In this document: one piece after another, positions 1-64,000 of the stretch
Position numbering within the stretch: the stretch's first letter is position 1
Layout of the letters: every line of letters starts with the position of its first letter
Assembly (NCBI RefSeq): GCF_031769215.1
Contig: NW_026781965.1
Span: 248,001-312,000 of the forward strand
Direction of reading: 5' to 3'
Length of the DNA: 64,000 nt
DNA from: Ylistrum balloti
Taxonomy: Eukaryota
Notes under the pieces: generated by a model
Database searches by the model: none
The model's input: only the letters and a program-made list of their open reading frames with translations
What the model was told of the DNA's origin: nothing
Made by a program: the position numbers and the translations under genes

Positions 1-372
1 TATATATAAATGCTAAAGTAGTCACTTTTTATTTGATATTTACTGCTGATTCCTCTTTACTAGTAGTTAGAGCAAAATGTAGTAAATTTTGTGACAATCA
101 CTAATCAACTCAATATCAAAGAATTTTGAAAGTTGTTTTTAAATTTCAATATAACTACACCACATCATTATCTTATATTGGCACTGCAAAGAACAAATTC
201 TAGAGATAAAACATATTTCAGAAATCTGATTAAGGAAGACAGTTGATTTCTCAACCAATCCAATATTGATATCAGATATTCTTTGCAAACATAAAAATAT
301 GACAACCAGAATAATACCCAATGTAATTCTGATGTGATATTCACAACATGAATTCTCAAACAGCGCACTTAC

Positions 373-2226
373 TAGATTGTAAAACAGCAGATTTGGCCCG
401 AGGGGTTTTTGAACTGGTGTTGGAAGATTTACTCGGGTAACTTCTGTCAATTTCTGCATCCTTTTTCCTTGCCACTGACAGGTTTTTCTCCAGTTTTCCT
501 GTATCATAACAAGTACATGTTGCTAGTCTTAAGTCTGATCAGTAATAGAAAAGGGCTGTCAGAGATGGGTTATGCTCCCTGAATGGGACAAAATTTAAGT
601 ATGAAAAATAAGAAGGGGCAATTACTCCCAAATTATGCAAAAAAGAGTTATTGTTCTTGTGCACTATGATTTTCCTTGTTGAGATCTATCTACAAAGAAC
701 GTTTCATGTTGATAACACTTAAAGTCTGAGTGTAATTCTCTGGACAAAATTCTGAATTATTCCCAAAAAAAAGTGATGGTTGTTGTGCCCTGTACTTCTC
801 TCCATTGAGATCTATCTATCTATAACGTTTTATGTTGATACCTCCTATAGTTTATGTGTTATGCTCCAGAAAAAATAATGACAGATGGACAAATGGACAG
901 ACAGACAAAGTGGCAACTATATGCTGTTCCTTCAGGGAGCATAAAGATAGTTCAAATACCAATATGTATGTTGATACAATTTTTGGACACAATTCAATAA
1001 AATTCATTGATAGAAAGTTGAGAAATAACTCTTTGTTTTTAAAGATGAGACATTTGTTTTTGACACAATTCACTAGAATTGATTAATGGCAACTTGCTTT
1101 TAAAGATCTCAAGTTTAGTGATGCACATTTATATACAGACTTTTACCTTTGCGAACTGGGGGAGCACTTAGCTCAAGGACAATGGTGTCTGTTGGTTTAA
1201 ATATAGGCTTGTTCACTTTCTGCTCCAAACTCATACTGTCCATGGCAGGAACCAGGTCTTCCTCTACCTCCTCATCTTCTTCAGGAATTGGAGAACTCCT
1301 TGCAGAGTCATCCTCATCCTGTTGGAAGAAGCAGTTTTGTTTTTTATTAACTTTTTGATTGTATTTTCATGATGTCTCAATACATATATTACCAATTTTT
1401 AAAATTCTTTTTTTTAAAGATAAATTCGGATTTAAATTCCACCAAAAGAATTATCCATGCAAGCATGCACATATTTGTATTACCAACAAAATTCCAGTTT
1501 GAAAAAGGATTGTTAGATTTTTTCTTCTTCATTAAACAAATGATCCATTGTATCTACTCCTAGCCATGAGGTATGACCCCTATCTAGGACAGAGGTGAAT
1601 TAATGTTACACAAACTTACTGAGCTGACATCCTTGGCCAAACTTTCTTTGATACTGGCATTCATTGATAAACTTTTTCTCAGTTTCTGAAGAAAAGTTTT
1701 TTAACATGCATATATGAAGTAAACTTTACACATTGCAAATCGTTTTTATGGTTTAAGTCTATTCAACAAAACAAATTATCACCAACACATTAACAGAAAC
1801 AGGAAACGTAGCATGCATATATAAATACTAGTTACAAATTTTACAAATAACAGAAAAAGCAGTTATATTAATAACCAATAACATTTTTTGAAAATGTCAA
1901 CAATATGCAGGAAATATTTAAATGCAATATTAAGGCATATCAACAAATAATGGAAACTATATCTGTGTAATTTTGTATAAGGGGAAAATTTAGCTTAAAA
2001 ATGGGGCAAAGTCACAATTGGCCATGTTGCAGGATGAGTGCAATGTTATATGGTATTTATAAGACAGTTAAGGGTGTTTCATTTGTTGAGTATGTAGAAT
2101 ATTTGTTATAAGAGAGAAAGTTTGGTTGTATTTTATGAATTGGTGCAGAAAATGACTAAGTTCCAAGGCCCAGAAAATCCAGAAAAATGTCTGGAATGAA
2201 TCCATAATAGGAGGTGCACATCTTCA

Positions 2227-2259
<33 letters not shown>

Positions 2260-5200
2260 AAAACAACCTACAAAGTTTCAAGTTTCTATGTCAAAAACTG
2301 GTACCCCTTTTCCCCGTCTGCCTGCCATTCACCATAATATAACCCGGATTTGCACTATGTGCAACCCGGCCAAAAATCATTGCACTCAAATACATGAGTT
2401 TTATATGCAATACAGGAGTTTTAGTGCTATTTTCACAAAAACTTTCTAACAGTAAATTAAACTTTGGTGAGATGTAAAGCTCCCAGTATTTTGAGTATAG
2501 GTGGTGGACTGATAACTTTGGGAGAGCTGAACATGTCCAAACATCACACAAAGACACATCAATTTTGAAATTTCATCATACTGACTTGATTGCTTATCAA
2601 TTCAAATGTTTGCATCAGTTTGTACTAAGGCTTAGAACAGAAGTAATGAGGAAGTAATAAGCATCTTGATGTGATGAATGGCTTTCCTGAATCATTGGTA
2701 TGCCTTGATCATGCAATAATCAACCATTGGGATACAAACAAATCAAAATATTTTAACTAAAAAGATGACATTATTCATAATTCATCTGTTTCCAACTGAA
2801 ACTTCATACACTATATGAATAGCCAAATGGTCTTTCTTCATGCTGATCTTGTAAAGTTAAAGCAAACATCTCTCATTTTTCCATGCTAGACCATTCCACT
2901 TAAGACTGACCTTGACATCTGCAATACTCAGCATGAGTTTCTCTTTCACCTCCTCATCTTCCGAGGATTCCTCTGAACCGGACTCCGGCTCCTGATGTCG
3001 AGACCTTGGAGATTGCTGAATTGGTGTACTAAGTCTTCGTTTATACCTTACACGTCCCTCCTCCTCATCACTCACTTCTTTCTTCTTCAAGTTCTTCAAC
3101 ATCTTGGATTTCATCTTGAAAACAAGGCATTTAAGATATAACAAATATGGAGAATTTGTAAAACCACATTCCATATAAAGTTTGAAAAATATCAATACTT
3201 CAGCGTGATATTTCATGACATATATTTAAGTTCTGTATTACTAATAAAAAGATCTATCATTAATGTATTAATCAATTTTCCCTTCAAACACATTAATACA
3301 AAAATGACTGAGAAAAAAATAAACCAATACCCATTCTTTGTCACTGTCTGTACTATCATCACTCCTGTCATAATCCTCATCATCATTACTATCTTCTTCA
3401 TCTTCAAAGTCATCATCATAGTTTCCTGTGACAAGTTCTGTGTGAGAGATAGATTTTTCATTTTTTAAGAACACATTAAATGATATCATTCTTCATATCT
3501 ACTACAAGGACACTCAATCTCAGTATGACCCTTGCTGTTCATGGGACGATAAACCTGGCAATCAAATATCTTCTTAGTTAATGTATTGAAATGGTTATCA
3601 TTTATTTTTTTGGCAGAATGATAATAGTTGACATGTCAATAATCTCTGATTTCCAACAATACTAAAACAGTATCATCATGATACATACCGGGTGCTTTCA
3701 ATTTGCACTTTTCACCTCTAGCCGTCTGTAGCTCCACCGACTCTTTCATCCATTTACGCCGTCGTTCCCTGGCTGGAGCTGTCTTTACTCGTTTCTGATC
3801 CTCCTGTCTCTTTTTCTCCTCAATTCTTTTATTAAGGTATTCATGGACTACAACTGTCCTAGGAACATCTGTGGAATGTATAACTCTCTAAAAACTGGTG
3901 TCTGGACCTTAGCTGGGATGCACTTTTGATTTCATATCACCGTAAATATGTTGTATACACTATTTATCTATTTCAAACCGACATGTGTATATGTTATAGA
4001 TCCTTAAGATCAAGCTTCCAGTAAGATCATGTTTTCAGGTTTTTTTAGACAGGAAATTGAACTGTAGTTAATTTATCTGCTTTCTACCAATGAAATGTTA
4101 TGTATGCTAAATAATATGTAATCTAAAAGAAATTCAATCAATTTCAGAAATGTTTAGCATGTACAATTTAGGTTACTGGTATGCTTTCAGTGATGTTAAA
4201 TATTCTAACAATCTTCAAGCTGTTTCTTACTGGTAACCGTCGAGTCTTCTGTAAATGGTGAGATTCACAGGTCAATCTATATTTCTTACTACTTCTGAAT
4301 AGTGGCATTCTAAATGTAAAAGGAAACAAAGTGACTTACCACCTGCTGTTTTTAAACGATGTGATTTAGGTGCAGAGTTTGAATTCTCATTGCTATCTAC
4401 AACACTATTTTTCTGACTCTTTCGTCTGCCAGAATTAGCACCATTCACATAGATGGAAAACCCTTTTTCTTTCTTCTCCTGTTCAATTTGATTCTTGTTT
4501 TTCCTTCTCATTTTCTTCAATAATCTAACAACAAAAAAAAAGTATTCCAGATTCTTAGTAAAACTATATTTATCGTATTTTTCATTTGCATGTCTGTTAT
4601 TTTTTTGCATGATCCAACCAAACTATGTTATCCAGTTTTCAAATCAAACCTAAATATATGAAACCTCCCACTTTCTTGACTGTATTCCACCATAATGATA
4701 TGAAATGAATAGAATATGCAGAAGCAGCAGGTGCATGCACTTGTACATATGGTGTTAAATATGGAACTCAGCTGATGGAGCAAGGTTCAATTGGTTGAGC
4801 TGTGGATTGTCATGCCAGAAACCTGAATTTGATTCTTGGGTTTCAAAGCAGGCTTATGTTTTTTTCATGTTCTTTCATGAACATATATGATACGTTATAT
4901 ATGTACATTGTAATTTCTATTTTGTATTTCAGTTTATACATTTAGATATTAAGTGTTATTCCTTATCCATAGACATAAATACACTGAACTTTTTACCTGT
5001 TTCTTTCTTGCAACAATAACAGATAATCTTCATAACCAGGCAAGACCTCTTGTACAGCTGCTTCCTGTAACAAATATTTGTATAATGTAAGTTGGACATA
5101 CACAGACAGGTAAACATTGTATACTGTTGCAATATAAACACTACTAGTGCTTCAATATACAGATATATCTACCATATTTAGAAATAACTATGTACATGTA

Positions 5201-6217
5201 TTGCAATAACTCATCATAGAAGTTAAAATCAGTGCATATATGGTTACACATACCGGTAATAGGAAATCTTTCTCACAAATATTGATGTTTTACTGTTTTC
5301 CAGCGATGACAAACCTCACCTTTAAACTTTGACGGCTACTTTCATCTTTTGACCACCTTTTTCTTGAAGGAGAACCTACAAATTGTGAGACAGTATTTAA
5401 TATCTATTCTTGTACATGAGTATAACCAACATGAAAGCATAAAATATACAGATGACATGTTTCAATGGTTTTATTACCAGCATGAAGGAGCATTGACATG
5501 AATTTCAACAAAACAATATTTACAGTTGTAGTTTTACGTACAGTTATTGTATGCCTCCTTCAAAGTAAGATTTAACCTTATTCTCCACCATTATATGATC
5601 TTCAGTGGTTCTCTATAAGTTGCAGCTTTTCCCTATTATCCTTCTATTTGTTCTGAATTCTGTGATGTATTTACAGACATATTATTCATAATCACCAACA
5701 ATAAACCAGGCAAACCTTTGCAAAATTAAAGCAATATTTGTCTGAGTGTCCCTTTTCAAAAATGGCCACCTTTCAGTCACAAGATCGAACATTATTATAT
5801 ATTTATACTTCTAAATGTATTTATTTGATATGAAAGAATCTGTCACTGAGGTTTGTTTCAGAATATTAGCAAGTTTGAAGCCGAGTATACAGGAAATGTT
5901 AAGAGTAAAATTTACACACGACATAATTTAACCGTTTTTTCAGGTATACTATTGTTGCATTAAGTACATCAGATGGCTGTTCCCAGTGGTCAGCACATCT
6001 GATGATAGAGCGACCATCGCTGACCTATCACAATAAAGGATGAACTGAGGTTTACGTCACATGGGACTATCTCTTCTAGGCATGCATGATGGACACCTGC
6101 ACTGTTTACCTGAGTTACTGGGTCACTACTTGCAGTTGTTAGTTGTTTTTCCTTTAAAAAATGACACGTGCAATGTTTTACATATCAAACATTACCATTT
6201 GCATACTGGCGATCCAT
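373..6217 (-). CDS. KATNIP: Katanin-interacting protein (KIAA0556 family), 5' part; gene continues beyond the left edge
   Basis: Phase-consistent GT-AG exons: 6196-6217, 5320-5375, 4997-5064, 4340-4524, 3689-3868, 3331-3437, 2911-3114, 1620-1685, 1147-1318, 373-498. The spliced peptide MDRQYANGSPSRKRW...YEDYLLLLQERNRLLKKMRRK...EKGFSIYVNGANS...KTAPARERRRKW...NYDDDFE...KLRKSLSMN...TDTIVLEL...EKNLSVARKKDAE matches the remembered vertebrate KATNIP N-terminal blocks (DEYLILLQQRNR, GFSVYVNGANS, DTLVVLEF, ERNLSAKRK). Confidence 0.9.
550..945. mobile_element. Non-autonomous Helentron/DINE-1-like element relic
   Basis: Perfect 14 bp inverted repeat TTATGCTCCCTGAA (570-583) / TTCAGGGAGCATAA (931-944), with a degenerate GACA microsatellite before the right end, as in bivalve HINE-type elements. 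Confidence 0.55.
2227..2259. repeat. (CA)n(TA)n microsatellite
   Basis: Directly visible. Confidence 0.9.
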
Positions 6218-6654
6218 CTTTTCCAGTTTTACGTATATTAGAAATCCAGGATCTCAGGAAATATTATTTTATTCGAGACACGGCTGTTAGATGACATTCC
6301 ATAGTAAACCAAATGCTGCGCTTGCGCATTGGATTCAAGCGCGAAAGAGATCAACTTTCGTCTTGACCTAGCATATTTTCTTCCTTTCAATCAAACGCAT
6401 ATTGTGATCTGACCTTAATGTAAATATGATGAAAAGACTGGAAGTATTCCGAAAAACAAACACACGTTCGGAGCGAAGAATCGTAGAAATATCCGAGCCT
6501 GGTGATAATTAAGCAAAACCGACTGCGTCTTTTGATCATGTTTATATCATATGTGTAAAGTGATGTGTAGTCACATGAAATTAAGTATTTTCTTATCCTT
6601 TTTTAAACAAATTAATGACATTTGAAGACAATTCTTTTCTAAGTTCTTGCAGTC
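6218..6654. promoter_or_regulatory. Bidirectional promoter region KATNIP/TSEN54
   Basis: Only about 440 bp separate the divergent ATGs. The region is locally CpG-rich and has TGCGCTTGCGCA at 6317-6328 (one mismatch to the NRF1 palindrome). Confidence 0.65.
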
Positions 6655-9600
6655 ATGATGGACGACACAACTTCATGTAAAATGCCAAACAGCACGACGC
6701 TTTTGGAAAACAGAGTTCTCAGGTGATTATTTTTTAATATTTGATATAAATGATATATCATTCTAAACTGTCTTCTATTTAAAAATAAACTTTTCCTGTC
6801 GATCTTAATCTGGCGTGAACAGCTGTGAATGAGTGATATAGGCCTGCAAGTGTATCCCTTGACTCTACCATCTAAGCCGAAGAAGGGGCCGGAGAAACGG
6901 AATTTGTGAGCTGGATGACCGTATTGAACGGTATATACAACCACAGTGGCATGCTTCTTCATCAGTTCCCTTGTTTTTCTTGAGATTTCTCAAATTTTAA
7001 CCGAAGACTCTAATAGTTTCCACAAAAGAGGGGTTTCATTGAATGCCATTGCGAGGTAACGGGGTAAACACTTTCTTGCTGAGAGCCCAGAAAGGAATCA
7101 AACCTGGGTCTATTCTCTGGCATGTTGATAATAAAAAAAAACAGGCTTTAGTGACAAAGAACATAGTGAATGCTTAATGTGTAATAGGAAGAAGCAATGA
7201 AAAATACTCTGCTCCCACCATAGTTCAAACTATTGACTTTTAGTCTCTCTGAAATTCTCAGTAGCCATGGCTAGTAAGGCAAGTTGTTCTCTCAACTTGT
7301 ACACTTTCATATTGTAGTATGTGCTAGCATATCTTTATATAACACATTATTATTTATGTCTCTGGTGCAAGCTACACTGAATGTTTCTTAATTATACTTG
7401 TAGTAATTTATGAATGTTGACCAGAGACATTTAAATTTCACAGCCTGTGTAATTTTGAACAGGATGGAAAAATTATCCTTGCCCGGTCAGGATTTGAACC
7501 TGGGTGTTTTGCATATGACAATCCATGGCCAGACCAACAGATCCAAAAGAGCATACTTTGACAGCTGAATGACAGAGATTGTATTGAATGTAAACTGCTC
7601 CTTTTACATATACTATTTATGAAGATTATTACAACTCTGGATCAAATCTTACAACAGAATTCCATGTATGCCCAAAACAGTGACTTATTTTTTTCAAATT
7701 GTGGCCCAGTTGTAATCAGCCAAAACCATGAACCACTGCTTTGGATTAAGTTCTGTTACACTCGAGTCTTACAAAGGTATTGCTAGTGTGCTTAGATAGT
7801 TCAGTGGATATTTTACTAGCCTTTTATGTTGGTGACTAGGATTAGATTTTCTGGTATGGTAAAGAAAGGTATGGGGTATAATCTCTAACAGAAACTCTGC
7901 ATGATGCAGAAAAAAAACCACAGAACTTTGTTGTTTAACACTACCTAATTTCCTAATTAAGTCTATATACTGGTACTCCCCTTTCACCACTAAAGAACCA
8001 ATGTGATACTTTTTTGTACCATTGCTAGGGGTAGTGTAAGTTAAGGGATCAACAAGCGAAATCTTTTAAATTCTTGCAGTTTGATGCTGGGAAGTAATTG
8101 TTGTATTTGACATGCACTAACTTGTGCTATTGTATGCCCCATTTCAAACATGGATCAACTTTAAAGTATGGAGTTTGATTAAACTAGAGTTACTACTTTT
8201 ATAGCTATATTTTAAGATGCATGTTGTACATAAATTCAAGTGAAAAATTAAAAAAAAACAACATTTCAGCAGAAGTTAATGAAGTATTTTTTGATGTACT
8301 AAGGTATGTTTATTCATTTTCATTTTAGTGCTCAAGAAATATTCAAATATCGCAGACCCTTGGACAAAACCGTGCCAAACAGAGGAGGGGCTAAAGACTT
8401 TGAACCTGATGGATCATTTCTTCAATCAAAGTGGATTGAGTCTTTAAGCCAGGAGAGATTCAAGGTCCTAAAAGAACAAAGAGTGGAGCGAGAGTATGAT
8501 TTCCTACTTTTCATACGCCCATCAAAATTTTTTACATATTTTGTTATAAAGTTGTTTGTCACATTTATCTGTCATAAGCTTGCAATGTAGAGATTTTCTC
8601 CTATAGTTTTCAACCAGTCTCTTTCAAGTTTGGTATGCTTAATCACCATGACATGAAATTTTGTTTTCCTTGACAGAATTTTAATTCTAAATTTTAGCTC
8701 ACATGGCCCCAATGGTCGAGTGACCTTATGGCATTGTTTGCTTATCTTTCTGCCTTCTTAAATTACTAGCCATGAACAACTCAGCAGGATTTGAGCAAAT
8801 TGGGTCAGAAACATCTTCGGAGGAGGGAACTCATTTTTGTATAAATAGTGTGCCTGAACCCCCTGGGGCGTGAGGGGTAGGGCCCAAAAGAAGAAAGTAA
8901 GCCAAACCATTCTTCTTCTATAGGAATGATTGGATTTTGTCCAAATTTATTCTGATGTATTCCTAAGTAAAACAGACATAATTTTGTATTTAAACAGGGG
9001 TCTCAGCCCCCTAGGGCAGAAGGGGCAGGACCAAATATTGGAATTCCATATTCTGTCCAAATTTGGTCTGAAGCATCTTTGGGTGAATGAGAATCTATTT
9101 CTTACTAACAATAAATCTTGGTTCCGTGGATTCGGAGGGGCTGGGCCAAATAGTCCTTCTTCCTCTGTAGAAATTTCTGGATTCTGTCCAGATTTGGTCA
9201 GAAGCATGGATGAAGTGGAATCAATTTTCTGTAATTGGTGGATCTGAGCCCCATAGGGTAGAGGGACAGAATACAATAGAGAAAAGGATTTTTCCGGGCT
9301 AGAACTTCAAAACCTTTCAACTCAACTTCACAAAACTTGCTGTATGTATTAATTTAGCGCCCTAGTTGTGTCTTTTGCTATTGATTACATTTCATTTTTC
9401 ATCTTTTTTTTGTTTCCATAGAAACAGCCAAAAAACATAAAATTAGTGTTTACTTTCCTTTCCAGGCTACACCTTAAAAATTGTTCCACTGAACTCAATA
9501 AAACTATCTGTATACATATTGTTAGTGCTCTAGTTGTGCCTTTTGCTATTGATGACCTATAATTCTTTTATATTTTTTTCTGTAACCATGGAAACATTGC

Positions 9601-12600
9601 CAAAAAACACAAAATTAGTATTTACTTTCCTTTCCAGGCTACAACTTAAAAATCATTCCAATCAACTCAACAGAAATTTCTGTATATATCAGGATTAAAA
9701 ATTGATTAATTTTTTTTTCTGTTACCATGGAAACAGATATCCTTCAACACAAATTTCATTTTTTTCTGGACCAGTGCTCTGAAATGGTTCAAGATAATTG
9801 CTCAAAACATTTTACTCTTATTAAGCTTGTAGTGTCTTTTGCTATAGGGAAATTCTCCATTTAAATACTTTTTCAGTTACCAAGGAAACAGATAGGCCAA
9901 ATCACAATGTTTAATTTTTTCAAACCAGTTTTCTTAAAACATTCAAGGTAATTACTCAGTACTCAAAACTTATATTAATCTTGTTTGGAGATCATCTCCT
10001 CCCGCAGTTATTAACCAAGCATTGTAATCCCTTGAGACTTTTTCACTTGGCTAGATTTGGATGAGTTATTTCCCTTTGTTCTTCATTTCTTAACAAATTT
10101 CTTTCTTACTTGATAAGTTTATTTATAGTGACATGAAATCTCAGTGGCATTTTGATTAAAAAAAAGATAAAGTGTTCTCTTTGGTAAGGAACAGGCTTAT
10201 ATATTTTTCTGCATGCAATGCTTTGTTCTTGTTGATATTGTCATTTAATCAAACAACCACCAACAAGGAAATGAACAAAGATTAGAGACGCATACAAGTA
10301 TTTGATTATTTTTTCTTCTTGTTAGGGGTGGTTTGGTGAAAGGAGAATGGAACAAAGACCGTCAACTTGTTGAACTTGAACGAGAAATGGTGAGATTGTT
10401 TGCAAAAAGCAAAAAAGAAAAATTGAATTGTCATTTAATCTATATATTATAGTCATGGGAAATAAGGAATATTTGAGGAAAAATTGTTCACCATGAGTAT
10501 CAATAATTCATACACTTTAAACGTTTTCCTTAACTTAAAGATAAATGTTGAGATGTTGCATCATGTCTCTTATATTTTTATAGAGATATTTTTATGAGAG
10601 AATAGTTTTCCTTATTTACAGGGAAAGTTTTGGACGTATATGGGATTTGTAGACAGCAGTAGGAAGTGGTTGTTTCCAGAGGAGGCACTGTTCCTTATGG
10701 AAACCGTAAGTGGAACCCATGAAATTCTCCTTGAATTTAGATTTCCTTACCATAAATGAAATTCTCTTTACAGACTAAGAAATAAATCTAAATGAAAGGT
10801 AAATTGAAGCTAGACAGCTGATCTTTGGTACTTTAATCTTAGCTTGGAGATTCTGCAGACCTATGTCAATATTATGTAAAAGCAACTTAACATTCTGGTT
10901 TCTTTATGTGCTAGATGTACAGTGTTTTGTTTAGGACTTAACATCTTCATAACAATAAAAGGTGCTGCTTGACATAACATTACCACTGAAAAATACTAAT
11001 TATCAAATAGAAAGTTCTGTTAAATTAACACAGAAACTTTAAATAACTTATGGTATTAAGCAATGTAGTTACACTTTTTATCAGATGTTAACTGTGTATT
11101 ATTACCAGCCAATATTTGGAAAATTGACTTGAGAGTTATGTAACGGATTTTGGTGACAAGATACATAATTTATTGTGATAAATCAAAGTAAATCAAAGTA
11201 AGAGTGATACATGTCCTTTTTAAAGATACATAGGAGATACACAAAATGAAATCAGAACACCCTTACATTCCACCAAATATATTTACACATAAGTTGGTCA
11301 TTACTAGATTTTATATTATAGAAATTGTATTTTTGCCTTATTTGTACCAATATTCCTACAGAACACACTGGTGGTGAATTACAAAGGCTTGCCTATCAGC
11401 ATCCAGCAAGCATATACAGCATTTTTAGGAACTGTTGCTTTGACCACAGAGTGCTACCAAGTCTATTCTCACCTGAGGAGACTGGGATATGTTGTACTGC
11501 GACATCAAGGATGGTAAGTGGTAAATTTCAGACCATCACAAGAACTAAACATATAGATAGTACTCAACTATAACTGGATTAGGTTACATTTCTTGAATTC
11601 AGTGGGGTTGATTTTCTTAATTTTCGTTTGAGTATGATTTGATATAAGAATTGGTGATATTAAGTATCAGCATGAGAGTAATTAAAACAGCTTTGTTAGT
11701 GATTTTGTGGTCCTTATATGTTGGTAGGCAAAGGGTCCATTTTGATCATTTGGGGAACTTTGTCAGATTTCAGAACTTATTTGAAAGTCCTAGCTTCTAC
11801 ATGATTTTCAGACACACAATCACTAAAGATCGCATTTCCTTATCATCTTATATGATATCTGATATTCTGAATCAACCTATAAATAATGTATGATTTTTAA
11901 ATGATTTTAATGGAGAAAAGAAGCATCAAGGGCATTTTTCCCTAGCTTGTCAGTTTTACTTTGTAACAACCTTTGCTTTTCCACAGCCTAGATGTCACAA
12001 CTTATGAAAGAAAAATCCATTTAGACCAACATGTTAAAATGGACAAAAAGAAAAGGAAACATAAGGGAGACAATACATCTGACACCTCTGGATTAGATCA
12101 ACTTCACAAGAAAGTCAAAGTTGCATTAGATGACTCAGATAAAGAATTGATGAAAGAACAGCTTGAAAATTCTTGCCCAGAAAAATGTGCATCACTTATG
12201 GACCTGGGTGGGTCATCCATAAGTGAAGGAGTGATTGAGGATAGATGTGACAGCAATGGGTGGAACACTAGTGGGTCAACTAATCAAACCGACACTGGAA
12301 TAAAAGAGAGTGATTTGGCAGAGGAATGTGATGGACAAAGTGTACCTTATTCGGTGTGGGAGTTTGACAGATTGGGCTTCCCTAACATAGGAGGTGTAGA
12401 GGTGCTGGAGTTACAGATACCTAGACTTGATCTGCTTCCACATGGTGTAGACCTGAGTAAAGCGTCAACCATATTTAATGTTCAGACTTACCTTTCACAG
12501 CAAAGAAAACACCTTAAAAAACATCATAGACAACAACAGCAGGAATGCATAGAAAATTTAGAATTCTCTTATTCAGAAATGATTCATAAACAGACGAAAA

Positions 12601-15246
12601 TAATGGCCTCAAATTGGGGAGAGTTTAAAAAGAAGATGGCAATCAGAGACATGGAGGATAAAAGAGTCTCTCCAGCACAGCATCTTTGGGAGGGGGAGAT
12701 AACTCCATTAGTAAGACCAAGTGATGCTACCTCCACAGGTATATATTTACCAATGCAATACAGGTTGGAAAATAGAAAATTATAACAGACAAAACAATAA
12801 AAACAGGAATAGCTGCATTTACTTGAAATGTTTTTTATTCAACTTGCTGTTTTTTTCTATGTAGTATTGAGTCTGTAGGGGTATACAATTCCACTAATCT
12901 GGGATTTTATAACAGAGTTAGTGAAAATGTAAATTATAAAGGATGCATATACCAGTATACTGTTTTGTGAAATCTTCTTGCAAGCAAGTACATGAAGTAT
13001 AAAATGTTATACCCTTGATACTAAGAAATGGGAGTGGTCATACTTAATTATGTAATTCATTGAATTTTTAAATCCCTTTGTAAATAATGTTTGAAAATGA
13101 AATCTTTCAGAACACATTATAAAAAAAAGTATGGTATTGTTTTCAGTGTCTTTCCTATCAAATCAATGTCAAACATGAAATAATAGTTTTACCTGCATTT
13201 GTTTTCCTGTTACAGGCAGTATCTTGAATAGATTGCAAATCATTGAAAGTGTTAATTTAACAAAGGGACCTAGGTAAGATATCTCTTTATTTACCCTCTT
13301 GTTTACCATGTTTAAATCAGGATTAATTACTGTAATTATTGACAAAACTGCATCAAGAGGGAATATCTGTCCAGTTTTGAGAACTCCACTCATACGTGTT
13401 AGCTTGTTTGTTGAAATTCATCAAGTTATTCCATTTGCAGTCTTGCCCAGGTTGATAAGGATGAAGTGTATCTTTGCCCTGGTGACAAAAAAGTCCTTAC
13501 CCAAATAATGATAAAAAAAGGATAAGAACAAATATAGGCTTTGCTCTAGTTATATATAAAAAGGGCAAAATCACACATTTTCCAAGTTGACAAGACAAAA
13601 AAGTGCCCACCTAGATATGGTCAAATACAGGCCATGCTTTGCTTGATAATGACAAAAACAGGCCTTGTCCTGGTTGATAAGAATCTGAATATGATAAAAA
13701 GAATTGGAATTAGATTTTATTTATGTGCACTAAACCTACAGGCAATACCTATAGCAAGCAGTCTTTTTGGCTTGGTTTTAATATATATGTATCAGAGACT
13801 GGAGAACAAAATTGTGGTTGTGACAACACAAACTGTATTCTTTATATATATTTTCAAACCTGCCTATACAGGTCTCAGATAGACACACCCAGTACTTTAC
13901 CTGGTGGAACCATATTTGATGTTTACCTACCAGATGCCAAGTTCAGAAAGTCAAGGCCTGGACTTCCTAATTACAGAGTCTGTGTCTCAAAGTAAGTGTG
14001 ATTTACTTATGGGTAGTAATTGTTTGGTTCTTCAGAGTGTTTTGTGATTCTTCAGAGTGTAATGAGTGGTTCCTCAGGATGCAGTGTGTGATACAATTTA
14101 CTTGAGAGTGCAATATGTGGTACTTAAGGGTATAGTCAGTGCTTCTTGAGGATGTAGAGTGAGGCATTTGAGGATGTAGTTTGTGATATTTAAGGATGTA
14201 ATCTGTGGTTCCTGAGGGTGTAGTTTATGGTACTTGAAAAATGTATTGTGTAGTTCTTGAGGTCGTAGTGTGTGGTACTAGTGTGGATGTTATGTTTGGT
14301 ACTTAGGTGTGTAGAATGTGGTACTTTAGGGTGCAGTGTGTGGTACTTGAAGGTGTTTTATGATACTTGAGCATGTATTGTGTTTAGTGTGTAGCCCTTG
14401 AGGATTAAGCTTGTGGTACTTCAGGGTGTATTGTGTGGTACATTATGGTTTTTTTTATGATACTTGTGGGTGTCGTGTGTGGTAATTGTAGGCACTATGT
14501 GGTACTTGTGGGTGTTGTGTGTGGTAATTGTAGGCACTATGTGGTACTTGTGGGTGCCGTGTGTGGTAATTGTAGGCACTATGTGGTACTTGTGGGTGTC
14601 GTGTGTGGTAATTGTAGGCACTATGTGGTACTTGTGGGTGCCGTGTGTGGTAATTGTAGGCACTATGTGGTACTTGTGGGTGCCGTGTGTGGTAATTGTA
14701 GGCACTATGTGGTACTTGTGGGTGCCGTGTGTGGTAATTGTAGGCACTATGTGGTACTTGTGGGTGCCGTGTGGTAATTGAAGTTGCTGTATAGTACTTT
14801 ATGTCAGGATCATTACATTGTTTTCATGTTATGTGTTATAATCCAACAATGATGTAGAGTAGGGTTAGTGGAATTTGATTGGCTGTCAGTTCAGTTTATT
14901 CTATCCACACTACCAATACTCCTCAAATGCCCAAGTTTGCAGTTAAAAACACCTCCAGTTTCCAGCAGTATCTATTCTGATTGGGCAGAAATTATTCCAA
15001 AAAGTTGTTCCATACATGAGAATATAGAAACAATTAGAAGTCAGTTGTATACATTTAATACTGTTTCAAAGTACAACTTTACATTTTAGGATTCATGAAA
15101 AGCCGCCAAATCTCCAGGAAATTTTGAGTACCCAAAGATCATTTCCTGATGGTGTTCCAGTTAGCTGGGCAGTACTTGACCATGGAGACATAGCCTTCTA
15201 TCAATTCACAGACATCTCTCTGCCACAGGAAGTGTCAATGGGGTAG
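6655..15246 (+). CDS. TSEN54: tRNA-splicing endonuclease subunit Sen54, complete
   Basis: Exons 6655-6722, 8329-8493, 10326-10389, 10622-10705, 11362-11513, 11987-12738, 13216-13273, 13872-13991, 15090-15246; phases match at every junction. Motifs RVLSAQEIF, KDFEPDGS, GKFWTYMGF, WLFPEEALFLME, YQVYSHLRRLGYVVLRH, FDVYLPD, AVLDHGDIAFYQF are typical of Sen54. Confidence 0.93.
7400..7545 (-). mobile_element. tRNA-derived SINE-like relic
   Basis: The minus strand reads ...ggattgtcatatgcaaaacacccaGGTTCAAATCCtgaccgggc (B-box-like). Similar decayed heads occur near 4790-4840 and 54770-54830. Confidence 0.3.
8690..10080. mobile_element. Non-autonomous Helentron-like element(s) with internal ~160-172 bp tandem units (TSEN54 intron)
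   Basis: Starts ttttagctcacatggcccc. The internal units (gatttggtcagaagcat...gaatcaattt; tttactttcctttccaggctaca at 9449 and 9621) resemble the reverse complement of 24840-25340. Confidence 0.55.
13995..14780. repeat. Degenerate ~20 bp tandem repeat grading into a near-perfect 39 bp repeat (~8 copies, 14460-14778)
   Basis: The 20-mer consensus is about tgtggtacttgagggtgtag; the 39-mer is gtgtgtggtaattgtaggcactatgtggtacttgtgggtgcc-type. Confidence 0.9.
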
Positions 15247-15575
15247 GCACGATTCTGGGCTAGCTAGCTACTGAAACCAGTGATATCTCTCTTCCACAGA
15301 AATGTCAATGAGAAACATACCAACTGGGCTAGCTAGTTACGAGTCCAGACATCTCTCTCCCACAGGAAGTGTCAATGAGAAGCCTACCAACAGGGCTAGC
15401 TACCTGTCAAGTCATTTTTCTCCCACAGGAAGTGTCAATGAGATATGTACCAGCTAGGCTAGCCAGTGCAAGCCCAAGCATTATTCTACCATAGGAAGTG
15501 ACAATGAGAAACTTACCAATTGGGCTGGTTAGCTACGGAAAACAGAGACATCACTCTCCCATAGGAAGTGTTAAT
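15208..15575. repeat. Degenerate 62-70 bp tandem repeat (~6 copies) overlapping the TSEN54 stop codon
   Basis: The core ccacaggaagtgtcaatg recurs at about 15228, 15298, 15365, 15428, 15494 and 15564. Confidence 0.85.
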
Positions 15576-15636
15576 GAAGTGTCAATTTTTATCAAGGTAT
15601 TTGTTACAGAATTAGGGTTGCTATTTTATTGCTACT

Positions 15637-15659
15637 TATATATATATATATATATATAT
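15637..15659. repeat. (TA)n microsatellite
   Basis: Directly visible. Confidence 0.9.
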
Positions 15660-16684
15660 TTGTAATTCTGTAAATGTGCCAGTGTACTTTGAAATCTTAT
15701 TGTGACTTGGGGTTTGCTCAAGACATTTACATTCAACATTCACAAATTATTGTTCAGTTGTACAAAATCTACAGCTGTAACATGTGCTGTACTTTGCTCG
15801 ACCTGGTACTTGATAGTGGTACACAACACAGCTGTGTCATGTGTATTCTAATCCTGTTTACTGCTCCTGTCTTTCTTCATTGATAACAAAAGACTGGTTT
15901 ATAAATGGTTGTTTTTTATTATATAAAAAAAGTTATGGAATTCTATAACAATGGTAATTATTTTTAAATATTATGTAATCATGTCAATAAACGTTGATAA
16001 ATTCTTTTGACTAAATCCAATGATTATAAACATTCACTCTATCAATGGTAATATGACCTCTGACAGTATTAAAACATGTTTGATCCAACAACGTGTACAC
16101 ACAATACACTTTCATACTGGACCCTAATCGTCTATATTGTCAGTGGGCCATACAACAGTGGAGAAGTTAATACATGTCAGTAAGATAAGACAGGCTATCA
16201 GAATGTACAAGTCAAGTTTGATTCAGTTCCGATAGATTTGACAGGTTTCACTATAATGGTAATAAATGTCATATTCACCACTCACTCCTGATCAGATGAT
16301 AATGATAAACAATAATTCCACACTTTGATAGTATGATTAGATCTCTCTTTATCAGGTCCTTAACCAGACCTGTTCATTAACAGCATCAACATAAATCATA
16401 TATCTCTTGTTATGTGGCAAGCTCTTGACAAATACTTCCAATGACTTCATTAAAATGTCAGAATGGTGGTTTTTCCTCTGAAATAGCTCTGTTTTAAACC
16501 ATCTCAATCAGTCTATCTACTTCATATATAAGTGTACTGGATTTATATTATCATATATATGACATTGATAAATTTAATTTATAAAAACAAATTCTACATT
16601 TTATGTGATATAACTGAAATTGTAATACCAATATTCATTTGCATTGTTATCATATCAATTCTATTGTTATTATATCAGTACTAA

Positions 16685-16915
16685 ACACACAACTGATGGT
16701 CAGCATTAAACAGTACACAACTGATGGTCAGCTTTAAACAGTACACATTTGATGGTCAGCTTTAAACAGTATACAACTGATGGTCAGCTTTAAACAGTAT
16801 ACAACTGATGGTCAGCTTTACACAGTATACAACTGATGGTCAGCTTTACACAGTACACAACTGATGGTCAGCTTTACACAGTATACAACTGATGGTCTAC
16901 TTTACACAGTATACA
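16685..16915. repeat. 28 bp tandem repeat (~8 copies) between the TSEN54 and FLII 3' ends
   Basis: aactgatggtcagctttaaacagtacac, period 28. Confidence 0.9.
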
Positions 16916-17740
16916 AATTTCAAACTTATCTTTCATACAAATTCTCTTTACATTTATGACTAATTCTGTGGTACCCTTCAGCTTATATCACTGCAGAATC
17001 ATGAGCTATTGTACATAGGTGACTAAAGATATAATTTTGGAAACAAGGAATAAGGATTACTCCACATACCAAACTTCTTGGATTTAAATGTGAATTTATC
17101 ATTATTATTTACTTTCAAATACTATTTCTATAACATCAATTAATAATTAATTTTCAGAAGCTAAGACTTTGTTCGTAAATATTTCACCAGTAACAAACAT
17201 ATATGTTAACAACAACAGGGAGAATATGTTAACATGAGGAGAGACAGACTTTAGAATATTCTAGTACTAACAGAAGATAAAAAGGTATTATAGGCAGCAG
17301 CATAAAACATTCCCAATATCACAGACAAACTCGGCCTCCAACACAAACACACAATTCTACAGCAGATCATTTGTACTCAAATAGTGTTAACATCAATATT
17401 GCACAAGAACAGTCTTTTGTGACCAACTTAGGGGAATCACACCTGATACACCTACGTACAATGTATGGAAACAAGTGCAGGAGGTTTGAACTACAGCACC
17501 AACAATTCTTTAAAATTCTGCTGACTGATAACAGATATAAATCTTTACTTTTAATGATAATGAACAGAAAGCTATCAGAAACTATCCATCATTCTTATAA
17601 ACAATACCAATAAAATTAATTGGTTGTTAAATTTTCACTTTGACGAGAAGAAAAATCACTATAAATGAAATCTGTTGCAACAGATATTTTGTTTAGAATG
17701 TTGTGCAACTCCTGTAGCTGTGGGAAAATGGACAAACTGT

Positions 17741-20700
17741 TCACTCCAGAACCTCCTTGTACTTTCCCCAGCCGTGGAAACACTTTGTAAACTTTCTCAG
17801 TTCCTTGTATTTCATGGCTAGCAGTAGTTTACGTGGCTTGTTGGGCTGTTTGTTACGCATGTGTTGGATGTATACCTACAACATCAGAAAGGTAAAATTG
17901 ATTTTATTTCAAAACACACAAAAGCATCTTATCATTAGATTTTTTGGAATATATTTATTCATCATATTGTTTGCGTAATTGTGATCAATCATTGCATGAA
18001 AAACGTTTTGACATTGATTTCCTGAGTGTTTGTGTCACATAACAACTATTAACTAGAGAAGAAAAATATTTTAACCATGAATAGTTGTTACTCTACAATG
18101 TATCATCATCAACAGACCAGGAAATAAAGAAGAATATCGATGTCTTTATTTAATTTAAAGCATCAAGACTGAAACACATCTTATTAACATTTATAATGTT
18201 GCATATTATCATTATAAATGTTAAAAAGATGTATTTCAACTCATGAATCTATAAAAATTTGCCTACATTACATTCAAACATCTCTGAATAGGTTTCATTC
18301 ATTTTGTTTAAATCCCATGACAAACACTTCTAATATCACTAGTAACCTCAACATTCCTGATATCACTAGCTACCTACCCTTGAGGACTAGTTGTAATGAA
18401 GGGATCAACATCTCTGATATCACTAGCTACCTACCCTTGAGGACTAGTTATAATGAAAGGATCAACATCTCTGATATCACTAGCTACCTACCCATGAGGA
18501 CTAGTTGTAATGAAAGGATCAACACCTCTGATATCACTAGCTACCTACCCTTGAGGACTAGTTGTAATGAAGGGATCAACACCTCTGATATCACCAGCTA
18601 CCTACCCTTGAGGACTAGTTGTAATGAAGGGATCAACACTCCTAATAATAACTGATTATATCATTACCTGTGCACTCTTAAATGCAAGTTTTATTTCCAC
18701 ATCACTTGTTTTCTTGCCAACCCAGAGGAAGACATTTTCCCCGTTGTCCAAGATCATCACGTCATCATCAGCCAGATCGTCCTTGTAGGAGAAAACACAT
18801 CATAAGATATGAAAAATTTGGATGTCATACAACTACAGCTGCCATCTGCTGAAAATCAATCCTGCAGATGCTAACAGTCATGGTACCCTTATATACCCAT
18901 TATCAACTCAACAGAGAAATACATGTATCCAATTTTGACTACAATATACAACTATTCAAACCAACATTAATAAAGATTTAACAAATGTTTAATTTATTTC
19001 CAATCTGTATCAAAGTGCATGAAGTAAACTTTTTCCTTCACATTTCTGTAATTTTTTGTCACAAATACTAAATAGCGATGGGTATGCTCATGTTTTCTTA
19101 GGAACAAACCATATAAGACATACATGACTCAAGTAAAACATGAAGTTTGTAGAAGAGTGTGATAAAAAGTGTCACATAACACAGCAGAAAATATGTCACA
19201 ATACATAAAACAAATTTACAGTACAGTGGGCTTGGCTCACATTTAAGAATGGTACCAAGATTGTTTCTAATTCTTGAAGAACCTACAGTATAACCTTACA
19301 ATGTTATATTGCAAGCATTTGTTATTATAAAGGAGTTTACATGATACTATTGATGACTATTTGCAGATGGTACCTGGGGATCAGGTTTACTTAACATGCT
19401 TTTGTGTTTTGTAATTGGGAAAGATCACTGTGACATACCAAACTAGAATGTCTGCCATGGACTGACATGTTTTATGATAGGATGATATGGCAGATACAGA
19501 CCTGCTTATGATTGACCAAATAAGAAACAATATCTGTGGCTTTACCTGACAGAAATCTGCACATTTTTCCGACACTGTGAAGTATCCTTTTTCATTGGAA
19601 CACCTAAACAGGCGAGCATGTTGCATGAACTTTGCCTCCTGAAAAATATGTATTTACATTTACATAAAGGAATAGGTATGATAACATCAATCAAAACCAT
19701 CACTTACTTCTTTTAAAACTATTCTTTCAGTATTATACTTTATAACAAAATCACTTCACGTCTACAGAACAAGGAAATGAGAATGTGATGGTTCAAAGAG
19801 TTCATTGTGAACTTTTTATCAGAAAGATGATACATACAGTGGAACCTCTTCAAACTGACTATTTATGGGACATGAATATTTGGCCAGTTCAAGGAGGGTT
19901 CAGTTTGTAGAAATTGAGCAAGTTGACCGCTCCAGACTCTGATATGATTGAACTGATTCTGTTGTATACATTAATTACATGACCATTTTGTTCACTCATT
20001 ATTTACACTTCACATGTCCAAATATATACAGAGGAAAAAGTTTTAGAGTAAAAATAAATCTGTACAGTGAAAAAACAGCAACAGCGATACTTGTATTCTA
20101 TGTGTGGCTATGGTCAAAAAGAAATTTATGCATTTCATGGCAATCTCAGAAGTAATGTAACTTTACATACGCTTTGACGTAGCCCCAGTCGGATGGTCCG
20201 TTTTTCCGAAAGTGATACCAACCGATATATTTGATGAATATGTATTTTGGTGACCAGTATAAAAACTGACCTAAAAGTCTCAATATTTCCAATTGATATG
20301 TATCAAAATAGCATTATTCAATTACTTACGATTTAGATACGAAACTACAGCTTTCTAACTCTGCATCAGTACTTATTTTCAATTTGTCTGTAGCCGTTTC
20401 TCACTTCCGTGAAATGATGGACTTGTTTGATATGGTTTCAATTTGTCATTGGTGATAACTATACATTATGTTTATCATAATCCTCCTGATCAGGGTAGGT
20501 ATTGTGAAGAAAGCCTACCCATGACAAGCATAGGGTGCAAAGCTTACAACTGTCAACACAGTTTGTTGGAACTCAGGTCTTGATTGTTCAGGTAAGGCCG
20601 GATTTCAGAAGTGATTTTTGGTATATTTCAATCATTTCGGACGAAAAAAATCAGTTTGGTATTTGGAATTGAGATTGATTTTTTTTGGGAATGTTTTTAT

Positions 20701-23700
20701 TACTATGATAAAAAGGACGTCATTCTGTACATCACATTTTGTTTGCTTTCAAGGAGTGATTGGTTTGAGAAGGATTGGTTTGGGGAAGCTACACTGGAAA
20801 TATATTGGAAATCATCCCTGGGGCCATGCTAGCTCACAGCAATGTCCTATAGCGATGTCCTATATAACCCCAGGTAATGATCCGTCGTAGGTTGTTTTAT
20901 GCTCCCTACCAAAAACTTATTTCTCAGGACAGCCTCCCATATCTTGTTCAGTGAGTTAGTCACCTGCTACTACAAGAAGATCCTGCATCAAAATTACCTT
21001 GACTGTGTTTGCGGTAATTAACCCAGGAAATAAACAATCCTAACCTTTACTAACACACAGATACAATGTCTTAAATTGTGAATAACTATTGATTACTTAC
21101 CGTTTCATGCGGTTTCTTTCCTCCAATGCCAACCCAGAAGAAGTTGACTGGCTCTTCGCCCTCACTGATCATTTGTATCGTGTAGTTATCCTGAAGTTGA
21201 AACAGGGTACTGTGATATCGTTTCTGTTTTCTACTTAAAAATTTTGCATACTGTGTTTTAGTACATGTAGTAATCTAAAAGACTGACATATAATTGTCTA
21301 CATACTCTTGGTTTCTACATCATGTGTGCTATATTTTATTTACATCTAGTTTAAATACCTAATTTAAACATCTTGTATGAAATATTCCACAGTTTTATAC
21401 ATACTTTGTACATTTTGTATGCTATCTTTTCTGCCAGTGTAGCCTCCTCATGCTCTGCTCTGCTGCCAATCCACACATAGACCACGCCCATGAGATCCTC
21501 ACTATCAAACGGCACCATCAGGATATAGCTGAAATTTCAGTACAGAATCATGTTATGGTTACCATGGAAATATAAAGATAATTCATCTTCTAACAGCTTT
21601 ATGATTTCATAATGAATTCAGGTAGTGAAATGATATTAAGTACCTTGATACAGCATTCAAGTTGTGTGTGATTAACCTACCTTGATTTAGTGTACAAAGT
21701 TGTGTGTGATTATCTTACCTTGATATAGTGTACAAAGTTGTGTGTGATTATCTTACCTCGATTTAGTGTACAAAGTTGTGTGTGATTATCTTACCTCGAT
21801 TTAGTGTACAAAGTTGTGTGTGATTAACCTACCTTGATTTAGTGTACAAAGTTGTGTGTGGTTATTTTACCTCAATATAGTGTATAAAGTTGTGTGTGAT
21901 TATCTTACCTTAATATAGTGTACAAAGTTGTGTGTGATTATCTTACCTTAATATAGTGTACAAAGTTGTGTGTGATTATTTTACCTCAATATAGTGTATA
22001 AAGTTGTGTGTGATACAAAGTTGTGTGTGGTTATTTTACCTCAATATAGTGTATAAAGTTGTGTGTGATTATCTTACCTTAATATAGTGTATAAAGTTGT
22101 GTGTGATTATCTTACCTTGATTTAGTGTACAAAGTTGTGTGTGATTATCTTACCTTAATATAGTGTACAAAGTTGTGTGTGATTATCTTACCTTTATATA
22201 GTGTACAAAGTTGTGTGTTTATCTGCCCTTAATATCGTGTACAAAGTTGTGTGTGATTATCTTACCTTAATATAGTGTACAAAGTTGTGTGTGATTATCT
22301 TACCTTTATATAGTGTACAAAGTTGTGTGTGATTATCTTACCTTGATATAGTGTACAAAGTTGTGTGTGATTATCTTACCTTAATATAGTGTACAAAGTT
22401 GTGTGTGATTATCTTACCTTGATATAGTGTACAAAGTTGTGTGTGATTATCTTACCTTGATATAGTGTATAAAGTTGTGTGTGATTATCTTACCTTGATA
22501 TAGTGTACAAAGTTGTGTGTGATTATCTTACCTCGATTTAGTGTACAAAGTTCTATGTGATTATCTTACCTGATTTTTGAGTCATGCTCTTGGAGTTTTG
22601 AAACATGCCTTACTGTTCCATTGTTATAATAAAATTTATCAATCCAGATAAATTGACCCTTTATATCACATATCGACTAATAGTAAGGATACTGATGGAA
22701 CTGTGAAATGTTTAACCTCGTTAAATTAAATAACTAAGCAATATTATTTCATTACTTGGGTGAAATACTTACCAAAAGAATGAGTTTAATAAGGAGGCGT
22801 CTGGCCTTATCTACAAGAATGAAATGTTCTATTAATATCAATATCAGTCATGAACAGCTCATTACATTATCAAACATCTGTTTTTGCCATATCTTGACTA
22901 TATCTTCGGTTTCACTCTAATTGAATTTTACTGATCTCGAAGGTAGTGCTTTTTTCGGTGTAAACTGAACCTGTATAAATCTAGAGATATCTTAATGGAC
23001 ACTGAGAGTATCATTTCATTAACTGATTAATTACACTAGACCTGACAGAAATACAAAGAGATTGACTTTAGGTTGGTGATGTCACAGCACACTTCTCCAG
23101 TCTACAATCAATGTTAAAAAAAGTCCTATCGTGTGCAGTTACAATACACTACAAACAAGGTAACTATCAGTATTTTACCTGTATACATCTTGTGGCTATA
23201 GGACTGCCATTGGCACGTAGATGGAAGAATTCAATATCAGTCTTCTTAACCTCGCCCCCACCAACTTTCCTCTTGCCCTGTCGGATGATGAATTGGCGTT
23301 TGAAGTGGGAGAGGAATTTCAGGTTCTCCTGTTGCTGGTGTGTTCGTACTACTTCTAGTCTGTCCTTGAACAGAGTCTCAAACTTTTTTTGTAAGCTGTA
23401 AAACAGAGTGTTACAAATCACTTCAATAACTCAGATGAAACCATGTAGAGTTGACCTAATCAGGTGCATTTTAAAGATCTTAATATTCATTTCTACTGGA
23501 ACAGGATCTAAAATCTGATTCTAAATTTACATTGAGACAATCAGATGTATTCCTTATGTCTGAGATACCTAAAGGCCAATTTAAAGATCTTAATATTCAT
23601 TTATACTGGATCAGGACCTAACCTCTGATTCTAAATTTACAATGAGTCAATCAGTTGTATTCCTTGTGTCTGAGATACCTAAAGGTCAGTTTAAAGATCT

Positions 23701-26700
23701 TGATATTCATCTTTACTGGAACAAGACCTTCTGGGTTTTATCCTGGTTCTAAATTTACATTGAGACCATCAGATGTATTCCTTATGTCTGAGATACCTGA
23801 AAGTAAAGGTGAGCCAGCCCATGTTGGAGGTGTCACGCCCTTGCCAGAAGTACACAACACATTTATAGTCATCTTCCTCTGGATCCTCATCTTCATCCTC
23901 TTCATCCTCCTCCTCGTCCTCATCTTTTTCCAGTGGTACCCAGTACCGACACAGGAACACATAGCAATCCTCAGTGTGGAATATTCCTGTTATCATGCAA
24001 CAGAAACATTAAACAGAAAACTGTATAGACCACAAGTATATCACATGGAAAATTAACTTACTATACCTGTTGAGTAGAATCTGAAGTAACAGTTTCTGAT
24101 TCCAGCACTATATCTGAGAACTTTTCCTTTCAGAACATGATCTGTGTTTTCAAAATGTAAAAAAAAAAATTGATGTCTTATGTAAAGGGTTCTACTAGTA
24201 TGGTGCCACAAACATTATCTTTAGACATCAGTACTAAATCCTGCCTCATCAACACTGAGACAACAGTAATAACTAGCTAGTACACCTAAGAGATGAATGA
24301 GCGTTCAGCAGTATTACAGTTCATGCATCACCTACCTAGCTCCTCATCTGGCAGTCGTACAAACTTCTTGCCCTCTAAAACAAATGCTTCCATGCCATCC
24401 AGATCTTCATTCCATTCAGTGGTCAACTGGTCCTACCATGTAAAATGGCTCAGTTAATTATTTTGTTAGCTACCTTTGAAGGTTTGAATATACAAGAAGC
24501 AAGTGAAAGGTTTTTTTTACATTATGTCATTAAATATCAGTTTGGTAGATTGTTTCTCTGTCTATTAGTAATGAAATGTGAATAAAAGCTTACAGCCTCC
24601 TCAAGAGTCATGGTGGGTTGTCTGGGCATGAAGAGTGCTGACAGGTCTGTCTTCAACTTGTCTCTTGCCATAATGACCTACAAAGTACAAATATGGTATT
24701 TAAAATCATATCAATTCCTTACTTCTAAACAAGAGGCCCATAAGGCCTGTATTGCTCACCTGATTTAGTTTGCTGAAATTGATTCATTGAAACTTATAGG
24801 AAAAGTACTTAAAAGACTTGCATCATTATTTTCCCTAGAATGACCAGCCCCTCTGCCCAAGGTGGGGGTCAGACACACTGTTAATTTGGGCTAAACTGAA
24901 TTCTTCCAACAGAAAAATTCAAAAGAATATGCTCTATTTTCCCTATTGGGCCTCGCCCTCTCACCCCAGGGAGCCGAGACCAATTGTTATACAAAATAAT
25001 CCCATTCACCCGAGCATGCCTCAGACTAAATTTAGTCAAAACCCAACCTTTCCTACAGAAGGAGTAGGATTTTAAAGAATTTGTTCAATTTCCTCTATTC
25101 AGACCAGTCCCAAGGGACTGAGACTCACTGTTTATACAAAATTGATTCCCCTTCAGCCAAAAATGCTTTTGACCAAATCGGGACAGAATCTAGGAATTCC
25201 TAAAGGATCGGAGGGGAGAAGTATTTTAAAACAAATTTGCTCTTTTTCCCCTACTTGGCCCCACCCATCTTGCCCAAGGGAACCGAGATCGTTCCCAAAG
25301 AATACTTCAGACCAAACAAATCTGGGCAAAATTCAATGATTTCTACAAAAGAAGAAGAAATTTAAACAACTTGTTCAAAAACTTAATTCCACTTCCCTAA
25401 AGGAGCATTATGAGCAAATATCAGCAAAGTTCGTCCAAAACCAGTAGCGGTTCTTAGTATGAATTTGACTGATGATGCACCATGGCATCAGCTCACCAGT
25501 CCTTTAGACCAGGTAAATTAGTAATGGAATGCACAAAAGATGAAATCGTAGTATCAGAACACATTATAAACAATTGAAGAATGATGACCCAAAATCCAAG
25601 AAGATGTTTCAAATTACTAGAATACAAATCAGGGAGACATTTACAGTAATAACACTCTGTAGTCATATTCTCCACGACATTTTACCTACGGTATTCTTAG
25701 TGGTAACCTCCACAGATTTATTTTGTGCTCCTTGTGCTACTTTGAGATCATTCCCCATGCATAACCTTGAGTTCAAACCCCTTCATCACCCCAGTACCTC
25801 AAAGCTGTGCCCCTGTATTACCATAAGGTTGTGCCCCTTGTATTATCCTGAGGTCATACCCCCTGTGTAACACTGAGGTTGTGCCACCATATTACCTTGA
25901 GGTCATGTCCCCTTCGAACCATTGACTCAGCTGTCCTTGTATAGTCTACAGGTATCACATCGTCCCAGCCAACAAATTTTGTCTTAAATACCTGTGGCTC
26001 TGTTCTGTAAAACAGTCCAGGAAGAAGGTCAGTGTCATATAAAACTTCATCAACATCAGTATCAAATACTATTACAATTTTACAATTTAAGTTTGTGAAA
26101 TTGTCAATAAAATGATAAAAAAATGAAGTGAAACTGTTTAAATTGTCTATTCAGTGGCATCAGCCTATTTCCTATACAGAATAATTGCCTTTAACTTTAC
26201 AACTGATCATAGAACTGTGCACCAATTCAAATAGAAACAGCATTTTCTTGTAACTTTGAAAAATCATCTGTTTCAAAATGCAACTTTAATTGTGGTTGGG
26301 GCATCTGACAAAAACGTCTTTTAAATTTTACTTTTTAGTGATTTTTTTTCCATATACAGAATGTTTTTAAACTGAGAATTAATAACAGACATTAGCAGAC
26401 AAACGCCATTATTATGGAAATCATCATTTACTGAAGTAGGAAATCACTGTACAAAAAGTACACACCCTTCTAAACACCTGGTTACACTGCAGTAGTCTGG
26501 ACGAACCAACATAACATTGAGTTCCTGTGAAAGTTTGAGTGCCGCTGCCCTGATGAGTCGAGTTGACTTTTTACCAATCCTTCAAAAGAAAGAGAGAAGC
26601 TTATCAAGAAGAAAGAATTATGTACAGGAATTCACGATGAATACTTAAGATTAAAGTCATATACTAATTCACAAAAATATTCATTATAAAATGTACTCAC

Positions 26701-29700
26701 CATACAAACAGGTCAGTTTTACAATCCAGTATGTACACACATTTAGACAGCAGCAGGGACTGCACTAACTTCCCTTTTGGAATGTCAACTAAAACAAAAA
26801 ATAAATATGTAGTTTAACCACACTGAATATTTTAGTAATTTCAAGTATACGTAAACATACTCATCTTAGTGCAGTCAAATTTTGATGCAAACATGAATAA
26901 CTGTAAAGTATAATTTATTAAGATAGACACAAATTAGCTCAGTTGGATGTGTCAAATGCGACTCAAATTAGACATCTGAGTTCAACATATGACTGCAGAC
27001 AGAGGCATACACATGCATGATCCACCGTTAACATGTTCTACAGGTACATCACAAGTAAGATGTTTTCATTTATCATTATTACTCGTGAGTATTTGTTGTT
27101 TTGCTCTTTGTTATTTTCTTAGATCAGATTTTAGTAATACAAAAATCATCAAATGGAAAAAATAAAATAAGTGCTAATATAAGTATTCACAGTATACAAA
27201 TTTTAATTTTTCATTTCAAATCTTTTGAATCTTACCATATGAGAGGTACTTTAAATGTAATTTGTTACCTTGTGGCAGTTCCAGATATCCCATGCCTAGT
27301 CCCACCTTGTACATTCTTGGTACATATTCCATTGGTGTTAGCAAAGCCGCCTGAAATCGAACATCATAACACATCAGTCATCCAAACCAATTAAAGGGTA
27401 CAAAATCCTCAACAAATAGTACCGTTTATCCTAACAACAATTGATTAATAACAACAGTTTTCATTTAACAAATACCGTAAATTTGCAGGTATAGTGCGCA
27501 GGTACTTTTTTGGGGTCAGATTGGGTAACAAAAATCAAATCCTGAGGAATGTCAATGTGTCAGCATTATCAGTAGAAAACAAAACAATACAAACAGTTAG
27601 AATGGAAGTAATTACTATTGACAACATCAGTACTAACCACTAGACATCAGAGAAGCACCTTCTTATCTTAAAAACTTATGTACTGACTACTTTAGGCATC
27701 GGGGAAGCATCCTGTAATACTAGCTAAAGCACCTAAAACCTACAGTACTGACTACTTTAGGCATCGGGGAAGCATCCCGTAATACTAGCTAAAGCACCTA
27801 AGACCTACAGTACTGACTACTAGAGGCATCAGGGAAGCATCCCATAATGCTAGCTAGAACACCTAAAACCTACAGTACTGACTACTAGAGGCATCAGGGA
27901 AGCATCCCGTAATACTAGCTAAAGCACCTAAAACCTACAGTACTGACTACTATAGGCATCGGGGAAGCATCCCGTAATACTAGCTAAAGCACCTAAAACC
28001 TACAGTACTGACTACTATAGGCATCGGGGAAGCATCCCGTAATACTAGCTAAAGCACCTAAGACCTACAATACTAACCACTATAGGCATCAGAGAAGCAT
28101 CCCGTAATACTAGCTAAAGCACCTAAAACCTACAATACTAACCACTATAGGCATCGGGGAAGCATCCTGTAATACTAGCTAAAGCACCTAAAACCTACAA
28201 TACTAACCACTATAGGCATCGGGGAAGCATCCTGTAATACTAGCTAGAACACCTAAAACCTATAGTACTAACCACTATAGGCATCAGAGAAGCACCCCCT
28301 AATCCTCGCCAGAACACCTAAAACCTACAATACTAACCACTATAGGCATCGGGGAAGCATCCTGTAATACTAGCTAAAGCACCTAAAACCTACAATACTA
28401 ACCACTATAGGCATCGGGGAAGCATCCTGTAATACTAGCTAGAACACCTAAAACCTATAGTACTAACCACTATAGGCATTGGAGAAGCACCCCCTAATCC
28501 TCGCCAGAACACCTAAAACCTACAATACTAACCACTATAGGCATCGGAGAAGCACCCCCTAATCCTCGCCAGAACGCCACAGATTCTTTGCCTTGGTCTT
28601 CCATGTAGATGTCTGCTTTTCCTTTCCTTTCATTTTTATTGATTTTCTCAGCTATAAGTCTAGAATATAAACAGAAACAAAATTGAATCATGATAATGTA
28701 ATTAAAAAAATGCTGAAAAAGTTTATGAAATTAATTATTAAGTAACATCAGGTTATAATTGACCACAAGTAATTTAAGTCAAAATCTCTGGCAGGACTCG
28801 GAGTTTAAATGACATCAATTTTGTAGATGTGTTCCTACCTCGTTTTGGTTTTAGTGACTGCTTTAGACATCTTTCCTACCCAGATATAAATGTTGAGACC
28901 CATATCCAGCATGAATACAAATCTGCTGTCCAAGGATATAAACTCTGGTAAACACTGAAATCAGAGACACAAATATTGTTGGGCTTTTATCTATGAATAT
29001 TAATATAATTCCAGTTATATATGTACTGTAGAACAAATTTTACTGCATATAAACAGTGATTTTCTAAGCATTGTTTAACTCACAACAAATTTAATTCACT
29101 TTTCCAAACAAAAGAAAAAAAAGAAAAAAATCATGAATACATTCCCTTTCTTTAAAAATGAATTTCTGTAAGTATGGTTGTTGTGGTTGGACGAAGTTAG
29201 AAAATCTCTAGATTTTCTCTGAATGTCTTGGGACGTATCTTTTTATCATCACATACATCACTTCAATATCAGTTCCTATTGCATATAAATCAACTGCAGT
29301 GAAAACGTAAATTTGATAGATTCAGTTAATACAAGTATTCCTAAGAACCTACCCTCTCCATGAAAACTGTCTGCACACCAGTAGCTCGATACAGCTTCGT
29401 TTCATATTCCTGTAATGAAATTGTCCATCATGAGTGTTGTTAACAGTGATATATACCAATATATTTGGCAATCATATTATACTGTGTATTAACAAAGATA
29501 ATCCCTAACAATGTCCAGAGTAAACATTGCAATTTTTGCACTTATTTTCAAAGGTATACAATGTATTTAGAAGCTGGAAATGATTTAACTATTTTTATTG
29601 GTACACAACATTCTTCACACTATAGAAATCACTGACCATCACAGTAAGATATAGACGATAACTTACAACATTCTCCACACTGTAGAAACCACTACTTGTC

Positions 29701-32700
29701 CTTCCACCCTCTATATATGACACTCCATTCTCAAACAGGTCCAGAAATTCATCAGATTCATCCCCCATCTCTTCACGAATACAGCGACACTCTGCCCCCA
29801 AGAGATTCCTAAGGTTCACAGCATGAATAGCAGCACATGCCTTCTTATCCAGCTGTAGAAAAAGGGCAGTAGTATTACGAGGGCATTCATGATCCTTATA
29901 TAGATATATATTGTTACAAAAGCAAAATTTCTGTACTGCTTACTGTATAAATATTGAACTAAGACAAAAATCATGACATACTGTATATCTTATATTTATT
30001 ACATGTAAATTTTTTTACGAATTTCTATTTAAGTGATGAAATCATATTTTTATAATTCAAGATAATGTGACATGGATATAAATGGACATCAGATACATAC
30101 GTTTCATAATTTTAAATTAAATTTTCGTGCTATGAGGTACTAGTTAAATTCTGATCTGTATCCATGCCTTTGTTCCTGTGAATGGAGTATTGAAATATCA
30201 CTATGGTCAAGTACACTAAATGTCGTAATGAAAGGGGTGAAATGTATTTACTGGAAAGACCTGTGGTGATATCATGGTGCTTTCAATTATGGCATGAAAA
30301 TCAAGAAAGCAGACTTTATATTTGAGAGATTGACAGGATGAATTACTACAACGATCAGAAATGCCATTACATTTTGAGATCACCCGTATCAATTGAAGGT
30401 TGTTTGATAATTTTGATAATTATTCTTGAATCTGTTTTCTCTTCATAAAAGAATCTATTAAACTTCCTTCATACAGGATTCAAGAAGTAACTAGGGAACC
30501 CACTTAAAATGGAACAGCCAACTGTTAACTGTAGGATACCTTTAATATATATGTCTGGTAGTTTGCCTTAGAGCATAGCTCTTATGTAGGGAAACCAAAC
30601 ACTTTGCAGCTCATACTTTTTACCATTTCACTGTGCAAACACAAACCAAGATAACTAAGTAATATTTGTATAATCTAAGATGTTAGTGAGGCCCTGACTG
30701 CCCCCTTTGTTGCAAAAGGATTTTACTGTAACTAAAGACATTGAATTTGAGATAATATATATTGGAGGGTATATTGTAGGCACACACAATTACAACAACT
30801 TCCTCCCACTTTTTCCCTGATTGGAATAGTGGAATTACCAGAGTGCAGGTATGTTTCAGAAAGAAGGTGTGTTAGTCCACCATCTAAAACAAAAGCCTAA
30901 AGCACAGCTAAAATGAGGAAAAGTGGGATATAATCAATTTCATGACTATCTTTTTTTTATAAATAAATAAGATGTATATTAATAAGCTATACTTACAGTG
31001 CAGTGTTCACCAATCCAGTACCAGATCTTCCAATCTATGCTGTTGGATTCATTTATGTAAGTCTTGAGGATGATGTAGCAATCAGCTTCGTAGAACTTCC
31101 CGATCAGGACTATCAAAATCAAAGCCAATAATACACCATCTTCATCAAGCACAAACTTGATACATTTATCACCTACATTACACGTTGTACGTGTGCCCTC
31201 TTGAAACTACAAACGTGGATTATAATGGTAGGAATTCAGTCCATGTATCTTCATGAAAGGACATACCAGGTACTTTTAGCCCGTGTGGAAATCATAAAAC
31301 TTGAGTGTTATTTATCAGATTAGTTTATAATCACTATCTCGTAAAACAATAATCCAGAAAAATGTGAGTATTTTATCTGGGGATGGATTGTTCATTGTAA
31401 GTTATGTGTCTGAAGCAAACATAATATTATTCATTTACAACCAAGAGTTATAGTTACCTTCCTCAACTGGATTAGGGACAAAATTCTCAATTTCCCAACA
31501 CTGGATACCTGTACAAACAGATAAGTACGGAACAAATTAACTTCATGTTTGGGAAGCCAGTGTAATTAAGGTGATTTAAAACCTCATCATTTATTTGTCC
31601 TGTCATAATACTGTGATCGACAGATATGATAGAAGTCTGCAGTAGATCTCATAGAAAATGTACAGATGAAATATACTTGTAATAATGCCTGTTTGAACTG
31701 AGAATCAATTTTGAGATATTGGCCTCAATGTTCCTTTGCACTGGTTTTATTTTTGTGAGCTCTTAGACTCTCATAACAAGAGTATCAGTGAAACTGATGA
31801 ATGCAAAGATATGCTCATGACACAAAATTTTTAAAAAAGGCATGAACTCTGTAACTGCAGGGTCATGGGCCTTGACATCACTACACTGCACCTTTCTTTC
31901 ATATGTCTGATGTATATATCACGTTTCAATATCCTAGTTTACTAAAATGCATGCAAATTATTTCCCCAGACAAAAATTTTAATGAAGAGCAATAACTCTC
32001 TAATTAAGGGGATGTTAGCCCTGAATCTGGTACACAGCACACTGTCTTAGTAGCACGGACATGGCGGCAATAATATGCTCTCCCTGAAACTTTTCGGGGA
32101 GCATAAAAATACAAGGCTGAATCAAAATTATACAAAAATTTACAAAAGAATGAAATCAAACAATAATCCTGTCAGGTTATTTAAGTGTGTGTTAAATTAT
32201 ATATGACACACATTTTGTAAAATCAGATATGAGAAAGATTCTATCAAACTGATATTTGAATGAATTCTTATCTTTTCTGAGAATGTTAAGAGGTTTTAGG
32301 CATTCAAGGCACTCATATAAATGGAAGCAAGCTAGTTGAGGAAGACAAAACAAATGAATATGTAATTTACCTGGTATTTGTCCAACATCTTCATCAAATA
32401 TTTCACTGTAGTTCAACTGTGGTCTGGTTAGGTGTTCATCCCATCGTTTTGGCCTGTAACAATGTGTTACATGACAAGTCTTATACAAGACTAGAGTTAG
32501 CATTTCTTAGATTAAACATGTGAGATCTCTAACCCAGCATTAGTGTACAGTTCTAAAGTTGATTATGGCAGATTTCTAACCATACACTAGCCCACTTTTC
32601 AAAAGTAAACAATATGAAAGGTCTCACTAGTCAACAGATCAGAGGTTATATCATAAATAAGATCACTAACATAGTCTAAACACATACTGATGTGCAGATT

Positions 32701-35700
32701 GGTCAGATAAAAGACAAAGTCTAGATACCTACAAATCTTAGGTCAGATCACAGACATTGTGTAGATACCTACAAATCTTAGGTCAGATCACAGACATTGT
32801 GTAGATACCTACAAATCTTAGGTCAGATCACAGACATTGTGTAGATACCTACAAATCTTAGGTCAGATCACAGACAAAGTCTAGATACCTACAAATCTTA
32901 GGTCAGATCATAGACAAAGTCTAGATACCTACAAATCTTAGGTCAGATCACAGACATTGTGTAGATACCTACAAATCTTAGGTCAGATCACAGACATTGT
33001 GTAGATACCTACAAATCTTAGGTCAGATCACAGACATTGTGTAGATACCTACAAATCTTAGGTCAGATCACAGACAAAGTCTAGATACCTACAAATCTTA
33101 GGTCAGATCATAGACAAAGTCTAGATACCTACAAATCTTAGGTCAGATCATAGACAAAGTCTAGATACCTACAAATCTTAGGTCAGATCATAGACAAAGT
33201 CTAGATACCTACAAATCTTAGGTCAAATCATAGACAAAGTCTAGATACCTACAAATCTTAGGTCAGATCATAGACAAAGTCTAGATACCTACAAATCTTA
33301 GGTCAAATCATAGACAAAGTCTAGATACCTACAAATCTTAGGTCAGATCATAGACAAAGTCTAGATACCTACAAATCTTAGGTCAGATAAAAGACAAAGT
33401 CTAGATACCTACAAATCTTAGGTCAGATCATAGACAAAGTCTAGATACCTACAAATCTTAGGTCAGATCATAGACAAAGTCTAGATACCTACAAATCTTA
33501 GGTCAGATCATAGACAAAGTCTAGATACCTACAAATCTTAGGTCAGATAAAAGACAAAGTCTAGATACGTACAAATCTTAGGTCAGATCATAGACATTGT
33601 CTAGATACAAACAAGTCTTGGGTCAGATCATAGATATTGTCTTGATACCCACAAATCTTAGGTCAGATCACAGACATTGTGTAGATACCCATAAATCTTA
33701 GGTCAGATCATAGACATTGTCTAGATAGCCACAAATCTTAGGTCAGATTATAGACAAAGTCTAGATACAAACAAGTCTTGGGTTAGATCATAGACATTGT
33801 CTAGATACCCACAAATCTTAGGTCAGATCACAGACAATGTCTAGATACCTACAAATCTTATGTCAGATTACAGACAAAGTCAAGATACAACCAAACATAA
33901 GTCAGATGATAGACATTATCTAGATACACACAAATCTTAGGACAGATCTTAGTCAGGTAGTAGATGACTCAGTAAAGGATTTCGTTTCCATCTTCATATG
34001 GTGGACTTCAACGTCCAACAGTACATCACACAACCTCAGAATAGTACTGTTTTCAGAGCATTAATCAAGTACAAAACTTACTTGAGTGGTTCTTTCTGCT
34101 CCTGGTTCTCAGAATCTGGACCAGCACCTTCTGCTTTGTCTTTTGCCACATCTCTCATACCCTGTGACAAACAACCAAGCCATGAAATTAACACCATTTT
34201 ATACAAAAAACATTCAACCTCACTATGTTCCTTGGACAATCTTTTTGTGAAGGAACTCTACTCAAAGAACCACATCTCTTTATTTTCTTTTTTACTGAAC
34301 AGTAAATCTCCCTTTGCAATAAAGAATGTACATATCAAGGATGATACATCCTGAAGGTTTCCTGTAGATGGGTATCTGACAGTCTACGTAGAAGTATATA
34401 CAGATGAAAAGATGCTTTCCATTGAGTGTTTGTGAATTTTGAAGATTGATGGCTAAACACATAGATTTGTGAAAGATAAAAACTGTAGGGTTCTGACAGT
34501 ATTAAAAGAAAATAGACAGAATTCATTATAGAAAACAGAATGTTCAGTGACAAGCCAGACTGAGGAGACATGATTAGTTGAGAAATTAAAATCAGCCTGG
34601 AGAGTTGAATAGGATATAGTAACCATAAAGGACAGTGTATGATAATTTTGTATGGAGTAAAATATTCATTTCTCACCTTCAGAACTTTTTCACTCTCTTG
34701 CTGACCATCACGTCTTTTCCTCAGTCTTAACTTTCGAGCCACAGGATCTTTTTGCTCTGTGACAAAAGTATTCATCAAGTACACAAATTCATAAAAATTA
34801 TAATACAAATAAGTATTTACAAAATCATTTTTCATGGTTGGATAAGATTGCAATACATTTTTGTGTATTTCATCTTTTCTTCACGTACATAGATATACAT
34901 AAAGACCCATTTTCCCTGACTTAAATATACATAGATATTCTTAAGAAATACATGAATGATTATTATTTTAAAAGTTTTAATGATCCTTCCTTTTCTGACA
35001 TGGCTATATACAAAAGCTTATCTTACTGCGACATTTATGTTATTTGCTCTGTTGAATTATCTAAAATTTCAAGAAAGGTTTTTTCAAATGCATCAAGTCT
35101 TCAGTGGTAAATTGTAGTTCAATAATGAGACAACACATACGGGGAGACTGATCTGCTGAAGGGGCTGTGGGAGCCCCAGCCAGTCGTAGCTGGTTGTTGA
35201 GGGAGAAGTCAATGTTGTAGAACTCATGGTTTTTCCTTAACTCAGCAGGTTTGGGAGGCATCACTAGCCCTGGGTTGTCTCTTACATCCAGTGTCTGAGA
35301 GATACAGTAGTAATCAGTTGTTAGTAATCCTACATTTTAATAAGTTATTGAAATCTAAATGTAAATACAATCTCCAAAATTATATATTATGTGATATGTT
35401 TATAGAATAGACATGATGTACTTTACAACACTTTAAGCTTACCTCTAACTCTGGCAGTAGATGAAGAATATCAGGAAGTGTTATTAGTTTATTGCCATTC
35501 AGAAGGAGACGTTTCAGCTTCCCACATCTGAAAATAATACATACATTGCAAATGAAAGTACAAATTACATTGTCCACACATTAGTCATAGGGTATAACAG
35601 GTTAATTCTATTCTAATCACACAGAAGATTAATTACAGTCTAATGGCATTTACAGTTGCCTTATGACTGAGGCTGGTCAATCCTTACCGACACAATCCTT

Positions 35701-38700
35701 CTGGAATCATCTCAAGCTGATTGTTGGTTGCACTGAATATTTCCAGGTTATGTAGCTTGCCAATATTGGCTGGGATTCCCTCAAAGTCTAACAGGTTAGA
35801 ATTCAAGTACAATTTCTTCAGAGAAGCCAGTTTATGAAGGGAAGACTGAAATACAAAGTGTTTTATTGTAGTTCAATTATGTTAATGCAAAATGGTTGTA
35901 AACTTCACACTAAGCTCTGTCAAGGCTTTGAGGAATGTGTTTGGTGTTGATGTGTTTGATGAAACCTTCAGAGATTCTGTTGGGACTTAATGATGAATTT
36001 ACTCTACATGTCACCTTCAATAACACACATTAAACTTTTATGTAAATCATTCCCGTGATTATGATTTTCAAGAACCTCTTCCAGTAAATAAACATACTGG
36101 GACAGAAAGCTTTATGATATAATTGAATAGACATGTTGATATTTGAAATAATATCTGAAAAATATCATAACAACTTAACAATCTTCTGATTGAATATTTT
36201 AAATAGGATTCATATTGAAAATAAACAATATCCGGAGTCATTCAATGGTGAAGTGAGAGAAAAAAGACAAATAAATTAACTCTTCGGCAAAAGTTCACTT
36301 ACCGGCAGAGCTGTCAGTTTGTTGCGGGACAGGTTTAGCGTTTCCAAATGAATCCACGTATCTGCAGTTACAATGCATTTTATAGCTTCACAAGAACATA
36401 TATAGAACATATATGATAGAGTTATCAAGTTTACATCATATACTGTACTTGGAACATTTATGTAGAACATCAGAAGTCTGTCTTTAAAAAGAAAACTGAT
36501 AGAAAAACTCACCAATGACAAGAGAGAGTTCAGTGATCTGATTGCCACTGAGGTTGAGTCGTTTCAGTGAGCTGACTTTGTACAATGTCTCTGGTACCCG
36601 TGGCAGGTCGTTGTTAGACAAGTCAACATCTACCAAACACCAACATTGACATATTATGTTTGAATACAGAATTCACACACAAATATGAAATTTTACATTG
36701 AAAAAAAGGTTCACCTTATTGTATCATAATCAAATTAACAACACACCACAGGATGATAGGAGTACTTGAAATAATCATTTCAGTTAAAGTATTAGAACTG
36801 CCTAGCAAAGAATCTTATTCAAGCTATTACTGTGACATGAGTTTCCTTTTGTGTGATATCAAACTATATAACAGCAGCATAGCATAAGGGTTTTCTATAA
36901 AGAAAGGAACAAATTAATTCCATCTTTGAGTTAAAAAAAGGTAAGAGTTGCTTAAATGGATCCCCTTACCCTGCAGGTTGGTGAGAGTGTCAAGTCCAGA
37001 GGGGAAGTTAGCTAGAGTTCTCTGTGTGTCCCTCATGTGTAAGGTTTGCAGGGACAGCAAAGCAGGCAGCTGTCTGCAACACAAAGGTACAAATCAGATT
37101 AAAAGTTATTTCAATCATAGATTTTGTTTGTCATCAGGAATGTAGCATTTAGAGATTCAAGTCACTGTGAACAGTGTTAAACAGTTTCTATGTCTGTCAT
37201 CACAAAAAACAGTGTAAGAGTGACACAGATAAACAGGATCTATCTAGTGAGAAATCCAATGAAGGCACTAGGTTTCAACAACAAAATTTGTAGGATGTGT
37301 ATTACTAATATACACATGGATATATATAGGCTCTGTTACAAAATTTGTATCAAGGGCAGGCTGTGAAGGTTCATTGTAAAGGGTAAATTGGAGAGGTACT
37401 CAGCATTGTACCCTTTACCAAAGCACTTTCTCTTCTTATTACACATTATTTTTATCAAAATAAGGGAAATTAAATATTTCATCCATTTGTATTTTGGATA
37501 AAAACAGGTAATCTGTCCATGAACCAAGAAAAAGTTCTTCTCATCACAGTGTCATGTAATTAGACAATATGTTACCGAAGCTCGATAACATCGGTTTGTT
37601 CACAAGTTAAACCTATGTAACACCAAGGTCACGCCAAGTCTGCCTTTGTTATAGCTGATGTGAAAAGGTTTACTTCTCACCGGAGTTGTGCATGGACAAG
37701 GGGATTATTATTCAGGATGAGGGTCTGGAGATTGGTCAGTCGTCTCATCTGTGGTGGTAGGGTCTCTGTTAAACAAACAAATTAATCATAATGTGGTCAA
37801 ATTGCCAGAAACAGAAAATACTATGTCAGTGTGAAAATATTTGGGGAATCACTTTATATAATATGCAATATACTCATGATACAAATAAAATGAATTTTTA
37901 CTGATCAAACAATTTCATTTTTCCAATCACAATTTACTTTTAACATGCTTATAATACACATATAAAAACCTCCATCAAAAGAATGATATGTAACCTAGTA
38001 ATGAGATTGATTAAAAAGCATCAACATAAAGCAAAACACATATTTTCTAAGGGGATGTTGTCACTCTATGATTAAATAATACAGATAATCATATCATCAT
38101 AAACCTGTACAAATCTTACCAAACAGGTTATTGCTGAGGTCAAGGAAGAAAATGTCTGTCAAATTGATAAACAGCTGGTTTGGAATCATTTCGATCCTGC
38201 AAAGAAATGGTACACATAATTTAAGTTATGAAAAAACACTACAACAAAGAAAAACTACACTTGCTTTTATTATTAATGAGTGACGCAAGATGATACTTAC
38301 TGATTGTGACTAAGGTTGAGTACAATAACATTGGTGGCATTCTCCAGTTCTGGTGGCACTTCCACTAATTTGTTGTGACTCAGGTCCTGTAATACAAGTG
38401 TCCACAGGTAAGTACATTTGATATCCTGTAATTTGTAGATTCACCTCTACTGCTTTACGTAATAAATAGTTACTTTTTAATGTTCCTTTTATTTACATTT
38501 AAAGAAATTTTACTACATCAAATCAAACCAACAGTAAATATAAAGTATTGTGAATCAACCAAATTTGAAAAGTGTGACATAAAGTATCAACAAATAAACA
38601 ATTAGACTTAGGATCCGAACCAGCTCAGTTTGTTAATGAGTGAAGTAACATGTATACAAATATTACTCTAATGTGATCACTGACCAACATTGCTCTGTAT

Positions 38701-40733
38701 ACCCCCAGTCCAAGGTAACTTTACAGTGACCATCTAAAGAATCTGAAGAAAAAACCTACCACAACAGACAGATCTTCATGGTGGAATATTTTGCCAGGAA
38801 TGCCGTCATCTTTGAGCTCGTTGTGTCTGCAGTTGAGCGTGCGTAGTGCTGGCAAAGACCCCAAACTATTTCCAAGGCCCTCTAGCTCATTATGCATGAT
38901 GGTCAGGTGCTCCTACAAATAGTGATAGTAATTACCACAAAAAGTCTAATCTGATAATCAATATAATTCACCATTCTCATTAAAATAATCCTATAAGATA
39001 CCCCCTTGTGTTGCCATCCTTTTGTTGTCTAATATCTGGTCAATGCTCTTCAAAATCAAGGGTGACTAGGTGCTTTAAAGGGTTACCAAATAAAAAGACC
39101 TTATAATCAATTAAATTGTATTATTACATATGTATACAATAAGACAATGTCCTGTGTTATGCTAGACAACACTGAGCCCAATATGTATTTCAAGACCAAT
39201 TGCTTTACAATGAAATTGAACTATACTTTGTTTTCAAAAGATTTTCAGATTAGTAAAAGAAAACAAAACTAAAAGTACCTCTTTCATTGTTTAATTCTTA
39301 ATCCTTATTCATTTTACATGAACACTGTACAAGTTTACCTGTAAAACTTTCAATAATAAATCTGAGCATCATCTGTATAATGGTATCATGGATAGTTGCA
39401 CATATCTACCAAATGAAGTTAGAGCTACATAAGTACAAAATCTTAAGCACCCATGAAGACACATTAAAGTTAAGCATAACTACTTTCCTATGTTTATTCC
39501 TATAACATAAGAAACTACTAGTGGATTTACTATCCAACATTATTATACTAATAGTAGCCACTACCAGCTGGCCTTTTTCTTATCAAACATCATTATACCA
39601 ATTGTAGCCACTTATCTACAGATGACAGTCAAAAATATCAATCAATTTTAAAACTTGTAACATTATCCAAGTTTCACTATACATTTATGTAGTATCCATG
39701 TAAACACTGGTACACCCAGCTAACATAAATGTACAGTTACAGATACTTGGATAATATAATGATATGTATCCCGAAAATTTCATAGGGCAGATAATATGAC
39801 AGTGGCCTGCTTTATACTCCTGTCATACTTACCAGCTTTTTCAGCTTGCTAATTTCCTCTGGCATCTCTTTCAGGTTTGTTTTGTTCAGGCGTAGCCATC
39901 TTAATCCTGACATATCACCAACTTGGCATGGAAAATAATCCCCATCATGTCCCTGTTGAATTAAATTTTCAAAATATTTGGGTATTTTTATCATTTCTTG
40001 CATGTCATCAACTGATATAAGTTATATGATATCCAGTCACATACATACAACTCTTGAAATTAATTGCCAGCAGATCTGGTAATTACCAACACCTTTGATA
40101 TTTTTAATGTAATTTTTCTTCTTTTCCCCCCAGAAAATGAATGCTGTTTCTTACTTGCAATAAAAAACAACCCTCCTTCATCAATATACAAAAGTAAAAC
40201 GTATGATAAATACAATAACGCACTACTATAGTCACCACACCAAATCATAGGGGACTGTCTAAATGAGTCAATTACTTCTTAACTGTAACTGAGCATGGGG
40301 TTCAGAATGTATCTTTATGAGTATATTGTTCGGTGAATGCATATATACATTCCCGAAACCAAAGTCAAACTAGGCAATAGGATGTCAACTCATCCAGACA
40401 TAACTCTATGACCAGTCAAGTATATAAAAACTCATGACTTAAACCATAAATGTCAACAGATTTACTTCATAAATCGAATGCCAAAGACTTATTTGCAGTA
40501 AAATAATATGACTTCCGCTGTTTGGAGCCAAGAGCCATTTCTTCGAAAGCAGTAGGTATAAGGGGTTACTCCAGCACATATCTTTCAATGATATTCCAAT
40601 TATCACACCTTTATGGTGAAACGGCACTTTTGCAACAGTGCGAAATAATGCTTCGTCTTTAAATACGTACATAAAAATCATTTCTTGAAAAATCAACTCC
40701 CCGCACGAACGGCAGGACACCCGTGGCCGCCAT
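17741..40733 (-). CDS. FLII: Protein flightless-1 homolog (LRR + gelsolin repeats), complete, 35 exons, 3729 nt / 1242 aa
   Basis: Exons 40671-40733, 39833-39952, 38760-38912, 38301-38386, 38120-38196, 37681-37765, 36970-37073, 36513-36629, 36303-36361, 35688-35845, 35443-35527, 35141-35294, 34677-34756, 34082-34161, 32371-32453, 31458-31508, 30997-31109, 29667-29852, 29353-29409, 28839-28954, 28533-28659, 27269-27350, 26701-26788, 26466-26579, 25896-26004, 24594-24677, 24336-24432, 23797-23986, 23179-23395, 22773-22810, 21405-21528, 21101-21190, 19546-19638, 18668-18781, 17741-17875. The model starts [15 protein letters not shown] and contains [59 protein letters not shown]. It ends [14 protein letters not shown]. 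All phases close. Confidence 0.97.
18330..18645. repeat. 57 bp tandem repeat (~5.5 copies), last FLII intron
   Basis: tatcactagctacctacccttgaggactagttgtaatgaagggatcaacatctctga at 18361, 18418, 18475 and onward. Confidence 0.9.
21660..22570. repeat. 38 bp tandem repeat (~24 copies), FLII intron
   Basis: gttgtgtgtgattatcttaccttgatatagtgtacaaa, period 38. Confidence 0.95.
23455..23800. repeat. 110-118 bp tandem repeat (~3 copies) starting at a FLII exon end
   Basis: tgtctgagatacct ends at 23798, 23680 and 23570. Confidence 0.85.
24728..25522. mobile_element. Non-autonomous Helentron-like element with internal degenerate ~160 bp units (FLII intron)
   Basis: Starts aacaagaggcccataaggcctgtattgctcacctg and ends ...gctcaccagtcctttagaccaggtaaatta. 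Same family as 8690-9300, in the opposite orientation. Confidence 0.6.
25745..25915. repeat. Degenerate ~24 bp tandem repeat (~7 copies) starting inside a FLII exon end
   Basis: Minus-strand units aggggacatgacctcaaggtaata / caaggggcacaaccttatggtaata and similar. Confidence 0.65.
27620..28575. repeat. 65 bp tandem repeat (~14 copies) that includes the 3' end of a FLII exon
   Basis: tagctaaagcacctaaaacc recurs at 27721, 27786 and 27851. The last copy is the coding exon end (28533-28575). Confidence 0.95.
31776..32110. mobile_element. Short Helentron/HINE-like relic
   Basis: Starts aacaagag... and ends in the hairpin gctctccctgaaacttttcggggagcataaaaa, which resembles the end of the 550-945 element. 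Confidence 0.4.
32695..33950. repeat. 40 bp tandem repeat (~31 copies), FLII intron
   Basis: tctagatacctacaaatcttaggtcagatcatagacaaag, period 40, with a cattgtg/caaagtc variant. Confidence 0.95.
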
Positions 40734-40810
40734 TGTTATTTTTTCCAACTAACGGCTCGTTCGATTCGCATAACTTGTAAGATGACACTTTCCGGAAGCC
40801 TTGAGGTTTG
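40734..40810. promoter_or_regulatory. FLII promoter-proximal region with ETS-type site
   Basis: CpG-rich stretch immediately upstream of the FLII ATG; palindromic TTCCGGAA at 40790-40797. Confidence 0.45.
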
Positions 40811-41948
40811 GCGTTACTATTACATATAGTTTCATTGTTTATTACAAAGTTGTGTAATAATACATTATATCTAATTCAACCAGCTTTCTTTTTTATAGGG
40901 AGTGGCATGGTCTATTGGCAAATCCGAGTAATGACATTTAAATGACAAATATTAAAGGGAGATAACTAATGAAATTCTGCCAATATTTCTTAACGTATTA
41001 ATCAGTTTTTACCCTATCAATCTTTTTTTCCTGTTGAGCATTTTTATTACATAACAGCATCTTGTGGACTGTATATATTTATTTCTCACATATGCATAAT
41101 AAGACACCTCAAGTACACTTACATTTACTCACATCCTCCTCCTCCTCCTCCTCATCATCATCATCACATTTATTTATAATAAATGCCAATTCCATGCTTT
41201 GAATGTCAGTTGGTTTTAGTTGAAGATGAAATGTATAGTAAATATGTGCGATTGTGTATGATATACGAATATTGTTATTTTCCTACAGTTTTGTGATGCC
41301 TCTTTAACATGTATCTACATATTTATAATTTAACACAGGGCATGTTGTTTCTGGAGGAAACAACTAAGTTATGGAGTCTTTGAGACAAGTAGATGGAGCT
41401 GGAGTGTAAATGTATTTGAGATTTAAAGGTCAACAGGGCAGAATGACACCTATTATAAACATGTAATGTTTAGGTCTTTATCCATGGACTTAGATACAGA
41501 TGTCTGGACTTACATATAGATGGCTTGACTTAAGATATAGATGGCTGGACATAGATATAGATGACAGGACTTAGATATAAATGGCAGGACTTAGATATAG
41601 ATGGCAGACTTAGATATAGATGGCTGGACATAGATATAGATGACAGACTTACATATAGATGGCTTGACTTAAGATATAGATGACAGGACTTGGAAATAGA
41701 TGGCAGGACTTGGATGTAGATAGCTGGACATAGATATAGATGGCTGGACACAGATATAGATGGATTTGGATATAGATGGCTAGACTTTGTCTTGGATCTT
41801 AGTCTTTCTACTTCATCAGATTTGTAATTCACTTTCTGGCTTACCCAATCAGGGTATCCACATGTTTTCATGGTGCTATGGATGTACCCCTGGGACAGGT
41901 CATGGCAAAGTTGAAGATTACATGTGCAACACCTCGTGGACAAGATGA
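40782..41948 (+). CDS. Hypothetical 82 aa spliced ORF divergent from FLII
   Basis: Putative exons 40782-40805, 40899-40927, 41339-41405 and 41820-41948 join in frame: MTLSGSLEGVAWSIGKSEACCFWRKQLSYGVFETSRWSWSICNSLSGLPNQGIHMFSWCYGCTPGTGHGKVEDYMCNTSWTR*. The acceptors are good and the first donor (GAG|gtttgg) is weak. No homology recognised. Confidence 0.3.
41485..41790. repeat. ~20 bp tandem repeat (~14 copies)
   Basis: ggacttagatatagatggct / ggacatagatatagatgaca. Confidence 0.9.
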
Positions 41949-42612
41949 AAAGACTAGTTAGATCTTTTGTTGTACATCAAACGAATCTTAGGGTCGCATA
42001 ATGATATATTGTAATGGCTTTGGAGTTGGGTGTCGCTCCATTGTAATCTTCAGAAAGAATGTATCAGTCTGTGATTGGTCAATTTTTTTTCCTGGAACCA
42101 ATCAAATTACTTCACTTGCACCTTCAAAGAGAGCGAAAGTGAAGGATGGTGATATTACCAACCTGAGGAAAATGTTTCGAAATGTTCTATTGAGTCTCTC
42201 TCTCCTTGTGTATACATGTGATACAATATATGGACTGTTGGTGGGGAATTCGTGCCAAGTCCCTGTGGTCATACGGAATTCCTTTCTTAAGACAAATGAT
42301 ACTGATAAAATGGGTTGTAAATCATGATTTATACATGCGCCGATATATGGTGCGATGTATAGCTACTCTCAGTTTATGAATTTATCACTGGTTATCAATC
42401 ATATTAGAACGAAACTGATAAATGTACAAATGTAATTAACAAGTATTTGTATCCAAAGGGTTAAAGTACATGTGTTCTCGGGAACATCTATCTAAGCCCA
42501 TGGAATAATCAAATTCATTTTATTTGTTACTAGCGATAAAAAGAGTTTATAAAACAGATCTGAATGGACTCTCCTGTGTGCTTCAAATATCTCTTTTTGT
42601 CCCTATTGTAGT

Positions 42613-45165
42613 ATTGTGTGTACACTATAATGACCAGTTATACCAGGATTACTGATTGTGTGTACACCATAATGACCAGTTATACCAGGATTACTGATTG
42701 TGTGTACACTATAATGACCAGTTATACCAGGACTACTGATTGTGTGTACACTATAATGACCAGTTATACCAGGACTACTGATTGTGTGTACACTATAATG
42801 ACCAGTTATACCAGGACTACTGATTGTGTGTACACTATAATGACCAGTTATACCAGGACTACTGATTGTGTGTACACTATAATGACCAGTTATACCAGGA
42901 CTACTGATTGTGTGTACACTATAATGACCAGTTATACCAGGATTACTGATTGTGTGTACAATATAATGACCACTGGTTGTGTGTTATACCAGGATTACTG
43001 ATTGTGTGTACACTATAATGACCAGTTATACCAGGATTACTGATTGTGTGTACACTATAATGACCAGGACTACTGATTGTGTGTACACTATAATGACCAG
43101 TTATACCAGGACTACTGATTGTGTGTACACTATAATGACCAGTTATACCAGGACTACTGATTGTGTGTACACTATAATGACCAGTTATACCAGGACTACT
43201 GATTGTGTGTACACTATAATGACCAGTTATACCAGGACTACTGATTGTGTGTACACTATAATGACCAGTTATACCAGGACTACTGATTGTGTGTACACTA
43301 TAATGACCAGTTATACCAGGACTACTGATTGTGTGTACACTATAATGACCAGTTATACCAGGACTACTGATTGTGTGTACACTATAATGACCAGTTATAC
43401 CAGGACTACTGATTGTGTGTACACTATAATGACCAGGATTACTGATTGTGTGTACACTATAATGACCAGTTATACCAGGACTACTGATTGTGTGTACACT
43501 ATAATGACCAGTTATACCAGGATTACTGATTGTGTGTACACTATAATGACCAGTTATACCAGGATTACTGATTGTGTGTACACTATAATGACCAGTTATA
43601 CCAGGATTACTGATTGTGTGTACACTATAATGACCAGTTATACCAGGACTACTGATTGTGTGTACACTATAATGACCAGGATTACTGATTGTGTGTACAC
43701 TATAATGACCAGTTATACCAGGACTACTGATTGTGTGTACACTATAATGACCAGTTATACCAGGATTACTGATTGTGTGTACACTATAATGACCAGTTAT
43801 ACCAGGATTACTGATTGTGTGTACACTATAATGACCAGTTATACCAGGATTACTGATTGTGTGTACACTATAATGACCAGTTATACCAGGATTACTGATT
43901 GTGTGTACACTATAATGACCAGGACTACTGATTGTGTGTACACTATAATAACCAGGATTACTGATTGTGTGTACACTATAATGACCAGTTATACCAGGAT
44001 TACTGATTGTGTGTACACTATAATGACCAGGATTACTGATTGTGTGTACACTATAATGACCAGGATTACTGATTGTGTGTACACTATAATGACCAGGACT
44101 ACTGATTGTGTGTACACTATAATGACCAGTTATACCAGGATTACTGATTGTGTGTACACTATAATGACCAGTTATACCAGGATTACTGATTGTGTGTACA
44201 CTATAATAACCAGGATTACTGATTGTGTGTACACTATAATGACCAGGACTACTGATTGTGTGTACACTATAATAACCAGGATTACTGATTGTGTGTACAC
44301 TATAATGACCAGGACTACTGATTGTGTGTACACTATAATAACCAGGATTACTGATTGTGTGTACACTATAATGACCAGGATTACTGATTGTGTGTACACT
44401 ATAATGACCAGTTATACCAGGATTACTGATTGTGTGTACACTATAATGACCAGTTATACCAGGATTACTGATTGTGTGTACACTATAATGACCAGGATTA
44501 CTGATTGTGTGTACACTATAATAACCAGGATTACTGATTGTGTGTACACTATAATGACCAGTTATACCAGGATTACTGATTGTGTGTACACTATAATGAC
44601 CAGGATTACTGATTGTGTGTACACTATAATGACCAGGACTACTGATTGTGTGTACACTATAATGACCAGTTATACCAGGATTACTGATTGTGTGTACACT
44701 ATAATGACCAGTTATACCAGGATTACTGATTGTGTGTACACTATAATGACCAGGATTACTGATTGTGTGTACACTATAATGACCAGTTATACCAGGATTA
44801 CTGATTGTGTGTACACTATAATGACCAGTTATACCAGGACTACTGATTGTGTGTACACTATAATGACCAGTTATACCAGGACTACTGATTGTGTGTACAC
44901 TATAATGACCAGTTATACCAGGATTACTGATTGTGTGTACACTATAATGACCAGGATTACTGATTGTGTGTACACTATAATGACCAGGATTACTGATTGT
45001 GTGTACACTATAATGACCAGGATTACTGATTGTGTGTACACTATAATGACCAGTTATACCAGGATTACCTATTGTGTGTACACTATACTGACCAATTATA
45101 CCACAATTACTGATTGTTTGTACACTATACTGACCAATTATACCACAATTACTGATTGTGTATAG
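42613..45165. repeat. Minisatellite of interspersed 42 bp and 33 bp units (~65 units)
   Basis: tgattgtgtgtacactataatgaccag[ttataccag]ga(t/c)tac. Confidence 0.97.
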
Positions 45166-45593
45166 TGATGACAAAGGTCATACTAGGACAACTGATTGTA
45201 TTATCAAAAGTGACAACAAAAACGCAAAAAAACATGATGTTTTCTTTTTAATATTCCCGTAACACAAGACACCTCACACCAACAAAGCTGTGTAATAAAT
45301 AAATATATAAATAAATATTTATGATCTAGTTATGTTTGAGCAAATAGTGTGAGTCTAGAGGAGACTACAGACTAATGATACACTTAAGAACATTGCTGGC
45401 AGAAGGAACTGACAACCAAAATACTGTTAACTTGTCATTAAAAATGACAATATCTATATCACAGTTACTGAGCAAATAAATAACAAAACTAATTATATCA
45501 CTACTTAAAAAACTGTAAACAGTATTGTATACTGATTTCATGAAATCCTTTGAGATTCTAAGTTACAGGACAGCACCAAACATATTTCCTCCC

Positions 45594-45759
45594 TCACATT
45601 ATTACCTTTTCTGCATCACCTTGCTGTGCCTGACAACAATTTTTTTCTAGAACCTCCCTCCCATAGTTAGTACTTAAACCCTCGCAGAGGTCCCTCACAC
45701 ACTTTGTAGATTTCCTAACCTTATTACTAAAACTATTGCACCACAACTTTTCAAGTGGG
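45594..45759 (-). CDS. Weak candidate exon H
   Basis: Acceptor atctcttttgag|C (rare GAG type), phase 2; reads PLEKLWCNSFSNKVRKSTKCVRDLCEG...QAQQGDAEKVIM*. An internal AAG|gtaata donor means it could instead be an internal exon. Confidence 0.3.
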
Positions 45760-45959
45760 CTCAAAAGAGATTTAAAGTTTAAATAATGAAAATTTGAAAT
45801 AAATAAATAATGATAATAAAAAAAACTAATCATTATTAATACTAGTGATAAACATTTAAACCAGTATGACATATATATAGCCGAAAAATTGTTTGACATC
45901 TAATGATATAAATCTAGAAGAGTCTTTCCCGTTGGTTTTCTGCCTTCCTATACTTTCTC

Positions 45960-46122
45960 TCAGGTTCCTTCACTCTCGACATCACCAAAACATGTAAACA
46001 TGATAACTGATAAAAAAAAGTAATTGAATAACAAAGCAAGAATGCCACCAAAATATTGGATACTTAAACACAAAATGTGCAGGTGTATAAATAGCATTAG
46101 CTTTCGATATATATTTGTGAAA
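45960..46122 (-). CDS. Weak candidate alternative terminal exon G (hydrophobic tail)
   Basis: Strong acceptor tgtgtttctgttttatag|T, phase 2; reads FTNIYRKLMLFIHLHILCLSIQYFGGILALLFNYFFLSVIMFTCFGDVESEGT*. Confidence 0.3.
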
Positions 46123-46375
46123 CTATAAAACAGAAACACAACAGCAAGTGACAGCATATACCTTAATACTGATAAAACATGGGAATACAGTGAGTTGAAC
46201 AGGGTTTTTTTTTTTTTTGTGTAAATGTAGAAAAAGTGACAAATCTTTTCGGTTCATCTGTGATAATTTGAAAATGAGAATAAAAGCTCTGCTCTAATAC
46301 TGTATAAAAAGTAGGCAAGATTTGTTTGTTTTGTGGTGCCTATATCTCTATGGTCAACAAATTGTCTGATGAAGC

Positions 46376-46577
46376 CTATCTCTTTGGGGACAGCACACGG
46401 ACTTGCTGTAAGTCTTGGAAGCTGGTTGGTTTGCCAGTGGTGGAGAGGGGAGTGACCAATCCTATGTGGAACAGCTGTCGGCGCAGGTTGTGCCAGGTGC
46501 TGTCTAACAGAGGGCCGTTACGACTGTGATCATACTGCCTTTTGTCTCTTTCTGTCCCCATCCAATTGCTCTTATTC
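46376..46577 (-). CDS. Candidate alternative terminal exon F
   Basis: Acceptor aaaccacatacag|G, phase 2; GC-richer, coding-like sequence reading NKSNWMGTERDKRQYDHSRNGPLLDSTWHNLRRQLFHIGLV...FQDLQQVRVLSPKR*. Confidence 0.55.
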
Positions 46578-46627
46578 CTGTATGTGGTTTCAAAAGTTCA
46601 TAATTGAATTTACCACGTTTCTTCTAT

Positions 46628-46820
46628 TCATGCTAACTGCATGTCTAATTTAATGCAATATGCTGAGAATTCTAAAACAACAGATGATTTGGACATGCTT
46701 AAATATAACGGATTAGTATATAACCAGAACAAACATATTAGTAAAAAGGAGGTAATGCTTATGAGATACAAAAATATGGTATGGACATTTCTAGGGGTTT
46801 TTTCCTTCATATGCTTAAAC
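46628..46820 (-). CDS. Weak candidate alternative terminal exon E (hydrophobic tail)
   Basis: Acceptor tatttttatgtatcatccag|G, phase 2; 64 open codons, FKHMKEKTPRNVHTIFLYLISITSFLLICLFWLY...DMQLA*. It lacks the shared motif. Confidence 0.3.
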
Positions 46821-46937
46821 CTGGATGATACATAAAAATATCAACAACAAAAACATGTATATATATTTTTTGGTTTTTAAACTTAAATAAGTGACCGATT
46901 TCCATCATTTCAAGGCATTTCCTTGACAGCAATAACC

Positions 46938-47097
46938 CTAGACTTTGAAGTGTGGTTTTCGAGGAGGAAGTTCTCTTTGAAGTGATTTGTTAAGATAGCC
47001 TTGAGGATGTAGTAATGGGTAAACTTTATCCTCGGGATTGTTGTCGGCTTTCCTATGATAAATTCTGTGCATTGTAGGTTCCAACATATCACCAGAA
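46938..47097 (-). CDS. Candidate alternative terminal exon D
   Basis: Acceptor gtatgtgtttcag|T, phase 2; reads SGDMLEPTMHRIYHRKADNNPEDKVYPLLHPQGYLNKSLQRELPPRKPHFKV*. Confidence 0.6.
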
Positions 47098-47320
47098 CTG
47101 AAACACATACCGGTAATCTACGGTGAGTTTCAAAGAGAAGGTTAAGTTATAATTTTCTACTCTAAACAACAAGCTGAAAGTACAAGCGCATTTATTTCAA
47201 TTGCAACAGACATTAAAACAGGAAAACGAACAAGAGGCAAAACAGTCACACTCCCCAACCAGCTTCCAACTGTACATATATTGCTGCTGTCTGTACTAGT
47301 TGCTGACAGCTTACTATACT

Positions 47321-47444
47321 TTAACTTAAGTGGAATATTTTGTATGTGTGCTCAATGATTCGATATCTATGTCCAATAATCAAACCTGACCAATTTACAG
47401 CTATTGATGGTAACATTGCAGAGCAGTGATCAACAATATACTCA
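47321..47444 (-). CDS. Candidate alternative terminal exon C
   Basis: Strong acceptor tttttttttcttcgatcag|T, phase 2; reads EYIVDHCSAMLPSIAVNWSGLIIGHRYRIIEHTYKIFHLS*. There is an AATAAA about 125 nt downstream (47191-47196). Confidence 0.5.
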
Positions 47445-47630
47445 CTGATCGAAGAAAAAAAAAATATTAGTAACACTCTGTGTATTCCCACAATTGCACA
47501 CAAACAATAGAAGACAATACTATTTTACAGATGTAGCACCCAATATGATATCACCATTTAATGGACCAACAAACCTCAGAGTATAAATAACGATTATAGA
47601 AACAAGAAAACAATAAACAAAAAAAGTCTA

Positions 47631-47808
47631 TTAAAATTCATAAGGATGTAAAATTTTGTAAACTTGATCCCTCTCTATGTTTAATTTGCGTTGTTTCCTT
47701 TTCTTTAGAGAATCAGATTTCTGTTCCTGAGAGTTAGCAAGCTTCCTTGTTGAAAATTCATGCAGGAAGTTGTTCGGAACTGCATTTGTGTCGTGAAAAG
47801 ATTTTTCC
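47631..47808 (-). CDS. Candidate alternative terminal exon B
   Basis: Strong acceptor tttctaccgtcttctttcag|G, phase 2; reads EKSFHDTNAVPNNFLHEF...KKRKQRKLNIERDQVYKILHPYEF*. Confidence 0.6.
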
Positions 47809-48026
47809 CTGAAAGAAGACGGTAGAAATTTCTTTGGATTTTCCTTGCAAACGAACAAAGGATACTTCAAAATTGTTTGGTAAACTATATCCACTTGAAC
47901 ACAGACATAGATTACAGCACATTGATAGATATAGAAACATCACAGATTCAAGGAAGATAGGCACACATGATTGATGATCTTGTACTGCCATGGATGAGAT
48001 ACACCAGAGATCCAAACACTGTTAAA

Positions 48027-48273
48027 TCACGGTGGAGTTTCCGATAAAACTTGCACATGAAATTCTCCATTAACTCGACGAGCAATATCGTATCTTTCTT
48101 GCATGGCATTCATTTTTCTATTAGTCCGGTTGCTGTCATTAGTGTAATCGCAGTTATCTTTTCCTGGATAAATCACAGGATAAGCCCTATCAACATGGGG
48201 TGCCATGTTTTCTCGATTTCGATAACGATTGTTAAAACCTTCTTTGTTGACTCGAAACATTTCAAGAACTGGC
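48027..48273 (-). CDS. Candidate terminal exon A of the uncharacterised gene (gives a 196 aa product)
   Basis: Acceptor tgtgtttacaaattgcag|G, phase 2; reads PVLEMFRVNKEG...HVDRAYPVIYPGKD...FHVQVLSETPP*. Confidence 0.7.
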
Positions 48274-49339
48274 CTGCAATTTGTAAACACAGAAAAAAAC
48301 CAATTAAAGCTTGACACTTGCCTTTACCAATACAGGTTAGTTGTTATTATTAAATATTATACAGACAAGCAACTGGTAATCACATCAAACCAATTGTTTA
48401 AGGGGCACACCATAACACTGCATAGTCTTCATGCTCACAAACGTTAGAAGCATGGTCAGCATTTCTAATATTTAATGTTAAAACCTGGTAAGTAAAGAAG
48501 TTAATAGTATAAAGGTTAACCCATGGGATCAGAATGTATATAACAATCCATAAATATACCCAAACCATTGGAAAAAAAACAACCTATTCCTTATGTGAAT
48601 TTCAAAGAAAACATTAGAATTCTTCTTGAAATGCTTTGAGTACCTTAGTAAATATCTTAGTGTGTATCTCATCCAATACAGTGAATTCCATCAACAAATC
48701 CTAATGCTAATAGATAGAACAATGAATTAAGTCTGAAGCAATATGTGTGCTATTTTCAGAGACATGAAATGAAGATAATTCTGAAAAATGGACAATTAAA
48801 AAAATGTATTAAAGTTTCATTTCAACAAAGATATATAATAGATCAATCAGACAACCACCATCAATGTTGTACTGCTTATATTGTTTATTTTAGGTAGCTT
48901 CTCTGTTGGTGCTGGAATAATTCTACAACCCGTCTTTACTTCAGTACAACAAACCCCTACAGATAAAGGAATGTTAGTGTAGAACTAGTCAAGCTGTGAT
49001 AGAAAGGATACAGTGGCTAATAAGTCATAGAAATGTATAATGATGACGTCATTGTGATTAATTAGTGATCCTGATGTAGACTTTATATCATTAGTGTCAC
49101 ATTGTGCACAAACTTATCGTCGGCCCTAAAATCATGAAATTGCACTAACGCTTACTTATTCATCTGTAGCCAACGATGACAAAAACTTAGTTTTAGAATT
49201 TCTTACTTCATGATTTTGATAGAAAAATTTGTTAACTGCCTACCTAGAAATGTCAGCCATAAGGTGTACTTGTAAAACAAATTGTGAGCAAACAACTACA
49301 ATAGGTACTCATCATGCTTCATGAAATTAGCTGAGAGAG

Positions 49340-50400
49340 GTCAAACTTCATACAAGGATATCGTAGAAGGAGCATAACAAACTTCATACAGGGATATTGT
49401 AAAAGGCATAACAAACTTCATACAGGGATATCATCAAAGGCATAACAAACTTCATACAGGGATATCGTAAAAGGCATAACAAACTTCATACAGGGATATC
49501 ATCAAAGGCATAACAAACTTCATACAGGGATATCATCAAAGGCATAACAAACTTCATACAGGGATATCATCAAAGGCATAACAAACTTCATACAGGGATA
49601 TCGTAAAAGGCATAACAAACTTCATACAGGGATATCATCAAAGGCATAACAAACTTCATACAGGGATATCTTAAAAGGAGCATAAAAAACTTCATACAGG
49701 GATATCATCAAAGGCATAACAAACTTCATACAGGGATATCTTAAAAGGAGCATAAAAAACTTCATACAGGGATATCGTAAAAGGCATAACAAACTTCATA
49801 CAGGGATATCATCAAAGGCATAACAAACTTCATACAGGGATATCTTAAAAGGAGCATAAAAAACTTCATACAGGGATATCATCAAAGGCATAACAAACTT
49901 CATACAGGGATATCTTAAAAGGAGCATAAAAAACTTCATACAGGGATATCGTAAAAGGAGCATAACAAACTTCATACAGGGATATCGTAAAGAGAGCATA
50001 ACAAACTTCATACAGGGATATTGTAAAAGGAGCATAACAAACTGCCTACAGGGATATCTTAAAAGGAGCATAACAAACTTCATACAGGGATATTGTAAAA
50101 GGAGCATAACAAACTGCCTACAGGGATATCTTAAAAGGAGCATAACAGACTTCATACAGGGATATCTTAAAAGGAGCATAACAAACTTCATACAGGGATA
50201 TTGTAAAAGGAGCATAACAAACTGCCTACAGGGATATCTTAAAAGGAGCATAACAGACTTCATACAGGGATATTGTAAAAGGAGCATAACAAACTGCCTA
50301 CAGGGATATCTTAAAAGGAGCATAACAGACTTCATACAGGGATATCTTAAAAGGAGCATAACAAACTTCATACAGGGATATTGTAAAAGGAGCATAAACT
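49340..50400. repeat. 30-32 bp tandem repeat (~33 copies) in the intron between the constant exons and the terminal-exon array
   Basis: cttcatacagggatatc(atc/gta/tta)aaagg(ag)cataacaaa, with a ctgcctacag variant. Confidence 0.95.
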
Positions 50401-50553
50401 TTACACAAGGATTTCATAACAGGAGCATAACTCCAAGAATAGTACAATTGAAACTGGAATGAAAAAGAAAATGCAGGTTCACAATTACCAATATTTATTG
50501 CTCCAGGCAATTGTCTGTCTTCAGACAGACAATCTGTTTCCAGTAAACCTCAC

Positions 50554-53500
50554 ATATCCTTGATAGAGGGGGTGTAATAATTCAGCAGGTAGCTACCATT
50601 TCTATCTCTACAAAAATCTCAATTTCTTGACTTTTTATCCTTGGTAATGATGTTTATATAAAGACTAAATGTTTGCGTAAAAAATTTTAAAAATCATATT
50701 TTTTGAAAAAAAAATTTCTGATATTTGCTCATGTAAATATTAAGAAACTGGCTTCATAAAGTCAAGAATACTTTTGTTTGAAAGTGAAAGAAACAGTGGT
50801 TGGTGGTTTGGTAGACATAAGATGAACAAGTGGCTTGAAATATGAAAGCAGAAAAACAGGGAGAAAATTACATGGTTGTTATATTACTTCTGTAAGTAGG
50901 CAGTCAGGCAGTAATTCAATTAAACCCTGTACAACTAAGCTCATTAAAACCACATACAACTAAGCTTTTCTACAAAGTCAAATAAACATAATGGTGTATT
51001 AGCTGCATAATTATATAAAGCACGTACATTATTTTCAGAATCCCGGGTACATTATTTTAAAAATTGGATCAACATGCAGGGGCAATGGGTCACAACCACT
51101 TTCCTTCAAGGATCTATATATAAAATTAGGATCATGAACCACTTCCTTGAAAACCACACCATCTTCTGGTTCGAGTGATTGCAGTGCCAACTTACTGCAT
51201 CTAAAAGAGTAACACAATCAAAAAAATCACTTTAGTAAAAATCCACAAAATCATTAATGGAAAAAAAATAATCTAGCTAAATCCTTCTAAAAAAGTTGAT
51301 GATGATGGGTTAAATGAATGATGAAAGGCAATGAAGCTACATCCATAGTTACTGTTCACTTAGCAAAGGTTAAATAAAAAGCAAGTTATCATAAGTTAAT
51401 CATGGATTATGTTATTTTTACCTTGATAGGAGGAAGGGAAGAATATTTAGCTCAGGTTTGGAAAAAGTATTATATATAATTCTTTATACAGTGTTACTTT
51501 TTTGTTAAGTGATGGATATTTCCCATAGAGCATTTGACTGGTGAAATCCTGATTAATTGAAAACCATGAATATGTTGTATCACTGTTAGCAAAATCAATT
51601 TACACCAAAATACAACATATGACCCACTTATGCAGGCAAGTTAATCACTAAGTACAAATGATGTTTTAAGGAAATCTGATCTTATTTTCATTTCCTGAAT
51701 ATATTCTATACTACAGTAATTTTTCCTGCTTAAAACTTACTGGTTCCCATTACGTTCTTACTGTCTATATTTGTTTTTGAATGGGTTGACTAGATACAAA
51801 ATGGATTTAGAATTTTCACATGCAGATTTTTCATCAAAAAGTTGAGTATCTTAATTCTGAATGGTTGAAAATCAAAGGACAATAGATGATAAAAATTTGT
51901 AACTGTAAAATTTAAACTCTGTATTTTTTATAAGTTAGACATCTTTTCGTTTTCCTTTTTAAAATAATCCATATTATTGAAATTAAAGAATAAAAATCAA
52001 GAAAGCTAAATCTTCTATCAAAGGCATTTTCAAATTCATTATTGGGAAGAGTGAAAAGTACATGGTTTCAAATATAGCAGATCTAGGTTACCAGGTTACA
52101 ATTAGTCAAAACAAAGAGTCAGTTTTCAGGTGATAATTTCTAGTTGCATTCTTTTTTGCTTCCATTTGATAACTGTCTTGTTAGGTATTTGATATTTGCT
52201 GATTTTGTAATCTGCTTATTGTTCATGTATTCATATTTGCCTTAATGCTATGTTCTTGTCAGCTGCTCAATTATCATTTCCATTAATTTCCAATTGCAGC
52301 ACAGCATACAGGATTCATAAGACATGTATATACAAAATACAATTCATCTGTGCTATACAAGATTGTGGAGAACACAACCAAAACACTTCTGACACGACAA
52401 TACGTTAGCAACACTCTCATAAACCTAATTGTTGGCACAGGAAGAGATTAATAGAATTTCAAGCATTACGTAGCAACATCCTTTTTGACAAAGCATATAC
52501 AGAATGGCACCTGTAAAAATACTGCTTGAGATTTAATATTCTTAATTTGATATACAAGATAATAGTCCAGGTAATCTGACAGGAAACTGCACAAAAATAT
52601 TCAGAGATAATTGTTCAATAAGATAAGCCTTTTGAGACAACTACGTGTTCTGGATACTCAAAATGTCCTAGAAATGTGTTGATGCAAATTGTTAGGGTGA
52701 CTGGACCCCCTGCAGCCATCTTGCATTCTCTCATTGCTATTTGTTAATTGATAATTGCTTGATTTTATACTTATCGGTCACCAATTGTTATCATTTTCTA
52801 AATGCTGTTTGCTTATTATGATATATTTGAAAAATACAATGTTATGTAAGTCAAATAACTGATGCATGATGTAAAGAATGAAATCTACAACTACCAGAAG
52901 AGTATAAACATATATACAGCATTTAGCAACTGAAATGAATAATTAGCATAATGGTGTGTATGGCAATATGAAATTCATCAGTGTATAAGTGCTGAATTCC
53001 AAATCCAGGTGTTGTACAGTGATAAAGGAACCAACTCTCTGATCGTTTTTAGTAAAGACTGGATTAGATATCATGTTTGTTAAAGCAAAATTGTGTCCTG
53101 AAAGTCATACAATACAAAATATGACAAATGTGAAATAATTATGTAGAATGGTCAGCTTTTCTTTTCCAATACAGCAATGTTGTAGATTCACTACAGCACC
53201 ATGGTTGCAGATTCAGCACTGTATTATTGTACACGATGAGTCACTGTATAGTAAAGTGTTTCACTGCACAGTGTAATTATAGAAAAAGAACTGTGGTCAA
53301 TATGATAAGCTTTTGATAAATGTGCAAGTAATGTGAAATTAGAAGATTCTTGAAAATTTTATGAGTGTAGGAATACACCATAATATATAAACAGTACAGC
53401 TGGTACAGAGGATGACTGATTGCCCCTGAAACAACTAGTGTATCAAATGAAATGAGTTATAGCTACTGTGCTATATATCACAACTTCATTTAACAACTTG

Positions 53501-55416
53501 TTGCTATCTACCCTTCCTCCACAAAACTGCTTTACTATCCATAAACCATTTATGGGAAGCACAACAGTTATATTTTAGATATTTGAACTTAGTGAGATGG
53601 TGAGTCTGCTGACAAGCTATCCTTTACTTGTCTGTATAACTCTGCTCAAAAGTACAAATGCAAACAATTAAAAAAAACAAAAACACTAACTACATAAATT
53701 GCTAAATCTATTCAATTCATGCTTGCATGCAGAATTAATACTATATATTACAAATCTGGCATGTAATTATCAATAATCAGAAAAGCCTGAACTGATAACA
53801 CATGACATAGTATGTATTCAACAAAAGAATGAGAAATAGTATCATTACATGTTTACATGAACATTCATTAAATGAAATAATTTGATAATCTTATTTACTT
53901 CCAAATCCTTTCAATTTTATTGCTAAAACCAAAGAGATATACATTATGGAGAGACAATTTCATAATCGACTTCAACACATTTAATTAATACCCACCTTTT
54001 TGTGTCAAAATTATCAGCCCCTGAAAACATTATAGCTGTTTTACTGCCTGTCAGGGTTGCATCCTGTTCACAACTTGAACTCTGGAGAAGACATAACATA
54101 TTGATGATAGGTAAAGAAATATGAAATTTGTTGCACTAAGAACCTACACCTACATCTTTGACAAGATCAAAAGGCAAACTGTTAGCATTTCAGTTCAGTT
54201 GAATTTTGGCTGTGCTATTAACATTAAATTGTACAACTCGGAACTCTTGTACAAATATTGACAAATGTGTTCATTTAAAAAAAGAGGTTGTCTAAAGTTA
54301 ACAAATTATTTTAATTGTATGTTGTTAAGGTATAAAAATTGTGTATTGTTATGGCTACTAGTGTCAATCTGATATGATCCAATGATTCAAAAGTGTCACT
54401 GCTATACATGGCCAGTTATTTTCGACAATCAACAAGTAAAAACTAATGGATTTATCAATCACTTCAATAAGAGTTACAGGAATTGGATGTTCTATGTGTG
54501 AAATATTGACTTTACAGAGTACAGAATGTGTTACTGGAGTCAAGCAGTGAGTGTTTGACTAGAGACTGAAGGGATGCTAGTTTTACCTCAACCAGTGGTA
54601 GGGTGTTTTTAATTACTCCTTCCTATTACAGATAGAAGCTATTGAAAATTGAAATGCTTCCTTAGAGATAATGAACCATGCCTGCTGCTTTCTTCTGGGA
54701 AAGGAGTGAGTAGTGTAGAAGTTGAGAGTACAGGTCACATGGTTAGCCTTCGCTAATGGGAATTTGCATTTTGTCAATTGATAGAGTGTCTGGCTAGAGA
54801 CTAAAGGGTCACTAGTTCAAATATAGTTCATATAGGAAAGGCACTAGATTTTGAATATTGGTGTACATAATATCATGATACGGTGTTGTATATAACGGTA
54901 CCAAACTTTGAAATGCTGTTGTTTGGCCGATTTATTATCCGAAATTAAAGTGCCAACTGTGGTAAGGCATATGTTAAAAGTTTCTTGCCGTGTAAACCTC
55001 TAATATGTTTGGAGTAATATGATTCCTGTTACGTGTCTCTCATTAGGACTATTTTGTTAGTATGCTCGCTATATTCATGCCTAATCTCTTCATGGATTAC
55101 ATTCATATTTCACTATGATCTAGAGCCTCCTGTGATATACAACATATTAAAAAATAAACCCATTTAACTAGATGATGACATCTTATTATTAATAGAATGT
55201 CAAACTGCTTCTGAGTATTGACATGACAGCACTGGATACCGCTCTTTTAACAGTTTAAATGATCCGAACAAGTTTTACGGTTTGACATGACAGCTGAGAG
55301 TAGACTTCCCTTCATACCTGTGACTGTTTTGCCAACAGCCTTTTAAGAGCTTCTTGTTTCTTTTCCAAATTTGCCTGACGCCTCCGTGCCTCTTGATGGA
55401 AAGCACACTCAGACAT
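50554..55416 (-). CDS. Uncharacterised protein, constant N-terminal region (4 coding exons, 344 nt, ends in phase 2)
   Basis: Exons 55318-55416 (MSECAFHQEARRRQANLEKKQEALKRLLAKQSQ; CAG|gtatga), 52470-52510 (VPFCICFVKKDVAT), 51051-51200 (CSKLALQSLEPEDGVVFKEVVHDPNFIYRSLKESGCDPLPLHVDPIFKI) and 50554-50607 (DRNGSYLLNYYTPSIKD; AT|gtgagg). All have GT-AG boundaries and the phases chain 0-2-2-2 without stops. I do not recognise the family. Confidence 0.7.
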
Positions 55417-55479
55417 GGCTTCTTAGATCAGTTGGAACTTGTTATTCCTGTGATCTTGAACTACCTTCCTGAATAGCGT

Positions 55480-55910
55480 TTTCTGTAACTATGAGTAACA
55501 CGCATGGGCAGTGTAAACCGGAAGCTAGAATTTATCGATGATACTTTTTAAGAAAATAATTAAAAACCATATTTTTTTCTTTTCCTTATTGAAAAAATAT
55601 TTTTTTGTTTGGCTTCGGTAATTTCATAGAGAATTTTTGAGATAAAACCAATATCATTTTTAAATGTGATCTAAGCGACGCGATTTGTATTTGGGGTCTT
55701 TTTTCTCTGATACATGGGTTCCCCGTCGAATGCGCTAAAATTGGCGTAAATTCAGACCACTTCTGCGCAACTGCATGTGCCAGAACAAATTTTCTACGAA
55801 GAAATTCATCAACTCTTCACCTATCTTAGACGCCCTTATTAAAACATTCTAATGTATTTATGAGGATAGCACACCTAGAAATCGTATTTCATAATTTTTG
55901 AGGTGAGTAT
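55480..55910. promoter_or_regulatory. Bidirectional promoter region, uncharacterised gene / G3BP, with probable non-coding first exons
   Basis: CpG-rich, with CCGGAAG near 55517 and TGCGCA..TGCATGTGC near 55764. The plus-strand donor GAG|gtgagt at 55902 and the acceptor at 57900 bracket a G3BP 5'UTR intron. There is a minus-strand acceptor near 55470. Confidence 0.55.
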
Positions 55911-57921
55911 TTGTCAAAGAAACTGTATTTTATCAGATTGAATGACGGTACCGGGTTACCTCGTGTATCGTGGTGTATCGTGTCTTCCGTGTGTTTTACA
56001 GACTCATTGTTAGAAAACTGTTCTTGTTGTAAATCTAAATTGCATGTATATTGTGTTATATTGTTTAATCATACATCATAATTCAAAAATACTAACCATT
56101 CTCTTGTAAATGTGACTGAATATACATTGCATGACCTATCACGTGGCTCTGTAATTTGATAATGCAGGCCACAAACCGAAAGGCCGAGAAAAACACGATT
56201 TGAACATGTTCTCACCGAAATGTTTTTGCAAATATGGCGTTTATCATATCATTAAATGTCATTTTGTTTCTTCTTTCTGAAGTTTTCATGAAAAAACATC
56301 GTTTATGTATTTCAGGTTTGGGATTTCCACATGGTATTATTTTCCAAATTTGGAATGTATGCAGATCAGTAATTAGTTGAATAGTTCTGCGATCAATAGA
56401 AGTTTTCACGACTTTCAAGTCAGAAATACTATCTGATTTTAAATCGCCAGTATTTATATTGTACATTTGAAGCCGAAATTGTATACATTTGGTCAGTGTT
56501 ACTGGAGATTATTTTTATCTTAATGGTAATAATCTTTGTCTGGTATAAATGGCTTGCAGAATCGTGTTGTATTGCTTATACCTCCAGAAATTTACACTGT
56601 GTGAAAGAAATCCGGGAAGTGGTTGAGTTTATTTTTGTAAATAGATACAATTGCTATGACTTGCATAAACTAGGCATATAACTGTATTTATTGCTTATGA
56701 TAGTGAATGAAATGTTCACTAGAGCTGAAACAAATAGCAGATTCTGGCATTTAAATATTCCTTTAATATTTCTGATAGAGATGCCAACAATAAGAACATG
56801 TACTTATTTTTCAGAAACTCCACTAGATACCAGCAGTTATTTGAGTAATTAATATATCTTTTACATATAAATGTAAAACAAATATTATTTAAAGTTTCAG
56901 GTTTAATTTTAATGAAATATACCTTCAGTTAGAATAACGAAACACATAAAAGTCATCTGAAGAGCTGGTAGTAAAACAATATTTTGAGTTGGATCATGTG
57001 GTGAGATGTTACCTTCTTGTCTTAGTTTTGTCATCTGACAAGTGAAGACTGAACAATTTGTTTACAAGTCTGGAAAATGTTCAACACATAGATTCCTAAA
57101 TCAGAGCTAATCCCCATCTATTTACGTATTGACTTTAATAACGTTACCAAAATGGCTTGTGTAGTAGATTTTCATAAGTCAATTGGGTACTTGTAATCAA
57201 CTTTGTTACACAGAAACATTTTCCTCATTCTGATGTTCAATACTTCAATACAGAATGTTAGTCTGGTGATGACTAGTTATTTTTATACAGTAAAACTGCT
57301 TAGTGTAGCTTATTTTCAGTTCCAGATCTCTCTGAATTCAGTTTGAAATATTCCCAAATCCATTTGGTTATACATGCGATAAAGTAGATACATTATACCA
57401 AATATTAGAATGTGGTTTTGTTAATATAATGTTCAGGAAAGAGGTATTCGTTCCTGAAAATTCGAAGGTCTGTTTCAACTCCCAATGTTGATAAAAATTT
57501 ATGTTGATGGTTACAAATTCATCAATAACTACAGCATGGTGCTTTATCATAATATGAGGAATCTGAGTCACTGCAATGTTTATGCTTCCGGGTTTGAAAT
57601 AGCATGATACGACTGTGATTATTGCCGTTCAACTAGGCTAAATACTTCGTTAATGATTTCTTATCGTGATGAGATCATTTGAACTTTTCAGAAACAGAAA
57701 CATAAGATCATTAAATTGAAAATCCAATCGCCAAGTGGGCAAATGAGGTAACAACATTCAGTAGCCCAGCTAATGATTTGGTCGCATTGGGCGACTGGGC
57801 GACCGTTAATCTGCACCCCTGAACTAAAACATTATTTTTTCTGATTATTTGATGATAAATCTTGGATTGAGTATTCTAGAAATAACATTTATTTTTACAG
57901 ATTACTTGATAAAGTAAAGTC

Positions 57922-60900
57922 ATGGTCATGGAAACCCCAAGCCCACAGTGTGTTGGCCGCGAGTTTGTGAGGCAGTACTACACCTTGCTTCATGAGGCCC
58001 CACTGCATCTCCACAGGTAATGTGACCAATTTAAGGTCCTTTTTTCATCATATTATTTCTATATAGATAGTTGCTTTATCCATCATTTACGGAAATTTGT
58101 GACATGTTACTGTAAATCTTCAGTCAGAAATTTTTCAATAAAAACAATAACTTCTGTCTGTGAAATTTTGAACACTTCCTAATCTTGTTTCACTTTCTGT
58201 ATTACAAATGATTACCATATATATATGGACCACAGAACAGCAACATATACTCTCAAAGTGCAACAGTGTTTCACTTCACATTTTGATAAGACTATCCCAG
58301 TTTTGGTGGGTGTCAGTGAGATTTTAACAAACTTTCAACGGTTCTCATACCCCATTTTGGGACTGGGGCCCGGGGCCCTTAGAATTGGGAAAATAATGGT
58401 GTTTTCCTTAGAATTGGGAAAACTTCGGGTCTAAATTGGGAAAAAAGATAATATTTTGCATTGGGAATGGGGCGGAATATTGGCCCGAAATCTGGCAGAT
58501 GGAGAGCCCTGTTTAATCTGTAGTCATGTTAAATCTTAATCCACACTCCACATACTGATCTGTTAATTTCTGCGACTACACAAGCAGACATGTTGTTTTG
58601 GGGGCTACATTTAACATCGTTTGTTTGTCACAATATCCAACATGATGCACAAAATAAGGTCTGAGATTTCATTTCAGTTGAATGACATGTACTGCAGTAC
58701 AATTAAGTATTTCAAAAGATGATCATATTATAATCAACATGTATATGCCCCACCATTAAGAGGTCAATTTTTTGGTGCATGTTTCATGGTATCAAGATCA
58801 AAGTGATTGTCTAATTTTATAGAATACTGATTTCACTTGTCAGCAGGTCATTTATGTTTGACAGACAATTTCTAAATTTCAGAAAATATCATTATTGACT
58901 GGTACTTTACAGCCTTGCTAGGAAGCTTTTAAACACTTTGTTGTAGTTTTGGTCAATGTCAACTTTGAGAGTTTGAACTCTAAATTCATATTCAGATCGG
59001 ACTGACAAGGTTTATAGTATCTGTTTTGATATAGATTGCATGGCTTGAATAAGACATTATCACATCTCAAGATATGCAAGTTCTTAGTTGCTGATGTATA
59101 TACTGGACAGTCCAAAAAAAGAATTCTACAAGATACTGAAAATATAGATAACAAGATAAACAAGATGTGTACAGTTGAACTTTATCCTGAAGTTACAGGG
59201 ATTGTGAAATAAACAATAACTGATAAAGTATTTGAATCAACTCTTGTACTCCTTAAACAACTTACACAAACTAAATACTGTACTTTCCAGATCATAAGAA
59301 TAATTAGGGGAAATCCAAGTTCTAGAACAAGCACCACGTTTGTTTACAATATGAATGGGTTTGTGTAGCTTAAAAGAAAACTTATTATGGGACTAAAAGA
59401 ATTTGGTCAGTATGCAAGGGCCTTTGTTGATATTTAACACTACAGACACTAGTGGAGAGATATTTTAGTAAGCCATGTGTAACTTTAGGCCCTATATCTA
59501 GATCTGTGCACTGGCAATCTTTGAAGGCCTTGAGCCAAGCAAGTTTGATATTTGCTATTTCATGTTTTTTATTTGAATGACCAGAATAACTTAAAAAATA
59601 CGTCAGTAAATTAAGGATAATTTGTGCACAATTCACTTGCAAAATTTATTAAATGTTTCACAAACTATCTGGTTAAATTGTCTTGTGTTGTCTGTTACAT
59701 CAAAAAACTGTAGTTTCTATATCGTGAGAAAGGGTGTGACTTATTTTCCAGTGCAACTAATATGTGGATCAAATTGGGGAAAAAATTGGATCTGTAGTAA
59801 ATGCAGTTAGTCAAATTCACTTCTCCAATCAGTAGAAAAGAATTTCAGTCCAGTAGTATAACTTCAGCTTTCTGCAGTTATCAAACTAATGTGGTGTTTA
59901 TTATATTTGCTTGTTGTACAAAAAAACATCTATTTGCAGATTTTATAGCCACAATTCCAGCTTTGTACATGGTGGCGTTGAGAAACCTGGTGAAGAACAG
60001 CCTCCAGTCATGGGACAAGTTGTAAGTTGTGTTGTGTAAATACAGGAATAAAATAAACAGATTAAAAAGAAATGATGAAGAAGATGAAAATAGATCTGAT
60101 GAGCCATCCCCAAAATTTTTTGAAGTTATTACTATATAAAGCGAATGACCAACTAGGCTCTAAGTTCTATTTTGAACAGTTTTACGCCATGATGATAATG
60201 GTGTTAACATTTAATTGACAATAATGAAAATTTGTTTATATATCCTTTCATGATACATAAATATTGTTTCCATAAATATTGTCTGAACAGAAAGTTATTT
60301 CTATTAGGAAATCTGAACCATTCAAATCCGTATTCCATATTTACTTTGAATTTCTGATGAATTTCAGGTTTAAAACAATTGTTGAATTTTGGAGCTGAGA
60401 TATTTGAGTTCTGGACTTAAGCTTTTTTTTTTTTTTTGTGGGATTCACTCATAGTTTGAGACAACACTATATCTTTCGGGATCAAGTCTCATAAAAAATT
60501 TTGGAATTGGTGTCAAAACTAGATACTAATAGGAAACTATCTAGGTTGATGCTACCTTTGTTTTGTTGAGTTGTTCTATTTAATCCACTGAATGATAATG
60601 AATTAGGCATAGATGATGACAGAATCTTCAAATTTTTCTATTTATAATTAAGCACTTGGCATTTCAAAATAATTGATTGGTTTTCTACTTTTTTTTTATC
60701 ACGAATGTGTGATATATTCATATTGATAGTCACTATGACCTTTAATTTCAGGATATTCATAAGAAGATTATGTCTCTGAACTTCCGTGATTGTCATGCTA
60801 AGATCCGACAAGTTGACAGCCAGGCAACAGTAGGCAATGCAGTAGTGGTACAGGTAATATGATTTTTATATGCTTAATGGACAAGGTTACATATTTTGCA

Positions 60901-63900
60901 ATATCTTGTTTTATCTCTTAATGGAAAGACTTCAAGGTAGATACTGATATTTAGAACTATTCCAGTACAAGATTTATTCCTCCTGCAAGGTTATAGCTTA
61001 GTTTAGATTGTCTCAATATTATTCATGCTGTGTTCTTCCTCTTGACTAATGTGGACATTTTTTGCAAAATTTGCAAAATTAATCTAAACCAGAAAGAAAA
61101 ACATAAATGGCTGTTGTATGGTCTAGTCTAGAACTACAATGAATTATAAGAAAACGATGTCATATTCAGTAATCAACCAATTTCAGTAAACAAAAGATAG
61201 GGCTTTTTTGTCACATTTGTTACATTTGTTCCAGAATTGCTTTAAGTGTACATACAATTTGTTTTTGTACAGGTGACTGGAGAATTATCAAACAATGGAC
61301 AGCCAATGCGTCGTTTCATGCAGACCTTTGTTCTTGCTCCTCAATCTCCTAAGAAGTATTATGTCCACAATGACATCTTTCGTTACCAGGATGAGGTTTT
61401 CCATGACAATGACACGGACACAGAAAACCAAGATGAAGGTATTTTAATATGAAAACAGCACATTATCCAAACCAAATGTAACCCTGAACTTTTCTAAGGT
61501 TCTATTAGTTGAGCTTAAGACTAGCATAAGACAAGCTTTTCTTTGTAATTGATCAGCTTCATGTAGAGACTATTCAACACCAGTTTATATAGTTATAGCA
61601 TCAATTATAGATTCTTTTGAGTTTTACAAATATTCTCTGTTTTGTTGTAGATTCTGATGTAGAAAATGTGGACTCCAACCCTTCTTCTGTGCAGGAAGTG
61701 GTCCCGGACCAGAGCATAGCCACATACTATAGCGAACCCCCATCTGCTCTGAGGTTGGTGTCTACCTCAAGTACAGATTTCCAGCTGGAGTCACAAATTG
61801 AGTAGGGATAAAAATACTTATGCTTTGAATAATACATCTGTATATGCATTATGTTAATCCTATGTTACATGCCCATTGCATAGCAGTGCTTGCCAAACAC
61901 TGAAAATCTTTACAGGACATTAAGTCAGGTAAATTGAACTGAGAAAGTTCCTTGTATAAATTGTAATTTAATTCATGATACTTTAACTGTGAAAGCTTCT
62001 TGACTTGACATCACTCAACAAAGAACAAAAATGTTGTTACAAGTACTAAATTTTATACACATGACCGCAATATCACTTAACTGGCTTTAGCTTTTACGAC
62101 ACCATGATCACAACTATATACAGCCTATTATGCAAACAACAGTTTGAATAGTCAATAAGAACTATATATAAGAAGGTAGTGTTTTAGGTCCCCAGTCTTA
62201 CTGCGATATATGTGGACTTCAAGCACTGAAAATTAAAGTTGTCAATGTGTTTTGATTAAAAAAAGGTTCATGCTGCTCAAAAACAATCAGAGCACAACCA
62301 AATGTTTGGTCCAATGTTACCACATACTTTTACCGGACCAATCTAAATTTTACCGCACTTGTCTGATGGTCCGGCGTAGTTTGGCAAACACTACTGATTG
62401 ATAATATGTGAAGGGGTGGAGTTTTTTTACTGGAGAAAAGCTTTGATTTCATTAGGGCATTTTAAGGCCAAAAAGAGGGAGTGGTCTTATTGCCAGGCAA
62501 CTCCCCAATGTACAGGAGATGGTCAATAGTAGGCAAGGATTTAGTGCTAGACAGACATTTTTTTTATTGATTTTTTCACTGTTAGCATGTATCATATTTC
62601 TGTTTTTCAAGATTGATTCTTGCATGATACCATTCTTGTATTCAAATATTATGCTATCATACTAGTATCAAGTTTGAAGGATATGCAATGACAATATGTA
62701 CAGAGTTTTAGGGACTTTTAAATAGCAAGGCAGATTGTGAAAATGCAATTTTAAACGTGATTTGTAATTTTGTGTGTATGAATGTTTCTCATAGTAATGG
62801 CACTGCACATCTGGAAGAACGTGTAGACTCTGCCTCACAGAAGTCCGAGGAGGAGGAAGAAGAGCTTAAACAAGAGGAGGAAGCTGAGCTAACTGAGGAA
62901 ATATTCCAGGATAAGGTGGAAGAACAAACTTCAGTAGAGCCAGAGCCCCAGGAACCTGAAGAACCAGCACATCTGGAAACACAGTTCACAGAAGGTACTA
63001 TTACATTTCTTTTTTTTTATTTAGGTATAATTTATCTGGCATATAAGTGCAGAACAAGATGTTAGCATTACTTTTCCAGTTCCAGCAGTGTCAACATTAC
63101 TATTAAACTCAAAATTGTTGATAATTACAGGTACTATTAATACCAAACCTACTTTATAATTGTATTCCATGTACATAAATTAATCTATCGAACTCTTTCA
63201 ACATTTTGAATTCACTTACAGAACCAAAGAGTTTGTCCTGGGCTGCTATGGCTGGGAAGAAGGCAAACAGCACCAGTTCATCCACAGTTCCCCCATCCAT
63301 GCCTCCAGCACCATCTGTCACATACAAAGCTCCACCTACACAAGGTTTCCCAAAGATTGAGGCAAAACAGGATTCTACTGCTCCTACAGGTGCCCCACAG
63401 CCACAGAGAGCACCAAGGTAAGTTGTTTCAGGCTGTCATCAATTAATTACAATTAATCTATCAGTCTCTCCATATCTGTCACTCACTATTTTGTTTTGTA
63501 ATCTTCTTAAGGTAGCAACAGATTTTTCATTCAGTGTTTATAAAAGATATTTTCATTACTGCAGACAACAGCGGGGTGACCGTTTCCGTGATCGAGATCG
63601 TTTTGGGCGTGGTGAGGGTGATGGAGATGCAGACAGCCAGGGTGGCCGACGAGGAGGCTCCATGGGTGGAGGTGCTTCACGACACCCAGACAGCCATCAG
63701 CTGTTTGTTGGAAATCTTCCACACAATATCACAGAAAAAGAATTGGTTGATTTCTTCACTGGTATGCATCTTCTCTAGTTTAAATTTTAAAAGTGAAGTC
63801 TTTGAAGATTTTGTTTATATTCAATATTTATGGTTTAGATGACAGTTTAAATATGAATTTTATTGTCTTCTTTTAATGCAGTAAAGAGAAGGTGGCCAAA

Positions 63901-63985
63901 TTATGTATTTAATTGTCTCTTTGCAGGATATGGTACTGTTGTGGAATTGAGAATAAATACCAAGGGTAGTGGTGGTAAATTGCCT
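57922..63985 (+). CDS. G3BP: Ras GTPase-activating protein-binding protein (G3BP/Rasputin): NTF2-like domain, acidic region, start of RRM; continues beyond the right edge
   Basis: Exons 57922-58016, 59940-60021, 60752-60853, 61273-61438, 61651-61753, 62795-62994, 63222-63417, 63565-63761, 63927-63985; phases are consistent. Motifs: [68 protein letters not shown]. Confidence 0.96.
58330..58510. mobile_element. Partial MITE-like relic
   Basis: Internal AATTGGGAAA repeats and a terminal gagagccctg (CAGGGCTCTC on the minus strand, a hAT-MITE-type end). The other end is not evident. Confidence 0.3.
61884..62393. mobile_element. MITE with ~15 bp terminal inverted repeats (hAT-like CAGTG ends)
   Basis: CAGTGCTTGCCAAAC at 61884 versus GTTTGGCAAACACTA ending at 62393 (13/15 complementary). 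No clear target-site duplication. Confidence 0.45.
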
Positions 63986-64000
63986 GTAAGTATTAGCAGG

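Follow-up and report, generated by a model that had tools for sequence, protein, structure and literature searches.

A small uncharacterized gene of the scallop Ylistrum balloti with one constant N-terminal module and probably five alternative C-terminal tails

A few insect genes are well known for carrying arrays of alternative C-termini. The choice of variable exons by long-range RNA pairing has been worked out mostly in arthropods. According to Pan et al. (RNA 2018, PMC6191721), the Drosophila genes PGRP-LC, CG42235 and Pip have 3' variable regions in which competing RNA pairings decide on the variant, and docking/selector pairing in the introns activates the nearby 3' splice site. For mod(mdg4), more than 30 variants are described, each produced by trans-splicing of transcripts with independent promoters (PMC13490949). 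We analyzed a gene of Ylistrum balloti located in a stretch of DNA of 64 kb, which is referred to below as the window. All coordinates given here refer to its minus strand.

The gene, LOC132543894, is a small protein-coding gene annotated in RefSeq as "uncharacterized protein". We consider it probable (roughly 85%) that it joins one fixed N-terminal module to one of five alternative C-terminal tails, E0, A, B, D or F, taken from a tandem array, and this is the best joint explanation of the results presented below. The locus covers approximately 9 kb overall. Tails A, B, D and F sit in one conserved block of 2.6 kb, while E0 is a separate terminal exon located upstream (Table 1). The constant exons 1 and 2 encode approximately 61 residues, with a long helix predicted at the start of the module. 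Splicing of the donor at 53996 to each of the five acceptors results in an in-frame protein. The locus has therefore the arrangement of alternative last exons, that is one donor and at least two acceptors, each followed by its own stop.

Table 1. Features of the LOC132543894 locus in window coordinates.
Feature	Position	Strand	Description	Product or source
Constant coding exon 1	55318..55416	-	ATG at 55416, 33 codons, donor GTATGA	tblastn with scallop isoforms
Constant coding exon 2	53996..54081	-	ends AG/GTGGGT, phase 2	lone donor serving all five tails
Intron patch after exon 2	53382..53738	-	conserved, single copy; 74-76% identity to M. yessoensis and P. maximus	
Docking-like element	53381..53435	-	561 nt downstream of exon 2 donor; 36-nt core	
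Tail E0	51035..51200	-	54 codons + stop, ending in HVDPIFKIMYPGF	116-aa isoform; RefSeq X3 of Y. balloti
AATACA, putative E0 poly(A) signal	50995..51000	-	approximately 35 nt past E0 stop; AATAAA there in M. yessoensis	
Candidate selector A2	48841..48882	-	568 nt upstream of A acceptor; complementary to docking element	
Candidate selector A1	48390..48411	-	GCCCC[T/A][T/A]AAACA; 117 nt upstream of A acceptor	
Tail A	48027..48273	-	81 codons + stop	143-aa isoform; RefSeq X4 of Y. balloti
Tail B	47631..47808	-	58 codons + stop, ending in DQVYKILHPYEF	120-aa isoform
ATTAAA	47557..47562	-	approximately 70 nt past B stop, then conserved GU-rich stretch	
Selector-like element D	47232..47283	-	135 nt upstream of D acceptor; approximately 40-bp predicted duplex with docking element	
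Tail D	46938..47097	-	52 codons + stop, with DKVYPLLHPQGY and ending in PRKPHFKV	114-aa isoform
Tail F	46376..46577	-	66 codons + stop, beginning with NKSNWMGTERDKRQYDHSRNGPLL	128-aa isoform
Non-coding element past F stop	46075..46195	-	conserved, 87-92% identity, single copy, near end of interspecies alignment	

The isoforms themselves are already known from automatic annotation. Splice models starting with exons 1 and 2 reproduced two RefSeq proteins of the same genome residue for residue; addition of E0 gave P0069 (isoform X3), and addition of A gave P0105 (isoform X4). The genome record also holds a 128-aa product, the range of which ends at the F stop. Among the relatives, RefSeq isoforms cover all five tail types, and these isoforms align with the window at an identity of 80-96%. 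Tail B matches isoform X3 of M. yessoensis and P. maximus and isoform X5 of A. irradians, and tail D matches isoform X5 of P. maximus. Conservation and these relatives suggest that B and D are used in Y. balloti as well. We did not obtain any match above the cut-off in Pfam for any of the isoform types, and a literature search with six LOC or UniProt identifiers of the family returned no paper that names the gene.

An earlier note on this DNA had proposed one N-terminal module with up to eight tandem alternative C-terminal tails, giving isoforms of 155-196 aa. The general arrangement was confirmed, as the RefSeq splices are exact and all five tail types are present in relatives; the tails number five and the actual isoforms have 114-143 aa. 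Four of the eight acceptors that had been placed (48273, 47808, 47097 and 46577) were exact. They are RefSeq isoform exon junctions in Y. balloti and three other scallops, and they open conserved coding sequence in phase-2 frames of 81, 58, 52 and 66 codons, respectively, each with its own stop. The remaining four had to be abandoned. As exons, those at 47444, 46820 and 46122 showed 50-68% identity, with stops or frameshifts in other scallops, and the DNA surrounding 45759 did not align at all. The constant region had been assumed to end at 51051 or 50554; its true end is at 53996, also in phase 2. The segment 51200-51035, previously taken as a constant exon, is itself a fifth tail, read through to its own stop.

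Further, we compared the tails among four scallops. The block 48653-46028 aligned in one piece, and identity within it was 91-94% for the A, B, D and F segments (94% for A, 91% for B, 91% for D) and 61-77% for the spacers. All indels in these four segments were in-frame, so that the reading frame was kept. Acceptor sites and pyrimidine tracts were invariant in the alignment. Variable sites were distributed over the three codon positions as 21/24/55 for the tails summed and 5/2/20 for F alone, and dN/dS was below 1 in all pairwise comparisons (24 of 24; 0.02-0.26 for F). For E0, the acceptor, the frame and the position of the stop were kept in the four species (stop TGA; TAA in A. irradians). 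A sequencing run of Y. balloti proved to be DNA, with depth flat at 10.5 over exons, introns and spacers. It yielded 17 SNPs, none of them in the tail coding sequence (787 nt), where 3.4 were expected. The F exon is G+C-rich. Since an Rfam scan of 45000-56500 gave no match, it is not a known RNA or SINE-like family, and the codon-position pattern identifies it as coding. Thus dN/dS below 1 and conservation of the frames in relatives, both of which the earlier note had proposed to look for, were found for the tails; the four tails of the block and E0 are conserved, and the other four candidates are not.

The order E0-A-B-D-F is identical in C. virginica, Mytilus trossulus and Haliotis rufescens. 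We observed A-B-D-F in the nemertean Tubulanus, together with a weak E0/A-like match upstream of A, and A-D-F in the brachiopod Lingula. Orthologues of tail A were identified in oysters, a mussel, gastropods, a nemertean and a brachiopod. The tail arrangement is real and very old, and A is the ancestral tail. Established split times of the phyla imply that each tail has been retained for more than half a billion years, and therefore each must do something. Some tails are related to each other. In hhalign, A matched E0 with 95% probability (E 1.7e-8) and B matched D with 60% probability (E 9e-5). Judged from these profile comparisons, A and E0 are exon duplicates, and the same is probable for B and D. 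All four tails have the core motif D-x-x-[YF]-x-[VIL]-[ILM]-[YH]-P in common, and F is unrelated in sequence.

Three oyster RNA contigs, each obtained from a different run, contain exon 1 spliced to exon 2 and exon 2 spliced to A. The same contigs continue colinear with the genome through B; contig L011 extends to the start of D, and contig L010 through D to the start of F. While the A junction is seen directly in the oyster RNA contigs, the B, D and E0 junctions were deduced from full spliced ORFs ending in these tails, which are carried by short Logan and ENA contigs (0.6-2 kb). Since B, D and the start of F lie unspliced in the 3'UTR of the oyster A form, the tails are nested alternative 3' splice sites. 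The caveat of the earlier note, according to which the exons may share a 3'UTR as few poly(A) signals were visible, was therefore apt. A cleavage and polyadenylation site of its own does not accompany every terminal exon. The tails are not five self-contained terminal exons; they share poly(A) sites, and nested 3' splice sites are combined with alternative polyadenylation. The colinearity of the oyster contigs could partly reflect unspliced precursor RNA instead of mature 3'UTR.

Between the A stop and the B acceptor there is no canonical poly(A) signal. The ATTAAA after B is the sole poly(A) signal kept in all four scallops, and the A and B forms probably both end at this site. The AATACA past the E0 stop is a probable poly(A) signal for E0. 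In both cases the sequence and its position suggest the use. The conserved non-coding element past the F stop is possibly the 3' end region of the gene.

We considered several other explanations of these data. The earlier note had regarded open runs of 40-80 codons as uncommon. This was not correct, as runs of at least 41 codons are expected 10.6 ± 2.4 times per strand of 2.7 kb, and 19 were seen. The match in phase was nearly empty, because the best AG had been chosen for each ORF. With open runs that common, and with such picking of acceptors, sequence statistics alone are insufficient and it is conservation that carries the claim. The same count would fit chance ORFs in AT-rich 3'UTR or intergenic DNA, with the 48273 exon alone being real, and half of the eight candidates were indeed of such kind. 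However, identity of B, D and F among scallops is 91-93%, their frames are preserved, variable sites are biased towards third positions, and dN/dS of the tails is below 1. Their peptides are ordered alike in oyster, mussel and abalone, and partly in the nemertean and the brachiopod, and they are present in RefSeq isoforms and in apparently spliced transcripts. Conservation among scallops and the peptide order across phyla refute the chance-ORF explanation for B, D and F, and we regard it as practically untenable. It could also be argued that conservation of B, D and F chiefly reflects regulation through the 3'UTR of the A form, their spliced forms being minor by-products with no protein function. 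The oyster contigs in which these tails follow the A stop unspliced agree with this, as does the alignment of the scallop block as a whole. Constraint on a UTR leaves unexplained, however, the frame-preserving indels and both the codon-position pattern and the dN/dS values of F. The peptides are moreover conserved across phyla where the DNA no longer aligns, and the acceptors with their pyrimidine tracts are invariant, so we find a purely regulatory role improbable.

A longer constant region, running through exons that end at 51051 and 50554 and leading to five to eight tails and to proteins of 155-196 aa, was weighed as well. The AT/GTACCC at 51051 is a phase-2 site that could be spliced to A without loss of frame, and one protein model of the limpet Patella vulgata (196 aa) unites E0-like and A-like parts. 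Against this, in the RefSeq proteins of Y. balloti and three scallops each tail follows exon 2 directly and E0 continues to its own stop, and the residues and the stop position past 51051 are conserved. GTACCC is also what we take to be a weak donor by the established splice-site consensus, which counts against its use. The exon 50610-50554 was rejected as unconserved, being just 21-45% identical among scallops. Overall, we see only a small chance for this longer constant region. Finally, each tail might have its own promoter and be joined by trans-splicing, as in Drosophila mod(mdg4). The architecture is similar in that common 5' exons precede an array of variable 3' exons (PMC13490949), and RNA pairing helps trans-splicing in other systems (PMC9258826). 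However, the tails follow one another in order downstream of the constant exons, all on one strand, and the oyster contigs show a continuous transcript across A, B and D. The spacers measure 150-500 nt, and promoters would hardly fit into them. There is no need to invoke trans-splicing, and we judge it very improbable.

The isoforms aside, we identified a conserved intron element that is predicted to pair with an element upstream of D, and this is new here. Exon 2 is followed by a conserved intron patch; the remainder of the intron does not align with M. yessoensis and P. maximus. The 36-nt core of the docking-like element in this patch is invariant in the three scallops aligned. Among all downstream sequences of the gene, the element upstream of D forms the best duplex with it (three scallops, z from -5 to -7), and this pair ranks first among the 22,770 pairs of segments compared. 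The computed energy is -50.2 kcal/mol, compared with -30.1 ± 2.6 kcal/mol for shuffled cores (z = -7.8). The duplex of the sense RNA is more stable than that of the antisense by 11 kcal/mol (-52.1 and -40.8 kcal/mol, respectively). Of the 33 core pairs, 30-33 are retained in the four scallops, and at six of them the bases differ between species but still pair in all four. All interspecies changes are one-sided (G-C to G-U, U-G to U-A), and no two-sided compensatory changes were found in these four close species. Both arms of the duplex are highly conserved, which leaves covariation little power.

Two weaker candidates are located upstream of A. The second-best partner of the docking element in three scallops is A2 (-33 to -38 kcal/mol), with a shared motif; its energy (-34 kcal/mol) falls inside the range of the shuffled controls, so that it is marginal on energy alone. 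The A1 element pairs weakly (-21 kcal/mol) with bases on the left side of the docking element, some of which the D selector also uses. Its motif is kept in four scallops, with a perfect complement of 12-13 nt in P. maximus and A. irradians and one or two mismatches in Y. balloti and M. yessoensis. The A2 element also overlaps docking bases used by the D selector, and both A1 and A2 are imperfect in some species. Pairings of 53545 with 46100 and of 53570 with 47525 were absent in M. yessoensis and P. maximus and were treated as chance. We found no selectors for E0, B or F. The computation thus shows complementarity between a conserved element in the intron next to the constant exon and conserved elements upstream of variable exons, and the analogy with clustered variable exons drawn in the earlier note gains support from it. 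The same scan in oyster, mussel and abalone gave no docking/selector outlier beyond background, and the docking/selector pairing may be confined to scallops.

We infer a mechanism in which the choice of tail would depend on the poly(A) site together with docking/selector pairing. Cleavage at the conserved ATTAAA past B would limit the transcript to E0, A and B. Transcripts that read through this site would acquire the D selector, which would pair with the docking element 561 nt past the donor. Such pairing would loop out approximately 6.1 kb, with tails E0, A and B as well as the poly(A) site inside the loop, and would place the D and F acceptors near the donor. The weaker selector-like elements upstream of A would compete for the same docking bases.

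We also searched for a hint of the protein function. In a comparison of the oyster N-terminus with the whole PDB, the sole match was chain 8snb_1o (E 5e-5). This is a 142-aa protein of the sea urchin sperm doublet microtubule, deposited under the name "Meiosis-specific nuclear structural protein 1". A profile comparison gave E 0.0014 over residues 1-84, and residues 1-33 alone matched with confidence. The two proteins have nearly the same N-terminus (M..QYHWEALRKQRVIDRR and MAESAYHMEALRRQRVIDRK), the length of the chain equals that of the A isoform, and there is a weak match at G-x-x-N-x-Y-x-x-R-E, whereas the remainder of 8snb_1o differs and looks like a coiled coil. A search of 1.84 billion proteins gave 68 family members, and the chain was not one of them. 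On these matches we treat a possible homology to 8snb_1o as a lead. The AlphaFold model of the A isoform (9 sequences) had pLDDT 58, with only helix 2-36 fairly confident, and look-alikes in the ESM Atlas were limited to clusters of unnamed proteins from molluscs and rotifers. If the product is a protein of the cilium or flagellum, the tails may provide it with alternative short motifs for binding.

These points would be compatible with a picture in which the order of the five-tail region has been fixed since the common ancestor of molluscs, nemerteans and brachiopods, the product of approximately 140 aa is associated with microtubules of the cilium or flagellum, and in scallops the duplex sets A/B against D/F. 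We propose this combination tentatively and regard it as rather unlikely to hold in every part. If true, it would be the first docking/selector system described in a mollusc, as far as the literature searched shows, and different ciliated cell types (sperm, gill, larva) would each equip a common microtubule anchor with a short binding tail of their own. The case adds a very small protein with no known domain. The compact locus is a handy model of the coupling between splice choice and polyadenylation, and the predicted scallop duplex of approximately 40 bp gives a testable handle on the mechanism.

Like PGRP-LC, CG42235 and Pip, the scallop gene joins a constant 5' part to one of several 3' cassettes. 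It likewise has a docking-like element complementary to the D selector, with weaker A elements that overlap the docking bases. It differs in that its pairing is known from computation alone, in that candidate selectors are present for two of the five tails, and in that the gene is unrelated and its tails are short motifs, not folded domains. With Drosophila mod(mdg4) and lola it shares an array of C-terminal exons (PMC13490949) derived partly from tandem duplication (here A/E0 and probably B/D). Unlike mod(mdg4), it has five tails that are colinear on a single strand, and cis-splicing is favored by the continuous transcripts. Unlike both genes, it has no BTB or zinc-finger domain and belongs to no Pfam family, and the order of its tails is fixed across phyla. 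Dscam1 has internal variable exons that exclude one another, and each variant has its selector (PMC8791459, PMC12962786), whereas the scallop gene has its variable parts at the end, sharing of one donor is enough to make them exclusive, and one tail only has a strong selector. A similar organization to that of Dscam1 exon 6 is nevertheless seen in the long-range pairing itself, with the docking element located by the constant exon, the selectors by the variable exons, and both pairing arms forming conserved islands in introns (PMC8791459, PMC12962786).

We obtained the gene structure by mapping scallop isoform proteins on the window and checking the splice model. The translated candidate exon 48272-48030 (minus strand) matched scallop and oyster entries named "uncharacterized protein isoform X1" in a protein collection search. 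The full Argopecten protein used as query returned multiple isoforms per species (Argopecten irradians X1-X6, Pecten maximus X1-X5, Mizuhopecten yessoensis X1-X4). Isoforms of one species have residues 1 to 61-62 in common and diverge afterwards. We observed that two constant exons precede five alternative C-terminal tails, designated E0, A, B, D and F. For E0 and A, the products were identical in every letter to RefSeq isoforms X3 (XP_060063418/19) and X4 (XP_060063420) of Ylistrum balloti LOC132543894, and a 128-aa product is recorded in the same genome, its range ending exactly at the F stop. The gene in the window is thus the annotated LOC132543894, and its isoforms are already present in the automatic annotation. 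A literature search for the gene family identifiers returned no paper naming the gene in the library searched. In Argopecten RefSeq isoform X4 an internal E0 donor (after ...SLKE, window ~51100) is joined to the B acceptor at 47808 in another frame, which yields an unrelated tail; this form is probably a splicing by-product.

Positions of the gene segments and pairing elements in the window, with identity and variable sites among four scallops
Feature	Position	Strand	Basis or product	Identity	Variable sites by codon position
Exon 1	55416-55318	minus	protein mapping, splice model
Exon 2, ends AG/GTGGGT, phase 2	54081-53996	minus	protein mapping, splice model
Docking-like element (intron 2)	53435-53381
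Tail E0, alternative terminal coding segment	51200-51035	minus	116 residues
Weaker candidate selector A2	48882-48841
Weaker candidate selector A1	48411-48390
Tail A, alternative terminal coding segment	48273-48027	minus	143 residues	0.94	4/9/12
Tail B, alternative terminal coding segment	47808-47631	minus	120 residues	0.91	7/6/12
D selector-like element	47283-47232
Tail D, alternative terminal coding segment	47097-46938	minus	114 residues	0.91	5/7/11
Tail F, alternative terminal coding segment	46577-46376	minus	128 residues	0.93	5/2/20
Spacers				0.61-0.77
Candidate 47444	47444			0.50
Candidate 46820	46820			0.61
Candidate 46122	46122			0.68

An earlier note had placed five to eight tails within 45594-48273, arguing from the rarity of long open runs and from their common phase. 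The statistical argument was weak: 10.6 +/- 2.4 runs of at least 41 codons are expected on such a strand (19 were seen), and choosing one AG per open frame turns any frame into "phase 2". Comparison of the window with three other scallops (L001-L003) settles which putative tails are real and which are chance frames. Four of the eight proposed acceptors were exact (48273, 47808, 47097 and 46577). Those at 47444, 46820 and 46122 are followed by stops or frameshifts in other scallops, and 45759 sits in unalignable DNA. The supposed constant exon at 50610-50554 was just 21-45% identical. The 51200 exon, also taken as constant, reads past the proposed donor at 51051 to a stop whose position is conserved in four scallops; therefore this exon belongs to the tails. 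The array exists as the note held, within other limits.

The block 48653-46028 aligned to two scallops as a single piece (76-79%); its alignment to the third was split in two (77% and 71%). Introns were largely unalignable. The conservation check proposed in the note gave a positive answer: A, B, D and F were 0.91-0.94 identical, their frame was kept in all four scallops (sole indels 9 and 3 nt) and dN/dS was below 1 in every pairwise comparison, with the minimum in F (0.02-0.26). In a Y. balloti DNA run there were 17 SNPs over 45450-49396, none of them within the 787 nt that encode the tails (3.4 expected). Differences between this run and the window over 45450-51350 amounted to ~0.4% of sites plus several small indels, none of them in tail coding. 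We conclude that the tail array is genuine, of ancient origin and subject to selection. A single-copy element at 46075-46195 (87-92% identity in four scallops, 180-300 nt past the F stop) contains a conserved acceptor-like AG at 46122, after which the frame is not conserved; this element may mark the 3' end of the gene.

The region is AT-rich animal DNA (G+C 32-39%), and two minisatellites flank the stretch under study. At 42613-45199 there are ~60 copies of a 42-nt unit; Pecten maximus carries an array of this unit in the homologous position (L002 20408-21941), which shows that the array itself is old. At 49342-50431, in the intron between E0 and A, we found ~31 copies of a 36/34-nt unit, where the DNA-run contigs were broken.

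All five tail types were present in oyster RefSeq and UniProt entries. By tblastn on fetched loci, exon 1, exon 2, E0, A, B, D and F followed one another in identical order in Crassostrea virginica, Mytilus trossulus and the gastropod Haliotis rufescens. In the nemertean Tubulanus tblastn detected A, B, D and F in order and, upstream of A, a weak match resembling E0/A; in the brachiopod Lingula it detected A, D and F, and isoform records of this species end at the stops of D and F. Searched with a profile, 1.84 billion representatives yielded just 68 members; the named ones come from molluscs, a nemertean, a brachiopod and an annelid. Profile comparison (95% probability, E 1.7e-8) identifies A and E0 as exon duplicates; B and D (60%, E 9e-5) are probably duplicates as well, and F was unrelated to the other tails. 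The core [YF]-x-[VILM]-[ILMV]-[YH]-P occurred five times in six frames of the window, four of them in E0, A, B and D, each with Asp three residues upstream. The conserved order across phyla and the tail paralogy are new here. In the limpet Patella vulgata the model P0099 (196 aa) holds E0-like and A-like parts within one protein, so E0 may be an internal exon in some lineages. F of C. virginica (L004 ~16110) has an in-frame stop (TPL* vs TPLYAGEG in other oysters), so a shorter F tail may be made there.

The gene lies head-to-head with G3BP (NTF2 and RRM domains; plus strand from ~57900 in the window) in scallops, oyster, abalone and nemertean (L001-L005, L007, L009), with coding starts 1.5-6 kb apart. 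FLII lies downstream in M. yessoensis and in mussel. This neighbourhood is a deep microsynteny, and the two head-to-head genes possibly have a common promoter region.

Pfam gave no family match for the protein. Apart from an N-terminal helix (residues 2-36), AlphaFold predicted little with confidence. The sole match of the oyster constant part in the whole PDB (residues 1-33, E 5e-5) was chain 8snb_1o, which has 142 aa and belongs to the doublet microtubule model of sea urchin sperm; PMC10973386 describes this entry. We regard a role in cilium or flagellum as a lead, not as a claim of membership.

Transcript evidence came from oyster, as three Logan contigs of three separate runs. All three encode an uninterrupted A isoform, so introns 1 and 2 were removed and E0 was skipped. 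All were colinear with the genome past the A stop through the B segment; L011 extends to where D begins, and L010 covers D and the first codons of F. Therefore B, D and the start of F lie within the 3'UTR of the A form, which makes the tails a nested set of alternative 3' splice sites, an arrangement that is new here. Contigs of 0.6-2 kb carried full spliced frames ending in B, D or E0; as the genomic span amounts to several kb, these contigs must represent spliced RNAs. The sole canonical poly(A) signal common to four scallops was ATTAAA at 47562, ~70 nt past the B stop and followed by a conserved GU-rich stretch. AATACA lies ~35 nt past the E0 stop (in M. yessoensis this position has AATAAA). 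Both are candidate sites that may be used.

Intron 2 contains a conserved single-copy patch (53738-53382) that terminates in a 36-nt block, invariant in three aligned scallops. Slid along the downstream gene, this block paired best with one and the same site in three species (z -5 to -7, -45 to -51 kcal/mol), a conserved island that precedes the D acceptor. The observed energy was -50.2 kcal/mol, vs -30.1 +/- 2.6 for dinucleotide-shuffled cores (minimum -37.6, 60 trials). When all of intron 2 was scanned against all sequence downstream of it, the computed duplex of ~40 base pairs ranked first of 22,770 pairs. Core pairs held in the four scallops at 33/33, 33/33, 32/33 and 30/33; six vary and still pair in all four, every change being one-sided. 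The sense duplex was more stable than the antisense by 11 kcal/mol. The docking-like element begins 561 nt past the donor, and 135 nt separate the end of the selector-like element from the D acceptor. Weaker partners were located at two sites upstream of the A acceptor, at distances of 117 and 568 nt; the docking bases they use overlap those paired with the D element. Scans of oyster, mussel and abalone gave no comparable pairing above background. In H. rufescens an intron 2 site (L005 25032) pairs moderately with two others, 26521 at 34 nt upstream of E0 (-36 kcal/mol) and 28671 at 323 nt upstream of D (-35 kcal/mol). These energies are within the background range of the scan; a lineage-specific docking/selector set is possible.

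Through this pairing E0, A and B would be looped out together with their poly(A) site and D and F would come to lie near the donor; in this way the duplex may contribute to tail choice. Such a docking/selector-like duplex is new here for scallops. It resembles the competing RNA pairings that PMC6191721 describes in the Drosophila genes PGRP-LC, CG42235 and Pip for their 3' variable regions.
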